NCBI GenBank assembly: GCA_002309215.1 | Contig: DBXG01000023.1 | Span: 10,086 to 74,085, forward strand | Reading direction: 5' to 3' | DNA: 64,000 nucleotides | Origin: Alphaproteobacteria bacterium UBA1218 | Lineage (GTDB): Bacteria > Pseudomonadota > Alphaproteobacteria > Rs-D84 | Part shown: positions 1-64,000 of the stretch, in pieces | How positions within the stretch are numbered: the first letter of the stretch is position 1 | Layout: each line of letters begins with the position of its first letter | Position numbers and translations under genes: made by a program | The notes under the pieces: generated by a model | Database searches by the model: none | Seen by the model: the letters and a program-made list of their open reading frames with translations, nothing else | Told to the model about the DNA's origin: nothing

Positions 1-45
1 TCAAATTCATTGCTTTCTCCTTTCCTTTCTTAAGATAGCAATATT

Positions 46-909
46 TTAATAGTCTGTTTCCCTTAAATTAAAGTGATACAGAATAACATTAGATATATAA
101 ATACTGGTCAATGTTCCCATGACAATTGAAAAAGTCATCGCTATTGCAAATTCACGCAACATCTGACCACCAAATATATAAATACCAACCATAGCCAATA
201 TAGTAGACACACTGGTCATAATTGTCCTGTATAGCATTTCATTCACAGATAAATCAATCAAATCTGACATCGGCATTTTATGATATTTTTTAATATTTTC
301 ATCTATACGGTCATAATTAACCACTTTATCGTTTATAGAATATCCGACCCCCATCAAAATTACAGCAATAGCGGTTTGATTGAATTCCAAGCCAGCGATA
401 GAGAAAAAACCAAACATCAAAATCAAATCCAATACTAATGACACAAAGGATCCGACTGCATAACCACCGCGATACTGAATCCAAATGTACACAGCCATTA
501 AAATGAACGATACTAATATAGCAAATACACCACCACGTATCAATTCACCACCAATCTTTGGTCCAACAACTTGAACCTGGGAATATTCTACCCGATCGCC
601 CAATATGTTTTTAATTTCTGCAACTCTGACATTTTGCTGTTCATCAGTTGAACCTTTTGGCAACCCAACACGTAACAAAATGGAATTACCATCTACAGAT
701 TGTAATTCAGGCTTAAACGCTTCCAAATCATGACGCATTTTATCAATGGTGTAATCAGCGGTTGTCGGGGTTATTTCCATTGATATGCCACCAGAAAAGT
801 CTATTCCGTAATTGAATCCTTTTATCGCAATAGACAAAATAGACAACAAAATACAAATACCAGAAATCCAGTAAGACAATTTACGATATTTCATAAAATG
901 CAATTTCAT
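46..909 (-). CDS. secF: protein-export membrane protein SecF
   Basis: 287 aa with multiple TM segments and a SecF-type GIDFSGG motif. It lies directly downstream of secD in the same orientation. Confidence 0.85.
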   Translation of the reverse strand: MKLHFMKYRKLSYWISGICILLSILSIAIKGFNYGIDFSGGISMEITPTTADYTIDKMRHDLEAFKPELQSVDGNSILLRVGLPKGSTDEQQNVRVAEIKNILGDRVEYSQVQVVGPKIGGELIRGGVFAILVSFILMAVYIWIQYRGGYAVGSFVSLVLDLILMFGFFSIAGLEFNQTAIAVILMGVGYSINDKVVNYDRIDENIKKYHKMPMSDLIDLSVNEMLYRTIMTSVSTILAMVGIYIFGGQMLREFAIAMTFSIVMGTLTSIYISNVILYHFNLRETDY

Positions 910-929
910 AACTAACTCCTTCGCATTTT

Positions 930-2489
930 TTATTTATTTCTTATATAACCAATTTTTTTGCTTTTACCGTTCATGTAATAATCAACAAATACTTTTGACA
1001 ATAACAAACAGGTAAACAATGTTGTTGCAACACCGATTGATAATGTCACAGCGAATCCACGAATCGGACCTGCACCAAATTGGAACAATATCAACGCACA
1101 AATTAAATTGGTCAATTCGCCATCCAAAACTGTTTTCGTAGAACGTGTAAAACCATATTCTACTGCACGCAAAGTTGGCGCACCACTGCGCACTTCATCC
1201 CTGATTCTTTCAAACGGCAAAATATTTGCGTCAACCGCCATACCCAATGTCAAAACGATACCAGCAATACCAGGCAAAGTTAAAGTTGCACCAAACAAGG
1301 CAGAAATACCAATAATCATCAGCAGATTAACAATCAAAACCACATCTGCGATAAACCCAAAGAATCCATACAGCATTAACATAAATACCAATACAAATAT
1401 AACGCCAACCACAGAACCTATTTTACCTGTTGCAATTGTATCCGCACCCAAACCAGCACCAACAGTCCGTTCTTCTATCACAGACAATGGTGCAGGCAAC
1501 GCACCAGAGCGCAACAATACAGCCAAATCTTTTGCACCTTGCAAAGTAAATCCACCAGAAATTTGTCCACGACCACCAGGGATAGGTTCACGAATTGTCG
1601 GCGCAGACAAAACCTTGTCATCCAAAACAATCGCGAAACGTTCATTAACATGTTCTGTCGTCAATTTTGCAAAGCGACGTGTCCCAGATGCATCAAATTC
1701 AGTTGTCACCACGGGCATATTATTTTGATCAAAAGATGCTTCTGAATTTTTCAGACTATCCCCAGAAACCTCTATACGGGAATAAACTGCGATTTTTGCT
1801 TCTGGATTATTAATATCCGACAAAAACATCGTTCCAGATGGTGCGTGGTTAGATGCCAATTGTTCAGACGTAATATTTTCATTTACCAAATGGAAAGACA
1901 TCTTTGCCGTCCGCCCAATAAGGTTCTTTATATGCTCTGGATTATCGACACCCGGTAATTGAACTAATATATACTTTCCACCTTGGGATTGAATCGATGG
2001 TTCTTTTGTTCCCAAGGCATCAATACGACGACGAACAATTTCTATGCTACGTGACATAGCATCACTTACCATTTCTTCGCGCGCTTTTGCAGTATAAGAT
2101 ATTTTCAGATTTTTCCCACTGGATGAAATATCAACATTATTTCCCAACACGCGTTTCAGGCGTCCTTTGGCTTTCGAAACCATATCATCTTCACGAATAA
2201 CCAAACTGACACCATTACCAGTATTGCGCAAATCAGCAAAACGAATAACGCCTTTATCGCGATCTATTAACGCAGAACGTACCTCATCATACAGTTGTGC
2301 AGACTTTTCCTTTAACATAACATCAGTATCAACTTCTAATAAAAGTTGCGCCCCACCCTTTAAGTCCAAGCCCAAAGGAATCGGTCTTATCCAAGATGGG
2401 AAATATGGTGCCAACGATGGAACTAAAGTCGGAACCGACAACAACATCCCAAACAAAGCAACAAAAATTATAGCCAGTTTTCTAAACAT
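930..2489 (-). CDS. secD: protein-export membrane protein SecD
   Basis: 519 aa. N-terminal TM segment, LGLDLKGGAQLLLEV motif, large periplasmic domain and a C-terminal 6-TM bundle typical of SecD. Confidence 0.85.
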   Translation of the reverse strand: MFRKLAIIFVALFGMLLSVPTLVPSLAPYFPSWIRPIPLGLDLKGGAQLLLEVDTDVMLKEKSAQLYDEVRSALIDRDKGVIRFADLRNTGNGVSLVIREDDMVSKAKGRLKRVLGNNVDISSSGKNLKISYTAKAREEMVSDAMSRSIEIVRRRIDALGTKEPSIQSQGGKYILVQLPGVDNPEHIKNLIGRTAKMSFHLVNENITSEQLASNHAPSGTMFLSDINNPEAKIAVYSRIEVSGDSLKNSEASFDQNNMPVVTTEFDASGTRRFAKLTTEHVNERFAIVLDDKVLSAPTIREPIPGGRGQISGGFTLQGAKDLAVLLRSGALPAPLSVIEERTVGAGLGADTIATGKIGSVVGVIFVLVFMLMLYGFFGFIADVVLIVNLLMIIGISALFGATLTLPGIAGIVLTLGMAVDANILPFERIRDEVRSGAPTLRAVEYGFTRSTKTVLDGELTNLICALILFQFGAGPIRGFAVTLSIGVATTLFTCLLLSKVFVDYYMNGKSKKIGYIRNK

Positions 2490-2507
2490 TCCAGAACCTC
2501 TATTAAA

Positions 2508-2822
2508 TTACTCTATACCCGCAACAGCATTTTTACTGACTTCAATAACAACACCTTTTGCGATTTCCATTTCAATTGTTTTTTCGTTTACTTTCTTGAC
2601 AGTTCCATAAATACCTGCCGCCAATATACGATTGCCAACTTTGATACTGTCTATCATTTTTTGATATTCAGCCATACGTTTTTTATTCGGCCGTATCATA
2701 AACAAATACAAAATACCGATGATAACCGCACAATAAACAACCATTCCCCAAACACTACCTTGCTGGGCATTCAATGGCATATTTTGACCAACTTGATTTG
2801 CAACTTCTGCTGTCTGATTCAT
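2508..2822 (-). CDS. yajC: preprotein translocase subunit YajC
   Basis: 104 aa with a single TM segment and a YajC-like GIYGTVKKV core. Found in the conserved yajC-secD-secF arrangement. Confidence 0.8.
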   Translation of the reverse strand: MNQTAEVANQVGQNMPLNAQQGSVWGMVVYCAVIIGILYLFMIRPNKKRMAEYQKMIDSIKVGNRILAAGIYGTVKKVNEKTIEMEIAKGVVIEVSKNAVAGIE

Positions 2823-2889
2823 GAATAATCTCCTTTTTTATAGAATAACAGTAGTAAAAAAACACATGTATGTAAAGAAAAAAACCGCA

Positions 2890-4632
2890 CTAGATACGCT
2901 CAAACATAGTATCCAGTTCTGCCATTGATATTACTTTATAAACAGGCCGACCATGATTACATTCTGTTCCGCGTTCTGTTTGTTCTATGTCCCGTAAAAG
3001 CGCATTCATTTGTTCATAATTTAATTTTTGCCCCGCACGAACAGAATGATGACACGCATAATTAGCCAATTTCAAATGTATTTTTTCATTTAATTTGGAC
3101 GAATGTCCGTACGCACGCACTTCATCTGCAATTTCATGCATGCATTGTTCCCAATTCAAATCCCAATCAGACGGTTTCTCAAAAACAGCAACAGCACTAT
3201 CCCCAAAAGCATCAACTTGCAAACCACAACCTTTCAATTCATCTGCTATACTCAACACTGCCATAACATCTTCTTCACGCAAACGAATAACTATCGGTGT
3301 CAACAACGGTTGCGTCTTGATTTTATGTAAACGCAATTTTTCGTACGTAATTCTTTCATGCGCAGCATGTTGATCAACAACAATTAAACCATCTTTATTT
3401 TCCGCTAAAATATATTTATTATTTATTTGACCAATTACACGTCCCAACGGCAAATCAAATTCAGAGTCAGATTGCATCGTATCGCAACATGTATCACGTT
3501 GTTCATTTTGTTGTATACAGCTGTTTCTGCTGTATACAGGTTCAGATACAAATGTTTTTACATAATCTTTTTGTTCAATATGTGTGTTATTGAAAAATGT
3601 CTGCACCGGTGGTAATTCAAATGCTATACTGGGTTGTTTATTTGAAACAGATGAATGTTGCTGCAATGTTTTTGATAACGCTTCACGCAAAGTTTTAATT
3701 ATAAATGCACGCACATGTGTTGGTTCTAAAAAATGCACTTCTGTTTTGGCAGGCGACACATTTACATCGACATGATTTGATGGCAAATCCAGATACAATG
3801 CACATAATGGAAATTCGCGCGCATGCATAACATCCATATAGGCTGCCCGTAACGCAGATACCAGTACTTTGTCTTTAACAGGTCTACCATTTACAAATAA
3901 GTATTGATCCACAGATGAAGCACGACGTAATGTCGGATGCGAAATAAAACCGTATAAATGCATATCGGCCGAGGAAGACTGTGCATCAACGTTTAACATT
4001 TTGTCCCGAACATCTTCCCCCATAATTGCAATTATACGTTCAATCAAATCTTGTTTCTTTGGGAAAAACCATTTGTTATTCAAAACAAAGCCCACATCTC
4101 TGCGTCCCATAGCCAACCGTTTAACGATTTCTAGCACACCCAACATTTCTGCTTTGTCTGTATGCAAAAACTTCAACCTTGCAGGTGTTTTTGCAAACAA
4201 GTTCGACACACGAATTCTGGTACCACTTTCCCAATCAGATGGTTTGATTTCTGCTGTATTGGCATCCATACACCAACCATTTTTATCTTTACCATTACAT
4301 GTATCTATAAGCATATCTGATACTGATGCAATTGATGGCAAAGCCTCACCACGAAAACCCATAAAATTGATATTTAATAAATCATCACTTGGCAATTTAG
4401 AAGTAGCATGTCGCATAATACAATTTGCTAAATCTTCCTTGGACATACCGGAACCATTATCGATAACAGAAATCAAAGTCCGTCCACCATCAACAACATC
4501 AATAATAATTTGGTCCGCCCCTGCATCCAATGCATTTTCGACCAATTCTTTGACAACACTGGCTGGTCTTTCAACCACCTCACCTGCTGCGATTTGATTT
4601 ATCAGAAAATCCGGCAGAACGCGTATTGACAT
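2890..4632 (-). CDS. mutL: DNA mismatch repair protein MutL
   Basis: 580 aa. N-terminal GHKL ATPase motifs (AAGEVVERPASVVKELVENALDAGA) and a C-terminal dimerisation region. Confidence 0.9.
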   Translation of the reverse strand: MSIRVLPDFLINQIAAGEVVERPASVVKELVENALDAGADQIIIDVVDGGRTLISVIDNGSGMSKEDLANCIMRHATSKLPSDDLLNINFMGFRGEALPSIASVSDMLIDTCNGKDKNGWCMDANTAEIKPSDWESGTRIRVSNLFAKTPARLKFLHTDKAEMLGVLEIVKRLAMGRRDVGFVLNNKWFFPKKQDLIERIIAIMGEDVRDKMLNVDAQSSSADMHLYGFISHPTLRRASSVDQYLFVNGRPVKDKVLVSALRAAYMDVMHAREFPLCALYLDLPSNHVDVNVSPAKTEVHFLEPTHVRAFIIKTLREALSKTLQQHSSVSNKQPSIAFELPPVQTFFNNTHIEQKDYVKTFVSEPVYSRNSCIQQNEQRDTCCDTMQSDSEFDLPLGRVIGQINNKYILAENKDGLIVVDQHAAHERITYEKLRLHKIKTQPLLTPIVIRLREEDVMAVLSIADELKGCGLQVDAFGDSAVAVFEKPSDWDLNWEQCMHEIADEVRAYGHSSKLNEKIHLKLANYACHHSVRAGQKLNYEQMNALLRDIEQTERGTECNHGRPVYKVISMAELDTMFERI

Positions 4633-4633
4633 A

Positions 4634-5104
4634 TCAGTCCTTGAACTTTATATCGATAATTTCAAATTCTTTTTCACCACTTGGTAATTTAACCATACAT
4701 GTATCGCCAACACAATGTCCAATCAAAGCACGCCCAACAGGTGATGTACACGATATAACTTTGCGACCATCAGATTCAATATCAGATAAAATGCGACACT
4801 CCATTTTATTTCCGTCTTCATCTTCGGTTAAAACTTTGGCACCAAAAATTACACGATCACCAGACAAGGTGTCCAAATCAATGACTTGGGCATTTTCAAT
4901 AACAGATTCCAAAAACTGAATCCTTTTATCGATATTACGCTGTTTTTCACGCGCAGCACTGTAATCGGCATTTTCGGACAAGTCCCCCAAAGAGCGCGCC
5001 CATTCAATAACCTTCAGTATTTCTGGTCGCTGGTTTTCCCGTAAATCTTTCAATTCTTTAATTAAATTGTCAAAACCTTGACGTGATATTGGTCTTTTTT
5101 CCAT
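4634..5104 (-). CDS. greA: transcription elongation factor GreA
   Basis: 156 aa with an N-terminal coiled-coil and a C-terminal FKBP-like domain. The start sits 1 nt after the mutL stop. Confidence 0.85.
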   Translation of the reverse strand: MEKRPISRQGFDNLIKELKDLRENQRPEILKVIEWARSLGDLSENADYSAAREKQRNIDKRIQFLESVIENAQVIDLDTLSGDRVIFGAKVLTEDEDGNKMECRILSDIESDGRKVISCTSPVGRALIGHCVGDTCMVKLPSGEKEFEIIDIKFKD

Positions 5105-5188
5105 ATTAAAATCCTTAAAGTTTATGATAACAATATACCATAAATTTTAATTTTGCAATTATCATTTCAAACTATTATACTGTACATT

Positions 5189-6253
5189 ATGTATATATTC
5201 AGACCGAAAGTTTTGACCAGATTCCTGATGCACCGCTTTTTCAGCAGTTTTTTTATCGTGATGCTGATTGTGTGCGGAATTATTTTTGCTGTCACGTTTG
5301 TGGAAAGATTATCTGCTAATCCCGATGCTATCTCTACCCTGTTTGATGCTTGGACCAGATTATTGGAATACATACCAATGTTTTTACCGCTGGCTGTATT
5401 TATGGGAACTTTACTTGTATCATATACATTAACAAAATCTTCTGAAATGATTATTATCTCTGGTGCAGGTTTGTCACCATATCAAATTGTGAAACCTTTT
5501 TTAATTAGCGCGGTACTAATTGGAATTGTCGCATCAACAATTGTAAACCCTTATTCTGTAAATCTGACCACACGAAATCTGACGAATCATCAGTTGAAAT
5601 TGATAGATGATGCAATCTGGTTACGCGAATCCTCAGACGACGGCTTTTTAACTTTACGCGCAACAAATATAAATATTCAGGACAACAACATTGTTTTTCA
5701 TGATGTGAGCATATTTAAACAGGATAAAACATTTAAATTAAAAGAAAGAATATCTGCCGACAAGGTGATATTATCACAATCTGGTCTGGATATAAATCCT
5801 GCAACTGTACTGAATTCGGATGGTGTCACAACAAAAACCAAAAGACATATCGATACAAAACTAACACCCCAAACAGTTTTGGACAGATATTTACAACCTG
5901 ATCAAATTTCTTTTTGGAAATTGCCCAGTTTTATACGAAAGATGGGGGCAATCGGCGTTACAACACGTGGTCATCTGGTTCAATTCTGGACATTACTGTT
6001 TTTGCCACTAACTATGATTGCAATGGTTATGTTGGGTATGGCTTTTGCACAGACTAAACAACGCAGAAATTACAGTTTTGGCCTTAAATTCAGTCTGGGT
6101 ATATTAACATGCTTTGCTTTGTATTTTATTGTAAATTTATTTAATGCTTTGGGAACCACCGGAACATTGCCACCGTTACTGGCAATTGTTGCACCACAAA
6201 TTATAATCATCGCAGGCGCTTGTATGTTTATAACCAGTTTTGATACAATCTAA
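5189..6253 (+). CDS. LptF/LptG-family lipopolysaccharide export permease (YjgP/YjgQ)
   Basis: About 355 aa, 6 TM helices and a central periplasmic beta-jellyroll region. The likely ATG is at 5189 (MYIFRPKVLTRFL...); the track ORF begins at a TTG at 5153. Confidence 0.55.
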   Translation: MYIFRPKVLTRFLMHRFFSSFFIVMLIVCGIIFAVTFVERLSANPDAISTLFDAWTRLLEYIPMFLPLAVFMGTLLVSYTLTKSSEMIIISGAGLSPYQIVKPFLISAVLIGIVASTIVNPYSVNLTTRNLTNHQLKLIDDAIWLRESSDDGFLTLRATNINIQDNNIVFHDVSIFKQDKTFKLKERISADKVILSQSGLDINPATVLNSDGVTTKTKRHIDTKLTPQTVLDRYLQPDQISFWKLPSFIRKMGAIGVTTRGHLVQFWTLLFLPLTMIAMVMLGMAFAQTKQRRNYSFGLKFSLGILTCFALYFIVNLFNALGTTGTLPPLLAIVAPQIIIIAGACMFITSFDTI

Positions 6254-6263
6254 GGGGACACAC

Positions 6264-6395
6264 ATGTCTTTTTACAAGAAAAAAAATAATCACAGAAAGT
6301 ACATAATTTTAGCGATATTGATTGTGCTATTGATTTTGATGATTGTATCATTCGCGCCAAAAACAGACATGATGGAAACGGTATTATTCCCATGA
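6264..6395 (+). CDS. 43-aa single-pass membrane micro-protein (MSFYKKKNNHRKYIILAILIVLLILMIVSF...)
   Basis: ATG-initiated ORF missing from the track because it is under 60 aa. It has a clean TM helix, and its stop overlaps the xerD ATG (ATGA), suggesting translational coupling. Confidence 0.3.
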   Translation: MSFYKKKNNHRKYIILAILIVLLILMIVSFAPKTDMMETVLFP

Positions 6396-7255
6396 ATTAC
6401 ATAGATATTTTTCTTGAAGCTCTGTCCGCAGAAAAAGGTCGCAGTCAAAAAACATTGACCGCGTATCGTTCTGATTTAGATGATGCACAGAATAAAATTG
6501 GCGATTTACTAAATGCCACCGACCAAGACATACAAAAATATTTATCAAACCTGCAAGAAAAGCCATCATCTATTGCCCGCAAAGCCAGTGCACTGCGTAC
6601 GTTTTATAAGTTTTTAATGTTGGAAAAAATAATTAAAACCAATCCTACATCTAATTTGGAATTACCAAAACGCGGACGAACATTACCCAAATATTTATCA
6701 CCCGAAGAAATAGAATTGCTCATATCTTCTGCTGGTGACGTAAAAAACTCTGTCCGATTGCGTTGTATGATTGAATTACTTTATGCGTCTGGATTACGTG
6801 TATCTGAATTATGCGAATTACCAATGACTGCAAATCTGGGTGACAGATTATTAATTCATGGCAAAGGCGCCAAAGAAAGATTGGTACCAATGCACCAAAA
6901 CGCCCAGAACGTGCTGTATACATGGTTACAGTATCGTGGCAATATTGATTCCAAATACATATTTCCTTCTAATTCTAATACCGGTCATATTACGCGCGAC
7001 GGCTTTTTCAAGATATTGAAAAAATGCGCAATATTGGCAGGCATAGAACCAGAACGGGTCAGCCCACACGTCTTACGTCATTCTTTTGCGTCACATCTAT
7101 TGGCTGGCGGTGCAAATCTGCGCGTGATACAAACAATGTTGGGACACGAAGATATTTCTACAACGCAAATATATACCCATGTATTACCAGAACAATTACG
7201 CAAAACAGTTGAATCAGCGCACCCTTTGGCGCATAATGAAATCAAGGATATATAA
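6392..7255 (+). CDS. xerD: site-specific tyrosine recombinase XerD/XerC family
   Basis: 287 aa. Has the N-terminal core-binding domain and the C-terminal catalytic box HxLRHSFA...GHEDISTTQIYTHV with the Tyr nucleophile. Confidence 0.8.
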   Translation: MNYIDIFLEALSAEKGRSQKTLTAYRSDLDDAQNKIGDLLNATDQDIQKYLSNLQEKPSSIARKASALRTFYKFLMLEKIIKTNPTSNLELPKRGRTLPKYLSPEEIELLISSAGDVKNSVRLRCMIELLYASGLRVSELCELPMTANLGDRLLIHGKGAKERLVPMHQNAQNVLYTWLQYRGNIDSKYIFPSNSNTGHITRDGFFKILKKCAILAGIEPERVSPHVLRHSFASHLLAGGANLRVIQTMLGHEDISTTQIYTHVLPEQLRKTVESAHPLAHNEIKDI

Positions 7256-7258
7256 ATT

Positions 7259-7759
7259 ATGATAAAAAAATGTGAACATATCGGTTGCACCAAAGCAGGC
7301 ACTTGTCGTGCCCCTAAATCACGTGATTTGCGTGAATACTGGTGGTTTTGCAAAGAACATGCTGCTGAATATAATAAAAATTGGAATTATTACGCAAATA
7401 TGACCCCTGATGAAATCGATGCAGAATGGGAGCGCGAAACGTTTGGTGTTGCCGACAAAGATAAAGAAAAATCAAACGCAAACGAAGCAGATTATGTAAA
7501 ATTTCTGAACGATTTTCTTACCGGTCGTTCCAGTTTTGATAAAATGCCTGCAAAAAAGACAGTTCCAGCCCAGATTACATCTGCACTACAGGTTTTTGGA
7601 TTAAATATCAATGCATCTTGGCGTGAAGTTGGTATAAAATATCGTGCACTGGCAAAAAAATATCACCCTGATACAGCATCAAACAAAGAATCTGCGACCG
7701 CAGAATTTACCCGAATTACTGCTGCATACGAAACATTAAAAAAATATTTCAAGAAATAG
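7259..7759 (+). CDS. J-domain protein with a C-terminal HPD motif and an N-terminal Cys-rich region
   Basis: 166 aa. C-terminal KYRALAKKYHPDTA...AYETLKK is a J-domain; the N-terminus carries Cx3C...C...C. Confidence 0.65.
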   Translation: MIKKCEHIGCTKAGTCRAPKSRDLREYWWFCKEHAAEYNKNWNYYANMTPDEIDAEWERETFGVADKDKEKSNANEADYVKFLNDFLTGRSSFDKMPAKKTVPAQITSALQVFGLNINASWREVGIKYRALAKKYHPDTASNKESATAEFTRITAAYETLKKYFKK

Positions 7760-7837
7760 AGTTTTTCCCTATTTTATATTTGCAACAAACGCTTTTTGTG
7801 CTATGATTCAGGCAAATAAAACCATAGGAAAATAAAT

Positions 7838-8734
7838 ATGTATGACGTAATTATTCTGGGTTCTGGCCCCGCCGGATGGACAGCCGCAATATATTGTGGT
7901 CGCGCAAATAAAAAAACTTTGGTTTTAACTGGCCCGTCACTTGGCGGTCAAACTGGTGAAATTGCAAAACTGGAAAACTATCCTGGTTGGAACGGTTCTG
8001 GCATGGAATTGATTTTGTTTATGAAAAATCAGGCTGAATCTTTCGGTGCTAAAACAGAATCTGCATCTGCACAAAATATCAATTTTAATCCAGATGGCAC
8101 ATATACTGTTGTTTGCGACAATGGCAAAACATTTGATTCACGAACAGTTATATTGGCAACCGGCGCATCTGCCAGACGTCTTGACATAGATGGTGCACGC
8201 GAATTATTTGGACACGGTGTTTCATATTGTGCAACATGTGACGGGTTCTTTTATTCCGGCCGCGATGTTTTGGTTATTGGTGGCGGAAATACAGCATTAA
8301 ACGACGCTTTATATTTGGCAGATGTCGCGAAAAATGTAAAGATTATTTACCGCAAATCTGAATTCTTCCGGGCAGAGGCTGTGTTGCGCGACCGCGTGGC
8401 AGCCAAAGAAAACATCGAATGTATATATAACACAGAATTAAAATCTGTTGAACAGAAACCTGATTCAGATAAATTGATTGCAACAACTACGGGTGGCGAT
8501 AAAATCGAATGTGATGGAATATTTGTTGCTATTGGCCACGAAGCAAACACAGATTATTTAAGTGAAGACATTAAACGCGACGAAATCGGCCGTATAGCGC
8601 CCGAATCATTACCATCCGGCATGTTCGTTGCCGGGGATGTAGAAAGTAATATAAAAATGCAAGTTGCAACCGCTGTTGGTACTGGGTGCAGTGCCGCAAT
8701 GGACGCAATACAATACTTAAATTCCAAAGAATAA
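7838..8734 (+). CDS. trxB: thioredoxin-disulfide reductase
   Basis: 298 aa with GSGPAG FAD motif, CATC redox-active disulfide and GGGNTA NADPH motif. Confidence 0.9.
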   Translation: MYDVIILGSGPAGWTAAIYCGRANKKTLVLTGPSLGGQTGEIAKLENYPGWNGSGMELILFMKNQAESFGAKTESASAQNINFNPDGTYTVVCDNGKTFDSRTVILATGASARRLDIDGARELFGHGVSYCATCDGFFYSGRDVLVIGGGNTALNDALYLADVAKNVKIIYRKSEFFRAEAVLRDRVAAKENIECIYNTELKSVEQKPDSDKLIATTTGGDKIECDGIFVAIGHEANTDYLSEDIKRDEIGRIAPESLPSGMFVAGDVESNIKMQVATAVGTGCSAAMDAIQYLNSKE

Positions 8735-8755
8735 AATTATAACGGGGATAAAAAA

Positions 8756-10036
8756 ATGTTAGATATAAAATTTATTCGCGAAAATCCAGATGTTGTAAAA
8801 AACGCATGTCAGGTTAAAAGTTTTCCAGATGTGGTCGATGATATTTTGACTCTGGACAAACGCGTTCGTGAATTGAAAACAATTACACAAACAAAAACCG
8901 CTGAAAAAAACAAGATTTCTAAAGAAATCCCAACAGCAACGGATAAAGCATCTTTGATTGCAAAATCCAAAGCGATAAGCGAAGAAATCGCAAACGAAAT
9001 GGCTGAATTAGCAAGCAAAGAAAACATATTAAACGATTTACTTCATCGTGTTCCACAAATACCATCATCTGACGCACCAATTGGCCCCGATGAATCTGCA
9101 AACGTTGAAATCCGCCGTATAGGGACGCCACGCACATTTGATTTTACACCACGTCCACAATGGGATTTGTTGGATATGAACGGTTGGTGGATGCCAGAAA
9201 AAATCGGAAATATTTGTGGCACACGCACATATTGCCTGGTCGGCGAATTGGCAGAATTAGAAATGGCAGTACAAACCTATGTTATTCAGAAACTAATTTC
9301 TAAAGGTTTCACTTATATTGAATGTCCATCTGTCACAAAACCACAAACAATATTTAATGCAGGACATTTTATGGGTTCTGATTTATCAGTTATGAACGAC
9401 GATGTCTTTATGCTTGAAGGCACAGACCGCTGTTTAGCCGGTACATCTGAAATAATTATGAATGCTTTATACAGTGATGAAATATTAAACGAAAATGAAT
9501 TACCTATGAAATTTGTTGGTTTTTCACCATGTTTCCGCAAAGAAGCCGGCGCTGCCGGTCGTGACACGCGCGGTCTTTATCGTTTTCATCAATTTAATAA
9601 AGTCGAACAATATGTATTCTGCAAACCAGAAGACAGCGACAAAATGCATGAATTTTTGTTAAACAACCTGTGCGAAATTATGGAAGATTTGGAATTACCA
9701 TATCGTGTAATTGCAAATTCTACCGGCGACATGGGATTCAACAAAGTCAAAATGAATGATGTCGAAGCATGGTTTCCATCTGAAAATACTTATCGCGAAT
9801 TGGGTTCTTGTTCAACCATAGGTCAATTTCAGGCACGCAGAACAAATACCAGATATCGTAAAAACGCATCTGGTGAAGTTGATTTTGTTGCAACATTAAA
9901 CAATACTGGGATTGCAGTGCCACGTGCTTTGGTGCCAATAATGGAAAATCATCAAAATGCAGATGGCTCGGTCAACATACCGAAAAAACTGCAACCATTG
10001 ATGGGTGGCAGAACAAAAATTGGCGGTAAACACTAA
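8756..10036 (+). CDS. serS: seryl-tRNA synthetase
   Basis: 426 aa. N-terminal coiled-coil arm and class II motifs (FRKEAGAAGRDTRGLYRFHQF, GSCS). Confidence 0.9.
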   Translation: MLDIKFIRENPDVVKNACQVKSFPDVVDDILTLDKRVRELKTITQTKTAEKNKISKEIPTATDKASLIAKSKAISEEIANEMAELASKENILNDLLHRVPQIPSSDAPIGPDESANVEIRRIGTPRTFDFTPRPQWDLLDMNGWWMPEKIGNICGTRTYCLVGELAELEMAVQTYVIQKLISKGFTYIECPSVTKPQTIFNAGHFMGSDLSVMNDDVFMLEGTDRCLAGTSEIIMNALYSDEILNENELPMKFVGFSPCFRKEAGAAGRDTRGLYRFHQFNKVEQYVFCKPEDSDKMHEFLLNNLCEIMEDLELPYRVIANSTGDMGFNKVKMNDVEAWFPSENTYRELGSCSTIGQFQARRTNTRYRKNASGEVDFVATLNNTGIAVPRALVPIMENHQNADGSVNIPKKLQPLMGGRTKIGGKH

Positions 10037-10057
10037 GAAAACCGCTGTATACAAAAA

Positions 10058-10080
10058 AATGCCCAAACGGGCATTTTTTT
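10058..10080 (+). terminator. rho-independent terminator after serS
   Basis: Hairpin ATGCCC-AAAC-GGGCAT followed by T7. Confidence 0.7.
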
Positions 10081-10175
10081 ATGATATAATAAAAAAACGC
10101 AAAAAATGTTGAAAATACAAAATTTTAGTTTACCCTATAAGGTTGCTGAAAACATATAAACACAAAGGCATACAG

Positions 10176-12020
10176 ATGAAAATTCGTAATATTGCGATTA
10201 TCGCACACGTTGACCATGGTAAAACAACTTTGGTTGATAACATGTTGAAACAGGCTGGGACATTTCGTGAAAACGAACATGTCGAAGACCGCGTTATGGA
10301 TAGTGGCGATATTGAGCGTGAACGTGGAATTACTATTTCTGCAAAACCAACTTCGATTCAATGGGGCGAATATAAAATCAATATCGTGGATACCCCGGGA
10401 CACGCTGATTTTGGTGGCGAAGTAGAACGTATTTTATCTATGGTGGATGGTGTGGTTTTATTGGTGGACAGTGCCGAAGGGCCATTGCCACAAACTAAAT
10501 TCGTGTTGTCCAAGGCATTAAAATTAAATCTGCGCCCTATTGTGTGTATAAATAAAATTGATCGTGGCGATGCCAGACCGGAAGAAGTTTTAACAGAAAC
10601 TTTTGATTTGTTTGATAAACTGGGGGCAACAGATTCACAACTTGATTTTCCATATTTGTATGCATGCGGTCGTGATGGTTGGGCGATTCGTGATTTGAAA
10701 GATATTGATAACCCAAACAAAGATTTAACACCATTGTTCCAATTGATAGTGGATCATGTCCCTGCCCCAGATTGCAACGGAACCAGATGCCAAATTGATG
10801 CACCTTTCACTATGTTGGCAACGACACTAGAAGCAGACCCTTATGTTGGTCGTATTTTGACTGGAAAAATCGAATCGGGAACCGTTCGTGTTGGACAAAG
10901 TGTGAAAGCAATCAATATGCAGGGCGAATTTATTGAAAATGCCAAAATCACAAAGATTATTGAACACCAAGGTATAAACAAAGTATCACGTGATTCTGCA
11001 TCTGCTGGCGACATCGTTGTTATTGCCGGTTTTTCCAAGGCAACCGTGGCAGATACATTATGCGATCCATCTGTGAACGAACCAATACCGGCTATGCCAA
11101 TTGACCCACCAACATTGACCATGACATTCTTTGTGAACACATCACCTTTGGCTGGTAAATCTGGTAAAAAATTGACTTCCCGTATGATTGGTGAAAGATT
11201 ATTCCGCGAAGCTGAAACAAACATCGCATTGAAAGTTTCACAAAGTGAAAACAACGAAGCATTCGAAGTTTCAGGTCGTGGCGAATTACAATTGGGTATT
11301 TTGATTGAAACTATGCGTCGTGAAGGTTTCGAATTGTCTGTATCACGCCCACGCGTTGTTATGCAGACAGATGAAAATGGTGAAAAACTGGAACCAATCG
11401 AAGAAGTCGTTATTGATGTAGATGATGAATTCAGCGGTGTTGTTATTGAAAAAATGACTAAACGCAAAGCAACAATAACAGAGATGAAACCATCAGGCAT
11501 TGGCAAAACACGTATTGTATTTTCTGCACCATCACGCGGTTTGATTGGTTATTTATCTGAATTCAGAACTGATACACGTGGCACAGGTATTATGAATCGC
11601 GTGTTTGATTCTTATGGTCCATATCGTGGTCCAATCACTCAATACCGTCCAGGTGTTTTGGTTTCTATGGAAGCCGGCGCAACAACAACATACGCCTTGC
11701 ACAATTTGGAACCACGTGGTGTTTTATTTGTTGGTCCACAGACCGAGGTTTACAGCGGTATGATTGTTGGCGAACATAGCAAAGAAAACGATATAGAGGT
11801 TAATCCTGTTCGTGGCAAACAACTAACAAATGTTCGTAGTGTAACTGCTGATGAAAAATTATTCTTGGCACCGCCACGCAAAATGTCTTTGGAAGAAGCG
11901 CTGTCTTATATCCAAGATGATGAATTGGTAGAGGTTACACCAGCGACTATCCGTCTGCGTAAAAAAGAATTAGATAGTGGCAAACGTAAAAAAGCATATC
12001 GTTATGCCGAAACAGATTAA
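10176..12020 (+). CDS. typA: translational GTPase TypA/BipA
   Basis: AHVDHGKTTL G1 motif, DTPGHADF, NKIDR, and EF-G-like domains with a C-terminal BipA region. ATG at 10176 is preceded by AAAGG; the track ORF starts 33 nt upstream. Confidence 0.9.
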   Translation: MKIRNIAIIAHVDHGKTTLVDNMLKQAGTFRENEHVEDRVMDSGDIERERGITISAKPTSIQWGEYKINIVDTPGHADFGGEVERILSMVDGVVLLVDSAEGPLPQTKFVLSKALKLNLRPIVCINKIDRGDARPEEVLTETFDLFDKLGATDSQLDFPYLYACGRDGWAIRDLKDIDNPNKDLTPLFQLIVDHVPAPDCNGTRCQIDAPFTMLATTLEADPYVGRILTGKIESGTVRVGQSVKAINMQGEFIENAKITKIIEHQGINKVSRDSASAGDIVVIAGFSKATVADTLCDPSVNEPIPAMPIDPPTLTMTFFVNTSPLAGKSGKKLTSRMIGERLFREAETNIALKVSQSENNEAFEVSGRGELQLGILIETMRREGFELSVSRPRVVMQTDENGEKLEPIEEVVIDVDDEFSGVVIEKMTKRKATITEMKPSGIGKTRIVFSAPSRGLIGYLSEFRTDTRGTGIMNRVFDSYGPYRGPITQYRPGVLVSMEAGATTTYALHNLEPRGVLFVGPQTEVYSGMIVGEHSKENDIEVNPVRGKQLTNVRSVTADEKLFLAPPRKMSLEEALSYIQDDELVEVTPATIRLRKKELDSGKRKKAYRYAETD

Positions 12021-12043
12021 AAACAAAAACGATATACAACTTA

Positions 12044-12070
12044 AAAACCGCTGTATTGGCGGTTTTTTAT
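12044..12070 (+). terminator. rho-independent terminator after typA
   Basis: AAAACCGC-loop-GCGGTTTT followed by a T-run. Confidence 0.7.
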
Positions 12071-12113
12071 TATTCTTTTGCATAAACGAATAAAAACATA
12101 TATAATATATAAT

Positions 12114-12956
12114 ATGCAAAACAAACAATCTAAACGCATAGCAGCAATAACCATGGCGCGGGACGATGAATTTTTTCTTTCCCGCTGGATTGCATATTAT
12201 GGAAAACAATTTGGCACAAAAAATCTATATATTTTACTGGACGGAAACGACCAAAAAGTACCTGAAAATATTGGTGATGCACATATAACAAAATTGCCAC
12301 ATATTCCAATGTCACGTTCGTCTGGTGACAAATACAGAATAAACAAACTTTCTGAATTGGCGCACAAATTATTAAAACAATACGATATTGTAATTGGTTG
12401 TGATACTGACGAATTTTTGATTGTTGATCCAAAAACAAAACAGACATTATCAGAATATCTATCAAACAAAAAAATCTATACTTCTTTATCAGGGCTGGGT
12501 TTGGATATAGGCCAACATCTATCCAAAGAAAAAACATTGGATAAAAAGGCACCATTTTTGGAACAGCGCGAATATGCCCTGCTTTCTACACGTTATACAA
12601 AACCTGTTGTTATAACTAAACCTATTTTTTGGGGCAGCGGTTTTCACAGTATAAAACACCATAATTTTCACATTGATAAAACCTTGTATTTATTACACTT
12701 TGGCGCAATTGATATGAAGATGCTGGAACAAAAGGCACAAAAACGTGGTACTGATTGGTTGAATCATTTGAAAAGACGCGGTAATGGAACAATCAATTTA
12801 ATAACAAATAAAAAACCAAAATCTGAAAAATGGTTAAATATTGTGCGTATTTTACAAACATATTGTCGTCCAATTTATGCACTTCGTAAACCCGCAATGT
12901 TCGGATTAAAACCTGTTATTAAGATACCAACAAGATTCAAGAAATCAGGGATATAA
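12114..12956 (+). CDS. putative GT-A-fold nucleotide-sugar transferase (uncharacterised family)
   Basis: About 280 aa. Has AAITMARDDEFFL...LYILLDGNDQ and a CDTDEF DXD-like motif. The family assignment is only a guess. Confidence 0.35.
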   Translation: MQNKQSKRIAAITMARDDEFFLSRWIAYYGKQFGTKNLYILLDGNDQKVPENIGDAHITKLPHIPMSRSSGDKYRINKLSELAHKLLKQYDIVIGCDTDEFLIVDPKTKQTLSEYLSNKKIYTSLSGLGLDIGQHLSKEKTLDKKAPFLEQREYALLSTRYTKPVVITKPIFWGSGFHSIKHHNFHIDKTLYLLHFGAIDMKMLEQKAQKRGTDWLNHLKRRGNGTINLITNKKPKSEKWLNIVRILQTYCRPIYALRKPAMFGLKPVIKIPTRFKKSGI

Positions 12957-14076
12957 TTTCCTTGGCAACTGTTTTACTATCAAAACGGTTTAATGATTTT
13001 GTTGATTTTTCAACCATCTTTTTCACATCAATATTTTTATTGTGAACATCTATCATACATTTTGCCAAATCTTCTGCATCACCAGGCTGAAAAAGCATAC
13101 CACCATCGCCATTTAATAAAATCTCACGTGGGCCACATTTACAATCAGATGCAATATTTAATGTTCCAAGAATCGCAGATTCTATCAGCACAGTTGGCAA
13201 ACCTTCGCTGAAACTGGATAAAATATTTGCACGCGCGTTCTTCATATAAACAAACGGATTTTTTGTTGAGCCAACAAAAACAATTTGTTTTGATGATTCC
13301 AGATTATTTGCATATTTTTTGTAATTATTTGCCTTGTTTCCATCACCAACAATGACTAATTTTATATTTGGTTTTTTGTTTAATAACCAAAACACATTAA
13401 AACCGTTTAATACTGTTATAATATCTTTATCTGCAGACAACCTTGATACACAGCAAAAATAATCCTCTTTTATTTTATTGAGTTTTGCATCTGTCATTTT
13501 TCTGATTGCGGCGATATCAAACGGATTATAAATTCGAATAAACTTACCACTTTGATTTGGATACATATCAACAATTTCGTTTATAAAGTCATCTGTCAAA
13601 GCAACAATTTTATCGTAATTATCACAATAATTTATACATTTATGTTTCAGAAATTCATCAACAGAAGAATGAAACCAGGCAATTTTACGACCTGATTTAA
13701 TATGCTTGAACTCTTTATAAAAACCAAAACCATGATAATCAATAAACACATCAATATCTTGGAGTTTATGCATTCTACATACAAAACGTTTACAATTACG
13801 ATATATATCACGCAATAGATGAATGAACAACCGCCACACAACAAAATGTGGTAATTTTGTTCCCAACCATTTACAAGGATAAAGTGAATAAACTTTGATT
13901 TCTGGATGTTTATCTAAATATTCACGATATATCGGAACAGATATATTTGCATAAGTAATCAAAGATATTTCAATATTTTGGTTCTTCAACAATTCGTCAA
14001 AAGTCCGAATTAAAACGGATTCAACACCGCCAATTTGCATATCGCGCAAACAAAAAGCCACCCGTATTTTTTTCAT
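12937..14076 (-). CDS. glycosyltransferase family 4 (GT-B)
   Basis: 379 aa. C-terminal EGLPTVLIESAILGTLNIASD (E-x7-E) signature of GT4 enzymes. Confidence 0.7.
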   Translation of the reverse strand: MKKIRVAFCLRDMQIGGVESVLIRTFDELLKNQNIEISLITYANISVPIYREYLDKHPEIKVYSLYPCKWLGTKLPHFVVWRLFIHLLRDIYRNCKRFVCRMHKLQDIDVFIDYHGFGFYKEFKHIKSGRKIAWFHSSVDEFLKHKCINYCDNYDKIVALTDDFINEIVDMYPNQSGKFIRIYNPFDIAAIRKMTDAKLNKIKEDYFCCVSRLSADKDIITVLNGFNVFWLLNKKPNIKLVIVGDGNKANNYKKYANNLESSKQIVFVGSTKNPFVYMKNARANILSSFSEGLPTVLIESAILGTLNIASDCKCGPREILLNGDGGMLFQPGDAEDLAKCMIDVHNKNIDVKKMVEKSTKSLNRFDSKTVAKEIISLIS

Positions 14077-15095
14077 CTGTTGGCCCCGATGAATTCGTAT
14101 ATTTTATTGCGTAAATCATACCATTCATCTGGCACAGAATCAAAAATCCCCATTTTATTCATTTCAACAAACTCTGCACGTGCAGATTCTATCTCTTCTG
14201 GTAATTGCAAATATTTCAGTTTACGAAAAGCCCAATTCACAAAATACCACATAAACAAAGATTGCCATTTTTTCATTTGTTCTACGTCAGCCTGAGCTGC
14301 ATATAATCTGTATGCCGCTTTTATCCCTGTACACAGACTTTTCATAATGCGTAATTGTTTTGCCGAAAGAACAATCCCACCAAAATTTGGTATGTAATAA
14401 TATAGTGGTAATGGTGCAACTGTCACACGTGGACGCTTTAACATAATCATGGACCACCATGGGAAATCTTCAAATAAAATCCCCTTGATAAACGGCGTAT
14501 CTTTAATCAAAGAAGTTTTATATAGATTCTTCCATACCTGACAATGTTTAATCAACCACTTACGATTTCGGTTAGTTCTATTATGCGTACGTTCAGTAGC
14601 ATACTCAAACACATCATCTGTTGTTCGTGTTGCAATTTTATCAATATTATATCTTTTATTGATACCGAAAGGTTTTACATTATCTGTATCCATATGCAAG
14701 ACATGGCGTACCATCAGCAATGGACGATAAATCCTGTCATATGTAAAGGAAACAATATCAGATTTATTGTTTTCTGCTAATTTATAAGCGATTTCCATTG
14801 TTTGCGGATGAATAAAATCATCACTGTCCAAAAACATTACATATTCAGATTTAACATATTTCATACCCGCGTTTCTGGCATCACTTAATCCACCATTTTC
14901 TTTGTGAACAACAATAAAACGTTTATCTGCTTTTGCATACTCTTCTGCAATTTTACCAGAATTATCAGGCGAGCCATCATCAACACAAATTGCAACCCAA
15001 TCGGAAAAAGTTTGATTTTTTACAGAATCCAGACACCTGACTAGATATTTTTCTACATTATACATTGGAATAATTATAGATATCTTTGGCGTCAT
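14073..15095 (-). CDS. glycosyltransferase family 2
   Basis: 340 aa. N-terminal ISIIIPMYNVEKYL...CVDDGSPDNS...FLDSDD is a classic GT2 DXD domain. It overlaps the GT4 gene by 4 nt. Confidence 0.8.
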   Translation of the reverse strand: MTPKISIIIPMYNVEKYLVRCLDSVKNQTFSDWVAICVDDGSPDNSGKIAEEYAKADKRFIVVHKENGGLSDARNAGMKYVKSEYVMFLDSDDFIHPQTMEIAYKLAENNKSDIVSFTYDRIYRPLLMVRHVLHMDTDNVKPFGINKRYNIDKIATRTTDDVFEYATERTHNRTNRNRKWLIKHCQVWKNLYKTSLIKDTPFIKGILFEDFPWWSMIMLKRPRVTVAPLPLYYYIPNFGGIVLSAKQLRIMKSLCTGIKAAYRLYAAQADVEQMKKWQSLFMWYFVNWAFRKLKYLQLPEEIESARAEFVEMNKMGIFDSVPDEWYDLRNKIYEFIGANR

Positions 15096-15105
15096 ATTAA
15101 AATCC

Positions 15106-16014
15106 TTACATTTTATTTATCATAACATCTGCGAAAGAACCAGGAATCGGATTATCCGAACCACGATAGGTTGTTTTCTGAAAAAAAGCACCAGATGTCA
15201 CATTATCAAATTTTTCTTGATTAAATGGTTCATCTTTATAAGCCCACCATAACGCATGCGTTGGATCTTGGGCAACATGTGGCATTTTATCAAAATACTT
15301 TTGTGCAGTTTTATTGCCAGTAACCAAAGTCTTGAATAATAACTGATGCATAAAATAATCAAATATATGATTTTCGTTCATCCAATAATCCAGTATCATT
15401 GCACGCCACGCAGCCAACAAATAAGCCCCCTTGCGTGCACGAATAAAACAATTTTGCATAAATGAATATGGCGAACCACCAATATCATAATTATTACCAG
15501 TTAAATAAACAAAGAAATCTTGCTCAATAATCCAATCTGGAATTGGTTCTGTCACAAAACAGGTTGAATCCAACCAAATACCACCATGTTCATAAAGCAA
15601 TTCAACACGACAAATATCTGCAAAATGCGCGTGCCCTATTTTGCCATCTTTATATTTTTTTACTATTTGTTCTGGCAAAGAAATATAATCAAATACAGTA
15701 TTTGCATCCAAAACAATCAATTCTTGTTTACAATGACGACGAACACTGCGATAACAAGCCTTTACCAGCGCAGGGGCTTTTTCTTCACCCTGCAACCAAA
15801 TAGTAAATATTTTTTCATTTTCATCATCCTTGATCGGAGCGTCTTCTTTAATCAATCTTGATACAGGCAGATACCTTTGGAAATATTTCGTCACAATCTT
15901 TGCAGTTAAATCCGTTCTTTTTTTACGTCTTTCAACGCGTGTTTTCCAAAACGGATTCAAAATATGCCCGAACAAAATTATTTGGAACAAAGCAATTTTT
16001 CTTGCAATTTTCAC
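15106..16014 (-). CDS. putative DXD-type glycosyltransferase (GT32 / capsule-synthesis-like)
   Basis: 302 aa. IFTIWLQGEEKAP, LIVLDANTV and YEHGGIWLDSTCFV resemble Gly_transf_sug/Caps_synth families. Confidence 0.45.
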   Translation of the reverse strand: MKIARKIALFQIILFGHILNPFWKTRVERRKKRTDLTAKIVTKYFQRYLPVSRLIKEDAPIKDDENEKIFTIWLQGEEKAPALVKACYRSVRRHCKQELIVLDANTVFDYISLPEQIVKKYKDGKIGHAHFADICRVELLYEHGGIWLDSTCFVTEPIPDWIIEQDFFVYLTGNNYDIGGSPYSFMQNCFIRARKGAYLLAAWRAMILDYWMNENHIFDYFMHQLLFKTLVTGNKTAQKYFDKMPHVAQDPTHALWWAYKDEPFNQEKFDNVTSGAFFQKTTYRGSDNPIPGSFADVMINKM

Positions 16015-16035
16015 GAAATCACCCCTTGTATTAAA

Positions 16036-17109
16036 TTATTCAGAATCAACAACACTGTCTTCTTCTTCAATCGGCCCCGTTGTCATTTCTTCTGCAATTC
16101 CATTTGCCTTGGCCATGATTTTATCCAACAATTCTTTTTGGGCATCTTCATGATCTTTCAACCACTGACGCGCGTTTGCTTCACCTTGACCAATACGTTC
16201 ATCGTTATAAGAATAAAAACTGCCTGCTTTTTCTATAAAGTTATATTTGACACCCATATCCAATATTTCGCTTATTCTGGAAATACCTTCGCCATACATA
16301 ATCTTGAAATCAACAGTTCTGAATGGTGGCGCAACCTTGTTTTTAACAATCTTGACCCGGGTTTCATTACCAATAACATTTTCTTTGTCTTTTATCGCGC
16401 CAGTTCTGCGAATATCTAAACGCACAGAAGCATAGAATTTCAATGCATTTCCACCAGATGTTGTTTCAGGGCTACCAAACATAACACCGATTTTCATACG
16501 AATCTGGTTGATAAAAATCAACAATGTATTACTACGTGAAACACTGCCCGCCAATTTTTTTAATGACTGACTCATCAATCTGGCGGTTGTGCCCATATAA
16601 GTATCACCGATATTGCCTTCTAATTCAGCCTTTGGTACCAATGCCGCCACAGAATCAACCACAACAACATCCACTGCCCCAGATTTTATCAAAGTATCTG
16701 CGATTTCTAATGCTTGTTCACCAGAATCAGGTTGTGAAATAATTAAATTTGCAACATCTACACCCAATTTTCTGGCATATGACGGATCCAAAGCGTTTTC
16801 AGCATCAATATACGCACATGTTCCGCCTTTCTTTTGTGCTTCCGCCACCGCATGCAAAGCCAATGTTGTTTTACCAGAAGATTCAGGCCCGTATATTTCA
16901 ACAATTCTGCCACGCGGATAACCACCAATTCCCAACGCGATGTCCAACCCCAAAGAACCGGACGATATTGCCTCTATATTCTGCTGAGAACCATCACCCA
17001 TTTTCATGATAGCTTCTTTACCAAATTGTTTCTGAATTTGTGCCAACGCAGATTCTAATGCAGGATTTTTTGCAATTGGCGCCACTTTTTCAACTTCTTT
17101 TTTTGCCAT
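16036..17109 (-). CDS. recA: recombinase RecA
   Basis: 357 aa with GPESSGKTT Walker A and conserved L1/L2 regions. Confidence 0.95.
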
Positions 17110-17175
17110 ATATTACCCCTTTACTTTTAGGGAAATAATACACAGAAAACCCACCTAATGCAAGGTGTATTTACA

Positions 17176-18387
17176 TCAACGTTTTGACCATAAAACCAAC
17201 GTAGACAAAACCCCAGCAACCGCAGTTATCAACCACACAGCAGATGTTGTTCCAAACAACGTGATGCACAAAGTCCCTAAAACAGGTGCAATAACACTGG
17301 GGAAATTCACACTTGTCCTGAAAACACCGTAATATCTTGCCTGTTGACGTTTAGGCATATAATTAAAGAACATTAAATCGTGTGCACTTTCCATAAATGC
17401 GCCAGATATTTGCCATAATATAAACACCGCTAACAAAGCATACCCTGTAATAAATGTAGCAATCACAGAAAAAGCCGCAAAAGACAGAAAACCCAACGCC
17501 AACCACAACCTGACACCATACTTCTTCATCCATTTACCAATAAACATATCTATTATTATATATGGCAAAATACCAATTGATAAAACAATACCCAAGGTTT
17601 CGTTTGAAAAACCATTTTCAATCACAACGATTGGCACATACAATAACCGAACTGAACGCAACGCATAAAAACCAAAGTTCACAAGATACGCGCGCAACAT
17701 ACCCGGTTTCTTGAAAAAAGAAATTGCATTGATACGCAAAGCCCTGAAAGTTTTACGAATATTGACGTGTTTCAATTTTTTATCTTTTTGCACAATACCA
17801 AAATGCTTGAAAAACAAAAGACCAGAAAAATAAATTATACCTGCACCTAAAAACGGCATTCTGTAATTACCGCCAAACCAACCAACAACTGTCATCGCCA
17901 ACATTGGCGCAACCAAGGCACCAACATTATCCCACAAATGCAAACGCGCATTTAGTTTTTCCATACCAACAGTTTTGGAAAAATCAGCCATAAATAATGG
18001 CAACAGAACACTGACCAATGTTAATGCAGTTTGCGATGCATAATCCAAAACAATAAAAGTTTCTGGTTTTACAGAAAAACTCATCATGCAATAACACGCA
18101 CCCAATGTCGCCATTGTTATATACAATAATCTTGTCTTGGTAAACCACCGTAAAATTTCGGCTGAAAAAAAGCCAACAAAAACCGCAAACAGCGCATAAA
18201 CCGCTGCATAGACACCAACCGCAGCAGATGCCATTTCTTCATTAAAAAATATTTTGAATATACTTAATAATACCAGCGAATATACTGCATTAACTATGCC
18301 ACTTGAAAAACCAGTAAACAACCCCAGATTCGTAAATGAAAATCCGGTAACATTTTTTCTGATTGCAAGATATTTATCTCTGGCCAT
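17176..18387 (-). CDS. MFS-family transporter
   Basis: About 400 aa with 12 predicted TM helices. Substrate cannot be inferred. Confidence 0.55.
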   Translation of the reverse strand: MARDKYLAIRKNVTGFSFTNLGLFTGFSSGIVNAVYSLVLLSIFKIFFNEEMASAAVGVYAAVYALFAVFVGFFSAEILRWFTKTRLLYITMATLGACYCMMSFSVKPETFIVLDYASQTALTLVSVLLPLFMADFSKTVGMEKLNARLHLWDNVGALVAPMLAMTVVGWFGGNYRMPFLGAGIIYFSGLLFFKHFGIVQKDKKLKHVNIRKTFRALRINAISFFKKPGMLRAYLVNFGFYALRSVRLLYVPIVVIENGFSNETLGIVLSIGILPYIIIDMFIGKWMKKYGVRLWLALGFLSFAAFSVIATFITGYALLAVFILWQISGAFMESAHDLMFFNYMPKRQQARYYGVFRTSVNFPSVIAPVLGTLCITLFGTTSAVWLITAVAGVLSTLVLWSKR

Positions 18388-18439
18388 TTTTTCTCTCTGC
18401 AAAAATATATCACAAATATCAAATCAAGAAAATAAGTTT

Positions 18440-18916
18440 TTATGTAAATCTTGATGTGTTCGCATGTGTCAAAGCAATCGCAATCGCATCACTTTCGTCT
18501 GCTGTTTTCGGATGCGCAGTTGGCAATAATATAGACAACATTTTATAAATCTGGTCTTTGTCAGCATGCCCGATTGACGTTAATGCTTTCTTGACCTTGT
18601 TCGGTTCGTATTCAAATACAGGAATATTTTTCACCGCCACCGCAGTAATTGCGGCAGCACGCGCATGTCCCAATAACAAAGTCGTTTTACCGTTTTTATT
18701 TACAAAAATAACTTCGATACTGCATTCATTTGGTTGGAAAGTTTCACACAATTCAGAAACACCATTAAATATAAAAGCCAACCTTTCTGCCAAAGCAATC
18801 TTTGTTGGTGGCAATATTACACCACTGGCAATATATTTACGTTCACTACCTTGCACATCTATAATTGCCCAACCAGTATGTAAAAGTCCAGGGTCTATAC
18901 CCAAAATTCGTTTCAT
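18440..18916 (-). CDS. ruvC: crossover junction endodeoxyribonuclease RuvC
   Basis: 158 aa. ILGIDPGLLHTGWAI start and RuvC acidic catalytic residues. Confidence 0.85.
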   Translation of the reverse strand: MKRILGIDPGLLHTGWAIIDVQGSERKYIASGVILPPTKIALAERLAFIFNGVSELCETFQPNECSIEVIFVNKNGKTTLLLGHARAAAITAVAVKNIPVFEYEPNKVKKALTSIGHADKDQIYKMLSILLPTAHPKTADESDAIAIALTHANTSRFT

Positions 18917-18917
18917 A

Positions 18918-19253
18918 TCATTTCCGTATTGTTATTTTCGATACAGCATCATACCCATAGTATTTGTTTATCTTTTGTTTACATTCATCAACCTTGTAAG
19001 ACAATTCCAGCGCAAACGCAGGCGACACAGGTCGCAACACGATATTTAATCTGCTATCACGCGTCTTTTTAATCGCGACAACTTTGGAAATATTCGCAAT
19101 TTCATTTCCAATAACATTCGCCCAATTTTCAGATAAATCTGCATCAGACGCACGAATACCAAAAGTATCCAACAACCCCCCAAAAGATGCAGCCAAAGTT
19201 TGCGGTCTGGATTTACGAATTATTAAATTACTTTTTTTATCTTGGTTTGACAT
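18918..19253 (-). CDS. DUF721/DciA-like small protein
   Basis: 111 aa. W..VIGNEIANISK...LVLRPVSPAFALELSY pattern resembles the DUF721 consensus. The start is 1 nt after the ruvC stop. Confidence 0.4.
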   Translation of the reverse strand: MSNQDKKSNLIIRKSRPQTLAASFGGLLDTFGIRASDADLSENWANVIGNEIANISKVVAIKKTRDSRLNIVLRPVSPAFALELSYKVDECKQKINKYYGYDAVSKITIRK

Positions 19254-20331
19254 AACTATACTCTTTCGGCATCAATATAAACATTTGCCCCTGGGCATGT
19301 TGACCATGCGCAACACGATATGCTTCATCGCCCGAGCCAAAGAATATATCTGCACGTATCCAACCCTTGATTGCGCCACCTGTATCTTGGGCAACCATTA
19401 AACGATTAAACGACCGTCCATCAGATAATGAAGTATTGATATACACAGGCAATCCTAATGTATACAGCGAATCGTCCATCGCAACACTGCGTATCTTTGA
19501 CAATGGCGTTCCCAGTTTTCCAACAACGTGTTTCTGTTCCGCCTCGTAAAAATACACATAACGTGGGTTATTGTAAATAACTTCTTTGGCCAAAGTCGGA
19601 TTTTGCTTCAAATGTGTCCATACCGCATCAGCAGAATAACCACCTTCGGGTTTTATACCTTTGGCTTGTAATTGTGCACCAATAGATTTAAAAGGCATAT
19701 CATTCACAGCCGCAAAATTCAGTTTTACCATCTTGCCATCTTCCAATTTCAGCATACCACTACCCTGAATTTGCAGATTTTGCACATCAACAATGTTCGC
19801 CCAGTATAAAACACGCCCTATTTTTTTATTCACAATATCGCGCTTAGAAACACCTTTGTAATTAGCACCATTGATTGGTACCCCCATAATTGGTTCATTG
19901 CATTGTGCTGTTCTTTGACGGCAACCTTCTATGACTGGCGAATAATACCCTGTATAAGTTCCTGTTTTTCCGCCTTTTTCATTAAACACTTGATACGGTT
20001 GGAAATTTGATTCGAACCAAGCGCGCACAGTTGCAACATCAGCAGACGAACTGGGCAACATATTGCACTTTTCGCGCAACAATTCAGGATCTGGAATCAC
20101 AGAACCAGAATATTGAATCTTGGCCTTGCACGTATTACGAAACGCCTGCAAAGCATATCGCACATCATCATCACGCCAGCCTGGCAAAGCAGAATATGAC
20201 ACCGCTTTCAGATTTGATGGTATTGTTGAATCGTCCCCAACATGCGTCGGCGCAGATAAATCGCACCCTGCCATCGCAAAAATCAGCCCGATTAAAGACA
20301 AAAAACGCACAATTTTATAAAATAACAACAT
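19237..20331 (-). CDS. mltA: membrane-bound lytic murein transglycosylase A
   Basis: 364 aa. Lipoprotein signal (LIFAMAGC) and MltA/3D-domain motifs. Confidence 0.75.
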   Translation of the reverse strand: MLLFYKIVRFLSLIGLIFAMAGCDLSAPTHVGDDSTIPSNLKAVSYSALPGWRDDDVRYALQAFRNTCKAKIQYSGSVIPDPELLREKCNMLPSSSADVATVRAWFESNFQPYQVFNEKGGKTGTYTGYYSPVIEGCRQRTAQCNEPIMGVPINGANYKGVSKRDIVNKKIGRVLYWANIVDVQNLQIQGSGMLKLEDGKMVKLNFAAVNDMPFKSIGAQLQAKGIKPEGGYSADAVWTHLKQNPTLAKEVIYNNPRYVYFYEAEQKHVVGKLGTPLSKIRSVAMDDSLYTLGLPVYINTSLSDGRSFNRLMVAQDTGGAIKGWIRADIFFGSGDEAYRVAHGQHAQGQMFILMPKEYSYVKPR

Positions 20332-20409
20332 TTTAATACTCCCCCACTTGTAAAAATGATTTCTTAATGCTATATTATCATAAAACCGAGGATAAAAAAA
20401 GGAGCAATC

Positions 20410-20859
20410 ATGCCAAAGTTTAATATTATTTCACAATTCTTGAAAGACATCTCGTTCGAAAGCCCAAATGTCCCTGAATTATTTTTCAAGCAGGACAATG
20501 GTCAGGCAAAAATCGAAATCAACATTGATATAAACATCAAAGGTTCAGAAAACAATTTGTTTATGGTTGATTTGATTACTAAGGTTCACTCTAAATTGGA
20601 AAAAGACGACAAAACAATCTTTTTAATTGAATCCACTTATACGGGTATGGTCCAATACGAAGAAAAAGATGAAGAAGCCAAAAAGAAAACATTATTGATA
20701 GATGTTCCAACATTATTGTTCCCATCTGTTCGCGCGTTGGTGACAAGATTGACGGCAGAATCAGGCTTCCCAGCATTTACAATGCAACCTGTTGATTTTG
20801 CAGCATTATATGAACAAAGACAAAACGCAGCTGCAAATCAAAAACCTGCAAATCAGTAA
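20410..20859 (+). CDS. secB: protein-export chaperone SecB
   Basis: 149 aa. FNIISQFLKDISFESP N-terminus and an acidic C-terminal tail. Confidence 0.8.
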   Translation: MPKFNIISQFLKDISFESPNVPELFFKQDNGQAKIEINIDINIKGSENNLFMVDLITKVHSKLEKDDKTIFLIESTYTGMVQYEEKDEEAKKKTLLIDVPTLLFPSVRALVTRLTAESGFPAFTMQPVDFAALYEQRQNAAANQKPANQ

Positions 20860-20876
20860 AAAATATAATAACAAAA

Positions 20877-20905
20877 CAAAAACCCTGATGACAATCAGGG
20901 TTTTT
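20877..20905. terminator. bidirectional rho-independent terminator between secB and the convergent UDG-like gene
   Basis: AAAAACCCTGAT-GACAA-TCAGGGTTTTT, with A/T runs on both sides. Confidence 0.7.
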
Positions 20906-20924
20906 GTTTTGGTTATTTAACACA

Positions 20925-21575
20925 TTACGCACAATTTTTTATAATAAAGTTCAGGTCTTCTATTGCTTTGTCCATATTCATCATCCCGTTTCCTATGGGA
21001 TAATAAACTGGATATACATTATAATTTTTGCCAGCAATGATTCTTGGAAAACTTTGTTTTCTGCATTTTGATACTGAAATATTGTCATTTAACACAATGG
21101 AACTAACCTGATTTCCAAAAGTAATAATTGTTCTAGGGTTTATTATTTCTATCTCTTTGCACAATAAATCCAGATATTGCGACAAAACCAAATCCGACAA
21201 CGGCCTGGCATCTATTTGAGTACACTTTCCAAGATTGGTTATAAAACACTTATGTTTTTCTATATCATCATATACTAAATCTGCAAACTCTTCATTCCAG
21301 TCTTTCGGTTTTCTGGACATAATGTCCATATACAGTTTTTCATCAAGCAACCCTATTCTATAAAATAATTTCCATATATTTTTAGTTCCAAGCCATGGTG
21401 ATCTTCTGCCTTTCCAACTTGGGTCAGATACGACATTTGTACCTGTAGGATTCATAAACACAAAACAAAAATCTGGATTATTGGTGCACCCACCATTGTA
21501 TATAGCGGTCAAGCCTTTCGCGCCATACTGTAATTGCAATTTATCATATTCAGAATCAAGGTCGTTAATGTTCAT
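20925..21575 (-). CDS. uracil-DNA glycosylase superfamily protein (putative)
   Basis: About 216 aa. FVFMNPTG and ITNLGKC motifs resemble UDG family 4/5 motifs A/B. Confidence 0.45.
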   Translation of the reverse strand: MNINDLDSEYDKLQLQYGAKGLTAIYNGGCTNNPDFCFVFMNPTGTNVVSDPSWKGRRSPWLGTKNIWKLFYRIGLLDEKLYMDIMSRKPKDWNEEFADLVYDDIEKHKCFITNLGKCTQIDARPLSDLVLSQYLDLLCKEIEIINPRTIITFGNQVSSIVLNDNISVSKCRKQSFPRIIAGKNYNVYPVYYPIGNGMMNMDKAIEDLNFIIKNCA

Positions 21576-21689
21576 AATTATTGTTCCCACTTTCTCTAGC
21601 ACAATAATAAAAAAGAAATGCTGTCGGCAAGCCCATGCATAAATTTACATAAACGTGCAGACAGCAAACAGATTTGTTGTTATAAATAT

Positions 21690-22406
21690 TTATGCTGCGG
21701 CGGTAAATACTTTCTGAACATCATCATTGTCGTCCAGCGCATCTACCAACTTTTCGATTTTCGCGTATGCTTCATCGTCCAAATCCATTGGCATATTTGG
21801 CACCCATGTCAATTCAGCATTTTCTGGTTCGCCCAATTTATCAGCCAAAGCCTTCTGAATATTCATAAAGTTATCTGGCTTCGTTGTGATAATGAAACCC
21901 TCTTCGGATGATTCCAGATTATCTGCATCAACTTCCATAACCAATTCCATCATTTCGTCTTCGCTTTTACCAATACTGGCAGGATACATAATTTGACCAA
22001 CATGCGAGAACATAAATACGACCGAGCCCTCTTCCCCCATATTACCGCCATTTTTGGCAAAAATATTACGAATTTCTGGTACTGTTCTGCGTGGATTATC
22101 AGTCAAAGCCTCTACAATCACAGGAACTGCGTTTGGGCCATAACCTTCGTATCTTACTGCAACAAAGTTATCTGTATTTGAACCAGATGCCTTTTCAATT
22201 GCGCGTTTAATATTATCATTTGGCATAGAACTTTTGCGTGCCTGCAAAATAGCCAAACGCAATCTGGGGTTATTGTCTGGGTTTTTATCACCCAATTTTG
22301 CCGCCATAGTTATTTCACGTGCCAGTTTTGTAAACAAACCGCTACGCGCTGCATCAACCAATCCCTTTTTATGTTGGATGTTGTGCCATTTACTGTGTCC
22401 ACTCAT
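21690..22406 (-). CDS. yebC: YebC/PmpR-family DNA-binding regulator
   Basis: 238 aa, MSGHSKWHNIQHKKG N-terminus. Confidence 0.9.
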   Translation of the reverse strand: MSGHSKWHNIQHKKGLVDAARSGLFTKLAREITMAAKLGDKNPDNNPRLRLAILQARKSSMPNDNIKRAIEKASGSNTDNFVAVRYEGYGPNAVPVIVEALTDNPRRTVPEIRNIFAKNGGNMGEEGSVVFMFSHVGQIMYPASIGKSEDEMMELVMEVDADNLESSEEGFIITTKPDNFMNIQKALADKLGEPENAELTWVPNMPMDLDDEAYAKIEKLVDALDDNDDVQKVFTAAA

Positions 22407-22456
22407 ATTTGACCTTTTGATTATTTTAGATTAAAATTACCCTAAAAGGATAACAA

Positions 22457-23026
22457 ATGATTGGCAAATTGCAAGGTGTAATTGATTATATAGGCGATGG
22501 ATATGTTATTTTGATGGCTGGCAACGTTGGCTACAAGGTGTATACACCGGAATTCCTGACACCAAAGGCAACTGTATCATTATGGATTGAAACAATTGTC
22601 CGCGAAGATTCGATTCGTTTATTTGGGTTTTCAACCCTCGCTGCCCAAAACCTGTTTAACCAATTAACAACTGTATCTGGTGTTGGGCCAAAGGTTGCGT
22701 TGGCAATCATGGGCACGATTAAGACTGAAACATTGATGTCTGCAATTGCAACTGGGGACGCAAAAACAATCGCGACAGCCCCAGGGGTTGGTAAAAAAGT
22801 TGCTGAAAAAATCATTGTCGAATTAAAGAATAAAATGGGTGGTTCCAATTTTGATTTTGGGACTGACAGTGGTGTCTTGCCTGATTTGCTGTCTGCATTG
22901 GAATCTTTGGGTTATCGCCGTATGGATATTGTTGATATGGCACAAAAATTGGTATCCAATAATCCAGATGCAGACGTCGCAAAACTGGTCCCAATTGCAT
23001 TAAAAGAAATAAGTGGTAATAAATAA
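22457..23026 (+). CDS. ruvA: Holliday junction branch migration protein RuvA
   Basis: 189 aa. MIGKLQG start, HhH motifs (VSGVGPKVALAI) and a C-terminal domain III. Confidence 0.85.
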   Translation: MIGKLQGVIDYIGDGYVILMAGNVGYKVYTPEFLTPKATVSLWIETIVREDSIRLFGFSTLAAQNLFNQLTTVSGVGPKVALAIMGTIKTETLMSAIATGDAKTIATAPGVGKKVAEKIIVELKNKMGGSNFDFGTDSGVLPDLLSALESLGYRRMDIVDMAQKLVSNNPDADVAKLVPIALKEISGNK

Positions 23027-24321
23027 TGAATAATTGTGAAACAATTTTTGCGCTGTCCAGCGCACATGGCAAAGCCGGTGTGGCAGTTATCAGAATCAGC
23101 GGAAATGATTTGGGTTCTTTATTCGAACGCATAATAAATAAAAACGAACACACACCGCGTCATGCTTATTATACAAACTTACATGATGATAATGGCGATT
23201 TAATTGATAACTGTATCGCAATTTATTTCAATGCCCCCTATTCTTTTACTGGCGAAGATGTAATTGAAATATATTCACATGGCGCACCCGCAGTTATAAA
23301 TAAAATCTTTGATTGGTTGCGTTCTAAAAAATGCAGAATTGCAGAACGTGGCGAGTTTTCAAGACGCGCTTTTTATAACAACAAAATGGATTTGACTGAC
23401 GTTGATGGTTTGATTGCTTTGCTGGACGCACAAACAGATAAACAGCGTCAATCCGCATTACGTTCTATGACTGGCGCTGATTCCAAGATATATAATAATT
23501 GGCGCAATCAAATGATTGAAATATCTGCGTATGCAGCGGCTATCTTGGATTATAGCGAAGATGATTTACCAAAAAATCTGGATACAAAAATCATAGATAA
23601 AACAAAAAATCTGTTATCAGAACTGAACAACGCGGTTGATGGTTTTCGTGGAACGCGCGCTCTGCGTAATGGTTTCAATATTGTTTTGGTTGGTGAAACA
23701 AATGTCGGCAAATCGTCCATATTTAACAAATTGGTTGGTTCCAATCGTGCGATAGTTTCTGACATAGCAGGCACAACACGCGATGTAGTATCCCAACAGA
23801 TAGAGGTTGATGGTTATCTGGTCAATCTGTCCGATACAGCAGGAATCCGGGAAGCAACCGATACAATTGAAAAAATTGGAATTGAACGCACGCATAATGA
23901 AATTGAAAATTCTGACTTGGTTATACATGTATATAACGAAGTACCAAAACAAATAAATAATGACGAAATCACAGTTATAAACAAATCAGATTTAATCAAA
24001 AACAAAACAAATAAAAACGTTATTTATACATCTGTGAAAACAAATGACGGTTTTGATAAACTGATGACTGCAATCAAAGATAAAATGCATGAATTGATGG
24101 CTGGCGCTGAATCGCGTGTTGCAATAAACGAAAGAACATTTGAATTATTAACAAATGCTATAAACGAATTAAATATTGCAACGAATAAATACAGCGGAAA
24201 TTATGATATATTTGCTGAACACATACGACACGCCGCAGACTTTATTGGTAAAATACTTGGCATAATAACAACCAGCGAAATCGCCGATGCAACATTTTCC
24301 AGATTATGTTTAGGGAAATAG
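23026..24321 (+). CDS. mnmE: tRNA modification GTPase MnmE (TrmE)
   Basis: 431 aa with G-domain GETNVGKSS...DTAG and a C-terminal CLGK motif. Confidence 0.9.
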   Translation: MNNCETIFALSSAHGKAGVAVIRISGNDLGSLFERIINKNEHTPRHAYYTNLHDDNGDLIDNCIAIYFNAPYSFTGEDVIEIYSHGAPAVINKIFDWLRSKKCRIAERGEFSRRAFYNNKMDLTDVDGLIALLDAQTDKQRQSALRSMTGADSKIYNNWRNQMIEISAYAAAILDYSEDDLPKNLDTKIIDKTKNLLSELNNAVDGFRGTRALRNGFNIVLVGETNVGKSSIFNKLVGSNRAIVSDIAGTTRDVVSQQIEVDGYLVNLSDTAGIREATDTIEKIGIERTHNEIENSDLVIHVYNEVPKQINNDEITVINKSDLIKNKTNKNVIYTSVKTNDGFDKLMTAIKDKMHELMAGAESRVAINERTFELLTNAINELNIATNKYSGNYDIFAEHIRHAADFIGKILGIITTSEIADATFSRLCLGK

Positions 24322-24347
24322 AAAATATCAAAATTGATTCAGTTTTT

Positions 24348-25217
24348 TTATTTGCGGTCTGTTGATTTGTAATCCTTATATGTAAACTCATCAGTATATC
24401 TTATCCTCTTAAAATCTGTTTGAAAAATAGAAAAGCCTGGAGATTTTGTACCCTTAGTCATAAAACCACCATCTTTTATATATTGTTGCATCGCATTTCT
24501 CCAACCAAGATCTTCGTTATAATTACGTGTTTGTTTAGAAATATCGAGACTAATATAATGCAAGCCTTCATTCTGACTATCTGATTCTATATATCTGTTA
24601 AGGACAATCGTATACGATTCGCTAATATTTTTCAATTTGTCATCTATATACACTTCTAAAAAAGACCTATCTGTATCATCAAAACAACTTATATAATACT
24701 CTTCATAGCCATCTGGATACAAACACGTATGTTCCATGTGGTCTCGTCGCTCTTTTACTCTTTCTTTTTCACTTGAATCTTTTGCTTTATACGTTCCGCC
24801 GTTGCATGCATCTGATTCTAAATATTCGCCCCTATCAAGCCAAATCTGTTCTGCCCCTGGTTTAATTTCGCCGTCCGGCTGTATTTTTCGACCTGTTTCT
24901 TTACTTTTCTTTTTAATATCTTCAAAAAAATAGTTTTTATAATCGTCAAACACTTTTTGTGCCAAACGATTATTGTATTTTACGATTTTTTGTTCTTTGG
25001 TATCGTTTTTGGTTGCCTCTACCAATTCAGAATCTATTTGCATCATTCTGGCTTCTATAACTGGCAATAAATGTTCTATAAATTCTTCATATTTTATCAA
25101 AGGCGAAAAAGTAGAATCTTGTTTCAATTTGTTATACGTATCATCATATCCATCACCATAACAAAAATATGGTGTGGTTATCATTAACAACAAGACCAAC
25201 AAATGCTTTATTTGCAT
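24348..25217 (-). CDS. secreted hypothetical protein (289 aa) with signal peptide
   Basis: Hydrophobic N-terminus (LLVLLLMITTPYFCYG) followed by a charged, Asp/Tyr-rich domain. No family recognised. Confidence 0.5.
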   Translation of the reverse strand: MQIKHLLVLLLMITTPYFCYGDGYDDTYNKLKQDSTFSPLIKYEEFIEHLLPVIEARMMQIDSELVEATKNDTKEQKIVKYNNRLAQKVFDDYKNYFFEDIKKKSKETGRKIQPDGEIKPGAEQIWLDRGEYLESDACNGGTYKAKDSSEKERVKERRDHMEHTCLYPDGYEEYYISCFDDTDRSFLEVYIDDKLKNISESYTIVLNRYIESDSQNEGLHYISLDISKQTRNYNEDLGWRNAMQQYIKDGGFMTKGTKSPGFSIFQTDFKRIRYTDEFTYKDYKSTDRK

Positions 25218-25278
25218 ATAAAACCAATCTTTATTTCTAAATTCTATTATAGCATATTATCATTATCTGCACAAACAA

Positions 25279-25303
25279 AAAACCGGCAAATGCCGGCTTT
25301 TTA
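25279..25303 (-). terminator. rho-independent terminator (hairpin CCGGC-AAAT-GCCGG) downstream of the acyl-CoA synthetase pair
   Basis: GC hairpin with T/A runs on both sides. Confidence 0.65.
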
Positions 25304-25305
25304 GT

Positions 25306-26886
25306 TTACTCTTTTCTGTCCGGATACATGCCGTCTATCAAATTCTGACGAACGATGTGATGTTTTACCTTTTGCGTACTGGTCACTGGCAAATCTTCAG
25401 TCGTCATCGCAAAGTGTGTCACCCATTTATACGATGCGATTTTCTTGTTCGCAGATGCTACTTCTTGGGACAACTTGTCCATTGTCATTTCTGGCGCGAC
25501 CTGGAATACGGCATATGTGACAGTTTTATCCTTGACCTTGTGTTCAAACACAGCAACATTTTTCACACCGTCTATTTCCATATATAATGCTTCTAATTCG
25601 TCTGGATACACATTTTTACCAGAATCCAAAACGATAACCTGTTTCTTACGCCCTGCAAAATGCAATTCACCGTTTTTATCCATAAATACCATATCGCCAG
25701 TATTAAAGAATCCGCGATCATCAAAAACTTCTGCATTAACAGTTGGATTGTTCAGGTATCCACCAAACACCTGATGCCCACGCAACCATAAAACACCAAC
25801 ACCATTTTCATCTTTATCACGAATTTCACATTCGTTATTTGATGTTGGTCCACCAACAGAATAAGCCAATCTTTTGCTGGTCGGTTTTGATATACAAATT
25901 GGTCCCACAGTTTCAGTTAAACCATATCCCTGAATAAATGCCAAACCAAGCGATTCATAGAAGTTTTCAACCTCTGGCTTGGTCGCTGCGCCACCTGCAA
26001 TCAGCAATCTGGCACGACCACCAAATATCTCTAACAACGGCTCTTGAACTTTACGAACAAAGAAAGACAAACCCATATCCTGTAAAGTTTTTTGGTTGTT
26101 CAGAATAAACGATGCAACACGCCATTTTTTCTGTGCCTTCATATTATCCATAATTTTGTTACGGAATAATTCCCATATACGCGGAACCGCAGGTATAACA
26201 TGTGGCTTAAACGTCTTGAAATCGTCCAAAATATATTTTGGATTGATTGTCGGCTGTAATACCAAACCACCACCAAAATGTATTGTTGCCAGAATACCAA
26301 TTGAAAAACCAAATATATGATACAACGGCAAAAAGCCATACATAATATCCCCAGAATGATAATATTCAGACATATCTTCCAAAGAATTCGCACACTCAAT
26401 CAAATTGAAATGTGTTAACGGGACAACCTTTGGCGTTCCTGTCGAACCAGATGTAAAAGACATCAAAGCAACATCTGTGGTCTCAGACGGGAAAGCGCGC
26501 AAATCATAATCTATGTCACCATCTTTTCTGGTTATATCAAAGAAGGTAAACTTATCTGTTTTATAAAAAAATGAAGGTTCGGCACAAACGAATTTGCACC
26601 CTGCTATCTCTGTCATATTATCATATTCAAATGGTGTCAGATTTGTATCCAACATCAAAACCGTTCCACCCAAATACCATATTGCAAACAGAGTCAAAGG
26701 AAACTGAGGCAAATTATGTGATAATATACCAACAATATCACCTGCTTTGACGCCCGCATCACGCAAAGTTGCCGCGCGCGCGCGCACCTGGGTCACAAAT
26801 TGTGAATAAGTCACACCTTCGCGAACCAAGAAAAGATTTTCAGGCCATTGATTTGCTGCATTTTCCAATTTTTGATACATATTCAT
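25306..26886 (-). CDS. AMP-dependent synthetase/ligase (long-chain acyl-CoA synthetase-like), paralog 1
   Basis: 526 aa. FTSGSTGTPK AMP-binding motif, YGLTET, GDM...D..G.LHFAGRKK. Confidence 0.8.
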   Translation of the reverse strand: MNMYQKLENAANQWPENLFLVREGVTYSQFVTQVRARAATLRDAGVKAGDIVGILSHNLPQFPLTLFAIWYLGGTVLMLDTNLTPFEYDNMTEIAGCKFVCAEPSFFYKTDKFTFFDITRKDGDIDYDLRAFPSETTDVALMSFTSGSTGTPKVVPLTHFNLIECANSLEDMSEYYHSGDIMYGFLPLYHIFGFSIGILATIHFGGGLVLQPTINPKYILDDFKTFKPHVIPAVPRIWELFRNKIMDNMKAQKKWRVASFILNNQKTLQDMGLSFFVRKVQEPLLEIFGGRARLLIAGGAATKPEVENFYESLGLAFIQGYGLTETVGPICISKPTSKRLAYSVGGPTSNNECEIRDKDENGVGVLWLRGHQVFGGYLNNPTVNAEVFDDRGFFNTGDMVFMDKNGELHFAGRKKQVIVLDSGKNVYPDELEALYMEIDGVKNVAVFEHKVKDKTVTYAVFQVAPEMTMDKLSQEVASANKKIASYKWVTHFAMTTEDLPVTSTQKVKHHIVRQNLIDGMYPDRKE

Positions 26887-26912
26887 ATTGTGCCAACCTT
26901 TTATTTCTTTAT

Positions 26913-28490
26913 TTATTCATGTCTGTCTGGATATTTTCCGTCAATCAACCATTGACGAACAACATGATGCTTGATTTTTTGTGTACTTGTCACAGGTAAA
27001 TCTTCCGTTGTCATTGCAAAATGTGTCACCCATTTATATGAAGCAACTTTTTTGTTCTTTTCTGCAACAGCCGCAGCCAATTTTTCCATTGTCATACCGT
27101 CTTCCACAGAAAACACACCGTATGCAACAGTTTTACCTTTGACTTCGTGTTCAAACACAGCGACATTTTTAACACCCGGGATTTCGATAAACAAGCCTTC
27201 CAATTCATCTGGATATACATTTTTACCAGAATCCAAAACGATAACTTGTTTTTTACGACCTGCAAAATGATATTCGCCATTTTTATCAATAGAAACCAAG
27301 TCACCGGTACAGAAGAAACCGTTTTTATCAAAGCATTCTTTGTTAGCTTCTTCATTATTCAGATAACCGCCAAATACTTGATCACCACGAACCCATAACA
27401 TACCGATACCATTTTCATCAGTATTACGGATTTCACAGCAACTGCCACCCAATGGTGCGCCAAATGCAAACGGAACACGTTTTTTAACAGGTTTAGAGCA
27501 ACAGATTGGCCCAACGGTTTCTGTCATACCATAACCCTGAACAAAAGCGATGCCCAATTTATTATAGAAGTTTTCAACTTCTGGTTTGGTCGCCGCACCA
27601 CCTGCAACCATACAGCGAACTTTTCCGCCAAACACAGAACGAATTTGGTCCAGCACTTTATCAACTAATTTTCCAAGACCGATTACACGCAAGGTTTTTT
27701 GATGATTCATGATGAAAGACACCAAGCCCCATTTCTTTTTAGCCTTGATACCATCAATAATTTTTTTGCGGAAAATCTCGAACAATTTTGGAACTGCAGG
27801 AATAATCTGTGGTTTATATGTAGCAAAATCTTGCAAAATCGCATTTGGATTGATTGTTGGTTGCAATAAAATGCTCATTCCAAAATGCATAGGCGCCAAG
27901 AAACCAACTGCAAACCCAAAAACATGATACAAAGGCAAGAAAGCATACATTGTTTCGCCATGACGCAAAAACATACTCAAAGTCTCTAAACCTTCTGAAC
28001 AAGAAACCAAGTTTTTATGTGTCAAAGGAACAATTTTTGGTGTTCCTGTGGAACCAGATGTAAACGACAATGTCGCAATATCATCATCTTTCAGTTTATG
28101 TTGTTTAACTTCTGCGCCTTCTTTATCTTTGGTTTCAATATCAAAGAACTCGAAATTTTTGGTTTTATAAAAGAAAGATTTTTCAGCCACAACCATTTTG
28201 CAGTCTGTCAATTTGGTCATATTATCGTATTCTTCTGGCGTCAGATTTGTATCCAATAACAACACCCTGCCACCCAAATACCAAATCGCAAATAAACTAT
28301 AAATAAATTGTGGCAAATTGTGAGATAACACACCAACAGTATCGCCAGCCTTGACCCCAGCGTTTGCCAAAGATGCAGCACGCGCCTTGATATATTTTGG
28401 CAAATCACCAAAAGTAATATTTTCACGTACCAAGAAAAGCATATTGCCATTTTTCTTGATATTTTGTTCTAACAAATCATACATTGTCAT
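26913..28490 (-). CDS. AMP-dependent synthetase/ligase, paralog 2 (tandem duplicate)
   Basis: About 525 aa and colinear with paralog 1 over its full length. Start chosen at MTMYDLLEQ (AAGGA 8 nt upstream) instead of the upstream in-frame ATG. Confidence 0.8.
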   Translation of the reverse strand: MTMYDLLEQNIKKNGNMLFLVRENITFGDLPKYIKARAASLANAGVKAGDTVGVLSHNLPQFIYSLFAIWYLGGRVLLLDTNLTPEEYDNMTKLTDCKMVVAEKSFFYKTKNFEFFDIETKDKEGAEVKQHKLKDDDIATLSFTSGSTGTPKIVPLTHKNLVSCSEGLETLSMFLRHGETMYAFLPLYHVFGFAVGFLAPMHFGMSILLQPTINPNAILQDFATYKPQIIPAVPKLFEIFRKKIIDGIKAKKKWGLVSFIMNHQKTLRVIGLGKLVDKVLDQIRSVFGGKVRCMVAGGAATKPEVENFYNKLGIAFVQGYGMTETVGPICCSKPVKKRVPFAFGAPLGGSCCEIRNTDENGIGMLWVRGDQVFGGYLNNEEANKECFDKNGFFCTGDLVSIDKNGEYHFAGRKKQVIVLDSGKNVYPDELEGLFIEIPGVKNVAVFEHEVKGKTVAYGVFSVEDGMTMEKLAAAVAEKNKKVASYKWVTHFAMTTEDLPVTSTQKIKHHVVRQWLIDGKYPDRHE

Positions 28491-28660
28491 TTTATTTGTC
28501 CTTTGTTTATATATCACGAACACCATGTCTATCTAGACATCAAAATAAAGCATTTACAAATACATTCATTATCTTGACTTAAATGTTCTTAACATAAAAT
28601 CCTTGTTGTTTTTATATTGGACAAGGGGTATTATAGTATTACAAAACAAAGATTGCAAAT

Positions 28661-29434
28661 ATGAAAATACTTACATTAAATATAAACTCTATACGCGCCC
28701 ATATTGAAAGTTTTATGGATATATTGAAAACTGGCGAATACGACACAATTTTGGTTCAAGAATTAAAGGTTGAAAACGCCAATTTTCCATATAATTTACT
28801 GGACGATTTCGGGTATAATATAAAGGTGTTCGGTCAAAAATCTTGGAATGGAGTCGCTGTTTTTTCTAAATATTCAATTGAAGATACTATTCTGGGTATG
28901 CCAAATTATCCCGATATAAATGCCAGATTTTTAGAATGTGTTATTGATGGCCGTATCAGAATCATAAATGTATATATGCCAAATGGCGATTGTATCGAAT
29001 CGCCAAAGTTTCCATATAAACTGGATTGGATGAAGGCTTTTACAAAATATATCGAACAATATATTGATTCCGAAGAACCGGTTATAATTGGTGGCGATTA
29101 TAATGTTGCAATCACAGATAAAGATATTTGGAACCCTAAAAACTATATTGGTTCTTCCATTTCTGCACCTGCTGCACGTGAAATTATGCAACAATGGTTA
29201 AATATGGGCTGGGCTGACACATGGCGCCACTTACATCCTGATGAAATCGGCTACACCTGGTATGGCTATCGTGGACGGGATACCGTTGGCAATAATCAGG
29301 GGTTAAGATTGGACTATTTTCTATGTAATAAAACTGCTATAAAAATGGTTAAGAGCTGTGAAATAGATATGTCACCACGCTTGGCAGAAAAACCAACCGA
29401 CCACTGCGGGCTAATGGTTGATATAAAAAACTAA
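28661..29434 (+). CDS. xth: exodeoxyribonuclease III
   Basis: 257 aa. MKILTLNINSIRA start, ExoIII/AP-endonuclease motifs (GDYNV, DHCG). Confidence 0.9.
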   Translation: MKILTLNINSIRAHIESFMDILKTGEYDTILVQELKVENANFPYNLLDDFGYNIKVFGQKSWNGVAVFSKYSIEDTILGMPNYPDINARFLECVIDGRIRIINVYMPNGDCIESPKFPYKLDWMKAFTKYIEQYIDSEEPVIIGGDYNVAITDKDIWNPKNYIGSSISAPAAREIMQQWLNMGWADTWRHLHPDEIGYTWYGYRGRDTVGNNQGLRLDYFLCNKTAIKMVKSCEIDMSPRLAEKPTDHCGLMVDIKN

Positions 29435-31917
29435 TCTCTGATTCTGGCTAAATCATCCCATTCATGATATTTTTCGCCGACAGATTCGCGGTATTCATAT
29501 TCTGCGACAGTATTTCCGCTGTATTGCCCGAATAGTTCTTTGACTTTCTGAACAGTATTATCAATCATTTCTTGTGCAACAGAATCAGAATATTCTAACA
29601 AATCTAAATCACCATTTTTCAATTGTAAAAACTGTAAAATCGGCGTCATAGACACATCTGTCATTTTAACAGGGAATCCCCCAGATTGCATTATATATCC
29701 CTCCAAAGGCAATTGTGGCATAGTTCCGTCTAGCAGTTGTTTTTTTGTTGGTGCACTGCCTGTCTTTATATCCATCACTGTGCCGTCCCAGATTACATCA
29801 GCACGTGCACGAACATTACGCCCTGCTATACGCACAGAACCTGCGACTTCCTTGGTTCCACCAGGTTTAAGATGTTCTTCTATGAATGGTGCAATTTCAC
29901 AAAATCTTTTGTGCCAAAAATAAAATAAAATCGAATTTTTATCCAAAATTTGTTTTGCCCGTAAATCCATTTCACGAATTAAAACTTCAGCATCAAATGT
30001 TTTTGCGTTTTCTATCGTTTCATGAACCAGATTTCCAAAATTACGCGCATCCGGCAAAATCCAATAATCGTCGATTGGGCGCAATCTTAAAATATGTCGT
30101 GCATAAAAAGCGTATGGATTATGTATCAATAATTCAAGTTCTGTCACATAAACATCAGTCCTGTCAATCGGTGGCGTTGGCGCAGAATAATCCAAAGGTT
30201 TTGATTCAATATCATCGCGTTTCCGCACAGATTCTAAAATGTCTTTGCCGTCTTTTATATCCCCAACCGCCACACGCACACGCGATAAAAATCTGGATTC
30301 TGTTGTTAGATTTCCACCTGCTTGTTTGCTACGCAACCAATACACTTCTGCCCCACAAGATAAATTCATAAAATCAAGTGCCATCAAAGAAACCTTACGA
30401 TTCGGGGATGGCAAGCCAATCTTGTTTGCTATCGCGCGTGGCAACCAAGCATTTTCGTAGCCAATAGATGGAAACATACCTTCGTTTAAACCAGTCAATA
30501 TAACAACATCAGCGGTTTGCATACGCGATTCAATTGTTCCCAAAACACACACATGACAATCGTATGAAACGTTTGGTCGAATCGAAACTGTACCAATCGC
30601 ATCTGCAATAAAAGCACGTGCATCATGAATATCCAACGCTATACCATTAGCACACAAAATATCGGACAAATTTTTTATCGCCATCCAAACTGGAACATCT
30701 GCCTCATTATCTGTATTAAACACTGGTTGAAAAACATTTTTATCTTTTTCATCAACAAAACCGACCAACATATTGAAAATATTATAATCAGCCTTGGCAT
30801 ACAAAGTTTCATATTCAGACTGATTATTTTCAATCCAAAAATCAAATAAATTCAGAATCACACGCCCAACATCAGTCATATTTCCAGATATACCAGACGA
30901 AAAATCTGCGTTTATATTTAATCGTGCCATTTCAGATTTTATTCTTTGATTTCCTGCTGCATCAGGCGTAATAATTAAAACAGATTTATTGTCCAATACA
31001 GCGCGTTTTGCGATGTTGGCCGCAACAGAGGCCTCTTCACTTTCACGCGCGCATTCTATTAAAACACAATTATTTAATGTATCTGAACAATATTGACCCA
31101 TATTCCCAAATGCAATATTCATAATATCCATACAATCACTATTTCCAACATCTATTGTTTCAACATCATCAACAGACAAACCAATACGTTCTAGAAACTT
31201 ATATTCTGAATTATATGGATTCGTGTCCAATATAAAATCTTCTGATGCCCCAGATATACGACCAGATAAAATTATTTTCCCATTTTTTCGTTTTGCAACC
31301 TCTGCCATTAAATCTGCCGTAGCCGGCACAGATGCAGTAGAACCACACACCACAACCAATTCATAATTATCTAATTTTTTTATCCACGAACGGATATCAT
31401 GATTGCGTTTAGCACTGACGGTTAGTTTATCTGTTGGCAGTTGTTTCAATATATCTAATATTCTTGCTTTGTTTTGGAAATGCGTTGCATACTTATCGTC
31501 TATCAATGATGCCCAATTTATATCACAAATACTTACACCTTCGTTTTCCAAATAATCTTGCATACGGACGAAATCGTGGGCTATGGGCAATGCAGTCGAT
31601 ATATTAACAACATTTGCGTCCATCGATAACAGTTTAGATAATATTACTACGCGTTCTTGGTTTGATATTGTATCTGGGGCATATTCTTCATCATCAACAT
31701 CTTCTGGACCAGACCCCAAAGGCACTAAAAGTGGTAAAATCACAGCATGACCAACTTTATCAACAATCATACGTTCAATGCTGCGTACAGCACGTCTGCT
31801 GGGTAAAAAAATTAAAACACGTGAAAAATCGTCACCATATTGCGAAATCATATTCCACAATGCGTCCAGCATATATACCGGATTAGAAACATTAAAAACA
31901 TTATTATTTGATGCCAA
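29431..31917 (-). CDS. AddB-like double-strand-break repair nuclease (PD-(D/E)XK, RecB-family C-terminus)
   Basis: 828 aa. N-terminus resembles alphaproteobacterial-type AddB (no Walker A). C-terminal ...DVIWDGTVMDIKTG is a PD-(D/E)XK nuclease motif. Confidence 0.5.
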   Translation of the reverse strand: MASNNNVFNVSNPVYMLDALWNMISQYGDDFSRVLIFLPSRRAVRSIERMIVDKVGHAVILPLLVPLGSGPEDVDDEEYAPDTISNQERVVILSKLLSMDANVVNISTALPIAHDFVRMQDYLENEGVSICDINWASLIDDKYATHFQNKARILDILKQLPTDKLTVSAKRNHDIRSWIKKLDNYELVVVCGSTASVPATADLMAEVAKRKNGKIILSGRISGASEDFILDTNPYNSEYKFLERIGLSVDDVETIDVGNSDCMDIMNIAFGNMGQYCSDTLNNCVLIECARESEEASVAANIAKRAVLDNKSVLIITPDAAGNQRIKSEMARLNINADFSSGISGNMTDVGRVILNLFDFWIENNQSEYETLYAKADYNIFNMLVGFVDEKDKNVFQPVFNTDNEADVPVWMAIKNLSDILCANGIALDIHDARAFIADAIGTVSIRPNVSYDCHVCVLGTIESRMQTADVVILTGLNEGMFPSIGYENAWLPRAIANKIGLPSPNRKVSLMALDFMNLSCGAEVYWLRSKQAGGNLTTESRFLSRVRVAVGDIKDGKDILESVRKRDDIESKPLDYSAPTPPIDRTDVYVTELELLIHNPYAFYARHILRLRPIDDYWILPDARNFGNLVHETIENAKTFDAEVLIREMDLRAKQILDKNSILFYFWHKRFCEIAPFIEEHLKPGGTKEVAGSVRIAGRNVRARADVIWDGTVMDIKTGSAPTKKQLLDGTMPQLPLEGYIMQSGGFPVKMTDVSMTPILQFLQLKNGDLDLLEYSDSVAQEMIDNTVQKVKELFGQYSGNTVAEYEYRESVGEKYHEWDDLARIRD

Positions 31918-32458
31918 TAATATTCCTTATATCTTCCAAACCGTATTTCTTTTCTGCAGACGTTTCCAACACTTGTTCCACCATTGCAGGATGATTTTCG
32001 TGTGATATAATTGTCTGAGATTTTTCACGCACCCGCTTGTCTTTTTTCGTATAAACAATCTGATAGCAAATGCCGCTGTTATCACAAAAAGCCATTAAAT
32101 CCAAATCTGAATCTTTAACCCCAATACGCGAATCAATCAATATAAACAAACGACGCAATTGAGAACGATTTAATAAATATTCTTCCAGCCTGTTCAACCA
32201 ACGCAAAGCCTCTTCCTTAGACACACGTGCATAGCCGTATCCCGGTAAATCAACAATCATAATTCTGTCATCAACATTAAATAAATTCAGACTTTGTGTG
32301 CGCCCTGGTGTATTAGATGTTCGTGCCACAGGTTGTGCAACAATCGCATTTATGAGTGACGACTTACCAACATTACTGCGCCCAACAAAAGCATATTCAG
32401 AAAACTGCGTATTCGGCAGAGATTCTACTGTTTCAAAAGAACCAACAAATTTTATCAT
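31904..32458 (-). CDS. engB: ribosome biogenesis GTP-binding protein YihA/EngB
   Basis: 184 aa with GRSNVGKSSLINA P-loop. Confidence 0.85.
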   Translation of the reverse strand: MIKFVGSFETVESLPNTQFSEYAFVGRSNVGKSSLINAIVAQPVARTSNTPGRTQSLNLFNVDDRIMIVDLPGYGYARVSKEEALRWLNRLEEYLLNRSQLRRLFILIDSRIGVKDSDLDLMAFCDNSGICYQIVYTKKDKRVREKSQTIISHENHPAMVEQVLETSAEKKYGLEDIRNIIGIK

Positions 32459-33243
32459 TATTTATTCACCAATTTTTTATACGCTTCTTTTTTTGATATA
32501 CCTGCCCGCGCAGCCAATGATGCAGCCGCAGATTTTGTTGACCCAGATACAATATCATTAACAATTTCGCTGATTTCTTCATCAGACATTTTTTTATCTG
32601 GCGCAGGCGCAACCACGATAACTATTTCACCGCGCGGTGCTTCAATATTCACCAAATCAGCCGGATAGCCAATTATTGTTTCTTCATAAATCTTTGTGAT
32701 TTCACGCACAATCGCAATTTGACGCTCTGGCATAACCGACGCTAAAACTTTTATTGTGTTTATAACCCGATTCGGACTTTCATAATAAATAATTGTATGA
32801 CGAATTTTGTTATCTTCGCGTACTTTCTTTTCATCAAAGAAACCGCAAAAAGTAAATCTATCTGTCGGAAAGCCAGATAAAACCAGCGCAGATATTACAG
32901 CAGTCGCCCCAGGCACAACGAACACATCAACCCCTGCCCCACGCGCAGCACGCACCAAACGAAACCCCGGGTCGCTGATACCAGGCATACCCGCATCACT
33001 AACTGTCGCAATCGACATACCGTCTTGAATTTTTTGCACCAAAGAATCAACAATATTTTTTTCGTTATGTTCATGACAAGACACAACCTTGGTCTTGATG
33101 TCAAAATGCTTGGCTAACTTTGCAAACACGCGCGTATCTTCGGCTGCAATTAAATCAACAGAACGTAAAACTTCTATCGCACGTGGCGACATATCAGATA
33201 AATTTCCAATTGGTGTTCCAACAACATAAAGCCCTGATTGCAT
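32458..33243 (-). CDS. rsmI: 16S rRNA (cytidine1402-2'-O)-methyltransferase RsmI
   Basis: LYVVGTPIGNLSDMSPRA N-terminus (tetrapyrrole-methylase fold). ATG at 33243 has AAGGA upstream. Confidence 0.85.
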   Translation of the reverse strand: MQSGLYVVGTPIGNLSDMSPRAIEVLRSVDLIAAEDTRVFAKLAKHFDIKTKVVSCHEHNEKNIVDSLVQKIQDGMSIATVSDAGMPGISDPGFRLVRAARGAGVDVFVVPGATAVISALVLSGFPTDRFTFCGFFDEKKVREDNKIRHTIIYYESPNRVINTIKVLASVMPERQIAIVREITKIYEETIIGYPADLVNIEAPRGEIVIVVAPAPDKKMSDEEISEIVNDIVSGSTKSAAASLAARAGISKKEAYKKLVNK

Positions 33244-33293
33244 TTTGTATCCTTTTATAGTAGAATAATACCATATAAAAAATAGGTTTTTCA

Positions 33294-34919
33294 ATGCATA
33301 TGAATAAATTTTTGTTTTTTATCGGTGTTTCGCTTACCTTAGCAGGCTGTGGCGGCACTAAATCAGGTCATTGGTATGGCGAATACGATGAATCGGCTGT
33401 ATCTATGCCACAGAATGTTCGCGATGCATATCTGCAATCTACATCACTTTATGGTTCAGACGACGGGGGTCGCAACGCAAATATCGCCGTATTATTGCCT
33501 ATGACCGGCGAATCAAAGGCAACTGGAAACGACATAAAAACATCTATTGAAACAGCGTTTTTACAAAAAACAAAACCAAACGTAAAAATATCTTTCTATG
33601 ATTTATCTGGCGACAAAATGAAACGCAATACAATTTTGCAAAATGTTGTTGCCACAAATCCAGACATAATTATCGGACCATTATTCGCAGACGACACAAA
33701 AACTCTGCGCGATATTAAACCAACCCGTATGCCAGTACTGTCATTTACTTCTGATGTATTGTCATTGGGCAACGGGGTCATGACTATGAATATCGTCCCA
33801 AGCCAGAGCATTGAAACCATTGTTCAACAAATGCAAACAGACGGGGCACAAAATATAATTGTACTGGCGCCAAATAATACATCTGGCAAAGTGATGGCAT
33901 CTGTCGCAAATCAAACCACGGATTTATACAATATAAATATCAATGGCCTGTTCTATTATGATTCTGGAAATTCAGATTCTATCAAAGATGTTGCAATGCG
34001 TGCCTCGATGCATAACACCAGAAAGGCAGTGAACACACGCGCACGTGAAATATTGTCCGACATTTTGACCAAGGAAAAAAATATCCCAAGCAACACCAGA
34101 TATAGTTTATATAAACAATTGGAAAAGATTTCACGAAATGAAACCACTGGAAAACTGCCGTATGACGCGATTTTATTCCTGGGCGACGGCGAAGATTCCA
34201 AGGCTTTGATATCCTTCTTGCGCTATTATGGCGTTGGCAATCGTGATGTCGCATTATACGGAACAACATTGTGGCAGCATTCGGATATTGCATCTGATTT
34301 CGCACTGAGTGGTGCTAAATACGCAACCTTGCCTGAAATATCCGAAGAATTCGATAATATGTACACATTGGTTGCTGGTAAAAAACCTGATTATTTGGCT
34401 GCATTTGGATATGACGCGACTAATCTAGCACTTGGTATGTTATATTCTTCTAAATCAGAAACAGCATATTTATTGGACCCCAGCGGTTATATCGGTTCAA
34501 ACGGTGTCTTTCGTATTCAGCCGTCTGGCGAATCGGAACATGCTTTGCGTATAATGTCACTAAACGGTTCCGGAACACCAAATATATTCCAAGAAGCACC
34601 AACAAACTTCCTGAAACCGCTGTATAGCGTTCATATTTCTGAATTACAATCTGTCCCTGAAAAACCAATTGCAACAAAAGGGATAAACCCTGGCGATTAC
34701 ATAACAATACCTGAAAATCTGCGTAAAAAAGCAGAATATAAAACAAAACCGTTAGGTGCAAATTATATATCTGAAACCCAAGAAATTGCGGACAACAACG
34801 AACCAATTCAGATTTATGCATCTGACGATGATGAAACAATATCAAACCCTGAATGGTCGCCTGTAAAATTGGACCATGTATCTCGTGAATATATAGATAG
34901 TATAGAGGTATCAGAATAA
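33294..34919 (+). CDS. periplasmic-binding-protein-fold lipoprotein (LpoA-like / penicillin-binding-protein-activator family)
   Basis: 541 aa. Lipobox LTLAGC, type-1 PBP fold, divergent from rsmI as lpoA is in enterics. Confidence 0.5.
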   Translation: MHMNKFLFFIGVSLTLAGCGGTKSGHWYGEYDESAVSMPQNVRDAYLQSTSLYGSDDGGRNANIAVLLPMTGESKATGNDIKTSIETAFLQKTKPNVKISFYDLSGDKMKRNTILQNVVATNPDIIIGPLFADDTKTLRDIKPTRMPVLSFTSDVLSLGNGVMTMNIVPSQSIETIVQQMQTDGAQNIIVLAPNNTSGKVMASVANQTTDLYNININGLFYYDSGNSDSIKDVAMRASMHNTRKAVNTRAREILSDILTKEKNIPSNTRYSLYKQLEKISRNETTGKLPYDAILFLGDGEDSKALISFLRYYGVGNRDVALYGTTLWQHSDIASDFALSGAKYATLPEISEEFDNMYTLVAGKKPDYLAAFGYDATNLALGMLYSSKSETAYLLDPSGYIGSNGVFRIQPSGESEHALRIMSLNGSGTPNIFQEAPTNFLKPLYSVHISELQSVPEKPIATKGINPGDYITIPENLRKKAEYKTKPLGANYISETQEIADNNEPIQIYASDDDETISNPEWSPVKLDHVSREYIDSIEVSE

Positions 34920-34972
34920 ACACTTGCGTTTATAAAAAAATAAGATATAATCAGGTGGCCTAAAGAATTATA

Positions 34973-35047
34973 GCGAGCATAGTTCAAAGGCTAGAATGCA
35001 AGCCTTCCAAGCTTGAAATGAGGGTTCGATTCCCTCTGCTCGCACCA
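34973..35047 (+). tRNA. tRNA-Gly (anticodon UCC)
   Basis: Hand-folded cloverleaf. Acceptor GCGAGCA/TGCTCGC, D stem GTTC/GAAT, anticodon stem CAAGC/GCTTG with loop CTTCCAA, T arm GAGGG-TTCGATT-CCCTC, CCA encoded. Confidence 0.85.
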
Positions 35048-35050
35048 CGG

Positions 35051-35092
35051 ATTTTGGTTATCGCGTGCAAAAGCACACGATTATAAAAATCC
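35051..35092 (+). other. nested inverted-repeat hairpin immediately 3' of tRNA-Gly (GGATTTT...AAAATCC around GCGTGC-AAAA-GCACACG)
   Basis: Seen directly. Probably a processing or termination structure between the two tRNA genes. Confidence 0.4.
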
Positions 35093-35142
35093 AGTGTCAC
35101 GCCGTAGCAACCTGTTATTGGCGAAGGCGGACAAAAAATAAA

Positions 35143-35228
35143 AAGTTTCGGGCGCGCGCCGGAGTCGGAGAGCCGGGGCAGACTGTAAATCTGTTGTCTT
35201 TGACTGAGGTGGTTCGACTCCACCCGCT
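35143..35228 (+). tRNA. tRNA-Tyr-like (anticodon GUA), type II with long variable arm
   Basis: Anticodon stem GCAGA/TCTGT with loop CTGTAAA. D stem CCGG/CCGG with A14 and G18G19. Variable hairpin GTC-TTT-GAC. T arm GGTGG-TTCGACT-CCACC, A73 and CCA. Caveats are a C4:U69 mismatch in the acceptor stem and C at position 8. Confidence 0.6.
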
Positions 35229-35241
35229 CCCACCACGAAAA

Positions 35242-35275
35242 ATTGTTAGCCCGCACAAAAAAGTGCGGGCTTAAA
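35242..35275 (+). terminator. hairpin GCCCGCAC-AAAAAA-GTGCGGGC followed by a T-rich run
   Basis: Sits 14 nt after the tRNA-Tyr CCA. Plausible intrinsic terminator. Confidence 0.5.
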
Positions 35276-35416
35276 ATTTTTCAGTGCCGCGCCGTAGCAT
35301 TTGTTCAAGACAAAAGAAAACAATTCACAATTAGCGGCGTAGGCGGGCAAAATAATACTTATATTCGCCACGATTGACGCGCAGCCGGCACAAATTGCCG
35401 TGCGAGCGAGTCCACC
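35276..35416 (+). pseudogene. decayed tandem duplicate of the tRNA-Tyr unit
   Basis: Direct repeat of CAGTGyCrCGCCGTAGCA (35092 vs 35276) and of the tRNA 3' end GAsTCCACCCGCyCCC (35209 vs 35401). The middle is divergent and no cloverleaf can be drawn. Confidence 0.35.
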
Positions 35417-35447
35417 CGCCCCCTATTTTTCCTATCATCGAATAATC

Positions 35448-35717
35448 TTACTTCTTAACACATGATTTAATTATCATGTACAATATTATCATATTGAATA
35501 TCAAAGTGATAATGTTAAATAACACTATCTGAAATGAATGTAGGTATACACCATAAAGAATCCAAAAAATCAAACCTATGCAATATATGATATACATATA
35601 CAAAGACAAACCTGATACATTTTTTGTAACAATAGATTTTATTGCCTGTGGTAAAAACGCAAGAGTTGTGCACATACCAGATAAATAACCTATGATTTCG
35701 CCCCAAAAACTGTTCAT
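35448..35717 (-). CDS. SemiSWEET / PQ-loop small membrane transporter
   Basis: 89 aa, 3 TM helices, conserved LPQ motif in TM1. Confidence 0.55.
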   Translation of the reverse strand: MNSFWGEIIGYLSGMCTTLAFLPQAIKSIVTKNVSGLSLYMYIIYCIGLIFWILYGVYLHSFQIVLFNIITLIFNMIILYMIIKSCVKK

Positions 35718-35770
35718 AAAAGCTCCATTTAACTTATACTAATTGTTATTCATTGTAATATACAAACACC

Positions 35771-35796
35771 AAAGAAACCGTCGCACAGGCGGTTTT
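35771..35796 (-). terminator. hairpin AAACCG-loop-CGGTTT downstream of the flavodoxin gene
   Basis: Stem-loop with flanking T/A runs. Confidence 0.5.
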
Positions 35797-35799
35797 TAT

Positions 35800-36360
35800 T
35801 TACATCTGTTCATTCGCCCAAGCTTTCAATTCTGCCCCAGACACATCTGTCGAAAAACGTTTACCGGTTAAAACCTTTGCACCTGGCGCCAAAGCCTGTA
35901 TATTTGCGGCCGCTTCATCAGTATTTGGCGTGCTACCTGACGTAGCAAAAGGAATAATTGTTTTTCCATCAAAATTATAACTGCCGATGAATGTATTTAT
36001 TATGGCTGGTTCACGCCCCCACCAAATTGGAAAACCGACAAATACAGTTTTATATTGTGCAAAATCTTTTATGTTCGACGCAATCGCAGGTCTGGAATCT
36101 TTATCAGCCATTTCAATTGAAGAACGACTTTTATCATTACGCCAATTCAAATCATCAGCCGTATAAATTTGTTCTGGTTCGATTGCAAACAAATCAGCAT
36201 CTATTTCTTTTGCTAATTTTTCCGCCACAGATTTGGTATTCCCAGTGGCACTGAAATACGCAACCAGCACCCTATCCGATTTTGTTGTATGTGTCCGCAC
36301 AACCGCAAAAACACCAAGAACTGCAATAATCACAGCCAATACATATAATAAACTTTTCAT
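35800..36360 (-). CDS. flavodoxin-family protein with N-terminal signal/anchor
   Basis: YFSATGNTKSVAEKLA FMN-binding motif and short-chain flavodoxin length. Start taken at MKSLLYVLAVI. Confidence 0.55.
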   Translation of the reverse strand: MKSLLYVLAVIIAVLGVFAVVRTHTTKSDRVLVAYFSATGNTKSVAEKLAKEIDADLFAIEPEQIYTADDLNWRNDKSRSSIEMADKDSRPAIASNIKDFAQYKTVFVGFPIWWGREPAIINTFIGSYNFDGKTIIPFATSGSTPNTDEAAANIQALAPGAKVLTGKRFSTDVSGAELKAWANEQM

Positions 36361-36397
36361 TTTATTTCTCCTTTTGCTTCCACACATTATATCATAA

Positions 36398-36425
36398 AAA
36401 ACCCGTCAATTCGACGAGTTTTTTA
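36398..36425 (-). terminator. hairpin CCCGTCAATTCGACGGG with T-run, downstream of the hydrolase gene
   Basis: Seen directly. Confidence 0.5.
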
Positions 36426-37271
36426 TTTTGATCTTATATCTCGCATTTGTTTAATAAACTTTATCGAACGGCTACGCATATCTTTTGCAACATTATCAGG
36501 GATACCAAAATGCTTAACATTTTCATATATTTTAACATCTGCCTGAATATCATCAACAAAGGACACATCTTTTGGCATTTGCGAGTTAAATTTTTCACAC
36601 CACTTTTTGACATAAGCCACAGGAGAAATTATATCTTTGGAACCGATAAAAAAACGAACCCCTGTGTTTCCCAAAAGATTTTTCTTGCTCATCGCCTTTG
36701 CATGATTTGCATAAAAATCTTTTATCAACGCTTTTGTCGCCGGTCTTATAGGCACCTTTAACATTTTCAATGTCAAACCAGGCACCAGTTTTAACAAACA
36801 AGACCAAGGCTTAAATTTATCTATCACAAACGGAGACATCAACGCCATCGATTCGGGTAAGATAATATTTTGTTCCAAAGCCATCAAAGAAACAATCGCA
36901 CCATAACTATTTGCTGCTATGGCAATATGTTTGGTATCAACCTTATCAGATAAAGTCAAAGCATAATCCCAAACTGTTTTCAAATCTTTGATACCCGAAG
37001 AAAAATTGACATCTTCTATATTTCCTTCGCTTTTATTTTGTTTTTCACCATGCCCCATAAAATTAAATTGCAAGGTAGAAAAACCTGCATCTTGATAATC
37101 CGCAGCCAACTTTTGCTGGGTATCTTTATCCATATGAGAATGCAAACCAGTCACGATGATAACCAATTGATGATGCGCATTCACATGTTGTGGATGAACG
37201 AGCCTCAATCTGATACGCCGTTTTTCTTCTGAAACTTGTAACCAGAATTCTGTTTTACTCATAATCTGCAT
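36423..37271 (-). CDS. alpha/beta-hydrolase-fold serine hydrolase
   Basis: About 280 aa. Nucleophile elbow AANSYG (GxSxG-like) and HG oxyanion motif. The track ORF extends upstream and overlaps the next small ORF, so the start was trimmed to MQIMSKTEF. Confidence 0.55.
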   Translation of the reverse strand: MQIMSKTEFWLQVSEEKRRIRLRLVHPQHVNAHHQLVIIVTGLHSHMDKDTQQKLAADYQDAGFSTLQFNFMGHGEKQNKSEGNIEDVNFSSGIKDLKTVWDYALTLSDKVDTKHIAIAANSYGAIVSLMALEQNIILPESMALMSPFVIDKFKPWSCLLKLVPGLTLKMLKVPIRPATKALIKDFYANHAKAMSKKNLLGNTGVRFFIGSKDIISPVAYVKKWCEKFNSQMPKDVSFVDDIQADVKIYENVKHFGIPDNVAKDMRSRSIKFIKQMRDIRSK

Positions 37272-37287
37272 TACCAAAACTGTATTT

Positions 37288-37536
37288 TTATCTGACTTCT
37301 TGATTTGTTTTACTTTTATTTGACACAGACTGTTCAATTTTAGCAACCAAATCTTCTTCGTTTTTTCCATATACGCTGTATCTTGTATTGCCCATTGGCT
37401 GAGCCATACAACCAACCAATTGATAGTTGATATCATAAACCTCATATACAAACCAAGTCTGATCCGTGACAGTCTTTACATGTAAAAACTTTTTATGTTG
37501 TATAGAATTCATTTTATTGTCTCTTTGTTTGTCCAA
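37288..37536 (-). CDS. small hypothetical protein (about 75-82 aa)
   Basis: ORF lying between the kinase-like and hydrolase genes. No family recognised. Confidence 0.3.
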   Translation of the reverse strand: MDKQRDNKMNSIQHKKFLHVKTVTDQTWFVYEVYDINYQLVGCMAQPMGNTRYSVYGKNEEDLVAKIEQSVSNKSKTNQEVR

Positions 37537-37652
37537 ACCTTTACAAGTATAGCACCACGTTTTTTTGCGTCAAGACGTTTGTTGAGACACAACGCACAAT
37601 TATCCTTGTATTTTATTCATTGTATTGATAATATTCCTATTAAGAGCACAAA

Positions 37653-38369
37653 ATGTATAGAATACCATTTCTTATTGGGCAAATATTATCTTATTTTGTT
37701 CCCGGAACCCATGCCAGACGACGGGTTCGCGGTATGGTGAATCGATTTTTCTTCTATATACCGATTGCATGTTTTACCAAAAAAATATATGGCGTAAAAG
37801 CAAAACGAATTCGCTTTGTTCGTCAAATCAACATGAACCGTGCAACCTTTGTTGTAAACAACAGATACTATGTAAAAATATTCCGCAACGTGTCTATAAG
37901 CAGATTATATGCATATAAATATCTTTTGGATTTTATCAGACCACGTCTTGATATGCATATTCCAAAAATTTTCATCGCAAAACATATTTCTATGTATGTA
38001 GCAGACACCCTGCCCGGCACAATTCTTTGTAATTGCGATAAATCACAAGTCTTAAAACACGAAAGAAAGATAAAATCCCAGGTTATAAATATGATAAATG
38101 CACTGAAAGCAATTCGCCCACAAACAATACTAAATTACGAAATGTTCACTGTTGAGTTGCAACCTCAACACATTCAACCAAAAGTAAAAGTAAATAAGAA
38201 CTCGGTATTGGCCCACAATGATTTGAACGCAAGCAATATACTGCTAGATGATAAATTTAATGTTATCAGCATTATCGATTGGGATTCTTTGTCTATTGTC
38301 CAGAATCCTGATGCAGACATTGAAAGTTTTGAACGATTATGGTCAATCTATAAACAATCAAACAAGTAA
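37653..38369 (+). CDS. APH/choline-kinase-family phosphotransferase (putative)
   Basis: HNDLNASNILLD catalytic loop (Brenner motif) followed by IIDWD. The N-terminus is uncertain. Confidence 0.45.
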   Translation: MYRIPFLIGQILSYFVPGTHARRRVRGMVNRFFFYIPIACFTKKIYGVKAKRIRFVRQINMNRATFVVNNRYYVKIFRNVSISRLYAYKYLLDFIRPRLDMHIPKIFIAKHISMYVADTLPGTILCNCDKSQVLKHERKIKSQVINMINALKAIRPQTILNYEMFTVELQPQHIQPKVKVNKNSVLAHNDLNASNILLDDKFNVISIIDWDSLSIVQNPDADIESFERLWSIYKQSNK

Positions 38370-38402
38370 ATCATATTTGTGAAATGAACCAAGGATACAA
38401 AG

Positions 38403-39317
38403 ATGTATAAGTTTTCTGTTTTACGCCAAGTTTCAGCAACCATAGCAGGCTTATTTGGTACGACACGTGAATCACGCAGATTGAAACGCGATAAAATTAA
38501 ATTCCATGGTCTGATTGAAACGGTTGGTCAAAACAGATTACCACGTGAAAAATATGCAAAACGTATCCCGATATCTTTTTGTTTTGATGCGCGCGGTTGT
38601 AAGTTAGCAGCGGTATCAATAAAATCTTTGCTGGACGCATCACATGGACGCTGTGATTATGATATTTATTGCGTTGTGACTGATGATGTTGATAAGTCAT
38701 TACAAAACATAATAACAAACATAGTTGATGATTCGGAATCCAAGGTTTATTTCTTGAACGGCAATAATGATTTTGATAAATCTTATCGTGCAAAATGGCC
38801 GATTGCAGTATGGTACAGATTAATGTTGCCAAAATTATTACCGAACATTGACAAGATTATATATGCAGATATTGATATAATATTCTGTAATGATTTGATT
38901 GATGTATATGAATTAGACATGGGGACAAATATTGTTGCAGGCGTTCCAACACAAAAAAACGGATATATAAACTCTGGCTTTTTGGTTATGGATTTGGCAA
39001 AGATTCGCGCAGAAAAAGTTTATGAAAAATGGATAAAAGCTTCCCAATCTGAAAAATACGAAAACCCAGACCAAGATTGCCTGAACTATACACTTGAAAA
39101 CCGTAAATTATTTTTACCAGTGAAATATAATTTTCAGGCACGCCTGGGTTCACGAATATTCCAAATGTATTCTGAAATAGAACTTGATGACTTGAAACAT
39201 AATTTGGTAGTAATGCACTATTCTAATTATATCAAACCATGGAGCAATATCAGCGCACGCCCAATATATTCAGAAATATGGTGGAATACCGCCCATAAAA
39301 CAGGTCTGTTTGAATAA
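38403..39317 (+). CDS. glycosyltransferase family 8 (LPS alpha-1,3-glycosyltransferase-like)
   Basis: 304 aa. IPISFCFD, YADIDIIF DXD and NSGFLVMD motifs typical of GT8/RfaJ-like enzymes. Confidence 0.7.
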   Translation: MYKFSVLRQVSATIAGLFGTTRESRRLKRDKIKFHGLIETVGQNRLPREKYAKRIPISFCFDARGCKLAAVSIKSLLDASHGRCDYDIYCVVTDDVDKSLQNIITNIVDDSESKVYFLNGNNDFDKSYRAKWPIAVWYRLMLPKLLPNIDKIIYADIDIIFCNDLIDVYELDMGTNIVAGVPTQKNGYINSGFLVMDLAKIRAEKVYEKWIKASQSEKYENPDQDCLNYTLENRKLFLPVKYNFQARLGSRIFQMYSEIELDDLKHNLVVMHYSNYIKPWSNISARPIYSEIWWNTAHKTGLFE

Positions 39318-39329
39318 TCATTATTCCAA

Positions 39330-39600
39330 AACATCATCCAAACAATGCTCTCTTGCCAAGAGTGGTATAAGTTCCCCGCCCAAAGTCAAGTTCTCCCTGT
39401 ATGATGGGAACTTGCTCTCGAACTAGACTGATACTAGTTCCCCACCCGTGGCGGGGTGGATTGTGACGCAGTCACAAGACGGGGCGGGTATTCCGGTGTG
39501 TTCGTAATGCCGAACGTCTGGAACAGAAATTATTTGCCCCCTCCCCGCCATTCTGGCCCTCCCCTCCGTTGGAGGGGAATTAAAATCGATCAATAATAAA
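39330..39600. repeat. GC-rich mosaic palindromic repeat cluster, copy 1 (modules C-A-B)
   Basis: Hairpin modules CCACCCG/CGGGGTGG, GTGAC-GCA-GTCAC and CCCCTCC/GGAGGGG. About 140 nt (39445-39585) are roughly 85% identical to 42352-42490 in the same orientation, and 39406-39460 matches 42484-42535. Confidence 0.8.
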
Positions 39601-39709
39601 AAATCTGCACATAGCAAAGAAAGACTTTTTAACATTTTGCAAAATAATATTTTGTTTGTGTGCCTTTTTATGATATAATATCAATAAACTTAAATGTAGG
39701 AGTCCACAA

Positions 39710-40075
39710 ATGAAAGCACAATTTTTGATTATTTTCGGCGTATTCTTTGGCTTTGTATCGATTGCAAATGCTGCGCTGGTTGTAAAAAACGATACCATGG
39801 CCAAAAATGAAGCATACGAAGAATTGACCCTGGAAGATGCGCGTACAATCCAAACATTGGAAAACGATATTCGTATCTTGGATTCAGAAATTAAAAAGTG
39901 TGAAAAATCAAAGAAAGGTTGGATTGCTGGCACAGTAATTGGTAGTGCTGGCGTTGCTGCAACTGGTATCGCTGCGATTGTTCAAGGTGTTCAAATCAGC
40001 AAAGCAAAAGACCAAAAGAAAGCGCTTGAAAAAGAAACAAAAGAATTGAAAGCAAAAAACGAAAAAAATAAATAA
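39710..40075 (+). CDS. secreted/membrane glycine-zipper protein (121 aa), paralog of the N-terminal module of the next gene
   Basis: Signal peptide, coiled-coil, KKCEKSKKGWIAGTVIGSAGVAATGIAAIVQGV glycine-zipper segment and a Lys/Glu-rich tail. Confidence 0.55.
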   Translation: MKAQFLIIFGVFFGFVSIANAALVVKNDTMAKNEAYEELTLEDARTIQTLENDIRILDSEIKKCEKSKKGWIAGTVIGSAGVAATGIAAIVQGVQISKAKDQKKALEKETKELKAKNEKNK

Positions 40076-40101
40076 AGTTTGATTAACCATAGGTTCTTTT
40101 T

Positions 40102-42096
40102 ATGAAAAAAGCATTTATATCCAGTTTGATAATGTCATTTACGTGTATCGCATGTTATGCCCAGCATCCACGTATTACGCAATTAATTGCTGAAAAGCAG
40201 GCCAAGATGGAAAAATTGGAAAAGTGCCAGGGAACAACCAAAAGTCTGAAGATTGCTGGTATATCAACATTGGGTATAACTGCTGTTGGTGTTGGCGCCA
40301 ATATTGCAGAGGCTGTAGTTCTAAATAACGCCAAGGAAGATGTTGCCAAGGCAAAAAAAGCACGCGATGACGAACAAAAGAAGAAAAATGAACGTGAAGC
40401 CGCAGAAAAGAAAAGACAAGAAGAAGAAAGACAAAGATTGGAAGAAGAAAGAAAAAGACAAGAATGCGACAGTAGAAACGCTGTGTATGTCAATGGTGTT
40501 TGCGGTGGATGTAAAGACGGTTATATCGCAGATACAAGTGGTAATTGTGTAGAAAAACCGAAACCAGATGAACAACAAGGCGATGGCGATAAGCAGGAGG
40601 ATAAAAAATCTGGCGAAAACGAAAATGTCAAACCAAGTGCACCTAAAAAAGTTCCGGCCCAGGAAAGTGTTATAGATGTTGATTTTGATCAAATTGTAAA
40701 GTATTCACAATTGAAAACAGGAATCACAAATAAAATCAAGACCGATTATGAATGCGAAGGTAATACAGACCCAGAATGGGTATTTGGGTTTACTTGGAAA
40801 ACAACGTGTGGTGGCAAAACATACAATATCGCATTCCGTGGCGTAGATTGTGAAATCCAAGGCAGAGAATTCCAAGATGGCAAATGTATAGAAAACGCAG
40901 ATTTACCGAAAAACGAATGTGAACAGTATGGTACAATGCAAGGTAACATTTGTGTCTGGGCAGAAACCGTAGAAATTGGAGATGAAGACATCAAAAGACA
41001 TATTTTCGATACATTGAAAAATGATTATGGTTTTACAAACGTATCTGAGCAATCTAAATCTGAAACGGCATACATATTTAGCGCAAAAACACCAGAAAAA
41101 AATGTTCTTTTAACACTTCAGTTCAATGTAAAGTGTCAAAATGAAAAACAAAAAGTAGATACAAATAGCAATAATTGTGTTGATGCAGATAAAGTGACTG
41201 CGAAACCGGCAGATAGTAAGCCAAAGGCAGTTGCAGGTGATTTTGTTGAAACACTTTGCAAAAATAATGGAGGAACATTCAATGATAAAAGCCTTGTATG
41301 TACTAATCTAAAGGTTAACACATTGGCAAAATATAACGAAATAGTAAATCAGCTGAAAAACAACAATTTTAGATGCATAGAAGACAAAATGACTTCTTGT
41401 AATGATGGTAAACACGTGGTGGACATTGAACGTGATGGTGAAACAATGTTTGGGTATATTTGTAGAGAAAGCGGTTGGCACTATGATGCTGGTCGTAAAA
41501 CCTGTTATGTTGGTGGTAGTGTAAATACTCCTGCAAAACCAACGACTGCAAAAGATTGGCTTGCACAAAAAGCAAAAGCAGAATTTGATGGCAGAGGTTG
41601 TTCTTCAGAAAAATTTGAAGTTACTGATACATATACTGCGATTAAATGTAATAATGGATTTTCGCTTGCTTATTCATACAAAAACTTAACCTGTGGAGAG
41701 AACGAAGTCTTGAGGGGCTTGAGAGAGGAGGCGCAGTGTGTAGAATGCGCAGATGACGAATGGGTTAAAGATGGCGAGTGTAAACCAGTAAGATGTAAAG
41801 ATTATGTGTATACAGTCGTAAAGAATCATGATTGCTATTGGAAGGCTGGCAGGTTCACCATCACTGATTTGGAAGACGGAAGAGTTAAAGATAAAAGTGA
41901 GGCACGAGACTGGATAAACAAATGGTTTACCAAAGCTCTTAATCAGCGGAGCGCCATGGCAACTGAGTTTAACTGTAAGGTTACTGAAGCAAATTATGTT
42001 ATTGGTAAAGATGTTGTTGAATGTAGCCTTGGTAATACAACATTTGAATTTAAGATTCAGAACATAAGTGGTGCAAGTGTCGGTGATAAACTCTGA
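40102..42096 (+). CDS. large secreted Cys-rich protein (664 aa) with glycine-zipper N-terminal module and KE-rich coiled coil
   Basis: Signal peptide. EKCQGTTKSLKIAGISTLGITAVGVGANIAEAV parallels the preceding protein. Then a KKRQEEERQRLEEERKRQ charged helix, followed by about 500 aa with about 40 Cys in repeated CxxC / C...C patterns. Confidence 0.6.
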   Translation: MKKAFISSLIMSFTCIACYAQHPRITQLIAEKQAKMEKLEKCQGTTKSLKIAGISTLGITAVGVGANIAEAVVLNNAKEDVAKAKKARDDEQKKKNEREAAEKKRQEEERQRLEEERKRQECDSRNAVYVNGVCGGCKDGYIADTSGNCVEKPKPDEQQGDGDKQEDKKSGENENVKPSAPKKVPAQESVIDVDFDQIVKYSQLKTGITNKIKTDYECEGNTDPEWVFGFTWKTTCGGKTYNIAFRGVDCEIQGREFQDGKCIENADLPKNECEQYGTMQGNICVWAETVEIGDEDIKRHIFDTLKNDYGFTNVSEQSKSETAYIFSAKTPEKNVLLTLQFNVKCQNEKQKVDTNSNNCVDADKVTAKPADSKPKAVAGDFVETLCKNNGGTFNDKSLVCTNLKVNTLAKYNEIVNQLKNNNFRCIEDKMTSCNDGKHVVDIERDGETMFGYICRESGWHYDAGRKTCYVGGSVNTPAKPTTAKDWLAQKAKAEFDGRGCSSEKFEVTDTYTAIKCNNGFSLAYSYKNLTCGENEVLRGLREEAQCVECADDEWVKDGECKPVRCKDYVYTVVKNHDCYWKAGRFTITDLEDGRVKDKSEARDWINKWFTKALNQRSAMATEFNCKVTEANYVIGKDVVECSLGNTTFEFKIQNISGASVGDKL

Positions 42097-42120
42097 TTCA
42101 ATATTTACAAAGTTCTAACA

Positions 42121-42147
42121 AATCCCCGTTGTACGGGGATTTTTTTC
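42121..42147 (+). terminator. rho-independent terminator after the 664-aa gene
   Basis: ATCCCCGT-TGTA-CGGGGAT followed by T7. Confidence 0.75.
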
Positions 42148-42179
42148 AATTCCCACCTGATACTGGTTCGCTCGACATT

Positions 42180-42540
42180 ACGTGTCTATGCGTATACCGT
42201 AACGACTACGAGTAAGTGAAAACGAACAAGGCGAAGTTTGAATATTAAGGAGTGCCACGCAGGGCGAAGCCCGAGTGATTTCGCTACACTTCGTTTGCAA
42301 AATCTACTTGTATTCCCCACCCGAAGTCTCGACGTAGCGATAGCGAAGACGGACGTGGCGGGGTGGATTGTGACGCAGTCACAAGACGGGGCGGGTATTC
42401 TGGTGTGTGCGTAATAACGAATGTCTGGAACAATAACAATTTGAACCCTCCCCGTCCTGCGGGCCCTCCCCTCCAATGGAGGTGAACTTGCTCTCAAACT
42501 AGACTGATACTAGTTCCCCGCCTGGGGCGGGGGGGACCGC
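42180..42540. repeat. GC-rich mosaic palindromic repeat cluster, copy 2 (X-A-B-C)
   Basis: Shares modules A and B (42352-42490) and module C (42484-42535) with copy 1. The 5' part has additional CGAAG-containing palindromes. Confidence 0.8.
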
Positions 42541-42605
42541 TTGCGGTGGGGAGGGTTGTGTTTTTAATATTGAACAAAACATATTTTCAACATAAAATTA
42601 AAATT

Positions 42606-42953
42606 ATGTACGGTTATAATAAACAACTTAAAGGTTTAGCACGTGCCAATCGTAATGCTGGCAATTTAGCCGAAGTATTACTTTGGCATGAATTACAACG
42701 TTGTAAACTTGGGGTCAGGTTCACTCGACAGAAACCTATTGGAAATTATATTGCTGATTTTTATTGTCGTGAAAAGAAATTGGTTATCGAAATAGACGGT
42801 TGGTCACATGACAATAAATACGAATATGATAAAACACGCGATGAATATATGAAATCTTTGGGGATACATGTATTAAGAATATCAGACAAAGATACAAGAA
42901 AAGATATGGCAAATGTCTTGATATGGATAAAGCATAACATAGACACAATATAA
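42606..42953 (+). CDS. DUF559-family endonuclease-like protein (Vsr/PD-(D/E)XK fold)
   Basis: About 115 aa. GNYIADFYCREKKLVIEIDGWSHD...D matches the DUF559 core (D...E.D). Embedded between repeat copies. Confidence 0.65.
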   Translation: MYGYNKQLKGLARANRNAGNLAEVLLWHELQRCKLGVRFTRQKPIGNYIADFYCREKKLVIEIDGWSHDNKYEYDKTRDEYMKSLGIHVLRISDKDTRKDMANVLIWIKHNIDTI

Positions 42954-42959
42954 AATACA

Positions 42960-43022
42960 ACCCTCCCCGTCGCTTCGCGCCACCCCGCCTCAGGCGGGGA
43001 ACTTACTCTCGAACTAGGTTGA
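42960..43022. repeat. short third copy of repeat modules (B-end plus C-start)
   Basis: CCCTCCCCG...GGCGGGGAACTTACTCTCGAACTAG is related to 39540-39430 and 42440-42505. Confidence 0.6.
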
Positions 43023-43032
43023 GATAAATATT

Positions 43033-43275
43033 CTATTTCATTGGTGGAAAGCAATTATCCGAATCGTTTGGGCAACAAACCATCCAACCACCGCCTGCAT
43101 CAGTATAAACCTCCCCTTCGCAACAGCCATGTTTATCGGGTTTATTACCACTGGGGCATGTCACAAAGAAACTGTGCCAATTCGCAACAAAAAAATGTGT
43201 GCTGTATCCAAATGCCCAACCAACCAACACTGCAATAACGATGAACAGCCATGTATTATCTTTCGTCTTTTTCAT
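43033..43275 (-). CDS. small Cys-rich single-pass membrane protein (80 aa)
   Basis: N-terminal TM helix, then 7 Cys including CC pairs. Hypothetical. Confidence 0.35.
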   Translation of the reverse strand: MKKTKDNTWLFIVIAVLVGWAFGYSTHFFVANWHSFFVTCPSGNKPDKHGCCEGEVYTDAGGGWMVCCPNDSDNCFPPMK

Positions 43276-43284
43276 TATACCCCC

Positions 43285-43959
43285 CTATTCTTCTATGATT
43301 TTTTCCAATTGAATTATAAAATCAATAGCTGGATTGGTCAATTTCTTTGCTTTTTCCAACATTCTGGCTGCTTCATTTTGCATTTGCAGACGTTTATATG
43401 TTTCAACCATTTCTGTTGCTTCGCGCCTGTCATCCAATCTATCTTGATTCAAAGCACGTGCAACTTCCAAATCTTTTCGTGCCAATTCTTTGTACGCATC
43501 AGTATTTGCTTTGCAACCCCTGTCTGCTAAATTAGCATAAATCTTTGCACGATTTATGTAATCTTGGGCATCGTTTGATACGTCAAAATTCATATTACCC
43601 AATCTTTGCAACCATATTGCCTCAATCCTTTCACATGGAATATCTTGTGGCTTCATATTATTATGCTGTGGTATAAATTTTTTTGGTTGCCCAGGTTTTA
43701 TACGCTTGAAATTTCTGTTATTACAATTTTCAGAAAATATTTCATTTAATTGTCTTAACAAGTCTGGATTATTATTTTCTGCCGCATTGATAATTTGATT
43801 TGATATTTGCTGACATTGTGCCATGGACATAGTTGAATTATTTACGCGTGATGTTCCATTTATAATAAAACCTATGCCGATACCAAATATCAAAATGCAA
43901 ATCATACCGATTATGCCGTATATTTTGTATTTCAACACACTAGTATTTTGCTTTTTCAT
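43285..43959 (-). CDS. membrane-anchored hypothetical protein (224 aa), helical-repeat-like
   Basis: N-terminal TM, then a helical domain with a possible Sel1/TPR-like character. Confidence 0.4.
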   Translation of the reverse strand: MKKQNTSVLKYKIYGIIGMICILIFGIGIGFIINGTSRVNNSTMSMAQCQQISNQIINAAENNNPDLLRQLNEIFSENCNNRNFKRIKPGQPKKFIPQHNNMKPQDIPCERIEAIWLQRLGNMNFDVSNDAQDYINRAKIYANLADRGCKANTDAYKELARKDLEVARALNQDRLDDRREATEMVETYKRLQMQNEAARMLEKAKKLTNPAIDFIIQLEKIIEE

Positions 43960-43983
43960 TTTTCTCTCCTTTGTTTACTATTT

Positions 43984-44694
43984 TTATTTAACAATTCCAT
44001 CTTTGATTGTGATAATTCTGTCTGCGCGTTTAGCCAGATTCATATCATGCGTCACAAACAACAAAGACATATTATTCTTGCGAACCAAATCCAGTAATAA
44101 ATCAAATACAGAAACCGCATTTTCAGGATCCAAACTACCCGTAGGCTCGTCTGCCAATAATATTTCAGGGTTATTCGCCAAAGCGCGCGCTAATGCAGTT
44201 CTTTGCTGTTCGCCACCAGACATTTCACCTGGAAAATGACATGCACGATGCGAAACGTTTGCAGCCCGTAATAACTTCATAGCCCTGGCACATGCAACAT
44301 CTGAATTCACCCCGTCCGCCAACATTGGCAATTCGACATTTTCAAGCGCTGTGAAATCAGATAATAAATTATGTTTTTGATACACAAAACCTATTTTTTT
44401 GCGACGCAACATAGTACGTGTTTCATCATTCATTTTATCAATAGGCAGACCGTTTATAAAAATATCCCCAGATGTTGGTTTGTCCAGCAAACCTATACAT
44501 TGTAATAATGTAGATTTTCCAGAACCACTTTGCCCAACCAAAGCCACAATTTCACCACGATACAAATCAAAACTGCCACCACGCAATATCTTTAACGGCT
44601 GACCACCTTCGACAAAAGTCTTTTTAATATCACGAACGGATAACACAGCATCTTTCTTTGATATTTTTGATAAAGAATTCAATATACTCGCCAT
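43984..44694 (-). CDS. lolD: lipoprotein-releasing system ATP-binding protein LolD
   Basis: 236 aa ABC ATPase with Walker A GQSGSGKST, signature SGGEQQR, Walker B. Confidence 0.85.
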   Translation of the reverse strand: MASILNSLSKISKKDAVLSVRDIKKTFVEGGQPLKILRGGSFDLYRGEIVALVGQSGSGKSTLLQCIGLLDKPTSGDIFINGLPIDKMNDETRTMLRRKKIGFVYQKHNLLSDFTALENVELPMLADGVNSDVACARAMKLLRAANVSHRACHFPGEMSGGEQQRTALARALANNPEILLADEPTGSLDPENAVSVFDLLLDLVRKNNMSLLFVTHDMNLAKRADRIITIKDGIVK

Positions 44695-44703
44695 TTATTT
44701 TCC

Positions 44704-45960
44704 TTATTCATTTCGTAATGTTTCAACTGGATCTGTGTTTGCCGCCTTCCAAGCCGGATATAACGTAGCCAAGAAAGACAAAGCAATCGCAATAACCGCA
44801 ATACTGATAACTGTTGATGGCACCAATTTAGATGGTAATTCAGATAATGAATACAATTCAGCAGGAAACAAATCACGTCCAGTCAAGAACTGGAAAAAAT
44901 GGCGAATTTGTTCAATGTACACCGCCATAATAACACCCAGAACCGTCCCAAGAATCGCACCAATCAAACCAATGCTGGTTCCAGATAAAATAAATATTTT
45001 CATCATAGATTTACGTGACACACCAAATGTTCGCAACACTGCAATATCCTTGTTTTTATCCTTGACCAACATCACCAACGAAGAAATGATATTAAATGCA
45101 GCAACAATAACTATTAATAACAAAATCAAAAACATAACACTGGTTTCAACCTGCAAAGCCCCAACAAAACCACGATTCAAATCACGCCAATCACGAACAA
45201 TGAAACCATCTGGCAATAAAGCTTTTAACGCATCAACAACAACCCCACTTTGTTCTGCATCAGTCAAAAACAAATCTATATGCGTCACACTGTTTTCTAT
45301 GTTCAAATATTTTTGCGCAGTTTCAAGTGGCATAAATATATACCCTGAATCATATTCATGCATTCCAACAAAGAAAGACGACACAACAGGATACGCCATG
45401 ATACGTGGCATAGTCCCAAACGGCGTAGCAGTCCCCGCCCCCGCAGAAATCAAAGACACTTTATCATCTTTGCTGACACGCAAATTACGCGACAAAACAG
45501 AACCTATGACTAATTCACCATCTTTGACCTTGTCCAAACTTTTACCATAAATCCGCGTTCCTGTTGCGGTTTTTGCAATTAAATCAGGCATACGAATACC
45601 ACGAATCATTGCACCAGAATTATTCCCCTTGGCCGAAGCCATTATTTGACCTTCTGCAATTGGGACAATCGATGTTGTATATTTAGATACGACTGTATTT
45701 TGACGCATCTTGTCCATCAAGAAATCATAATCAGAAATCGTTCCTGCCTGATGATATACAACAACATGTCCGTTCATACCGATAATTCTGGACAACAAAG
45801 TTTCATGAAAACCACCCATCACAGACATCACAACTATCAAAGTTGCGACACCCAGCATTATACCAATCAAAGACACCCAAGAAACCACAGAACCAAATCC
45901 ACGTTTCTTGGCTGCCATATATCTGAAAGCAATCTTTTTTTCCAATTTAGAAAACAACAT
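44704..45960 (-). CDS. lolC: lipoprotein-releasing system permease LolC/LolE family
   Basis: 418 aa. FtsX-like 4-TM permease with a large periplasmic loop, adjacent to lolD. Confidence 0.8.
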   Translation of the reverse strand: MLFSKLEKKIAFRYMAAKKRGFGSVVSWVSLIGIMLGVATLIVVMSVMGGFHETLLSRIIGMNGHVVVYHQAGTISDYDFLMDKMRQNTVVSKYTTSIVPIAEGQIMASAKGNNSGAMIRGIRMPDLIAKTATGTRIYGKSLDKVKDGELVIGSVLSRNLRVSKDDKVSLISAGAGTATPFGTMPRIMAYPVVSSFFVGMHEYDSGYIFMPLETAQKYLNIENSVTHIDLFLTDAEQSGVVVDALKALLPDGFIVRDWRDLNRGFVGALQVETSVMFLILLLIVIVAAFNIISSLVMLVKDKNKDIAVLRTFGVSRKSMMKIFILSGTSIGLIGAILGTVLGVIMAVYIEQIRHFFQFLTGRDLFPAELYSLSELPSKLVPSTVISIAVIAIALSFLATLYPAWKAANTDPVETLRNE

Positions 45961-45969
45961 TTTTTATCC

Positions 45970-47304
45970 CTATTGATTCAAGAAATCACGCAATTCATCA
46001 CCTGATAACGGTGTCATTTGTTTAACACTATTATTTGCATCTATGATAGAAATTAACCGCGGAGACATGAACACAACCAATTCTGCAAACGGACTTATCA
46101 ATGTTTCTGGTGTAGTCACAAAAGAATGTGTTGGTATACCAACAATTACATAGTTATCGCCAACATTTGATGGAATCTTGAAAGAAGACAATTCACCATT
46201 GCTGGTGCTAAGCACTATCTTCGCGTCAATCTTTTTTGTTTCTGCATAATTGCCGTATGTCCCTGTTGCGCCAATAATCAAATCTGTTTCCAGTCTGTCT
46301 TCCTTACCACATTGACCAATATCAAATCTTGATTGCCAGCCATTTGGTATCGCAAACGTCCCCTGGGAAATCAGAACGACATTAGCTTGCTGGGCCATAA
46401 ACTCTTGCAAAGTTTTTGTGTTTATCTCTGGACTTACCACCAGCGCACGTCCAACAACCCCAGGTATAGACATACGAATATTCTTATCGCCAAATGCAGG
46501 CAACATATTCATCCAAATAATCGCATCATCTTTTTTCGGATAAACACGATAAACATCAATGTCCCACGCCAGAACATATTTCTTTGATGCAACATCAGAT
46601 ATAATTTTTGCAACTTCGCGTTCAGTCTGATAATCCCCTTCGAACACAACAGTTTTTTCTTGCCAGTTTACCAACAAATTACGAATATCTGCACCACGCA
46701 TAGCATCCAACAGCGCCATTATCATAGTTTCATCTTTTGGCATTTTTATCAGCCACTTTCCATAACTCGTCAGACGAATTTCGCCAAACTCTGCATCATA
46801 AGAATAATAAACACGCCCCAACTTTGTCATCAATTCAATAGCATCCGCCAAAGCCCCAGATTTAATACCGCCACTAATTTTCTCAAAATTCGAGTTATCT
46901 TCCACCACAGAAATATCTGTTCCTTCAAGCAAGTTTTCCAATGCGTCCTTTACAGGAATCCTTTTGAAATCATAATCAGAAACTTGCAAGTCAGGCAATT
47001 TATCACCTGTATTCAAACGAACAATTTCTATTTTTTCTTCTGGAACCACAGACACGACACTTTGATGATTCCAATCAACAGTACACCTTTTTGGCAAATC
47101 CAGCGCAAACCGTTGTGCAGTATCTGTTGTCAAAGCCGCTTTTTTAGGAAAAATTGGCACAGAACGTTCATCGATAACAAAATTTTCAACCACGTTCACC
47201 ATATCATAAGAAACAGGCTCTTGCTTTTTAACACAGCCAGCAAACAACATAGCCCCAATTCCAAGATATATTAAAACATTAGTTTTTATCTTATTTTGTG
47301 CCAT
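45970..47304 (-). CDS. hypothetical lipoprotein (444 aa) upstream of lolCD
   Basis: Lipobox LFAGC. No recognised catalytic motif. Co-oriented with the lol genes at a 10-nt spacing. Confidence 0.45.
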   Translation of the reverse strand: MAQNKIKTNVLIYLGIGAMLFAGCVKKQEPVSYDMVNVVENFVIDERSVPIFPKKAALTTDTAQRFALDLPKRCTVDWNHQSVVSVVPEEKIEIVRLNTGDKLPDLQVSDYDFKRIPVKDALENLLEGTDISVVEDNSNFEKISGGIKSGALADAIELMTKLGRVYYSYDAEFGEIRLTSYGKWLIKMPKDETMIMALLDAMRGADIRNLLVNWQEKTVVFEGDYQTEREVAKIISDVASKKYVLAWDIDVYRVYPKKDDAIIWMNMLPAFGDKNIRMSIPGVVGRALVVSPEINTKTLQEFMAQQANVVLISQGTFAIPNGWQSRFDIGQCGKEDRLETDLIIGATGTYGNYAETKKIDAKIVLSTSNGELSSFKIPSNVGDNYVIVGIPTHSFVTTPETLISPFAELVVFMSPRLISIIDANNSVKQMTPLSGDELRDFLNQ

Positions 47305-47339
47305 TTTGTATCCTTTTTTCTTTCATATTTCCATTTATA

Positions 47340-47663
47340 CTAAATATTCATAATTTTTTCAAACTCTTCCAAGGTCATTTCATGTACAGGTTTTTGATTT
47401 GGTGTCACTAAACTTTTGACACTTTCATATTGCTTCTCAAACAAATTCATCACAGAAGAAATATTCTTGTCAATTGTCACACCAGTTTTTTTCAATCCGT
47501 TACCGTATTCCACAATAAACTCCAGAACATCTGCCGCAAAAAAACGACCGACATAGTTTTCCATTGCAATTCCGCCTTTTGCCACACAAATTGCAGACAA
47601 AACACGCGTCATTTCATTATAAAAATTAGCCAATTTTACATAATTTTCAACTGATATTGCCAT
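47340..47663 (-). CDS. hypothetical protein (107 aa)
   Basis: ORF only. Not recognised. Confidence 0.35.
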   Translation of the reverse strand: MAISVENYVKLANFYNEMTRVLSAICVAKGGIAMENYVGRFFAADVLEFIVEYGNGLKKTGVTIDKNISSVMNLFEKQYESVKSLVTPNQKPVHEMTLEEFEKIMNI

Positions 47664-47737
47664 GATAATCCCCTGTCCTGTTTTTTACATTATAAAAACT
47701 ATTGCCCCCCGAACGCAATTAAATTATAATATAAATT

Positions 47738-48118
47738 ATGAGAATGAAAAAACTATTTTTATTTTTGGCTTTAACGGCCTGTGCATCTGCTAATCGTGGT
47801 TCGATTGATGATGCTACTATATTGAATTGGGAAAACGATGCTGTGACCACCGAACAATTTGTTCGCGACCATAAATCTTGTTTGGGAATTAAGAACAAGG
47901 ATTACACCCCAAAATCCCGTCTTGCTAAATTGCTATCACCAAATCAGCATGATCAAATGCCTGACTGGGATGGCTTGTGGGTAACATTTCAATCTAATGA
48001 ATACAAAGATGTTGGACAACGGGCATTGATGTCTGTGCCACCAAACACCGCATCTAAAACAATTGGATATTATCGTAAGTGTATGATGCAACGTGGTTAT
48101 TTGTTGCGCGCAAAATAA
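47738..48118 (+). CDS. hypothetical lipoprotein (126 aa)
   Basis: Signal peptide with lipobox LTAC. Confidence 0.4.
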   Translation: MRMKKLFLFLALTACASANRGSIDDATILNWENDAVTTEQFVRDHKSCLGIKNKDYTPKSRLAKLLSPNQHDQMPDWDGLWVTFQSNEYKDVGQRALMSVPPNTASKTIGYYRKCMMQRGYLLRAK

Positions 48119-48157
48119 AATAAAAGCATGTTGGCTATTGTGTAAAAATGTGATATA

Positions 48158-48856
48158 ATGGTTGGCATGAAGAAATCCATATTCTTTTGGTTGTATTTTG
48201 TTGCGTCAATCATTTTGGCGACCTATTTTGCATGTCGCATTATAACCAGCCAAATGGGCCGCGGTCCCATATCGCTGGTAAAGCATATTCATATAACCAG
48301 TAATTCCCAAGATTTTAATCCAGACACAATTAAAATGGCGATTGGCATTTCTGGGGAAACAAAAATTCGCTCGATAGATTTGCACCAAACAAATAAACGC
48401 ATATTAAGCGTCCCCGGAATAAAGAAATCTGCCACGCGCCGATTACCTAATGGCGACATAATTATAAAATCTGAAAAATACGATGTTGTTGCTATGTGGT
48501 CTGATGGTGTTTCTTGTTATCCGTTATCTTCTGACGGAACAAAGATAAACACACCATCCGATACTTGCAACGAAAACTCTTTAGTTTTTCGTGGTGAATT
48601 GCCAAATGATTTATCAGAAGTAATCGCCAGCGCATCTGTCCTGTCTGAATACATTGATTATTTAGATATGGTTGAATCAAGACGTTGGAATATACATACA
48701 AAAAACGGCATAACTATATACTTACCAGAAAATAATTTCACAGATGCAATCAACAAAATAAATGTATTAAATCAAGCGAATAAATTATTATCACGAAAAC
48801 TGGATATTATTGATATGCGTGATAACACCAGAATCTTAGTAAAAACAAAAAAATGA
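48158..48856 (+). CDS. ftsQ: cell division protein FtsQ-like
   Basis: N-terminal TM anchor, POTRA-like region, position immediately upstream of ftsA. Confidence 0.55.
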   Translation: MVGMKKSIFFWLYFVASIILATYFACRIITSQMGRGPISLVKHIHITSNSQDFNPDTIKMAIGISGETKIRSIDLHQTNKRILSVPGIKKSATRRLPNGDIIIKSEKYDVVAMWSDGVSCYPLSSDGTKINTPSDTCNENSLVFRGELPNDLSEVIASASVLSEYIDYLDMVESRRWNIHTKNGITIYLPENNFTDAINKINVLNQANKLLSRKLDIIDMRDNTRILVKTKK

Positions 48857-50637
48857 ATCTTATAAATTCGTCTTTTTTATGTCTGGATATTGGAACATAT
48901 GGTGTTCGTGGTTTTGCACATTCTGTACGCAATGCGAAAATAATACAGTCTGCAACTCATTTTGTAAAAAACACAAATACTTTATTTGCTTTGAATTGTG
49001 TCATTGATGAATTGGAGCAACAATTACAAACACATTTTAATTCTGCTTTTGTGACTGGTAATTTTGGTGATGCAGATTTTCAGACTGTTTCTGACACACT
49101 GATTTGGCATGACGAACACAAAATAAACGAACAAGATTTACGCCGTCAAATTGCAAAAATAACACCGCCTGATGATTTTTACACAATGCATATTGTGCCT
49201 GTCTTCTATGGAACAAAGTCAATAAAAAACATCAGCAACACACCTGTTGGACACATCGATACAGAATTAAAATCTATTTTCAGTATAATTTCATACGAAC
49301 AAAATAAAACTAAATATATTTCCGATATGATGCGCCGGTCGCATATTAAACCCGCTGGATTTTTCGATCCAACTTTTCTACACAATGCTATCTACAGAAA
49401 AACAAAAGAAAAAGTTTTACTCTTAGATTTGGGTCACGAATATACAACTGTATCAATCTGGACAGATCGTGGACCATTGTATTTCAATAAAATAAAATTT
49501 GGTCAAAACGATATAACAAACGCGCTTGCAACAGGATTAGACATCAGCACACCAGATGCAGACATATTAAAAATAGCAACTTCAAACGCTTTACCAAATG
49601 AAATGGACAGATTTACACCTGCTGATTCATCTGAAAAATTTGCACAATTTTCTCGCGCAGATGTAAATGAAATATTTGTTCCAAAACTAACACAATTAAT
49701 AAATATTGTTTATGAACAATCAAAAAAATATATCGAACAATATGCGCCTGAAAAAATCATATTAACTGGTGGTGGGACCGCAATCGAAAATATCGACATA
49801 TTTTTACAGCAAATGTTCAATTTGCCTGTTGATAACCAAACAGAAAGCGCAACAGTAAACGCATTATCTGAATATGTATGGGAATTAAATCTACCAAAAC
49901 GCAACGCATACATACAAAAACAAATGAAACTGCAAAATACGCTCAAAAAAATTACGCGTTTATTCCATAAAAAGAAAATCATCAAAAAGAAAAAGTTTAT
50001 TCCAATTATGCCCAGCACTTTATGTTTCAATATGAACGACATGTCAACGTATACGCTATTTGCGTCTGGCGGAATCTCTATGATACACGTTGATATAATG
50101 GACGGTTTATATGTCGAAAAAATCGCAGGCGGAATAAATGAATTGGCAAAAATAAGAACAAATACGAACGCCCATTTACATGTTCACCTGATGACAGAAA
50201 GCCCATCAATATGGGCACGCGATGCTATAAACGCTGGGGCAGATACAATTATAATATCAACAAACACATCTGGTGTTCGTGATGCCATAAATGTCATAAA
50301 AAATGCTGGCAAGCGTTGCGGAATTGCTGTGAATCCTGAAACATCAATTGATATAATTGTCCCAGTATTGAAAAATATTGATGAAGTTATGGTAATGGGC
50401 GTAAAACCTGGCGCAGCAGGTCAAACATTTGATGAAAATATTTTACAAAAAATACGAATACTGAACTACACACGCAAAAAACATGGATTAAAATATTTAA
50501 TTAGTGTTGATGGTGGCATAAATCCTGAAACCGCCAAATTATGCTGGAATGCTGGCGCAGACTTATTGGTCAGCGGTTCTTATCTTGCACGTGCTCATGA
50601 TTTTCCTTTGGCTGTGCAAAGTTTATTGAAGCACTAG
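48853..50637 (+). CDS. ftsA: FtsA (residues about 1-385) fused in-frame to ribulose-phosphate 3-epimerase (about 390-594)
   Basis: The N-terminal part aligns by eye to E. coli FtsA (LDIGT, PVG, LDLG..TT, ILTGGG). The C-terminal part is an unmistakable Rpe (IMPSTL..., HVDIMDG, MGVKPG, VDGGI). No in-frame stop between them. Confidence 0.6.
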   Translation: MNLINSSFLCLDIGTYGVRGFAHSVRNAKIIQSATHFVKNTNTLFALNCVIDELEQQLQTHFNSAFVTGNFGDADFQTVSDTLIWHDEHKINEQDLRRQIAKITPPDDFYTMHIVPVFYGTKSIKNISNTPVGHIDTELKSIFSIISYEQNKTKYISDMMRRSHIKPAGFFDPTFLHNAIYRKTKEKVLLLDLGHEYTTVSIWTDRGPLYFNKIKFGQNDITNALATGLDISTPDADILKIATSNALPNEMDRFTPADSSEKFAQFSRADVNEIFVPKLTQLINIVYEQSKKYIEQYAPEKIILTGGGTAIENIDIFLQQMFNLPVDNQTESATVNALSEYVWELNLPKRNAYIQKQMKLQNTLKKITRLFHKKKIIKKKKFIPIMPSTLCFNMNDMSTYTLFASGGISMIHVDIMDGLYVEKIAGGINELAKIRTNTNAHLHVHLMTESPSIWARDAINAGADTIIISTNTSGVRDAINVIKNAGKRCGIAVNPETSIDIIVPVLKNIDEVMVMGVKPGAAGQTFDENILQKIRILNYTRKKHGLKYLISVDGGINPETAKLCWNAGADLLVSGSYLARAHDFPLAVQSLLKH

Positions 50638-51027
50638 TTTGCGCCCATCGCCATTTTGTGTAATATAAATATGAATTGTATTCGATGGTAAAATATCTTG
50701 TGCTATTTCCGGCCATTCTATCAAAGTAATGTCATTATCAACAGCATACGGCAAACCAATTTCTTCAAGTTCAGAAACGTCCCCTATTCTGTATAAATCA
50801 AAATGCGATATCCCATCATAATTTTGCACCAAAGTAAAAGTAGGACTTGGCACCACTGTATCTTCACCACGCAAAGTCTTGATTATTGTTCGCGCAATTT
50901 CTGATTTTCCCATTCCCAAATCACCATGCAAAGCCACAACAACAGGCGCATGTAAAGTTTTTGCAAAATCACGCGCAAAATCACGTGTTTCTTCCAAATT
51001 ATTCAAGATAAAAGTTTTTATTTCCAT
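50623..51027 (-). CDS. tsaE: tRNA threonylcarbamoyladenosine biosynthesis ATPase TsaE
   Basis: ALHGDLGMGKSEIAR P-loop, small size, position next to uvrB. Confidence 0.75.
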   Translation of the reverse strand: MEIKTFILNNLEETRDFARDFAKTLHAPVVVALHGDLGMGKSEIARTIIKTLRGEDTVVPSPTFTLVQNYDGISHFDLYRIGDVSELEEIGLPYAVDNDITLIEWPEIAQDILPSNTIHIYITQNGDGRKLVLQ

Positions 51028-51028
51028 T

Positions 51029-53023
51029 TTATTCCACCAATAATAAATCATCTTCTAACTTATGAATCGCATCACGCAATTCAGCAGCCTTTTCAAACTC
51101 AAGGTTTTCAGCATGTTTATGCATTTTCTGTGTCAAAGATTTAATCTCCTTGCGCAAAGATTGTGCATCCCATACACCGTCTTTATTATACACAAATTTT
51201 CTGGATTTGTCTGTTTTTTCTTGTGCTTCTTTTACTTCATCAAATACAGATTTTGATATTGTTTTTGGAACAATACCATGTTCTTGGTTATACTTTTCCT
51301 GCTTTTCACGACGACGTGCAGTTTCATCCAGCGCTTCACGCATAGAATCTGTAATCGTATCAGCATACAATATTACATGGCCATTTGCATTTCTGGCGGC
51401 ACGACCAATCGTCTGAATCAAAGAACGTGTTGAGCGCAAAAAACCTTCTTTATCAGCATCCATTATTGCAACCAATTCACATTCTGGAACATCCAATCCT
51501 TCACGCAACAAATTGATTCCAACCAACACATCATATTTTCCAATACGCAAATCACGCAACAAATCTATACGTTCCAAAGTTTCTATATCAGAATGCAAAT
51601 ATCTGGCACGAACACCATTTTCAACAAAATAATCAGTCAATTGTTCCGCCATTTTTTTAGTCAAAGTTGTGACAATAGCTCGCCCTTTGGTTTTCTTGAC
51701 TGTATCCAACAAATCATCAACCTGATGCTGTGTCGGACGCACTTCACAAATTGGATCTAACAAACCTGTCGGACGAATAACCTGCTCTGAAACAATACCA
51801 CCAGACTGTTCCAATTCCCACTGGGCAGGTGTTGCAGAAACAAATATGGTTTGCGGACGCAAACTTTCCCATTCGTCAAAAGTCAATGGACGATTATCAA
51901 CACAAGACGGCAAACGAAACCCATATTGCGCCAAAGTTTCTTTACGCGCCCTGTCCCCACGCGACATAGCACCAATTTGTGGGACAGTCACATGACTTTC
52001 ATCTAAAAACAACAGCGCATTTTTTGGCAAATATTCAAACAAAGTTGGTGGTGGCTGCCCTGGCAAACGGCCCGTCAAATATCTGGAATAATTTTCAATA
52101 CCGCGACATGTTCCTGTGGATTCCATCATTTCTATATCAAAATTGACGCGTTCACGTAATCTTTGTTCTTCCACATATTTCATATTTTCATGAAAATAAT
52201 CTAGTCTTTCATCTAAATCCTTACGGATTTGATTTATCGCCTGCAACACAGACGGCATAGGTGTTGCATAATGTGTGTTTGGGTATATCGCGATTCTATC
52301 CAATTTATGTAATTTTGCACCCGTCAAAACATCTATTTCCCAGATTTCATCTATTTCATCACCAAAGAAAGAAACTTTCCACGCTCTATCCTGTGAATGT
52401 GATGGAAAAATATCAAGTGTATCACCACGCGCACGAAATTCACCACGTGCAAAACCCATTTCATTGCGTTTATATTGAATATCAACCAAAGCGCGCATAA
52501 CATCTTTTTCGGATATTTTATCACCAACATTTAACACCAACTTCATTTTAGCGTATTGTTCCGGTGCCCCAATACCATAAATAGATGACACAGACGAAAC
52601 AACAATAACATCTTTTTCTTCCATCATTGCACGCGTAGCACTGTGCCGCATACGATCCAATTGTTCGTTTATGGCCGCATCTTTATCTATGTATGTATCG
52701 GTTGTCGGAACATAGGCCTCGGGCTGATAATAATCATAAAAAGACACAAAATATTCAACATGGTTATGCGGAAAAAAAGATTTCATTTCAGTATATAATT
52801 GGGCAGCCAAAATCTTGTTCGGCGCCATAATAAGTGTCGGCCTGGATAATTCTGCAATAACATTGGCCATTGTGAATGTCTTACCAGAACCTGTCACACC
52901 TAATAACACCTGGGACTTTCTGCCATCTTTGACACCTGCTACCAATTCAGATATAGCAGTTGGCTGATCCCCCATTGGGGCATAATCAGATTCCAGCGAA
53001 AAAACACTTTTCTTTGTATTCAT
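51029..53023 (-). CDS. uvrB: excinuclease ABC subunit B
   Basis: 664 aa. [12 protein letters not shown] box, beta-hairpin, C-terminal UVR domain. Confidence 0.95.
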
Positions 53024-53063
53024 ATTATTTTTCTATTCACAACCTTTAATATAATCTATTATA

Positions 53064-55565
53064 ATGAAAATACAAGGAAAGAGAATGATGTCCATCAAAC
53101 CAAGATACAAACGCAGAATATTATGGTCTTTGATATCTATTATCGGCCTGTTATTGTTGGCTGTGATTGTTTTGCCACCTATGATTCACCTAAATTCGTT
53201 AAAAACTAAGATACAAGATGCCATTTTTACCGAAACAGGTATGCGCACAACAATTCATGGCGATATAAACTTCAGTATGCTTGGCAAAACGACAATTATC
53301 ACGCATGACATAACAATCCCTGATGGCTTTATTTCTTCGTTTCAGTTTTCAATTCCTTGGACAGATATATTCAATATAAAAAATGCTACCATATCTGAAG
53401 ATATAACAATAAGTGGTGCATCTTTTATTCTGAAAAAAATCACACCATTTAATATGAACAAAAATATAATCGTAAAAGATTCCAGATTTACATTCTTGAA
53501 CAAAGAATACGAAATTATTGATGGCAATTTTTCCAAGAATATGGTTTCTGCTCTGATCCGAACAGATCAACATAAATATGACATTACATCTATAGATAAT
53601 AATTTTACAATTAAAAACAAAAATAATAATCTGAACCTTTATGGAAAATTATTACCTGACGGAACGGCAACTGCACACATAAGCATTATTGCCCAAGATA
53701 TAAACAGATGGTTTGAATTTAAACACCCAAAAATCAAAGGCAGATTCCCGATTACTGCAAATATTAAATGGGATGGTGGATATGGAATTGACTTTTACGA
53801 TATATCTGCAAATGGCGTAACTGGTTCAGCAGAACTTTTACCAAACGGATATAAAACAATAAAATTGCAATCTAAAAACGCGGACTATGATATGTCTTTT
53901 GCAATAAAAAATCCTGACATTTTCATTGATGCGCACTTTGATATGGATTTTTATGGAAAAATCAAATTTGCAAATTATAACTTTAAGCATTTGTATATAA
54001 ATGTAATTGGAAAAGACAAAAGCATTGATATTGAAAAAATTATTGCAGATGATTTAACTATCCAAGGTGGGAACATAGACGAAAATGGCGCGCATAATTT
54101 GAATGTTTCTTTGTATGAAAATGGGATACCAACAAAATGTTTATTCAACGGAACACCAAACGATTGGTCCTGCAAAACATTTTCTTATGGCGATGAAATT
54201 TCTGGTGATATGACTTTAAGCAAAAATCACCTGATTGCAAATATATATTCCAATAAAAATATGTCAGACCTAGATTTAATCGTTAAATCTGCACACAAAC
54301 TATCTGATACAGGAACTATAAAGTTTCAATTTGCAGATATGGCTGGAACATTAAGATTTACAAAAAAAGATTATTCTGTCCAATATGATTATGTGATGAA
54401 TAAAAATCTAAATTGGGCTGATATAAAACTAAAGTTTTTGCCAGATTTTATGTTGAAAGAAAACGGTAATTTTGTTTGGCAAAATGACACTATGTTTTTC
54501 ACACCAACATCTAAAACCTGGTCACTGGCAACAGATAAAAATACGTTTTATATAACAGGGAACAGTTTTAAACGTTGGTTGCCAAAACTTGATTTACAAT
54601 CTGTGCAAGATTCATCTTATACAATCTCAGGCGATTATAGTAATAAAAATATATCAAACTTGAAAATTGAAGTTGCACAACAGGTATTCAATGGTTCTGT
54701 ATCTGGAAAATCAATGACATTAAAAACAGATTTATTAAACTTGGATTCTTTTATATCACAAGATTATTTAAATAATTCCGAAGCGTTATCTTTCTTCACA
54801 GTTGCCCCAATTACAATACCTTTTGACATACCTGTAAACATCTCGTTATCAGCAGATTCTTTGATTTATAACGGACAAAAATACAATAATTTTGTTTATT
54901 CGTTAAAACCAAACACACAAACATTTTCTATCACAGATTCTAATCGTGGCAATATGCTTACAACAATCAAAAAACAGAATAACAATTATACAATCAATAT
55001 AAAACTAAATAAATTTGTTGTTAATGCAAAGTTATTGCCAAACGATATGCCACTGAATATTTCTGATTCAGCAATAACAGCAGAAATAAAATTGAAAACA
55101 TTCGGTAAAATCGCACACGATGTATTCGAAAACATAAATGGTACATTTGATTTATATTTTGATGGTGGAATCTTATACGGTTTGGGACTTGCAGATTTTT
55201 ATGCCTCGGCAACAAACATTTCTACATTAAATGCAGAATATGTGTTGGCCAGCGCACTTGAAAACGGAATAACACCAATAAAAAATATGCGAATAATTGG
55301 GATTTATAACAGTGGCGACATAAAAACAACAAAACCAATATCACTTGCATTAAAACACACCGACGTTTTTGGTAATATGCAAATAGAAAACAAAAAAATG
55401 ACCGCTGAATTGAAATTAATCTTACGTGGAACATCACCTGCATCTGAACCCATAGATTTAATAGTATATCCAAACAATACACGTAAATATTCACTATCTG
55501 CAATAATGATGTCTTTTGATCCTGAATATATGCGCAGTTTTATAAAATCACACAATCAATTTTAA
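53064..55565 (+). CDS. AsmA-family large envelope protein (putative)
   Basis: 833 aa. N-terminal TM anchor, long beta-rich body, C-terminal LYFDGGILYGLGLADFYA AsmA-like segment. Confidence 0.45.
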   Translation: MKIQGKRMMSIKPRYKRRILWSLISIIGLLLLAVIVLPPMIHLNSLKTKIQDAIFTETGMRTTIHGDINFSMLGKTTIITHDITIPDGFISSFQFSIPWTDIFNIKNATISEDITISGASFILKKITPFNMNKNIIVKDSRFTFLNKEYEIIDGNFSKNMVSALIRTDQHKYDITSIDNNFTIKNKNNNLNLYGKLLPDGTATAHISIIAQDINRWFEFKHPKIKGRFPITANIKWDGGYGIDFYDISANGVTGSAELLPNGYKTIKLQSKNADYDMSFAIKNPDIFIDAHFDMDFYGKIKFANYNFKHLYINVIGKDKSIDIEKIIADDLTIQGGNIDENGAHNLNVSLYENGIPTKCLFNGTPNDWSCKTFSYGDEISGDMTLSKNHLIANIYSNKNMSDLDLIVKSAHKLSDTGTIKFQFADMAGTLRFTKKDYSVQYDYVMNKNLNWADIKLKFLPDFMLKENGNFVWQNDTMFFTPTSKTWSLATDKNTFYITGNSFKRWLPKLDLQSVQDSSYTISGDYSNKNISNLKIEVAQQVFNGSVSGKSMTLKTDLLNLDSFISQDYLNNSEALSFFTVAPITIPFDIPVNISLSADSLIYNGQKYNNFVYSLKPNTQTFSITDSNRGNMLTTIKKQNNNYTINIKLNKFVVNAKLLPNDMPLNISDSAITAEIKLKTFGKIAHDVFENINGTFDLYFDGGILYGLGLADFYASATNISTLNAEYVLASALENGITPIKNMRIIGIYNSGDIKTTKPISLALKHTDVFGNMQIENKKMTAELKLILRGTSPASEPIDLIVYPNNTRKYSLSAIMMSFDPEYMRSFIKSHNQF

Positions 55566-55570
55566 CCAAC

Positions 55571-55600
55571 AAAAAGCCCTACATTTTGTAGGGCTTTGGA
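55571..55600. terminator. bidirectional terminator between the AsmA-like gene and convergent aspS
   Basis: GCCCTACA-TTTT-GTAGGGC with T-runs on both strands. Confidence 0.7.
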
Positions 55601-55602
55601 TT

Positions 55603-57372
55603 TCAGTTTTTCTTTCTGATTTGTATATGAATATCACGCAATTGTTGTTCACTAACCTCATTCGGTGAACCCATTAACAAATCCTGACCGCGCTGATTGG
55701 CAGGGAAAGCAACGATTTCACGAACACTTTCGCCATCACCAAGGATTTCAGAAACCAATCTATCAATTCCAAACGCACATCCACCATGTGGTGGTGCACC
55801 ATATTTGAAAGCAGTATAAAGCGCACTGAAGTTCTTTTCAACTGCTTCAATTGGATAACCAGCAATATCGAAACACTTTTTCATGACTTCTGGATTATAA
55901 TTGCGTAATCCACCACTGCAAATTTCAAGACCATTTAACACCATATCAAATTGTGCCGCCTTGATAGAAAATGGGTCTTTCGTTGATAATTCTTCAAGTG
56001 TTGCCAGCGGATAAGAAAACGGATTATGCGTAAACATTGGCGCACCACCGCGTTCTTCATCTGGCTCAAAGAATGGGAAATTATCAACCCAACAAAATGC
56101 AAAATCGCGTTCATTAACCAAACCAAGGTCTGCACCAAGTTTGTTACGTAAACGACCAGCAGCCTTATTTGCATTATCAACATTATCACAAACAAAGAAC
56201 AATGATGAATTATCGCCTGCAATTTCATGCAACTTTGCAATTCTGTCTGCATCAAGTTTTTTTGCCACAGGTCCCTTTGCTTCATCAGCAAAAACAATAT
56301 AACCTAATCCACCAAGTCCCAATTCCTTAACAGCGTATTCGCCCAATTTATCAAACCAAGAACGTGGTTTATCAGCGCTGTTTGGTGCAGGTATCGCACG
56401 CACAACAGCACCGTTTTCAATTGCATTTGCAAAGATTCCAAAATCAGAACCGCGGAATATATCTGTGACATCAGATATCAAAATTGGATTACGCAAATCT
56501 GGTTTATCGCAACCGTATTTCAACATCGCATCATCAAAAGATATATGTGGAATTTCTGGATAAATATTTGCATCTGGTGCAAAAGTCCGAACCAATTCTG
56601 GAATAACCGCTTCGCCAACCGCCTGAATATCAGCCTGATCAACAAAAGACATTTCAATATCCAATTGGTAAAACTCCAGCAATCTGTCAGCACGCAAATC
56701 TTCATCACGAAAACATGGCGCAATCTGGAAATATCTATCGAACCCTGCAACCTGTAATAACTGCTTGAACATTTGTGGCGCCTGGGGCAAAGCATAAAAT
56801 TTGCCATGATGCAAACGTGAAGGAACCAAGAAACATCTGGCGCCTTCTGGGCTATCCGCAGTCAATAGTGGGGTCTGGAATTCAGAAAAACCCATATCCC
56901 ACATTTTATCACGCAACCATTTTATCATTTTGTTACGCATCAAAATACTGTGATGTAATTTTTCACGACGCAAATCCAAAAATCTGTATTGATAGCGTAA
57001 TTCTTCACTGGTGTCTTCATCACCAAAAACCTGGAAAGGCAAAACTTCAGAATTAGTTAAAACCTCCCATTTTTCTGATTTAATTTCAATATGGCCTGTT
57101 GGTATTTTATCGTTTATCGCTTCTTTATCTCTGGCAACAACGGTTCCTGTAATTTTAATAACAGATTCAGAACGAATCTTTTCCAGATTTTCATCGCCCC
57201 CATCAAAAACACATTGTGTAATACCATAATTATCACGCAAATCAACGAATAACAAAGAACCATGATCACGCTTACGATGCACCCAGCCAGATAAAGTGAC
57301 AGTTTCACCAACGTTTTTTTCAGTCAGTTCGCCACAAGTATGCGTTCTGTATTTTGATTTCAAAGACATCAT
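55603..57372 (-). CDS. aspS: aspartyl-tRNA synthetase, bacterial type
   Basis: About 590 aa. LAQSPQMFKQLL motif, GAD insertion domain, motif 3 GGCAFGIDRL. ATG at 57372 with AAGGG 8 nt upstream. Confidence 0.9.
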   Translation of the reverse strand: MMSLKSKYRTHTCGELTEKNVGETVTLSGWVHRKRDHGSLLFVDLRDNYGITQCVFDGGDENLEKIRSESVIKITGTVVARDKEAINDKIPTGHIEIKSEKWEVLTNSEVLPFQVFGDEDTSEELRYQYRFLDLRREKLHHSILMRNKMIKWLRDKMWDMGFSEFQTPLLTADSPEGARCFLVPSRLHHGKFYALPQAPQMFKQLLQVAGFDRYFQIAPCFRDEDLRADRLLEFYQLDIEMSFVDQADIQAVGEAVIPELVRTFAPDANIYPEIPHISFDDAMLKYGCDKPDLRNPILISDVTDIFRGSDFGIFANAIENGAVVRAIPAPNSADKPRSWFDKLGEYAVKELGLGGLGYIVFADEAKGPVAKKLDADRIAKLHEIAGDNSSLFFVCDNVDNANKAAGRLRNKLGADLGLVNERDFAFCWVDNFPFFEPDEERGGAPMFTHNPFSYPLATLEELSTKDPFSIKAAQFDMVLNGLEICSGGLRNYNPEVMKKCFDIAGYPIEAVEKNFSALYTAFKYGAPPHGGCAFGIDRLVSEILGDGESVREIVAFPANQRGQDLLMGSPNEVSEQQLRDIHIQIRKKN

Positions 57373-57646
57373 TTTCAACACCCTTTTTTGTCCCCCATAG
57401 CTTCAGCGAAAGGGGATTGTTTTCGGTGCCATAAAAATTTGCTATACGGCACCAATTCCAATCTTAAATCTCACAGGGGCGCTAGATTTTTTCGCGCGGT
57501 GCCACCCTGCCTTATTACTTTTTGTTTTTCATATAACACTACCCGGTTGTCAGTCGTATCAACGCATTACATAAAAACCAACGATATGGACAGATTCTAT
57601 ACCGAAAATATCACAAATGCAAGAAATAAACCATTAATCAAATATT
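57373..57646 (-). promoter_or_regulatory. T-box-riboswitch-like leader of aspS
   Basis: On the transcript strand: AGGG-UGGCACC-GCGCG-AAAAAAUCUA-GCGC-CCCU (plus coordinates about 57475-57508). This matches the T-box consensus AGGGUGGNACCGCG and the antiterminator helix A1 / 7-nt bulge / helix A2 layout. UGGC would pair with a GCCA 3' end (G73, as in tRNA-Asp). GAC codons lie in the 5' part (CGACUGACAA). Confidence 0.55.
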
Positions 57647-58204
57647 TTAATCAATATAATATACTCTGTTTGCTTTGCGTGGAATATTTGGAACATCGCC
57701 ATTCGGATAACCCAAAATACAATAACCAATGCCTTCCCAATTACCAGTAATACCCAAGGATTTTAAAATTTCTTGATATTCTGGTTTTTGAAAAGTTTCT
57801 TTGGCACGACATATCCAACAACTACCAACACCCAAAGCATGTGCAGCCAACATTAAATTACCCATAACCAAAGAACCGTCATATACGTAATCAACAAAAC
57901 CTTTATCTGCTACAACAACCAATACTACTGGCGCACCATAAAAAGGGTCTGCACCATCATATAAACCATCAAACTTAGCTTTTTCTGCTGATAATCTATC
58001 ACGTAAATCTTTATTTGTTACGACTATAATTTTTACTTCTTGTTGATTCATACCACTAGCCGCACACAACCCAACATCAACAATTTGATTGATTTTCTCT
58101 TGTTCAACCATATCTGGCTTATACTTGCGTATACTACGCCTAGTCTTAATAGATTCTAAAACAGCATTCATCAAAAAAACCTTTGTGCAAACCTTTTGTC
58201 CCAC
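57647..58204 (-). CDS. nitroreductase-family protein
   Basis: 185 aa. TRRSIRKY and the rest of the NAD(P)H-flavin nitroreductase fold. Confidence 0.75.
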   Translation of the reverse strand: MGQKVCTKVFLMNAVLESIKTRRSIRKYKPDMVEQEKINQIVDVGLCAASGMNQQEVKIIVVTNKDLRDRLSAEKAKFDGLYDGADPFYGAPVVLVVVADKGFVDYVYDGSLVMGNLMLAAHALGVGSCWICRAKETFQKPEYQEILKSLGITGNWEGIGYCILGYPNGDVPNIPRKANRVYYID

Positions 58205-58214
58205 TTCGTAAAAA

Positions 58215-58288
58215 GTGGTGCCCTAAGCAAGAATCGGACTTGCGACTCGTCCTTACCAAGGACGTGTTTTACCACTAGACTATTAGGG
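58215..58288 (-). tRNA. tRNA-Thr (anticodon GGU), slightly noncanonical
   Basis: Minus-strand cloverleaf. Acceptor GCCCTAA/TTAGGGC, anticodon stem CGTCC/GGACG with loop TTGGTAA, T stem GCAAG/CTTGC, A73 and CCA. Deviations are a C12:A23 mismatch and C55 in the T-loop (TCCGATT). Confidence 0.55.
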
Positions 58289-58324
58289 CAAGTGTGCCTA
58301 TTATAAACCCCAGATTCTGAATAA

Positions 58325-59101
58325 TCAAGCCCTAAACGCATCATGCACAGTATTTTCTATATCTACCTCACTACCATGCTTTCCACGCACAAAATGCGCC
58401 AAGTATTCGATATTGCCAGACCCACCCCTGATTGGCGATTTTGTTAAACCGACACAGCCAAAACCATGTTCCACAAAAGCACTAATAACATTTTGTATTA
58501 CAGATTTATGCACTTCTGCATCACGAATTACACCACGATACCGCGCAGATATTTCTGGTCCACATTCAAACTGGGGTTTAATTAAACAAACAACATCTTG
58601 CAAATTTGGCAAAGTCGCCAATTTATCCAAAATTTTCGTCACAGAAATAAAAGAAACATCAATCGTTGCAATATCAATATTCGCAACCAAAGAATCGTCT
58701 ATACAGCGGAAATCGGTCTGTTCGTGTAAATCTATCTTTGGGTTATCCCGCAAAGATTTGTGCATTTGATCTGTGCCTGTATCAACCGCAACAATATGTT
58801 CAACACCATGCTTTAATGCGACATCACAAAAGCCACCTGTCGAAGAACCAATGTCAACCACTTGTCGACCAGACATATCAATATGAAATTCTTTCAACGC
58901 GTGTTCTAATTTCAATCCACCACGTGAAACATACGGCATAACATCACCACGCACAGATAACAAGTCAACATCTTCAACAATAAAACTTGGCTTTGTAATT
59001 TGCTGTTCGCCATAAAATACGGCACCATCGCGTACTGCTTCTGCTGCACGAGTGCGCGATTCAAACAATCCAGCATTTACCAATGCGACATCAACCCTCA
59101 T
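58325..59101 (-). CDS. tlyA: TlyA-family rRNA 2'-O-methyltransferase (hemolysin A-like)
   Basis: 258 aa. N-terminal S4 domain and FtsJ-like methyltransferase domain (VDIGSSTGGF). Confidence 0.8.
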   Translation of the reverse strand: MRVDVALVNAGLFESRTRAAEAVRDGAVFYGEQQITKPSFIVEDVDLLSVRGDVMPYVSRGGLKLEHALKEFHIDMSGRQVVDIGSSTGGFCDVALKHGVEHIVAVDTGTDQMHKSLRDNPKIDLHEQTDFRCIDDSLVANIDIATIDVSFISVTKILDKLATLPNLQDVVCLIKPQFECGPEISARYRGVIRDAEVHKSVIQNVISAFVEHGFGCVGLTKSPIRGGSGNIEYLAHFVRGKHGSEVDIENTVHDAFRA

Positions 59102-59775
59102 TTTAACAACCTTAATTCTTGCTTGTGTTCATCTGATACACGATATGATTCAAGCGACTTCTGAATTGTACGTTTACGTGTCCAACCATCAAGTTTTTGC
59201 AAATATGGCAATATACGTTCATATTGTTTAGCCAGTCCAGTTGCAAAATACCAAGCCCGCATCATATTTACATAATAATCGTCTGATTTTATATTTACAA
59301 CAATATCAGCATACTTTTCATCAAAATCATCATCCAGCCAATATTGCATTAGAACTTTTATTCCAAAACGTACTGTATAAGTATGTTTTGATTTAATCCA
59401 TTTATAAACATATTTAATTAAATCGTCTTTGTGTTTCTTGAATACCATGGGCGACAACTGGTCGCACGTTGCCCAATTATCAACATATGGCAAAAAACGT
59501 TCCGTTTCACGAATAACAACATCAAAATCACGCAGATACGATAATATAAAAGCATGTAATTGGTTTTCCTCGAAAAGCTTGTGCGGTAAATTACCAATAA
59601 AATCTTTTGCAAGCCCAGATTTAATCATATCTTTGGCCAAGTTTCGCAACAATGGTGTCCGAACCCCAATAAAAGAATCTTTTGGTACATTCGGTATAAG
59701 CCCAGAATTAAAATCTCTGTATACAGTATCCTGCAAAGCATATAAAGAATCTACAACAGATTTAAACACTTTCAT
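59098..59775 (-). CDS. DNA alkylation repair protein (AlkD/AlkC HEAT-like repeat family)
   Basis: 225 aa with helical repeats and the WATCDQL...YWLDDDFDEKY pattern seen in pfam08713-type proteins. Confidence 0.6.
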   Translation of the reverse strand: MKVFKSVVDSLYALQDTVYRDFNSGLIPNVPKDSFIGVRTPLLRNLAKDMIKSGLAKDFIGNLPHKLFEENQLHAFILSYLRDFDVVIRETERFLPYVDNWATCDQLSPMVFKKHKDDLIKYVYKWIKSKHTYTVRFGIKVLMQYWLDDDFDEKYADIVVNIKSDDYYVNMMRAWYFATGLAKQYERILPYLQKLDGWTRKRTIQKSLESYRVSDEHKQELRLLK

Positions 59776-59943
59776 CTTTACTATTCCAAATAAAGTATCA
59801 TCTTAGTTTTTTAGATTATTACATTGAAGTTTTTTCAAGGCAAATAAAAAACACTTTATCGCATATCACTTTTCCAAATAGGATTTTTATGATACAATAA
59901 CAGCAAATCCACTAAACCAAGTTGTTATAAAGAGGAAACAAAA

Positions 59944-60537
59944 ATGATAGTTATATATTTTTTTATATATATCTTGCTAGTATTCTTGTTTATATTTGAT
60001 ATTTTTTTAGCGATAACTTTCATTGAATATAGATATTGTGCAGACATAAGACATCAACCACCCCTGGTATCAAGCGCCAGACATTTAAGGAGAAACACTA
60101 TTGAACAAATTGTAAAGTATTACAACAAATCAAAAAATATCTGTGAAATTGGGTCTGGATTTGGTGGTTTGGCACGTGCAGTAGCAAAACAAACAAAGGC
60201 AAACGTTTATGCACTAGAAAACATGCCTTTTTCTGCATTTATATCAAAAACATGTGATTTATTATCTGGCTGCAAAAACAATCATACAATTTGGTGCGAT
60301 GCATTTGAATATCTGGCCAAAACAAACAAAAAGTTTGATGTTGCAATTGCATATCTTGGTCCAACATCAACAGGTAAAATCCAAAAATACAAAAACAAAG
60401 TCCGAGTGTTGATATCATTGGCTTTTGAAATAAAAGACCTTGAACCAGCACGAGTTATTGATTTAAGCGAATACGGTTTTACCGTGTATAATAAAATAAA
60501 ATATCCGCACAAGTTGTTTATTTATGAATTTAAATAA
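59944..60537 (+). CDS. class I SAM-dependent methyltransferase
   Basis: N-terminal TM, then motif I CEIGSGFGGLARAV. Confidence 0.55.
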   Translation: MIVIYFFIYILLVFLFIFDIFLAITFIEYRYCADIRHQPPLVSSARHLRRNTIEQIVKYYNKSKNICEIGSGFGGLARAVAKQTKANVYALENMPFSAFISKTCDLLSGCKNNHTIWCDAFEYLAKTNKKFDVAIAYLGPTSTGKIQKYKNKVRVLISLAFEIKDLEPARVIDLSEYGFTVYNKIKYPHKLFIYEFK

Positions 60538-60570
60538 TTCTATGGTACAATAAGGTAAAAAGGAAAAACA

Positions 60571-61572
60571 ATGACAATGAAAGTTTTACGCAAAGGTGCA
60601 CATTCAACCGTATTTATAGACGAAAATGAACCAGGAATTGTTATAAAAAAAGCGAACAATCCAGAAAATAGCAGTTATTTAAGTAAGCAACAATATGGAT
60701 ACGATGTAATAAATTCCATAAAAGCCCAAGGTAATGACATTGGTGTTATATTACCAGAACTTGTTGCAATAGATAACGAAGAAAAAACAGTTAAAGAAAA
60801 GATAATATCAGGGGAAACTTTTGATTCTGGCCAAGCAATAAACGAAAAATATTCTAGATTGTCTGCAAAACAAAAAGATTCTATTGCACAACAAATGGCA
60901 AGATTTTTGAACGCCATGCATTCCAGTTCAGAATGCAAACCGGCACAAGAATCCATAATCAATATGCAAAAAAGCGGCCCAGCAAATGCCGATGAAATTA
61001 TCGCTAAATTCGGTGGGTATTTGCCTAAAAACATAACAAACAGATTGAAACAGGCCGAAGCATATTTACACGCATCAGACAAATCTGACGAATTTATTGT
61101 TATGACCCACAAAGACCTAAGAACATCAAATGTAATGTATGATGCAAACATGAATAAACTAGCAGTTATTGATTTTGAGCTAGCAGGATTAGACAATGTA
61201 TATAATGATTTTATCGCTTCCGCACCAGGCAGTTCTATGCCTTGGGATTTTACCAAACGCGTAATTGATTTTTATAACCAAATACCAGACAAGAAATACC
61301 CAATAACGATAAACCCAGAAAAAGTACAAAATATGTTACTTTATGGGGTTATGCACGAATATGCACGCAACATAAGACCTAATGACAATACCCAAGAATA
61401 CCTTGTTCCCCTGGTGACACGTTTAACAAACAAGTTGATGGATATAACTGGAATAGATATTGATAAAAAAGCATCATACAGACAAGCAATCAGAACAACA
61501 CAAGACAAACAACGCCAAAAAAAACTTGAAAACACAAAAAATTATCCTATAATACGAGATGAAAGCCGATAA
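60571..61572 (+). CDS. APH/protein-kinase-like phosphotransferase
   Basis: 333 aa. Kinase N-lobe (VLRKGAHSTVF...IKK), catalytic HKDLRTSNVMYD and metal-binding IDFELAG. Confidence 0.6.
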   Translation: MTMKVLRKGAHSTVFIDENEPGIVIKKANNPENSSYLSKQQYGYDVINSIKAQGNDIGVILPELVAIDNEEKTVKEKIISGETFDSGQAINEKYSRLSAKQKDSIAQQMARFLNAMHSSSECKPAQESIINMQKSGPANADEIIAKFGGYLPKNITNRLKQAEAYLHASDKSDEFIVMTHKDLRTSNVMYDANMNKLAVIDFELAGLDNVYNDFIASAPGSSMPWDFTKRVIDFYNQIPDKKYPITINPEKVQNMLLYGVMHEYARNIRPNDNTQEYLVPLVTRLTNKLMDITGIDIDKKASYRQAIRTTQDKQRQKKLENTKNYPIIRDESR

Positions 61573-61834
61573 TCCACTAACAATGGGGAGGCGGAAGAAG
61601 AACGGTTGCAAAGTGATTTGCACTTACTAGAACTTCCCGGGATTGCCCGTCACAGCAAGAGACTCTTTAATGGTATGGCGAATCCAGCGAGAGTTAAAAA
61701 GGCAACATTGGCGACAGTGTTGCGAAACAAGGTGGCACCACGTTGTGTCATGTATTCTGACAAAAAGATATGCATGATATTTTACGTCCTTGTGTTCTTA
61801 TTAAGATAAATAACGAAACACAAAGGAGGTTAAA
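61573..61834 (+). promoter_or_regulatory. T-box-like leader with SD-sequestering alternative helix upstream of aspS2
   Basis: AAGG-UGGCACC-ACG...CGU-CCUU (61729-61791) has the same A1/bulge/A2 layout as the aspS leader. CCUUGUGUU (61788-61796) is complementary to AACACAAAGG (61817-61826), which overlaps the SD AAAGGAGG. GAC lies in the upstream stem region (GAGACUC, 61659-61665). Confidence 0.45.
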
Positions 61835-63151
61835 ATGTCAATGATAAGAACGCATATCGCCGAAATTCTACAAAAGATTGGCGAAACAATAACAATCAAG
61901 GGTCACGCACAAACAATTCGCGAACAATCAAGTATTGCGTTTATTGTCCTGCGTGAAATAACCGGAACCGTTCAATGTGTCGTTGAAAAGGGTTCTGCTG
62001 CTTTTGATTTGGTAAAAGAAATCACAACAGAATCTGTTATATCTGTGACAGGTAAAGTTGTAGAAACGAAAAGCACAGAATCTGGATTTGAAATTCAGAC
62101 ATCTGAAATAAAAATTATATCCTTGGCAGAGGCAACACCGATACCTGTCACACAAAAAGGCAGCGTAGAAGTGACTCCTGAAAAATCGCAAGATTGGCGT
62201 TTTTTGTCGCTCCGTAGCCAACGTGGCGCAACGATAATGCGTGCATTATCTGCGATGACTGTTGGATATCATGAATACCTGATTAAACAAGGTTTCATTG
62301 AAATTCAAACACCCAAGATTATGGCAACACCATCAGAATCCAAGGCAGAATTATTCAAAATGGAATACTTTGGTCAAACTGCATACTTGGCACAATCACC
62401 ACAATTATTCAAACAAATGGCGATTGCGTCTGGGCTTGAACGCGTGTTTGAGGTTGCCCCTGCTTTTCGTGCAGATAAATCTTTTACTACGCGTCACGCA
62501 ACTGAATTCACATCTTTCGATGCAGAAATGGGATACATTGAAAGTTTTGATGAAGTTATGCACGAACTAGAAAGCGCGATTTCGTATATGCTGACATCCA
62601 TCAAAAAGACATGTGGCAAGGAAATCGAAAAGTATTTTGGTATAACCGAATTCCAGTTGAAAAAGCCGATTCTGCGCATCACAATGGCAGAAGCCAAAGA
62701 AATCTTGCGCGAAATAGGCTGTGCATCTGAAGAGCCAGACATTACAACAGCCGAAGAAAAAGCACTTGGCGATTATGTCAAAGAAAAATATGGTTCTGAT
62801 TTTGTATTCGTGACCGAATGGCCATGGGAATCACGCCCATTCTATCATAAAAAAGCGATAGACAAACACGGACATGAAATATCAGTATCTGCCGACTTAC
62901 TTTACAAAGGCGTCGAAATTGTGACCTGCGCCCAACGCGAAGAATCCTATACAAAACTGTGTGAACAGTTAAAAGGCAAAGGATTACACCAAGAGGGCTT
63001 ACAATGGTATTTGGATTGTTTCCGGTACGGCATGCCACCACATGGTGGTTGGGGCTTTGGTGGTGCAAGATTTATCAAGCAGTTGCTGGAATTGCCAACG
63101 ATCAGAGAATCAACATTCCTGTTCCGCGGACCATCACGCTTGATGCCATAA
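61835..63151 (+). CDS. aspartyl-tRNA synthetase, archaeal/eukaryal type (AspRS2; possibly non-discriminating)
   Basis: 438 aa with no GAD insertion. LAQSPQLFKQM...FRADKSFTTRHATEF closely follows the archaeal AspRS signature (QSPQLYKQ, FRAE..TRHL.EF). Motif 3 is GMPPHGGWGFGGAR. Confidence 0.75.
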   Translation: MSMIRTHIAEILQKIGETITIKGHAQTIREQSSIAFIVLREITGTVQCVVEKGSAAFDLVKEITTESVISVTGKVVETKSTESGFEIQTSEIKIISLAEATPIPVTQKGSVEVTPEKSQDWRFLSLRSQRGATIMRALSAMTVGYHEYLIKQGFIEIQTPKIMATPSESKAELFKMEYFGQTAYLAQSPQLFKQMAIASGLERVFEVAPAFRADKSFTTRHATEFTSFDAEMGYIESFDEVMHELESAISYMLTSIKKTCGKEIEKYFGITEFQLKKPILRITMAEAKEILREIGCASEEPDITTAEEKALGDYVKEKYGSDFVFVTEWPWESRPFYHKKAIDKHGHEISVSADLLYKGVEIVTCAQREESYTKLCEQLKGKGLHQEGLQWYLDCFRYGMPPHGGWGFGGARFIKQLLELPTIRESTFLFRGPSRLMP

Positions 63152-63157
63152 AAACAA

Positions 63158-63192
63158 AAGACGTTCAGGCAAACCCCGAACGTCTTTTTATT
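63158..63192 (+). terminator. rho-independent terminator after aspS2
   Basis: AAGACGTTC-loop-GAACGTCTT followed by TTTT. Confidence 0.7.
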
Positions 63193-63224
63193 CAATAACG
63201 GCAAGAAATATGATATAGTTAGCA

Positions 63225-63767
63225 ATGACACAAAAAGGATTGGACATGCAAGTAGAATTAAAACCATTGCAGTTATCAGATGCTGATACTTTATATGAAT
63301 TTTTTCAGAAACTACCTGCGTCAGAAAACAGCAAAAACAATCGTGCACACGGGTTATCACGTAAAGAGTTTACACAATGGGTTCAAAAAGAAATAGATTA
63401 TTCACAGGGTAAAAATTTACGAGAAGGTTATGTTCCACGTACAACTTTCGTTATGTATGTAGATAATATACCTGTAGGTGTTAGTAATGTAAGACATTAT
63501 CTGAATGAGAAGTTAGAAAAGTATGGCGGGCATATTGGTGTACATATTTTACCAGAATATCGCGGACGTGGTTATGGAAATATAATAATCATGGAAACAT
63601 TACAGAAAGCAAAAGAAATGGGTATTAAACGCATATTGATATTCCATAATGATGATAATGTTCCAGCCTGGCGCGCATCGGAAAGAGTGGGGAGCAAATT
63701 AGATTCCATAAATATAATTGATGGGATAAAAGTGCGAAAATATGTATTTGACGCATCCAAATTGTAA
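63225..63767 (+). CDS. GNAT-family N-acetyltransferase
   Basis: 180 aa. RGRGYGN acetyl-CoA binding motif (motif A). Confidence 0.65.
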   Translation: MTQKGLDMQVELKPLQLSDADTLYEFFQKLPASENSKNNRAHGLSRKEFTQWVQKEIDYSQGKNLREGYVPRTTFVMYVDNIPVGVSNVRHYLNEKLEKYGGHIGVHILPEYRGRGYGNIIIMETLQKAKEMGIKRILIFHNDDNVPAWRASERVGSKLDSINIIDGIKVRKYVFDASKL

Positions 63768-63784
63768 AAACCTGTTTTCTAGTT

Positions 63785-63994
63785 TTATTTTTTGCCTTTA
63801 TACAATTTTTCATAAATCTTTGTTTTTGGCAATTCACGAAAAGTCAAATACCAAGATTGCACGTGTTTATTTTTATTGGCTGATTCAATTCGTTTTTGCA
63901 TATCTGACACAGTCTGGGGCACAGGCTCGATTACTGGTAATCCAGGTTCCCAATCAGCAGGCGTTGATACACCAAACGCATCATTTGTTTGCAA
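63785..63994 (-). CDS. hypothetical protein, possibly truncated by the window edge
   Basis: 69-aa ORF running to the window end on the minus strand. Not recognised. Confidence 0.25.
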   Translation of the reverse strand: MQTNDAFGVSTPADWEPGLPVIEPVPQTVSDMQKRIESANKNKHVQSWYLTFRELPKTKIYEKLYKGKK

Positions 63995-64000
63995 AGCAAC

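Follow-up and report, generated by a model that had tools for sequence, protein, structure and literature searches.

Palindromic units built from one structured arm, with a DUF559 nuclease gene as their possible partner, in gut Alphaproteobacteria

The window, that is, the whole 64-kb stretch of DNA analysed, has a G+C content of 37.0% and carries a repeat family in GC-rich islands (57–68% G+C) at three loci, 39330–39600, 42180–42540, and 42960–43022. A preliminary description had reported this family; all four modules it named could be found in the sequence and one 78-nt family connects the three loci, while its background value of 33% G+C was too low. Copies 1 and 2, described as sharing about 140 nt at roughly 85% identity, were measured at 133 nt with 86% identity as direct repeats spaced 2907 nt, and have a second block of 58 nt in common (88% identical, 3076 nt apart).

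One type of arm, 47–57 nt long, is the building block of all three loci. It consists of a 7-nt C-block and a complementary G-block that form hairpin 1, a very stable GNA-loop mini-hairpin (hairpin 2) that enlarges the second loop, and a G-tract that is the mirror image of the G-block. The arm starts with AGTTCCCC and ends with GGGGAGGGTT; GTAG is absent, a CGTC string adjoins hairpin 2 on the C-rich strand, and the G-block is broken by one C in the most abundant subfamily. A covariance model searched over the 64-kb window revealed exactly six arms in three convergent (inverted) pairs, with E-values of 1e-15 to 0.06 and every match inside the three loci. All six are intergenic and fit the layout of C-block, complementary G-block and mirroring G-block with at most one mismatch each, and a generic triplex-motif finder gave four matches in the window against none in each of 20 shuffles. 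Two pairs (units 1 and 2) surround a centre of approximately 42 nt without a gene, whereas the third (unit 3, 42512–43003) surrounds an intact DUF559 nuclease gene. The repeats had been said to bracket a secreted-protein cassette; what the inverted pair brackets is this gene, which had been overlooked. The permuted module order noted earlier is real and is explained by 'module C', a junction in which a 24-nt spacer separates the end of one unit from the beginning of the following one. A 52-nt segment holding the unit 1 centre (39484–39535) was 98% identical to the unit centre at site 2 of strains L042–L044, and the first 29–30 nt of the mini-insert in unit 2 were also found in the hairpin-1 loop of another arm in L047 and L048, so that the same mini-insert is nested inside two different arms. 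The upstream gene has a canonical terminator at 42120–42142, and the arms carry no T-tract. The features are collected in Table 1.

Table 1. Features of the repeat locus in the window (L numbers designate comparison loci)
Feature	Position	Strand	Remarks
Locus 1, whole	39331..39616		Stands in place of a 36-nt spacer common to L020, L047, L048
Degenerate arm remnant, upstream of junction spacer	39359..39380		
Junction spacer ('module C')	39406..39446	+	GGGAAC, 24-nt spacer, GTTCCCC
Unit 1 left arm	39436..39492	+	Hairpin 1, GTGAC-GCA-GTCAC mini-hairpin, mirror tract GGGGCGG; 28.9 bits, E=1.6e-5
Unit 1 centre (module D)	39493..39534	+	
Unit 1 right arm	39535..39581	-	CCCCTCC / GGAGGGG / mini-hairpin / GGGGAGG, exact mirror; 48 bits, E=3.6e-11
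Module X, distinct hairpin-rich insert	42172..42310	+	Same site in L047, L048 (94% identical); absent from L012, L020, L042
Unit 2 left arm	42311..42399	+	Nested insert in hairpin-1 loop; 16.9 bits, E=0.058
31-nt mini-insert AAGTCTCGACGTAGCGATAGCGAAGACGGAC	42314..42344	+	Nested in unit 2 left arm
Unit 2 centre (module D)	42400..42441	+	
Unit 2 right arm	42442..42488	-	46.9 bits, E=7.9e-11
Unit 3 left arm, upstream inverted repeat of DUF559 gene	42512..42559	+	46.9 bits, E=8e-11
Promoter-like TTGAAC-17-TAAAAT	42570..42598	+	Ends 7 nt 5' of DUF559 ATG
DUF559 nuclease gene, 115 aa	42606..42953	+	PF04480, 2.4e-27
Unit 3 right arm, downstream inverted repeat of DUF559 gene	42957..43003	-	63.2 bits, E=1.2e-15; top covariance-model match
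Right outer spacer GGGGAACTTACTCTCGAACTAGGTTGAG, half of 'module C'	43000..43022	+	Kept in L020, L042; absent from L022

DUF559 is a very large protein family for which we know of no function. The product of the enclosed gene matched the Pfam family at 95.4 bits (cutoff 20.6) and has a Vsr/EDxHD-like PD-(D/E)XK fold with intact catalytic residues. E23, D51, E62, D64, H68, and D75 were invariant in a cross-phylum DUF559 alignment. The family profile matched 3HRL at 3.5e-42 and the catalytic domain of the homing endonuclease I-Bth0305I (PDB 3R3P) at 1.4e-5, with the catalytic Asp/His/Asp aligned; D51, D64, H68, and D75 fall on the 3R3P active site, and the match starts after E23. This match shows that the fold is able to drive the mobility of its own gene, as I-Bth0305I is an EDxHD homing endonuclease (PMC3239194). 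However, I-Bth0305I is found within a group I intron and bears DNA-binding modules at its N terminus, whereas the 115-aa protein is a bare nuclease domain, free-standing between structured repeats. The dN/dS values of 0.03–0.17 indicate purifying selection. The promoter-like element close to the ATG, with a similar sequence 5' of the gene in L010 and L013, suggests a self-contained and possibly leaderless gene.

Hairpin covariation, counted in a covariance-model alignment that is itself fitted to the model structure, revealed 148 cells altered on both sides compared to 51.5 ± 6.3 in shuffles, and slid controls gave at most 51. The mirror covariation between G-block and tail was 5.88 of 7, compared with 5.40 ± 0.08 when the tails were permuted (none of 2000 permutations reached 5.88), an effect that is modest because every block is G-rich; scored as a direct repeat, the same blocks gave only 5.40. 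Among 71 distinct arms, the hairpin-2 loop was GAA in 15, GCA in 8, and GTA in 4, and 12 more had the GTGAC-GCA-GTCAC hairpin. Compared with shuffles, folding as RNA gave z = -4.8 for 39340–39600 and z = -3.5 for 42170–42560, and folding of unit 1 as DNA gave z = -3.3. Nearest-neighbour folding of the arm formed only the two hairpins and left the G-tail free. Both kinds of covariation, compensatory and mirror, support single-strand DNA that folds and indicate selection for arm folding; the arm can be regarded as a potential intrastrand-triplex motif, a variant of the BoxC/PIT/TM_ECO kind. The suggestion that the repeats encode small structured RNAs fared less well. Rfam covariance models at gathering thresholds gave no match, apart from one chance-level snoRNA at E=6.9, and the mirror covariation together with the GNA loops favours folded DNA over structured RNA, with an RNA role still conceivable.

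Repeats of the BoxC/PIT/triplex kind were recognised in E. coli as early as 1992 and are present in hundreds of genomes; BoxC and PIT elements were reportedly described by Bergler in 1992 and by Hoyne and Maher in 2000. To our knowledge, no origin, function, or mobility enzyme has been accepted for them. Like the arms described here, they consist of a C-rich block, a complementary G-rich block, and a mirroring second G-rich block, and they are intergenic, often in inverted pairs, at sites that vary between close strains with no transposase nearby. In vitro, TM_ECO adopts a triplex fold, and it marks loci that are unstable (Holder et al. 2015, PMC4666352); that study found neither transposase nor integrase in the vicinity (PMC4666352). 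One of the 23 TM_ECO copies of E. coli K-12 adjoins the DUF559 gene ycjD. The differences lie in the blocks (9 nt there, 7 nt here), in the second loop (3 nt there, 14–25 nt with the GNA mini-hairpin here), in the C that interrupts the G-block of our commonest subfamily, and in the standing of the triplex, which TM_ECO forms in vitro (CD and NMR being the assays for this class) and which in the present variant is predicted from sequence. The exact consensus CCCTCNCCC N3-6 GGGNGAGGG N3 GGGNGAGGG was absent from the window and from every Enterousia-type locus and matched only at the E. coli ycjD locus.

By this layout, the nearest known relatives of the arms are the BoxC/PIT/TM_ECO triplex-type repeats rather than REP or RPE. 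The earlier assignment to REP/BIME- or RPE-type elements thus stands in the sense of a dispersed intergenic palindromic family, but not as to the nearest relatives. The units resemble REP/BIME and REPIN-RAYT systems in their short palindromic inverted doublets with a spacer and their mosaic clusters, and REPIN-RAYT also in having dispersed gene-less copies plus one enzyme gene between inverted repeats. Unlike REP/REPIN, which are imperfect palindromes of 20–40 nt tagged terminally with GTAG or CGTC, the arms have no GTAG tag and consist of two hairpins and a G-tract, and the enzyme flanked is a Vsr-like PD-(D/E)XK nuclease instead of a Y1 (HUH) tyrosine transposase. The CGTC-tagged REPs of Alphaproteobacteria, which include Rickettsia RPE-4/6 and Neisseria dRS3 (Di Nocera 2013, PMC3733652), share with the arms an alphaproteobacterial host, head-to-head dimers, the CGTC string, and the lack of a known dedicated transposase; however, they have 8–9-bp stems starting with A-T pairs, 4–5-nt loops, and a CCA tail (PMC3733652), compared to 5–7-bp stems, GNA loops, and a G-rich tail here. 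RPE were rejected because they insert in frame within protein-coding genes and all six window arms lie outside genes. Integron cassettes with attC sites were also rejected, as the arm ends GGGGAAC / GTTCCCC misfit the RYYYAAC...GTTRRRY core sites; no integrase gene was present among the scanned window proteins, and cassette content was constant between strains. Units 1 and 2 are similar to MITEs in being gene-less, in having terminal inverted repeats in common with a longer gene-carrying unit, and in their nesting and presence/absence polymorphism, but no target-site duplication was seen and DUF559 is not a known transposase.

In the 64-kb window, this locus alone carries the repeats, and it is in related genomes that their dispersal was observed. 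A core 22-mer or 20-mer pattern gave 12 exact matches in 11 further loci (two in L008). The family is dispersed among Candidatus Enterousia-like gut Alphaproteobacteria; the window and the related loci, 215 kb in all, contained 81 arms, mainly in convergent pairs. No DUF559 gene lies near most of the arms and arrays, and gene-less units are far more numerous than gene-carrying ones. The arm-gene-arm unit recurs in unrelated contexts; the segment 42548–43004 was found in one of these, L010, at 83% nucleotide identity. The tandemly propagating unit proposed earlier is supported by an array of 2.7 copies of a 177-nt unit in L008 (90% match) and by units 2 and 3 of the window, which stand in tandem. 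The repeats are present or absent between strains that are 92–95% identical, in comparison loci that are all metagenome assemblies, which repeats can break or confuse (L021 and L022 end inside repeats). Copy 1 was missing in L020, L047, and L048 and is a recent gain in the window's lineage; copy 2 was missing in L020 and L042–L045, and site 2 is different in every lineage. The unit at site 1 replaced 36 nt rather than inserting cleanly, the unit boundaries at site 2 lie inside repeated TTCCCC, and neither a clean target-site duplication nor a precise empty site was found at the loci compared.

Inverted arms were present at 4/4 independent Enterousia-type DUF559 loci. Triplex-type motifs occurred near DUF559 in 8/8 loci, a small cross-phylum sample picked for taxonomic spread before the flanks were seen; in five further bacterial lineages the DUF559 genes sampled, like ycjD of E. 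coli, adjoin or sit inside such motifs. The only two motifs in a 50-kb Deinococcus sample both flank a DUF559 gene, and E. coli ycjD is separated from TM_ECO no. 9 by 168 nt. Over five replicons, a conservative Fisher test gave p = 3.6e-4. The link extends across distant phyla despite differing arm sequences, and the taxa comprise the gut alphaproteobacterium, E. coli, Neisseria, Photobacterium, Sinorhizobium, Azospirillum, Qipengyuania, Deinococcus, and two cyanobacteria; in Neisseria and Photobacterium it is repeat arrays that adjoin DUF559. The papers on BoxC/PIT/TM_ECO repeats do not mention this link. An enrichment of DUF559 genes has been described for predicted inversion targets (PMC9881135).

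Our preferred reading, to which we give a probability of about 0.5, is that the three loci represent three palindromic units, each an inverted pair of one structured arm, with the DUF559 nuclease as their partner in a REPIN/RAYT-like manner. The unit anatomy can be read directly from the window; it is the role of the nuclease that we infer. Units 1 and 2 are best explained within this reading as gene-less miniature versions of the DUF559 unit. The nuclease is predicted to recognise the folded arms in single-stranded DNA and to nick or cut there, and repair copying from another unit would then spread units, whether or not they carry the gene. In the same way, arrays would expand, neighbouring DNA would be replaced, and inversions would be promoted. 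Action in trans must be assumed, since most arms and arrays lack a nearby DUF559 gene.

The arms might instead owe their mobility to an enzyme encoded elsewhere in the genome, for example a RAYT/IS200-type transposase, with DUF559 as a secondary invader, either a free-standing homing-type nuclease gene targeting unit centres or a passenger. This would suit the excess of gene-less units, and REP-type repeats depend on a single-copy enzyme in trans (PMC3116915); sequence similarity connects the DUF559 family with a true homing endonuclease, and a nuclease gene homing specifically into these units would also give the cross-phylum link. We nevertheless consider it unlikely, as no transposase was found in the compared loci, earlier studies found none in association with BoxC/TM repeats (PMC4666352) or CGTC-tagged REPs (PMC3733652), and the link across distant phyla is expected of a cognate partner and not of a passenger. 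Still less weight is given to arms that serve the host in a structural or regulatory capacity (for example as stabilisers of mRNA 3' ends, insulators, small RNAs, or sites of replication pausing), with DUF559 as a structure-specific repair nuclease or an arm-regulated gene and nothing mobile itself. In favour of this, every window arm is intergenic, loci 1 and 2 lie downstream of same-strand genes, the units fold better than shuffles both as RNA and, for unit 1, as DNA, and REPs play such roles in E. coli (PMC3733652). However, close strains without the units show unchanged neighbouring genes, the upstream gene is already ended by its own terminator while the arms have no T-tract, Rfam gave no match, and the covariation is of the mirror type, and purine-motif triplexes are not formed in RNA (PMC4666352). 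PIT elements also had neither promoter nor terminator activity in earlier work (PMC4666352), and the Deinococcus arm-gene-arm unit lies between paaD and paaZ.

Exchange or deletion of the secreted-protein cassette between the direct repeats is very improbable. Recombination between copies 1 and 2 is possible in principle at their distance and identity, but the two secreted-protein genes were conserved and syntenic in the strains without copy 1 as well as in those without copy 2 (L020 lacks both), and copy 1 was gained recently. No strain lacked the cassette among the syntenic contigs examined, and in no case was the 39.6–42.2 kb segment deleted or replaced exactly at the repeats; it is the repeats that vary between strains, not the cassette, for which the preliminary description had considered exchange possible. 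Remnants of a locally duplicated, degraded protein-coding gene are hardly credible. The minus-strand ORFs 39423–39635 and 42186–42497 do exist and have the reported peptide in common, but they were rightly called spurious: they show no sign of coding, neither matches Pfam, and 39423–39635 (70 aa) had no homologue in 5.8 billion proteins. Moreover, changes between copies are compensatory in the hairpins, and the modules are found in either orientation and also in other genomes.

DUF559 may be the enzyme partner of this repeat class. A wider and more tentative proposal, on which we would not insist, is that, throughout Bacteria, the partner enzyme still missing for palindromic repeats of the BoxC/PIT/triplex type is a small DUF559 (Vsr/EDxHD-like) nuclease. 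In that case the autonomous form would be represented by the arm-DUF559-arm unit, and dispersed pairs and tandem arrays would be non-autonomous derivatives, including E. coli BoxC and possibly the Neisseria and Photobacterium arrays next to DUF559. If true, this would be a second REPIN/RAYT-like system, based on a structure-specific nuclease and folded single-strand DNA, and would explain the rearrangement and inversion hotspots at these loci. A consistent physical link would give triplex repeats and DUF559 both a testable role, and it would explain three observations already published: the strain-to-strain variation of these loci, the enrichment of DUF559 genes at predicted inversions, and the position of ycjD at the site from which E. 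coli lost the eef efflux operon.

Reading of the interval 39000–43400 together with a repeat search confirmed the three GC-rich intergenic repeat loci. Copies 1 and 2 have 133 nt in common at 86% identity, in direct orientation and 2907 nt apart, much as the preliminary description stated. A second common block of 58 nt (88% identity, 3076 nt apart) corresponds to its "module C", while the third locus is joined to the other two by a 78-nt repeat family, and within the 64-kb window the family is confined to these three loci. The islands are as GC-rich as reported (57–68%); the background is 37.0% rather than 33%. Two minus-strand ORFs were present over the repeats, and their spurious nature could be upheld, as neither gave a Pfam match and the 70-aa ORF, also tried as a copy counter, had no homologue among 5.8 billion proteins. 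No Rfam match to the repeats was obtained at gathering or permissive thresholds.

All modules could be reduced to a single arm of 47–57 nt. The arm starts at its 5' end with (A)GTT and a 7-nt C-block, followed by a 3–4-nt loop, a G-block complementary to the C-block and a mini-hairpin of 4–5 bp (loop usually GAA, GCA or GTA), and ends 3' in a G-tract, GGGGAGG or GGGGCGG. Ten arms served to build a covariance model, which was searched against the window plus related loci (215 kb) and matched 81 arms at E ≤ 1. Exactly six lie inside the window, as three convergent pairs, one per unit. A MAFFT alignment placed hairpin 2 out of register and was dropped in favour of the covariance-model alignment. 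The centre of units 1 and 2 is about 42 nt long (module D), and the arms of unit 3 enclose an ORF that had passed unmentioned. The circularly permuted module order was seen as described; it arises because "module C" is no module of its own but the junction between consecutive units, namely the unit end GGGGAAC, a 24-nt spacer and the next unit's start GTTCCCC. The proposed tandemly propagating unit was supported by a tandem array at the end of the related contig L008 (177-nt unit, 2.7 copies, 90% match).

Positions of the repeat features in the window
Feature	Position	Strand	Remark
Unit 1, first arm	39436–39492	+	covariance model
Centre-containing segment of copy 1	39484–39535		52 nt, 98% identical to the site-2 unit centre of L042–L044
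Unit 1, second arm	39535–39581	-	covariance model
Module X	42172–42310		hairpin-rich, 139 nt, nested in locus 2
Unit 2, left arm	42311–42399	+	covariance model
Insert in unit 2 left arm	42314–42344		31 nt, inside the hairpin-1 loop, locus 2
Unit 2, right arm	42442–42488	-	covariance model
Unit 3, left arm	42512–42559	+	covariance model
Recurring DUF559 unit	42548–43004		also in L010, 83% nt identity, flanks unrelated
DUF559 ORF	42606–42953		between the unit 3 arms
Unit 3, right arm	42957–43003	-	covariance model

Two other structures were noted elsewhere in the window. A GC-rich stretch at 35378–35427, about 140 nt past tRNA-Tyr (GACGCGCAGCCGGCACAAATTGCCGTGCGAGCGAGTCCACCCGCCCCC), gave no match to the covariance model, and 25298–28385 (minus strand) holds adjacent paralogous genes of 526 and 537 aa forming a 1607-nt tandem duplication with 70–76% identity. 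A second nested-palindrome family with GTCATKCYGAGCGA... arms and a CAGCGCAAAGCGCTG centre was found in the relatives, at L010 640–1030, at about L001 1400–1700 and at L001 6993–7945, where it sits at the midpoint of a 373-nt inverted duplication with 88% identity.

The arm structure is under selection and looks like folded DNA. In the model alignment 86% of cells were paired, compared with 68% in shuffles, and the pair was kept through two-sided changes in 148 cells (51.5 ± 6.3 in shuffles, ≤51 in slid controls), figures that lean toward structure because the alignment was fitted to the covariance model. Wobble counts in the arms, 37 for G-T and 23 for A-C, hardly separate RNA from DNA. The G-tract mirrors the G-block, as in the block/tract pairs GGAGGAG/GAGGTGG, GGGGAAG/GAAGGGG and GGAGGGG/GGGGAGG; the mean mirror score was 5.88 of 7, against 5.40 ± 0.08 with tails permuted among arms, and was reached by none of 2000 permutations, while the direct-repeat score was no higher than the permuted value. 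When folded as DNA, the arm forms two hairpins with the G-tail left free, and unit 1 as a whole gave z = -3.3. Most loops of hairpin 2 are GNA with a C-G closing pair, a motif seen in DNA mini-hairpins of exceptional stability, for example d(GCGAAGC). Judged from its sequence, the arm design (C-block, complementary G-block, mirror G-block) is the defining layout of a purine-motif intrastrand triplex, a fold that cannot form in RNA (Holder et al., PMC4666352).

The REP/BIME-like reading of the preliminary description was right in spirit, but the nearest kin of the window repeats, by their sequence layout, are the BoxC/PIT/triplex repeats and not REPs. The E. coli TM_ECO repeats, equated with BoxC (1992) and with Hoyne and Maher's PIT elements (2000), have the consensus CCCTCNCCC N3-6 GGGNGAGGG N3 GGGNGAGGG, form a triplex fold in vitro, and are found in more than 260 genomes, frequently as inverted pairs (PMC4666352). 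The exact consensus had no match in the window or the Enterousia-type loci, so the window arms are a structural variant; their blocks are shorter, and a mini-hairpin takes the place of the 3-nt second loop. The repeats are a novel variant of an already known class. The arms are not of the GTAG REP type, and membership in the CGTC-REP families described by Di Nocera et al. (PMC3733652), likewise reported without a transposase, was rejected as stem and loop geometry does not fit. Integron cassettes were also rejected, given a mismatched core-site sequence and constant gene content.

The ORF in unit 3 encodes a 115-aa DUF559 protein (PF04480, 2.4e-27), and its closest solved structure is 3HRL of Neisseria gonorrhoeae. 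A cross-phylum DUF559 profile matched 3R3P, the catalytic domain of the homing endonuclease I-Bth0305I (E = 1.4e-5), and gave only a marginal match to Vsr (E = 1.1). The invariant residues include E23, D51, E62, D64, H68 and D75; four of them, D51, D64, H68 and D75, line up with the published EDxHD active site of I-Bth0305I (PMC3239194), the 3R3P alignment starting downstream of E23. Between copies in different contexts dN/dS was 0.03–0.17, with dS near saturation, so the gene is functional. Upstream of the ATG, and ending 7 nt short of it, lies a promoter-like TTGAAC-17-TAAAAT, with similar sequence upstream of DUF559 in L010 and L013; since promoter-like matches in the region are no commoner than chance, this is a mere hint that the DUF559 unit may be self-contained, its mRNA possibly leaderless. 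DUF559 was also considered as a defence system, for which PADLOC gave nothing beyond weak nuclease-domain matches. In exact-protein look-ups LolD was matched, and the window DUF559, 664-aa and 121-aa proteins were without match.

Inverted arms were found on both sides of the gene at all four independent DUF559 contexts of the Enterousia-type clade (the site common to the window, L012 and L047; L010; the L013 group; the L023 group). Outside the clade, eight loci were picked from tblastn matches in a plasmid collection for taxonomic spread with flanks unseen, and C-block/G-block/mirror motifs occurred within about 250 nt of the DUF559 ORF at 8/8, mostly on both sides. A motif finder blind to DUF559, which gave no match in 20/20 window shuffles, was run on 50-kb samples of five replicons. 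Both Deinococcus motifs flank DUF559, itself between paaD and paaZ; three of six Sinorhizobium motifs lie within 205 nt of the gene, and one of four in Azospirillum at 29 nt. N. gonorrhoeae had 19 motifs in two tandem arrays, one ending 199 nt from DUF559, and Photobacterium had 28, with a 15-copy array starting 67 nt from it. For this small cross-phylum sample a conservative cluster-level Fisher test gave p = 3.6e-4. The long tandem arrays of triplex-type motifs have periods of roughly 281 nt in N. gonorrhoeae (L052 23915–24609, 32035–34302) and 145 nt in Photobacterium (L054 25211–26795, 43646–44778), and one array per organism begins 70–200 nt from DUF559.

The E. coli DUF559 gene ycjD, examined as a control, is accompanied by GC-rich palindromes that lie at its 3' end and beyond; one, 168 nt downstream, is TM_ECO no. 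9 of Holder et al. 2015 (PMC4666352), a paper with no mention of ycjD or any endonuclease. At this K-12 locus (L033 3530–4340) the ycjD 3' end, part of which is duplicated, overlaps with a degenerate copy of BoxC. Predicted targets of programmed inversion show a 14-fold enrichment in DUF559 genes (PMC9881135), and in the E. coli fabI–sapF interval ycjD replaces the eefRABCD operon, inferred by the authors to have been lost independently at least twice (PMC12817139); both reports fit the DUF559–repeat link. The ycjD allele was present in 3346 of 5426 complete E. coli genomes, both alleles being confirmed at the locus, and the one genome inspected without it (O157:H7, L049) has the eefRABCD efflux operon there. 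Phylogroups A, B1 and C have ycjD, while B2, E and others have eef and lack ycjD. Differences in TM copies between ycjD-plus and ycjD-minus E. coli were too small, and places per record too crude a measure, to be used. Among the papers searched, none tied DUF559 or ycjD to BoxC/PIT/triplex-type repeats.

An inversion was noted around DUF559 in L013, where a 1.8-kb segment (5311–7116) that contains the gene plus the 3' ends of two paralogues in convergent orientation is inverted relative to L014/L015, the contig flanks being 99.8% identical. The breakpoints are 114–133-nt imperfect inverted repeats within the genes, and C-terminal parts are exchanged (893/209 aa versus 933/169 aa). It looks shufflon-like, yet a recombinase was found neither within the segment nor next to it; the neighbouring genes had no Pfam match on record. 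A second, inner inversion between L013 and L015 lies between perfect repeats of about 190 bp, which exceed the assembler's k-mer, so it may be an assembly ambiguity and was not counted as evidence.

The repeats are dispersed. An exact core 22-mer occurred in three MAGs: four copies on three contigs of one Candidatus Enterousia MAG (two at contig ends), one in a second Enterousia MAG and one in a goat alphaproteobacterial MAG. A 20-mer was present in five JGI metagenome contigs, and viral contigs searched with the repeat core gave no match. Modules were seen in both orientations in other loci. As a marker of nearby DUF559 the repeats failed, with the gene within 8 kb at 0/6 of the first repeat loci; most copies are therefore gene-less, and most arms lie far from any DUF559 gene. 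L021 and L022, contigs assembled independently from the same strain or a near relative, end inside repeats (window 42527 and 42973). In practice this points to repeats that are multi-copy or form hairpins, and it warns that the repeat content of MAGs is under-counted.

Site histories were read from series of syntenic contigs, all comparison loci being metagenome assemblies. At site 1, a 36-nt spacer common to L020, L047 and L048 stands where the window has the 286 nt of locus 1, L020 being 92–95% identical to the window across 14.5 kb; copy 1 was therefore gained recently in the window's lineage. Copy 1 arrived by replacing DNA, with no clean insertion at the site, and no clean target-site duplication was found. 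Site 2 differs in composition in every lineage: X and the DUF559 unit occur in L047 and L048, where unit 2 is absent, L012 has the spacer and the DUF559 unit and nothing more, and L020 and L042–L045 lack DUF559 and have other arms instead. The mini-insert of the unit 2 left arm (29–30 nt) also occurs in L047/L048, in the hairpin-1 loop of the right arm of the DUF559 unit. Directly upstream of locus 1, a family-8 glycosyltransferase gene (38403–39317) is missing from the otherwise syntenic L042–L045, so the neighbourhood downstream of tRNA-Gly/tRNA-Tyr is also variable in gene content.

The descriptive part of this account, comprising structure and its selection, pairing, dispersal, arrays, nesting, turnover, unit recurrence and cross-phylum association, can be held with high confidence. 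As to mechanism, the DUF559 nuclease would recognise the arms once they fold in single-stranded DNA and would nick them, and repair copying could then spread units, lengthen arrays, replace adjacent DNA and drive inversions. The architecture parallels that of REPIN/RAYT, whose enzyme gene has on either side the repeats that the enzyme acts on, with gene-less doublets scattered; the enzyme class is a different one. The overall reading, with the nuclease acting on the arms, is given a probability of about 0.5.

Alternatively, an unlinked transposase may move the arms, with DUF559 as a secondary invader, which we consider unlikely; that the arms are host structural or regulatory elements seems less likely still. 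The preliminary description had the repeats bordering a cassette of two secreted-protein genes, but all site-1 and site-2 comparison contigs retain both genes in synteny, so the repeats do not delimit them and cassette exchange between repeats is very improbable. A degraded gene is hardly credible in view of the fruitless searches with the overlying ORFs.

The link between DUF559 and the repeats is the added value of this analysis. If it holds, a very large protein family would gain a function, and a 30-year-old orphan repeat class would gain a partner enzyme.

Follow-up and report, generated by a model that had tools for sequence, protein, structure and literature searches.

What are two small-genome genes doing when they always travel together, when both encode exported proteins, and when neither resembles anything familiar? 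The pair in question lies in a 64,000-nucleotide stretch of DNA ('the window') from Candidatus Enterousia (order Rs-D84), an alphaproteobacterium of the gut or rumen whose genome measures about 0.9 Mb. The first gene (A) encodes a short protein, and the second (B) a much longer one with a Cys-rich tail. Enterousia genomes are 0.75–1.0 Mb in size; the organisms are fermentative, have neither standard transporters nor a respiratory chain, and have been suggested to live as obligate symbionts or parasites, drawing metabolites from other cells (PMC12306168). Candidatus Enterousia is metabolically crippled and probably dependent on partner or host cells.

A sequence-only reading of the locus had likened A and B to the effector-like and polymorphic surface proteins of intracellular bacteria. 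Part of this comparison stands: the host has a reduced genome and probably does depend on partners (PMC12306168). Its polymorphic-toxin flavor does not, for there is neither a toxin domain nor a co-varying immunity gene.

A two-gene operon

Both ORFs were found exactly where they had been placed by that reading, in tandem and on the + strand (Table 1). They form an operon: A has its own AGGAG and an extended -10 element, the gap between the genes is 26 nt, and a strong terminator follows B. The promoter of A is a putative one, seen in the letters themselves but passed over by the consensus promoter scanner; the stretch 39617–39709 is kept in strains L001 and L002. In other genomes, such as L050, A and B frequently overlap by 4 nt, instead.

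Table 1. Features of the A–B locus; positions are those of the window, residues (res) those of the protein named
Feature	Position	Strand	Residues	Remarks
GC-rich repeat, copy 1	39403–39600			53% GC; 5' of operon; REP/MITE-like
Putative promoter of A	39652–39679	+		TTGTTT 39652–39657, 13 nt spacer, extended -10 TGaTATAAT 39671–39679
Ribosome-binding site of A	39698–39702	+		AGGAG, 7 nt 5' of ATG
Gene A	39710–40075	+		121 aa ORF
A signal peptide			1–21	SPase-I type, predicted cleavage after ...ANA, before A
A variable stretch			22–45
A conserved helix			46–69	invariant C64; family consensus TLENDIRILDxEIKKCEKSKK
A hydrophobic segment	39917–39991	+	70–94	invariant, weakly hydrophobic; GWIAGTVIGSAGVAATGIAAIVQGV
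A K/E-rich tail			95–121
Gene B	40102–42096	+		664 aa ORF; stop codon 42094–42096
B N-terminal module	40102–40464	+	1–121
B signal peptide			1–20	SPase-I type, predicted cleavage after ...CYA, before Q
B helix			21–50	invariant C42
B hydrophobic segment			51–74	IAGISTLGITAVGVGANIAEAVVL
B E/R/K-rich long helix			75–121
EGF-like 4-Cys hairpin module	40465–40548	+	122–149	C-x11-C-x2-C-x2-GY-x7-C
Recombination tract	40477–41226	+		750 nt, 100% identical to strain L049
Hypervariable B tail	40549–42096	+	150–664	from AF2 secondary structure and family comparison
Intrinsic-terminator-like hairpin and T-run	42120–42152	+		10-bp stem; 24 nt past B stop codon
GC-rich repeat, copy 2	42354–42536			57% GC; 3' of operon
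Partial third repeat copy	42945–43022			past DUF559 gene

Of 43 loci, drawn from 38 species-level genomes, 42 have one or two B genes directly behind A, and the 43rd ends at a contig edge. Variant layouts occur—A-B-B (L001, L006, L008) and A-B-A-B (L027)—and the most divergent B proteins (P0047, P0048) likewise have an A upstream. The small, conserved A gene is obligatory ahead of every long gene or gene set, a regularity that had been overlooked. The usual neighbors are core genes, pnp-ybaB on one side and rlmN-lptD on the other; lptD, lptF/G and a surA-like gene lie near the pair in 15–17 loci, and lolCD lies within the window. The gene past B varies by genome (a DUF559 gene, an 80-aa gene or rlmN), and no third gene is conserved across both genomic contexts. 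A and B make up a core operon, syntenic and spread throughout the lineage. Conservation of the A–B adjacency partly reflects shared ancestry inside one order.

The locus had been described as a repeat-bracketed accessory one, with a GC content above that of the flanking genes. A direct repeat of ~190 nt and GC 0.53–0.57 does flank the pair, and this much of the description is correct. The idea of an accessory island fails, however: related strains have the pair at the equivalent site whether or not the upstream repeat is there, and its neighbors in other species are core genes. Its GC content, too, is ordinary (0.374 versus 0.370 for the window); high GC is confined to the flanking repeats. 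Copy 1 of the repeat, which matches nothing in Rfam and is absent from the corresponding position in L002, lies outside the functional unit.

A paralogous pair of N-terminal modules

A and B share their order of parts: a signal peptide and a helix come first, then one Cys, then a hydrophobic segment rich in Gly and Ala, and after it a charged helix. The segments quoted by the sequence-only reading are present, IAGTVIGSAGVAATGIAAIV in A, and IAGISTLGITAVGVGANIAEAVV and KKRQEEERQRLEEERKRQ in B. The Cys, found within KKCEKSKK in A and within EKCQGTTK in B, precedes the hydrophobic segment by 7–8 residues and is invariant across both families. Compared pairwise by BLASTP, A and B are only weakly similar (E 0.035). 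Their family profiles align with an hhalign score of 38.6 (E 2.6e-6, 89 columns), versus scores of no more than 19 and E-values of at least 0.013 for 21 reversed or column-shuffled controls. When the B module is represented by a more varied alignment, the probability is 96.2% (E 2.2e-9, 102 columns). The similarity thus exceeds chance, as had been surmised, and judged from these profiles A and B are paralogs by way of a common N-terminal module.

The module is strongly conserved. In A, the majority-residue fraction is 0.90 for the hydrophobic segment and 0.85 for the helix and Cys, compared with only 0.43 in its signal peptide. A is under strong purifying selection, with a dN/dS of 0.13; residues 1–75 of B have 0.08. 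The B module occurs in 394 protein clusters, always at the N-terminus and joined to unrelated tails, so the earlier idea of an N-terminal anchoring or oligomerization module with a variable C-terminal domain holds good. Some B proteins are just 109–167 aa long, which marks the pair of modules as the core and the tail as cargo.

The hydrophobic segments are marginal ones. On a simplified, position-independent Hessa-type scale, ΔG is +2.5 kcal/mol for A and +3.8 kcal/mol for B, values that equal the family medians; the LolC-like TM helices encoded in the window come out at -0.7 to -3.8 kcal/mol. The B segment carries a polar stripe (T56, T60, G63, N67, E70). There is no positive-inside bias, K+R counts being equal on both flanks of the segments, and B has a net positive N-flank and a neutral C-flank. 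Conservation extends to all faces of the segment, which argues for an element that is packed against protein or conformationally active, rather than for a passive lipid anchor.

Were these segments glycine zippers, as had been proposed? They are certainly rich in Gly and Ala, but the Gly spacings are loose (4/3/5 in A, 5/5/2 in B) and depart from GxxxGxxxG. The Pfam models Gly-zipper_Omp, Gly-zipper_YMGG and Rick_17kDa_Anti do not match A or B at E ≤1. Membership of the glycine-zipper outer-membrane lipoproteins was rejected on that spacing and on the cleavage sites, which are A-x-A rather than a lipobox, L-[AS]-[GA]-C. Gly/Ala/Ser/Thr-rich, marginally hydrophobic helices are known from the N-terminus of VacA, Rickettsia 17-kDa/SlyB-type lipoproteins, helix 1 of the ATP-synthase c-ring and phage SAR endolysin domains. 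Helices of the glycine-zipper and SAR kinds are Sec-exported and are either tightly packed or able to alternate between a soluble and a membrane form, and the A and B segments can be likened to them; the B-module profile weakly matches subunit c (E 0.33). The A/B segment differs in not being at the extreme N-terminus: ahead of it lie a signal peptide that can be cleaved and a helix.

DivIC/FtsL/FtsB, Rz i-spanins and LapA also have a hydrophobic helix that runs straight into a charged coiled coil, and spanins resemble A and B further in being gene pairs with intermolecular disulfides. In all of these the hydrophobic helix is an uncleaved N-terminal signal anchor; in A and B it comes after a signal peptide that can be cleaved. 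Weak matches occur to DivIC, FtsL, LapA and Rz spanins (E 1e-3 to 0.07 for DivIC, FtsL and Rz, under the cut-offs). Assignment to DivIC/FtsL or to Rz i-spanins was rejected: none of the matches reaches its threshold and all are compositional, the surroundings are not those of a phage, and nothing was found in viral contigs.

Searches of Pfam, NCBIfam, PHROG, PADLOC and PDB matched neither protein to a family, in agreement with the sequence-only reading. Foldseek, which that reading had recommended, found nothing at E ≤0.001 with the AF2 models, which are poor (pLDDT 55.8 and 57.8). In the model of B, helix 74–125 has a pLDDT of 80–90 and residues 45–74 form low-confidence coil. An obligatory paralogous pair composed, by prediction, of cleavable signal peptide, helix, Cys, marginally hydrophobic segment and helix is unmatched to any described family among those searched.

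The tail of B

B contains 31 cysteines—not about 40, as first counted—and 28 of them lie past residue 121. The EGF-like hairpin module that adjoins the N-terminal module recurs in other family members (P0004, P0006, P0007, P0025); the B protein of the window carries an EGF_2 variant that is longer by one residue, CGGCKDGYIADTSGNC. The strict EGF-2 signature (C-x-C-x2-[GP]-[FYW]-x4-8-C) has 18 occurrences, spread over 16 of the 151 tails, where shuffles predict 0.2, an enrichment of ~90-fold. Weak, sub-threshold Pfam matches of the tails are to eukaryote-type disulfide modules only: CPL1-like (8 of 85), CBM_14, cEGF, EGF_MSP1 and EpCAM_N. The number of cysteines is even in 104 of 144 tails, Pro/Lys/Glu-rich linkers are present, and the tail of the window's B also has the CxxC motifs CGGC and CVEC. 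From the EGF-2 enrichment, the disulfide-module matches, the even Cys counts and the linkers, the B tail looks extracytoplasmic.

The tail begins with an acidic/Lys/Pro-rich linker and continues, according to AF2 secondary structure, with repeated modules of a helix and three to four β-strands with paired Cys, set among Cys-stapled hairpins. The modules form a mosaic, and other family members share them piecemeal. Used alone as query, the tail finds two close relatives only, among 5.8 billion proteins. Across the family, tails range in length from 0 to >1000 aa, and some are absent or cut down to a 4-Cys knot. Between L002 and the window, the flanks are 91–95% identical, whereas 40429–41967 has no nucleotide similarity. 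Between the window and L049, a closer strain, codons 126–375 contain zero substitutions, versus a dS of 0.05–0.25 in neighboring genes. The remainder of the tail has a dN of 0.07–0.18 and a dN/dS of 0.3–0.7, raised yet below 1; neighboring genes have dN/dS values of 0–0.14, with the exception of a hydrolase (0.40). No silent donor cassettes occur within the window. Because the tail is swapped between strains, B probably acts in contact with other cells.

What the pair might do

We favor, tentatively and somewhat short of even confidence, the view that A and B are the two subunits of an envelope module specific to the Candidatus Enterousia/Rs-D84 lineage. Joined by a disulfide, they would serve as an anchor or for membrane insertion, and would present a variable, EGF-like ectodomain, rich in disulfides, with which partner cells are contacted. 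Sec would export both proteins, and each would lose its signal peptide. The conserved helices at their N-termini would pair, and a disulfide between C64 of A and C42 of B would probably lock the pair together. The Gly/Ala/Thr-rich, marginally hydrophobic segments would pack against each other and enter the membrane, more plausibly by dipping or as a hairpin than as classical stop-transfer helices. The K/E-rich helices beyond would act as a stalk, that of B, ~50 residues and ~7 nm long, projecting the EGF-like/α+β modular ectodomain. This ectodomain, hypervariable and apparently traded between strains by recombination, would be an adhesin or variable surface domain that contacts partner or host cells. 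Textbook topology counts against an ectodomain: after a cleaved signal peptide and one hydrophobic helix, everything past the helix, the Cys-rich tail included, should be cytoplasmic. No secretion genes are linked to A and B, and no route by which an outside tail would cross the outer membrane was found.

In Giardia VSPs, Mycoplasma Vlp/Vsa lipoproteins and Anaplasma Msp2, the end of the protein that serves for anchoring or processing is conserved, and an exposed domain recombines and is hypervariable; Giardia VSPs are, in addition, Cys-rich and EGF-like in a manner similar to the B tail. The B tail follows the pattern of the variable surface proteins of small-genome, partner-dependent microbes, with no sequence homology to them. 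By sequence, B has what characterizes the variable surface/adhesin class, an export signal and a strain-level hypervariable domain beside a conserved anchor. The anchors differ: those proteins are anchored by a lipid, by a β-barrel or by a TM helix at the C-terminus; A and B use an N-terminal, two-protein, helix/Cys/hydrophobic module, instead.

The main rival, unlikely in our estimation, is that A and B are a miniature binary α-helical membrane-insertion or pore-forming system. Once exported and assembled through their helices, they would push their conserved Gly/Ala-rich tips into a foreign membrane, that of a partner or host, like the heads of XaxAB/YaxAB, with the B tail as a receptor-binding domain. 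It owes its rank to a weak resemblance of A to the XaxA head. NCBIfam NF033928 (α-xenorhabdolysin binary toxin subunit A) matches 54 of 61 A-family members (best E 1.4e-7), always in the head region—coiled-coil helix, hydrophobic tip, coiled-coil helix—at profile positions ~170–253 of 339, with which residues 32–116 of A align weakly but consistently. By sequence, A (helix 46–69, hydrophobic segment 70–94, helix 95–121) places a hydrophobic tip between two coiled-coil helices, as the XaxA head does; 11 members also match NheC, and 16 of the 61 weakly match the fusion-peptide/heptad-repeat region of paramyxovirus F. As in XaxAB/YaxAB there are two paralogous subunits in tandem, with coiled-coil helices around a Gly/Ala-rich hydrophobic tip. 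The XaxA tip enters the membrane only partly and activates the partner subunit (PMC6086661), and segments that are marginally hydrophobic yet near-invariant, one of them with a polar stripe, would suit such a role. Insertion as a hairpin would leave the B tail extracytoplasmic, resolving the topology problem. A pore or fusion-like contact would open partner metabolites to a bacterium that has no standard uptake systems (PMC12306168).

Several findings count against this rival. The A protein of the window scores 24.6 bits and the family 17–30, versus a curated cut-off of 125, over ~85 of the 339 profile positions. A is a third of the size of XaxA (121 versus ~340–400 aa) and has neither its five-helix tail bundle nor its neck; as a member of the XaxA family it was rejected. 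The A profile found no ClyA-family chain in the PDB, and 48 B-family proteins searched with Xax/Yax/Nhe models gave no match at E ≤0.05; B has no similarity to XaxB and possesses a huge, variable, Cys-rich tail, instead. Each of the two proteins carries a Sec signal peptide and an invariant Cys; Xax/Yax proteins are not known to have a Sec signal peptide. Coiled coils with Gly/Ala-rich stretches are, moreover, prone to compositional matches, as those to DivIC, FtsL, LapA and Rz illustrate. It is unlikely, too, that the pair amounts to a hitherto unknown Sec-exported, disulfide-locked binary membrane-insertion machine, a mini functional analog of XaxAB heads or of a viral fusion peptide plus heptad repeat, whose invariant Gly/Ala-rich tips penetrate a partner-cell membrane, whose Cys-rich tail, particular to the strain, picks the partner, and which serves as the attachment and nutrient-access organelle by which Rs-D84 bacteria (<1 Mb) would live as obligate epibionts or parasites of animal guts.

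Textbook topology leads to a different alternative, distinctly unlikely: that A and B are classical type-I bitopic inner-membrane proteins with a true TM helix and a short N-terminal helix on the periplasmic side, and that the K/E helix and Cys-rich tail are cytoplasmic, possibly metal-binding, with an intracellular or signaling role. This is the default for a signal peptide followed by one ~24-residue hydrophobic segment. It suits the short, Lys-rich tail of A and the CxxC motifs of B, it puts the invariant Cys pair at equal depth on the periplasmic face, and it dispenses with translocation across the outer membrane. Because Enterousia does not respire (PMC12306168), the Dsb oxidation system may be missing, and the classical DsbA/DsbB pathway may not operate, a point that also counts against the favored view. 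Set against this are the ΔG values, which predict poor stop-transfer, and the flanking charges, which are equal overall and in B the reverse of the positive-inside rule; AF2, moreover, gives no confident helix for the segment. The EGF-type signatures and even Cys counts indicate disulfides, and cassette replacement and recombination at strain level typify exposed proteins, not cytoplasmic domains. Were A and B an ordinary inner-membrane pair, they would be a clade-specific orphan only.

That A and B are a housekeeping envelope pair, such as an order-specific outer-membrane/peptidoglycan or inter-membrane tether, whose tail varies through relaxed constraint only, we consider quite improbable. 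Presence in all genomes with a complete locus, purifying selection on A, retention in genomes of ~0.9 Mb and the proximity of envelope-biogenesis genes (lptD, lptF/G, surA-like, lolCD) speak for it. Complete tail replacement, mosaic shuffling and a recent identical tract are unlike relaxed constraint, however; tails of anywhere from nothing to >1000 aa also count against it, and the neighbors of any gene in a tiny genome are mostly essential by default. Very improbable is a polymorphic toxin of the contact-dependent-inhibition type, in which a conserved N-terminal trafficking module is joined to a variable toxin at the C-terminus and A plays the part of a helper or of something like an immunity protein: the likeness to CdiA/Rhs/MafB (a conserved N-terminal module with many unrelated, recombining C-termini, tandem paralogs, several of them in some genomes) is countered by the lack of toxin or enzyme domains in 133 tails (48 + 85, Pfam), of PADLOC or PHROG matches, of a linked secretion system and of a consistent downstream gene past the terminator, by tails that are missing or reduced to a knot, and by A itself, which, being upstream, strongly conserved and not co-varying with the tails, is not an immunity protein.

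Rs-D84/Enterousia are widespread in the guts of ruminants, horses, chickens and humans, and are suspected of living off other cells. A near-invariant core joined to an outward-looking domain that strains exchange makes A and B an obvious candidate for an interaction apparatus; the B tails are possible determinants of strain or partner specificity, and the A/B module could be used as a lineage marker and a localization handle. The unit is kept in every sampled species with a complete locus, at times in two to three copies.

An operon for two probably exported proteins with a common N-terminal module

Two co-oriented genes, 26 nt apart and placed exactly by the sequence-only reading, encode a 121-aa protein, A, and a 664-aa protein, B (see table). 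With a ribosome-binding site and a candidate promoter with an extended –10 (TGaTATAAT) before A, and a hairpin with a T-run after B, the pair looks like a self-contained operon; a consensus scanner called no promoter 5' of A. Both proteins begin with a predicted canonical SPase-I signal peptide, followed by an amphipathic helix, one cysteine (C64 in A, C42 in B), a hydrophobic stretch of ~24 residues rich in Gly, Ala and Thr (residues 70–94 in A, 51–74 in B), and a K/E-rich helix. The stretch had been called a glycine zipper, a name that does not fit: its glycines are not spaced as in the canonical GxxxGxxxG. The signal-peptide cysteine was also considered as a lipobox and rejected, for it occupies position –3 of a site of the A-x-A type and is missing from many homologs.

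Pairwise BLASTP between A and B is marginal (E 0.035). When a profile of 61 A-like proteins (~125 aa; alignment A1) is compared with one of 48 B-like proteins, which have only their first ~100 residues in common, the score is 38.6 (E 2.6e-6, 89 columns), against no more than 19 (E ≥0.013) for 21 reversed or column-shuffled controls. A broader B-module alignment that takes in divergent 'bridging' members, such as …KCEGKKQGWMIAGIS…, matches A with 96.2% probability (E 2.2e-9, 102 columns). The shared module noticed earlier is thus upheld. Because the match weakens to E 2.8e-4 when the signal peptides are removed, however, paralogy of the two modules is well supported rather than proven. Within the A family the helix and cysteine (majority-residue fraction 0.85) and the hydrophobic segment (0.90, almost invariant) are the conserved parts, as against the signal peptide (0.43) and the tail (0.48); the B module has the same pattern. 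Compared with a related strain, L049, dN/dS is 0.13 for A and 0.08 for the B module, and 0–0.14 for most neighbouring genes.

The pair fits no described family. Pfam, NCBIfam, PHROGs and PADLOC, run on A, on B and on both families, gave sub-threshold, compositional matches only, and PDB profile searches with the A family and the B module returned only de-novo TIM barrels, CalpL and ATP synthase subunit c, at E ~0.1–0.3. Homologous loci place the source among Candidatus Enterousia and its relatives, alphaproteobacterial MAGs of the order Rs-D84 from gut and rumen. These are fermenters with genomes of 0.75–1.0 Mb, without respiration or standard transporters, for which an obligately symbiotic or parasitic life has been proposed (PMC12306168). 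In 185,579 species genomes a pattern scan detected 43 loci, spread over 38 genomes that are without exception MAGs of this kind. Residues 1–113 of B, run in a full HMMER scan against 1.84 billion representatives, match 394 clusters, 218 of them at E ≤1e-10; among the best 150 of the 394 the proteins are 84–877 aa long, and the module lies at the N-terminus or within ~50 residues of it. Viral contigs yielded no relatives, and a phage origin, spanin or holin was rejected for that reason.

A is directly followed by B in 42 of the 43 loci, and the remaining locus stops at a contig edge. Spacing varies from a 4-nt overlap to ~100 nt, and order from A-B-B (L001, L006, L008) to A-B-A-B (L027) and B-A-B (L019); some genomes have two or three loci, and an A gene precedes even the two most divergent B proteins, P0047 and P0048. 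In one subclade B is only 109–167 aa long, the module plus a 4-Cys knot and nothing more, which makes the module pair the core and the B tail its cargo. Two genomic contexts recur: pnp-ybaB upstream with rlmN, a surA-like gene, lptD and lptF/G downstream (15–17 loci), and, in the window's clade, GT8 upstream with lolD-lolC further downstream. No third gene common to both was found. The synteny makes this a core operon, not the accessory island it had been taken for. Nor is its GC content raised, as had been thought: at 0.374 it equals the window mean (0.370), and the GC-rich DNA is confined to flanking repeats. No extra A or B copies or silent donor cassettes were found within the 64 kb. The earlier observation is real, then, with more regularity and less island character than was first noted.

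Features of the A-B locus and its surroundings (window coordinates)
Feature	Position	Strand	Remarks
Gene A	39710–40075	+	121 aa
Gene B	40102–42096	+	664 aa
Ribosome-binding site	5' of A		AGGAG; read from sequence
Hairpin and T-run	begins 24 nt 3' of B		10-bp stem
Tract identical to L049	40477–41226		750 nt, 100% identity; codons 126–375 of B
GC-rich repeats	39403–39600, 42354–42536, 42945–43022		~190 nt, 53–57% GC, GGGG…CCCC hairpins; intergenic, around operon and DUF559 gene
DUF559 gene	42546–42953	+	endonuclease-like; between two repeat copies
Hypothetical membrane protein	43033–43275	–	80 aa; N-terminal TM helix, 6-Cys tail (…CPSGNKPDKHGCCEGE…VCCPNDSDNC…)
Hypothetical membrane protein	43285–43959	–	224 aa
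Conserved ORF	45970–47304	–	444 aa; between lolC and ftsQ
Conserved ORF	47340–47663	–	107 aa; between lolC and ftsQ
Conserved ORF	47738–48118	+	126 aa; between lolC and ftsQ
FtsA-like/epimerase ORF	48853–50637	+	594 aa; actin-fold cell-division domain (residues 190–329), complete ribulose-phosphate 3-epimerase (399–578)

The tail of protein B

Beyond the K/E helix, B continues with an EGF-like 4-Cys hairpin, an acidic, Lys- and Pro-containing linker, and ~470 residues of Cys-containing modules. B has 31 cysteines, fewer than the approximately 40 first reckoned. None of 133 tails scanned fits any Pfam, NCBIfam, PHROG or PADLOC family, in agreement with the sequence-only reading; the weak matches that recur are all to disulfide modules of eukaryotic type: CPL1-like (8 of 85), CBM_14, cEGF, EGF_MSP1 and EpCAM_N. 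In 151 tails a strict PROSITE-style EGF-2 pattern was counted 18 times, spread over 16 of them, compared with 0.2 times in shuffles, and the cysteine count is even in 104 of 144 tails. AlphaFold2 models of full-length B (48 homologs, pLDDT 55.8) and of its C-terminal 215 aa (10 homologs, pLDDT 57.8) are too poor to be trusted for more than secondary structure. Both consistently contain repeated units of a helix plus three to four β-strands, with Cys-stapled hairpins; a ~50-residue helix (residues 74–125) is the only confident part of the full-length model. The Foldseek check that had been proposed gave no PDB match to either model at E ≤0.001, and the resemblance to βαβββ/PepSY-like repeats is loose and non-significant. 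Taken together, the EGF-2 enrichment, even cysteine counts, modelled hairpins and weak module matches make it very probable that the tail, an orphan, is a modular domain held by disulfides outside the cytoplasm.

Searched on its own against 5.8 billion proteins, the tail finds only two near-identical relatives; other members of the family have short modules in common with it, piecemeal. Between the window and strain L002 the flanks are 91–95% identical, and the 5' module of B and its last ~130 nt are kept, with no detectable similarity over nt 40429–41967. The tract identical to L049, by contrast with neighbouring genes (dS 0.05–0.25), indicates very recent recombination or transfer, and dN/dS over the remainder of the tail is 0.3–0.7. 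Tail replacement, piecemeal modules, identical tract and raised dN/dS, set against the conserved module, are the hallmark of an exposed domain that recombines and diversifies while its base stays constrained.

The hydrophobic segments and what the pair might be

A simplified Hessa-type scale gives the segments of A and B +2.5 and +3.8 kcal/mol, with identical family medians, as against –0.7 to –3.8 kcal/mol for genuine TM helices of the window's LolC-like protein. No positive-inside bias surrounds the segments (K+R 4.4 versus 4.1 for A, 3.7 versus 3.7 for B), the N-flank in B is more positive than the C-flank, and the segment is not a confident helix in the B model. Marginal Gly/Ala-rich segments conserved on all faces are typical of membrane-active elements: tips of pore-formers, fusion peptides and SAR domains. 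The head region of XaxA, part of a binary α-pore-former, in which a hydrophobic tip lies between two helices, is matched by 54 of 61 A proteins (best E 1.4e-7), far more consistently than any other model though far below the 125-bit cut-off; the B family has no match to XaxB. The likeness to XaxAB is one of analogy, not of membership. In XaxA the tip caps a coiled coil and enters the membrane only in part (PMC6086661). Were the segments of A and B to insert likewise, as hairpins, both ends of both proteins would be extracytoplasmic, and the topological paradox posed by a true TM helix would vanish.

We tentatively favor the following explanation. A and B would be exported, and their conserved helices would pair, the invariant cysteines probably fixing the pairing. 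The hydrophobic segments would then pack into a membrane, and the K/E stalk would project from it, B displaying on the stalk a strain-variable, disulfide-rich contact domain. Surface proteins with a conserved anchor and a variable ectodomain are the closest known kind; the anchoring module here differs in being new and made of two proteins.

Most of this evidence would also serve for a binary system that inserts into partner cells or forms pores in them, which differs in the membrane targeted and which we consider unlikely. That the pair is something categorically new, a miniature binary membrane-insertion machine of an obligate epibiont, is slightly less likely. A classical type-I inner-membrane pair, with cleaved signal peptides and true TM helices, is likewise improbable; its tail would be cytoplasmic, in conflict with the extracytoplasmic, disulfide-bonded character deduced above. 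A housekeeping envelope tether seems less probable again, and a polymorphic toxin scarcely credible, the 133 scanned tails containing no toxin or enzyme domain.

Variable and conserved DNA nearby

The ~190-nt repeats do bracket the pair here, as first noted, but they are local insertions, and L002 lacks the one upstream. They look like REP/MITE-type elements, in a genome whose own GC content is 37%; L001, L002 and L017 contain fragments of them, and neither the repeats nor the intergenic regions match Rfam. L002 and L003 have the DUF559 gene, but L001 and L049 lack it at this site, which makes it a small insertion adjoining the operon that varies between strains. Gene content also varies at a small tRNA-Gly/tRNA-Tyr spot (34973–35235), distinct from the operon and ~4.5 kb upstream: the genes found there are PNPOx-like and acetyltransferase genes in L001, Zn-ribbon and PQ-loop genes in L002.

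The 80- and 224-aa membrane proteins, encoded upstream of lolD and kept in the five loci of the window's clade, match no family; they show that the organism makes further small exported Cys-rich proteins. Pfam matches none of the three conserved ORFs that lie between lolC and ftsQ; L001, L002 and L049 each have called orthologs. The fusion of an FtsA-like domain to ribulose-phosphate 3-epimerase, unusual in a reduced genome, is also called in L001 and L002.

Follow-up and report, generated by a model that had tools for sequence, protein, structure and literature searches.

A minimal T-box element in the leader of an alphaproteobacterial aspS gene, probably acting on translation initiation

Results

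The aspS leader and its T-box core

The window analysed here, a 64,000-nt stretch of DNA, belongs to an uncultured gut alphaproteobacterium of the Candidatus Enterousia lineage. On its minus strand, a gap of 274 nt separates a nitroreductase-like ORF (stop at 57647) from the ATG of aspS at 57372. Outside the clade, the nearest relatives of the encoded AspRS are found in other Alphaproteobacteria (53-58% identity). The gene and the putative start of its leader are as follows:

55603-57372 (-): aspS, the regulated gene; bacterial-type aspartate--tRNA ligase, 589 aa (NCBIfam NF001750, 725.9 bits, cutoff 443)
57594-57622 (-): putative promoter; TTGCAT at 57617-57622, 17-nt spacer, TAGAAT at 57594-57599

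The putative promoter would place the transcription start near position 57587. In 28 of 43 orthologous leaders, a TTGnnn-N16-18-TAnnnT motif precedes the K-turn described below by 23-32 nt; the TTGCAT/TAGAAT pair was not among the matches of a consensus promoter scan of the window.

A preliminary description of this DNA had drawn attention to a T-box-like sequence in the aspS leader. The sequence is indeed there: AGGGUGGCACCGCGCGAAAAAAUCUAGCGCCCCU occupies positions 57475-57508 (-) and can be written AGGGUGGCACCGCG…GCGCCCCU, the first part of which (57495-57508) matches the conserved T-box sequence AGGGUGGNACCGCG of Rfam family RF00230. The comparison with orthologous leaders, which the same description had proposed, showed the core to be invariant. 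GGGUGGCACCGCG is found upstream of aspS at all 43 orthologous Candidatus Enterousia loci and at none of 35 other alphaproteobacterial loci; likewise, the 13-mer GGGTGGNACCGCG is present at 43/43 Enterousia-clade loci with upstream sequence and, at that position, at 0/35 other alphaproteobacterial aspS loci. The core was also recovered from about 80 metagenome contigs (79 genuine), nearly always followed by aspS. One metagenome match, L117, was discarded as a false positive: its loop reads GACCATCTC, it adjoins a nitrite-reductase gene and is GC-rich. The aspS sequence goes well beyond what chance would produce. Even for a looser pattern, GGTGGNACC, only 0.62 occurrences are expected in the window; the others that exist, at 29854 (-) and 49771 (+), fall inside long ORFs and were set aside as coding or chance matches.

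At the Rfam gathering threshold, nothing was reported in the aspS leader or elsewhere in the window, nor in 19 orthologous loci. A local scan with RF00230, the check suggested in the preliminary description, gave a full-length T-box alignment of the aspS leader (25.5 bits, E=7.6e-4 in a 421-nt search), with the antiterminator part aligned at high posterior probability; the score falls far short of the 93 required for gathering, and standard annotation consequently misses this T-box. A covariance model that we built for the sensor found exactly one match per clade locus (76-106 bits), scored 40 bits on L044, a leader outside the training set, and produced no outgroup matches.

Architecture of the sensor

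Alignment of the leaders defines a compact sensor of about 100 nt, supported by covariation. In the window it comprises the following elements:

57532-57571 (-): ultrashort Stem I; basal helix 57564-57571 paired with 57532-57539, NC helix (3 bp) 57555-57557 paired with 57543-57545
57559-57563 (-): K-turn-like GA motif of Stem I (L1-L3 plus GA), opposite UA at 57540-57541, where about 90% of orthologs have GA
57546-57554 (-): specifier loop, a 9-nt terminal loop ACUGACAAC; specifier GAC 57549-57551, followed by the purine A 57548
57510-57531 (-): A-rich single-stranded linker; AAG (RAG-like) 57518-57520, AA 57512-57513, Stem III reduced to UAAU 57514-57517
57474-57509 (-): antiterminator/antisequestrator; A1 57505-57509 paired with 57474-57478, bulge UGGCACC 57498-57504
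57479-57497 (-): A2 helix, 57494-57497 paired with 57479-57482, loop 57483-57493

Across the alignment, 89.3% of the cells are paired, as compared to 35-52% in slid controls, and 170 double-sided changes were counted versus 60 +/- 6.7 in shuffled alignments, none of 500 shuffles reaching the observed value. RNAalifold independently gave the same four helices, both Stem I helices included. Covariation extends to all eight pairs of the basal helix and to two of the three NC pairs (80% and 96% of cells paired, respectively). A1 is paired in 100% of the cells and includes two covarying pairs; the core of A2 is invariant and its extension covaries, and the bulge UGGCACC does not change. The bulge came out as UGGC in all distinct sensors, though the metagenome search pattern had left it unconstrained. 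The antiterminator drawn in the preliminary description holds for the bulge, for the GCGC/GCGC A2 helix and for the helices in general, A1 and A2 both showing compensatory changes, but its 4-bp A1 must be lengthened to five pairs, CAGGG/CCCUG. Folding of the window's sensor as a single sequence yielded no unusual stability (z = -0.47), and the minimum free energy (MFE) structure contains the antiterminator and not the comparative Stem I. The case for Stem I is therefore a comparative one, and it is in this form that the Stem I and specifier sought in the preliminary description could be recovered: an ultrashort K-turn hairpin bearing the codon in its terminal loop.

The K-turn, read from sequence and secondary structure, consists of a 3-nt bulge followed by G21 A22 opposite G40 A41, the 3b/3n position being variable and non-Watson-Crick. 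In the window, the 3′ strand has UA in place of GA. U20, G21, A22 and A41 are invariant in the sensor alignment, and the C and NC helices flanking the motif covary. The specifier codon sits in the terminal loop above this motif, not in an internal loop. Among the 103 distinct sensors found upstream of AspRS genes, loop positions 4-6 read RAC in 101 (GAC in 69, AAC in 32), the other two being regex misregistrations; a purine occupies position 7, likewise in 101. RAC was likewise found in 79 of 80 metagenome matches even though the search pattern left the loop free. GAC and AAC alternate across the clade and flip even between near-identical leaders; in 89 of the 103 sensors, a second loop triplet (AAC, GAC or AAU) produces a tandem RAC-RAY arrangement. 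As for the two GAC triplets initially noticed within CGACUGACAA, the second (57549-57551) is the conserved specifier, while the first straddles helix and loop.

Could this hairpin be the operator of a protein, without any tRNA sensing? AspRS might regulate its own synthesis by having the leader mimic tRNA, for which E. coli thrS is a precedent. Alternatively, a K-turn-binding protein might be involved, proteins of the YbxF/L7Ae family being known to bind T-box Stem I and the K-turn-like motif being present here. We consider this extremely improbable: the second conserved block of the leader is the NCCA-binding bulge of T-boxes. A tRNA-mimic operator was rejected on the grounds that the loop displays the codon (GAC/AAC) and not the anticodon (GUC/GUU); it complements the tRNA instead of mimicking it.

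Parts of the canonical T-box that are missing

The distal platform of Stem I (AG bulge plus distal loop), on which the tRNA elbow docks, is absent from the aspS element. Stem I goes no further than the 9-nt specifier loop, the alignment holds no helix beyond it, and 61 of the 78 model positions of this region are deleted by cmscan. Stem II and the IIA/B pseudoknot are absent as well, about 27 unstructured nucleotides lying between Stem I and A1. Some 4 nt stand in for Stem III in about 115 of 116 leaders, its purine flanks, AAG…AA, being kept: within the linker, A68 and A69 are invariant and A61, A62 and G63 nearly so, corresponding to the RAG/AA purine motif defined around Stem III in other T-boxes (PMC7583486, PMC11297988). 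L044 alone retains Stem III, in the form AAAGG-Stem III-CAAAG at the position of the linker. Finally, the terminal pair of A2 is G-C and not the G•U wobble in 116/116 leaders (CGC|CCC here versus CGU|CCC in the Rfam consensus).

According to the literature, Stem III is indispensable for binding of the tRNA 3′ end, the G•U pair senses the amino acid, both features are linked to rejection of aminoacyl-tRNA, and Stem II/IIA-B become essential once Stem I is truncated. Charge discrimination by the aspS element may thus be different or weak. These losses also lend some credit to an RNA that binds tRNA-Asp/Asn without reading its charge, responding to total tRNA or using the tRNA as a folding chaperone. 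We regard such charge-blind behaviour as unlikely. The RAG and AA purines, which make A76/minor-groove contacts, have been retained along with the UGGC-ACC bulge, and there is no obvious regulatory benefit for a sensor on an aminoacyl-tRNA synthetase gene that ignores charge. In addition, competition for the seven bulge nucleotides between the tRNA 3′ end and the Shine-Dalgarno (SD) sequence, or its arm3 look-alike (see below), could itself disfavour an esterified end.

The expression platform

Between the antiterminator and aspS, the window's leader contains the following features:

57425-57453 (-): relay hairpin; arm3 GGUGCCGUA 57445-57453 includes GGUGCCG, complement of the bulge UGGCACC
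57425-57433 (-): arm4 of the relay hairpin, UAUGGCACC, a look-alike of the bulge
57391-57416 (-): additional hairpin UCCCCUUUCGCUGAAGCUAUGGGGGA, an insertion separating arm4 from the SD, found only in some relatives
57370-57384 (-): SD and start codon of aspS; SD AGGGUGU 57378-57384, AUG 57370-57372

The inserted hairpin is absent in most orthologs; L013 carries a similar insert, and the sequence is single-copy in the window.

A terminator scan of the aspS strand of the window revealed no hairpin-plus-U-run after the element, in agreement with the preliminary description, and the same is true of about 115 of 116 leaders. This leads us to reject transcription attenuation as the main mechanism. 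The exception is a distant relative, L119, which makes a classical terminator from the same 3′ strand and thereby shows the element behaving like the expression platform of a T-box. The translational platform that had been offered as a guess gains support from the lack of a terminator and from predicted folds that sequester the SD.

Unconstrained and constrained folding of 45 leaders disclosed no uniform switch, and leaders were therefore analysed class by class. In the direct class (14 leaders without a relay hairpin), the MFE structure is an SD:bulge helix in 12 of 14 cases, with a mean ddG(OFF-ON) of -2.2 kcal/mol and a predicted SD accessibility of 0.19 when folding is free, versus 0.45 when the antiterminator is forced. 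The energy of bulge:SD pairing in this class ranges from -6.4 to -11.9, as compared to -2.6 +/- 1.8 for 51 other genes of the window.

In the leaders with a relay hairpin, arm3 reads GGUGCC in 74 of 79 distinct cases, with an entropy of 0.23 bit or less per position, against up to about 1 bit for its partners, and 78 of the 79 arm3 copies can pair 7/7 with the bulge. The conservation of arm3 far exceeds the demands of hairpin formation. Since the bulge itself is invariant, bulge:arm3 and bulge:SD pairing are outside the reach of covariation. ON and OFF ensembles are near-isoenergetic in this class (-44.8 for ON, -44.5 for OFF-a and -43.3 for OFF-b in the window's leader); predicted SD accessibility in the window amounts to 0.38-0.40 in the ON state versus 0.00-0.15 in the OFF states, both of which occlude the SD. 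In most leaders of the hairpin class the antiterminator fold is already the MFE, a strong default-OFF state being absent. Complementarity between arm4 and the SD (-8.0) only modestly exceeds that of shuffled (-5.4) and non-cognate (-7.2) controls, so that we infer the relay and do not assert it. Five leaders (e.g., L033 and L034) have neither a relay hairpin nor a GGUG SD, and their candidate sequestrator spans only 3-5 bp. On the whole, modelling predicts that in the OFF state the SD is sequestered by the bulge in relatives devoid of the hairpin and, in the window, by arm4 or by the 3′ strand of the antiterminator.

An alternative is that the T-box sensor has a transcriptional output, through Rho-dependent or other non-canonical termination in the A-rich leader. 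A long stretch (about 100 nt in the window) separates A1 from the SD and, being A-rich with some C, offers Rho a conceivable loading site; the terminator of L119 and the absence of strongly favoured OFF states in the hairpin class are also compatible with this scheme. Still, termination would have no need for an SD or an arm3 look-alike complementary to the bulge; an SD of the GGUGY type is rare in this genome (1 of 51 other window genes), and the general lack of a hairpin-plus-U-run and the presence of an explicit SD sequestrator in a second T-box of the same genome (below) speak against it too. We judge the transcriptional alternative quite unlikely and favour control of translation initiation.

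A second T-box upstream of aspS2

About 4 kb from the aspS element, on the opposite strand, lies a second T-box (element 2):

61526-61837 (+): element 2, a canonical class-II-like translational T-box upstream of aspS2; T-box 61560-61834
61526-61553 (+): promoter, TTGAAA/TATAAT
61565-61592 (+): Stem I; loop CUAACAA, specifier AAC 61579-61581
61728-61792 (+): A1/bulge/A2, bulge 61733-61739; Stem II, IIA/B and Stem III all present
61788-61826 (+): sequestrator, CCUUGUGUU 61788-61796 paired with AACACAAAGG 61817-61826; SD 61822-61829, AUG 61835

The local RF00230 scan scored element 2 at 27.8 bits (E=1.5e-4). The ORF downstream from it encodes an archaeal-type aspartate--tRNA(Asn) ligase (NF003483, 459.8 bits). 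In orthologous leaders (L039, L165, L166), both Stem I and Stem III have undergone compensatory changes, and the 12-bp sequestrator is conserved. Our covariance model for the aspS sensor did not detect element 2, indicating that the two elements of the window are not simple copies of one another. Together with other aspS2 leaders, element 2 reveals full, intermediate and minimal T-box architectures within one lineage; in L124, L167 and L170, the minimal architecture recurs on this second, unrelated AspRS gene.

Such recurrence is difficult to reconcile with the aspS element being an evolutionary relic or a constitutive structured leader that, for example, stabilises the mRNA without switching. 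The unremarkable z-score of the window's sensor and the many leaders in which the antiterminator fold is the MFE would fit a static structure, but the 13-nt core and the RAC-purine motif have stayed invariant while AspRS diverged to 62-66% identity and the flanking sequences became scrambled, and compensatory changes have accumulated in four helices. We hold the relic explanation to be very improbable.

Discussion

The aspS leader appears to be a genuine but unusually small T-box that most likely switches translation and not transcription. Our analysis makes it probable that this leader acts at the level of translation initiation as a riboswitch responsive to tRNA, a T-box whose minimal architecture had not been described before. 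Viewed against characterised T-boxes, from whose homology tRNA sensing itself is deduced, the aspS element belongs to a known riboswitch class, of which it forms a variant new in structure and in taxonomic range; by the same analogy, the leader would bind tRNA and discriminate its charge.

Homologous T-boxes suggest how the switch might operate. The GUC anticodon of tRNA-Asp would pair with the GAC specifier exposed on the loop of the K-turn hairpin; relatives with an AAC specifier would bind tRNA-Asn (GUU) instead. In bacteria, both tRNAs generally carry G73. A search for tRNA-Asp/Asn genes found none in the window or in about 85 loci. The uncharged 3′ end, G73-C-C-A, would then pair with the UGGC of the 7-nt bulge and stabilise the A1/A2 antisequestrator, aided by the retained RAG...AA purines. 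When uncharged tRNA is absent, comparative sequence and thermodynamic modelling suggest that the leader would refold and the SD become paired. In the simplest relatives, the SD (AGGUGYY) would pair directly with the bulge, which would bring the tRNA 3′ end and the SD into competition for its seven nucleotides. In the leader of the window, arm3 (GGUGCCG) might take the bulge, leaving the freed arm4 (GGCACC, a copy of the bulge) to pair with the SD (GGGUGU); alternatively, the 3′ strand of the antiterminator, UAGCGCCC, might pair with the SD as a classical sequestrator does. Both OFF folds are predicted to lie about 1.5 kcal/mol or less from the ON fold. The net outcome would be increased AspRS whenever charged tRNA-Asp/Asn runs short.

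The closest known counterparts are the translational T-boxes of actinobacterial ileS genes (Mycobacterium tuberculosis, M. smegmatis, Nocardia farcinica; "class II" in TBDB). These share with the aspS element an ultrashort Stem I without elbow-binding platform, a specifier in the terminal loop above the K-turn, the T-box bulge within an A1/A2 antisequestrator, control of SD accessibility (predicted in the case of aspS) and a small energy gap between folds. Element 2 fits this class closely, with its Stem II purines, F-box-like IIA/B, RAG-Stem III-AA and an SD sequestrator derived from the A1 3′ strand. The aspS element, in contrast, does without Stem II, the IIA/B pseudoknot, Stem III and the A2 G•U wobble; its predicted anti-SD is, at least in part of the family, the T-box bulge or a relay copy, and it differs in its Asp/Asn specificity and alphaproteobacterial host. 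The glyQS T-boxes of Bacillus, Geobacillus and Oceanobacillus resemble the aspS element in having no Stem II or IIA/B and a short linker between Stem I and the discriminator, but they possess a long Stem I with an interdigitated T-loop platform, Stem III, the G•U pair and an intrinsic terminator, and act transcriptionally, all traits that the aspS element lacks.

Saad et al. are said to have described, in 2012 and 2013, an Asn T-box on an ND-AspRS/GatCAB operon of Clostridium acetobutylicum and a "two-codon" T-box; these are reportedly canonical, long, transcriptional elements of the Firmicutes type. The Asn T-box offers a precedent for an AAC specifier on an aspS gene, and the tandem RAC-RAY triplets of the aspS sensors recall the two-codon arrangement; both parallels are to be taken as leads.

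Among Proteobacteria, our literature search returned a single report, that of leuA T-boxes in the deltaproteobacteria Geobacter and Pelobacter (2 of 125 proteobacterial genomes, described as "typical" T-boxes; PMC2494555), and none for Alphaproteobacteria. The leuA elements control a biosynthetic gene and belong to a different proteobacterial class. The present findings extend the range of T-boxes to the Alphaproteobacteria, namely Candidatus Enterousia and relatives from gut and rumen. The Rfam gathering threshold and the TBDB class II model, which was searched only in Actinobacteria, are both blind to these T-boxes.

Within this one lineage, T-boxes form an evolutionary series that runs from full through Stem III-less to minimal forms and includes direct, relayed and classical SD sequestration along with one terminator form. 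The family counts more than 100 distinct sequences under clear purifying selection, devoid of Stem III, Stem II/IIA-B and the G•U pair. In some contexts, then, these parts may be expendable; otherwise the family must sense tRNA differently. As a tentative proposal, a T-box of about 100 nt without elbow platform, Stem II/IIA-B, Stem III or G•U sensor may still sense tRNA-Asp/Asn, its bulge doubling as anti-SD, directly or through a relay copy, as a new expression platform; this would be a minimal functional T-box that, in Alphaproteobacteria, alternates between specifiers for Asp and Asn in a system whose AspRS is non-discriminating. The question of a minimal T-box is directly testable with an RNA of about 100 nt. 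The flips between Asp and Asn specifiers bear on the regulation of indirect Asn-tRNA synthesis and, if the proposal is true, the bulge-as-anti-SD element would define how small a functional T-box can be, as well as an expression platform of a new kind.

A conserved T-box core precedes aspS

The preliminary description placed a T-box-like element in the gap between two genes of the window:

55603..57372, minus strand: aspS, bacterial-type aspartate--tRNA ligase (AspRS1; NF001750, 725.9 bits)
57647..58204, minus strand: nitroreductase-like ORF, upstream border of the 274-nt gap before aspS

The element (hereafter element 1) is real: AGGGUGGCACCGCGCGAAAAAAUCUAGCGCCCCU lies at 57475-57508 (minus strand), inside this gap. 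Orthologous leaders were collected by scanning the AspRS protein against one genome per species. The scan found 44 loci at 66-95% identity, each from a gut or rumen MAG with the label Alphaproteobacteria or Candidatus Enterousia (the clade), and a further 36 at 53-58% identity from other Alphaproteobacteria (the outgroup). Because these nearest relatives are all alphaproteobacterial, aspS is, judged by protein identity, a vertically inherited alphaproteobacterial gene. The proposed comparison of leaders was clear-cut. All 43 clade loci that have upstream sequence carry the core GGGTGGCACCGCG 60-131 nt ahead of aspS; none of 35 outgroup loci has it at the corresponding position. Two loci with an alphaproteobacterial aspS and leader, L040 and L042, come from records that name "uncultured Muribaculaceae" MAGs as their source, a label that probably reflects mis-binned contigs.

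At the gathering threshold, Rfam reported only tRNAs in the whole window and detected 0 of 19 orthologs tested. The RF00230 (T-box) search suggested earlier was borne out in part. A permissive scan of 57300-57720 gave a full-length match (25.5 bits; E=7.6e-4, valid for this small search only), but the score is far under the gathering score of 93. Posterior probability was high at the antiterminator end, and 61 of 78 Stem I positions were deleted.

Sensor structure and specifier

An alignment of 44 leaders and an explicit structure test yielded the following architecture:

57564-57571 with 57532-57539, minus strand: basal helix
minus strand: K-turn-type GA motif, a 3-nt bulge then G-A, opposite G-A
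minus strand: NC helix, 3 bp
57546-57554, minus strand: terminal loop, 9 nt, ACUGACAAC
minus strand: linker, about 22 nt, A-rich, unpaired
minus strand: antiterminator, A1 (CAGGG/CCCUG), 7-nt bulge UGGCACC at 57498-57504, A2

Cells are paired in 89.3% of cases, against 35-52% with partners slid 1-3 columns. Double-sided changes affect 170 cells, compared with 60 +/- 6.7 in shuffles (0 of 500 attain the observed value), and occur in 16 of 23 pairs. RNAalifold, run blind, produced the identical four helices. In the window and ortholog L017, U-A replaces the opposite-strand G-A of the K-turn-type motif. A covariance model built from the alignment matches each clade locus exactly once (76-106 bits), scores 40.4 bits (E=5e-8) on L044, an ortholog left out of training, and finds zero matches in outgroup loci. 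Folding recovers Stem I from the alignment but not from the window sensor alone, whose single-sequence fold (z=-0.47) is uninformative. Conservation, covariation, specifier logic and homology together support the T-box reading.

Among 103 distinct sensors, loop positions 4-6 read GAC in 69 and AAC in 32, the two apparent RAC exceptions being regex misregistrations; a purine follows at position 7 in 101. The triplets flip between near-identical leaders, e.g., orthologs L008 (AAC) and L009 (GAC). This alternation fits an AspRS that would serve both tRNAs (non-discriminating, indirect Asn pathway). The bulge reads UGGC in every leader, which predicts a G73 discriminator in the cognate tRNA; bacterial tRNA-Asp and tRNA-Asn both carry G73. 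Genes for these two tRNAs were found neither in the window nor in the compared loci. The specifier loop (57546-57554, minus strand, and all leaders) consists of tandem triplets, RAC then RAY, the second being AAC, GAC or AAU in 89 of the 103 sensors; the arrangement recalls a reported "two-codon T-box binding two tRNAs".

A second T-box precedes aspS2

The motif GGTGGCACC recurs at 61731-61739 (plus strand), within the leader that precedes a 438-aa ORF; RF00230 scores 27.8 bits there:

61835-63151, plus strand: aspS2, 438 aa, archaeal/non-discriminating-type aspartate--tRNA(Asn) ligase (AspRS2; NF003483, 459.8 bits)
61526-61837, plus strand: element 2, T-box leader upstream of aspS2
plus strand: element 2 Stem I, short, with K-turn; 7-nt terminal loop CUAACAA, specifier AAC (Asn)
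plus strand: element 2 Stem II purines, GGAAGAAGAAC
plus strand: element 2 F-box-like segment, CGGGAUUGCCCGUCA
plus strand: element 2 Stem III region, AAAAAGG-Stem III-GAAA
plus strand: element 2 antisequestrator
plus strand: element 2 sequestrator, 12 bp, CCUUGUGUU with AACACAAAGG of the Shine-Dalgarno sequence (SD)

Stem I and Stem III carry compensatory changes among the orthologs of element 2 (L039, L165, L166), whose consensus fold selects the sequestrator. By its sequence, element 2 belongs to the canonical class-II translational T-boxes, so that the two AspRS paralogs of this genome are preceded by T-boxes of differing architecture.

AspRS2 homologs are widespread in the Enterousia lineage. 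Their leaders are of the full type in L165, L166 and L168, Stem III-less with Stem II kept and a GGUGU SD in L169, and of the minimal element-1 type in L167, L170 and L124, the last upstream of an archaeal-type Asp-tRNA(Asn) ligase. Since L167 and L170 lie in the tRNA-Met/tRNA-Thr neighbourhood usual for aspS1, they suggest an in-situ swap of AspRS type behind a retained leader. L168, a Hadza gut contig, carries two adjacent class IIb synthetase genes (1-2511, plus strand); the leader of the second is element 2-like, with loop AAC and a UGGU bulge that predicts an A73 tRNA.

Distribution and gene contexts

One metagenome scan was run with a pattern whose only fixed parts were the K-turn, the spacing of RAG…AA and the T-box core; loop and discriminator position were left free. 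RAC occupied loop positions 4-6 in 79 of 80 loci, UGGC was present in 80 of 80, and bacterial-type aspS came next in nearly every locus with sufficient downstream sequence. On these grounds the element-1 class is dedicated to Asp/Asn. One match, L117, was discarded as a false positive. In three loci (L112, 2288-3142, minus strand; L129; L157, 664-1500, plus strand) an ORF of about 280 aa, resembling S51 PepE (aspartyl dipeptidase)/cyanophycinase with weak family matches under the curated cut-off, lies between the minimal T-box and aspS, suggesting an Asp-supply gene of the same regulon. A relative, L119 (2446-4086, plus strand), shares the core and the short GAC-bearing Stem I; its linker is longer, and an intrinsic terminator of the classical kind (CGCCCCU…AGGGGCG, then AUUUUU) is present. 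The bacterial-type AspRS encoded downstream, 463 aa long, aligns to the model in two stretches and may lack the insertion domain.

A tRNA-Thr(GGU) gene (58216-58289, minus strand, in the window), often with tRNA-Met near, is syntenic with the aspS leader in the window and in L007, L009, L014, L024, L031 and L040. In six loci no more than 140 nt separate the 3' end of tRNA-Thr from Stem I downstream, making co-transcription possible; in the window the nitroreductase-like gene is inserted between the two.

Expression platform of element 1

As the preliminary description had noted, no hairpin-plus-U-run terminator follows the element; none was found on the aspS strand in the window. In a direct class of about 14 leaders (including L039, L042, L044, L106 and L160), no hairpin intervenes and the SD is AGGUGYY; that of L160, GGUGCCA, is the exact complement of the bulge. 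Bulge:SD energies are -6.4 to -11.9 kcal/mol, against -2.6 +/- 1.8 for the SD regions of 51 other window genes, just one of which has a GGUGY SD. The SD:bulge helix is the unconstrained MFE in 12 of 14 leaders, on average 2.2 kcal/mol stabler than the antiterminator fold, and forcing the latter raises predicted SD accessibility from 0.19 to 0.45. SD and tRNA 3' end would thus compete for the identical seven nucleotides.

About 87 leaders, the window's included, form a hairpin class. One strand of the hairpin, arm3, is GGUGCC in 74 of 79 distinct sequences (up to 0.23 bit per position; positions 1-4 belonged to the search regex, which only L017 among genome-set hairpin leaders fails), and 78 of 79 copies allow 7/7 pairing with the bulge; its partner, arm4, is variable (up to about 1 bit). 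Two OFF folds, with the SD paired, can be drawn against the antiterminator (ON) fold. In OFF-a (classical), the antiterminator 3' strand would pair with the SD, arm3:arm4 being the apical part of the sequestrator; in OFF-b (relay), arm3 would capture the bulge, freeing arm4 to pair with the SD.

Ensemble energies of the predicted folds (kcal/mol)
GGUGY-SD leaders (n=27): ON -30.9, OFF-a -28.8, OFF-b -31.4
GGGR-SD leaders (n=60): ON -34.6, OFF-a -34.5, OFF-b -33.6
Window (n=1): ON -44.8, OFF-a -44.5, OFF-b -43.3

Predicted SD accessibility is 0.38-0.40 in ON, 0.00-0.01 in OFF-a and 0.15 in OFF-b. The predicted SD partner follows the SD sequence: GGUGY selects GGCACC-type segments (bulge/arm4) and GGGR the GCCCCU 3' strand. 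Complementarity of arm4 to the SD exceeds controls only modestly. Of the two candidate OFF folds for the window, the relay is favoured by how well arm3 is conserved. We conclude that element 1 would exert translational control via SD sequestration among near-degenerate folds, as the M. tuberculosis ileS T-box likewise does according to the literature.

Five leaders (L033, L034, L099, L102, L116) have neither relay hairpin nor GGUG-type SD; their SD, AAAGGGACC, lies about 23 nt past A1, with a candidate sequestrator of merely 3-5 bp. The A2 extension of L033 bears an SD look-alike (AGGGA/GUCUC). In the window's subfamily the A2 loop (AAAAUCU[U]A, 57483-57493, minus strand) is complementary to a stretch just 3' of A1 (57461-57470, minus strand; UAAGAUUU, AGAUUU in the window), giving a hairpin in the predicted OFF fold of orthologs L001-L004; other subfamilies do not conserve this complementarity. 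An extra stable hairpin, UCCCCUUUCGCUGAAGCUAUGGGGGA (57391-57416, minus strand), is inserted between arm4 and SD; the window has one copy, most orthologs have none and L013 has a similar insert.

Relation to the T-box class

Element 1 lacks the distal Stem I platform, Stem II and the IIA/B pseudoknot. Stem III has shrunk to about 4 nt, and AAAGG-[Stem III]-CAAAG is kept only in L044, the most divergent AspRS1 lineage. The linker still has AAG, almost invariant, and AA, fully so. They correspond to the "RAG"/"RRRxG … AA" purines on either side of Stem III, which in solved complexes (PMC11297988, PMC7583486) touch the minor groove and A76 of the tRNA. Helix A2 ends in a G•U pair in the T-box consensus, and this pair has been described as the main steric sensor for the aminoacyl group; in 116 of 116 leaders it is G-C.

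The searchable, non-subscription literature yielded no report of Stem III-less or alphaproteobacterial T-boxes, its proteobacterial examples being only the leuA leaders of Geobacter and Pelobacter; the TBDB translational model was searched in Actinobacteria alone. Because element 1 departs from the curated family in score threshold, distal platform, Stem III and G•U pair, we regard it as a variant within the T-box class, in structure as well as in host taxon, and not as one of the standard members; that it would bind tRNA, tell charged from uncharged tRNA and use a particular OFF fold is our inference. Stem III has been held indispensable for tRNA 3'-end binding, and Stem II/IIA-B for a truncated Stem I; the element-1 family either contradicts both generalisations or works in a different way.
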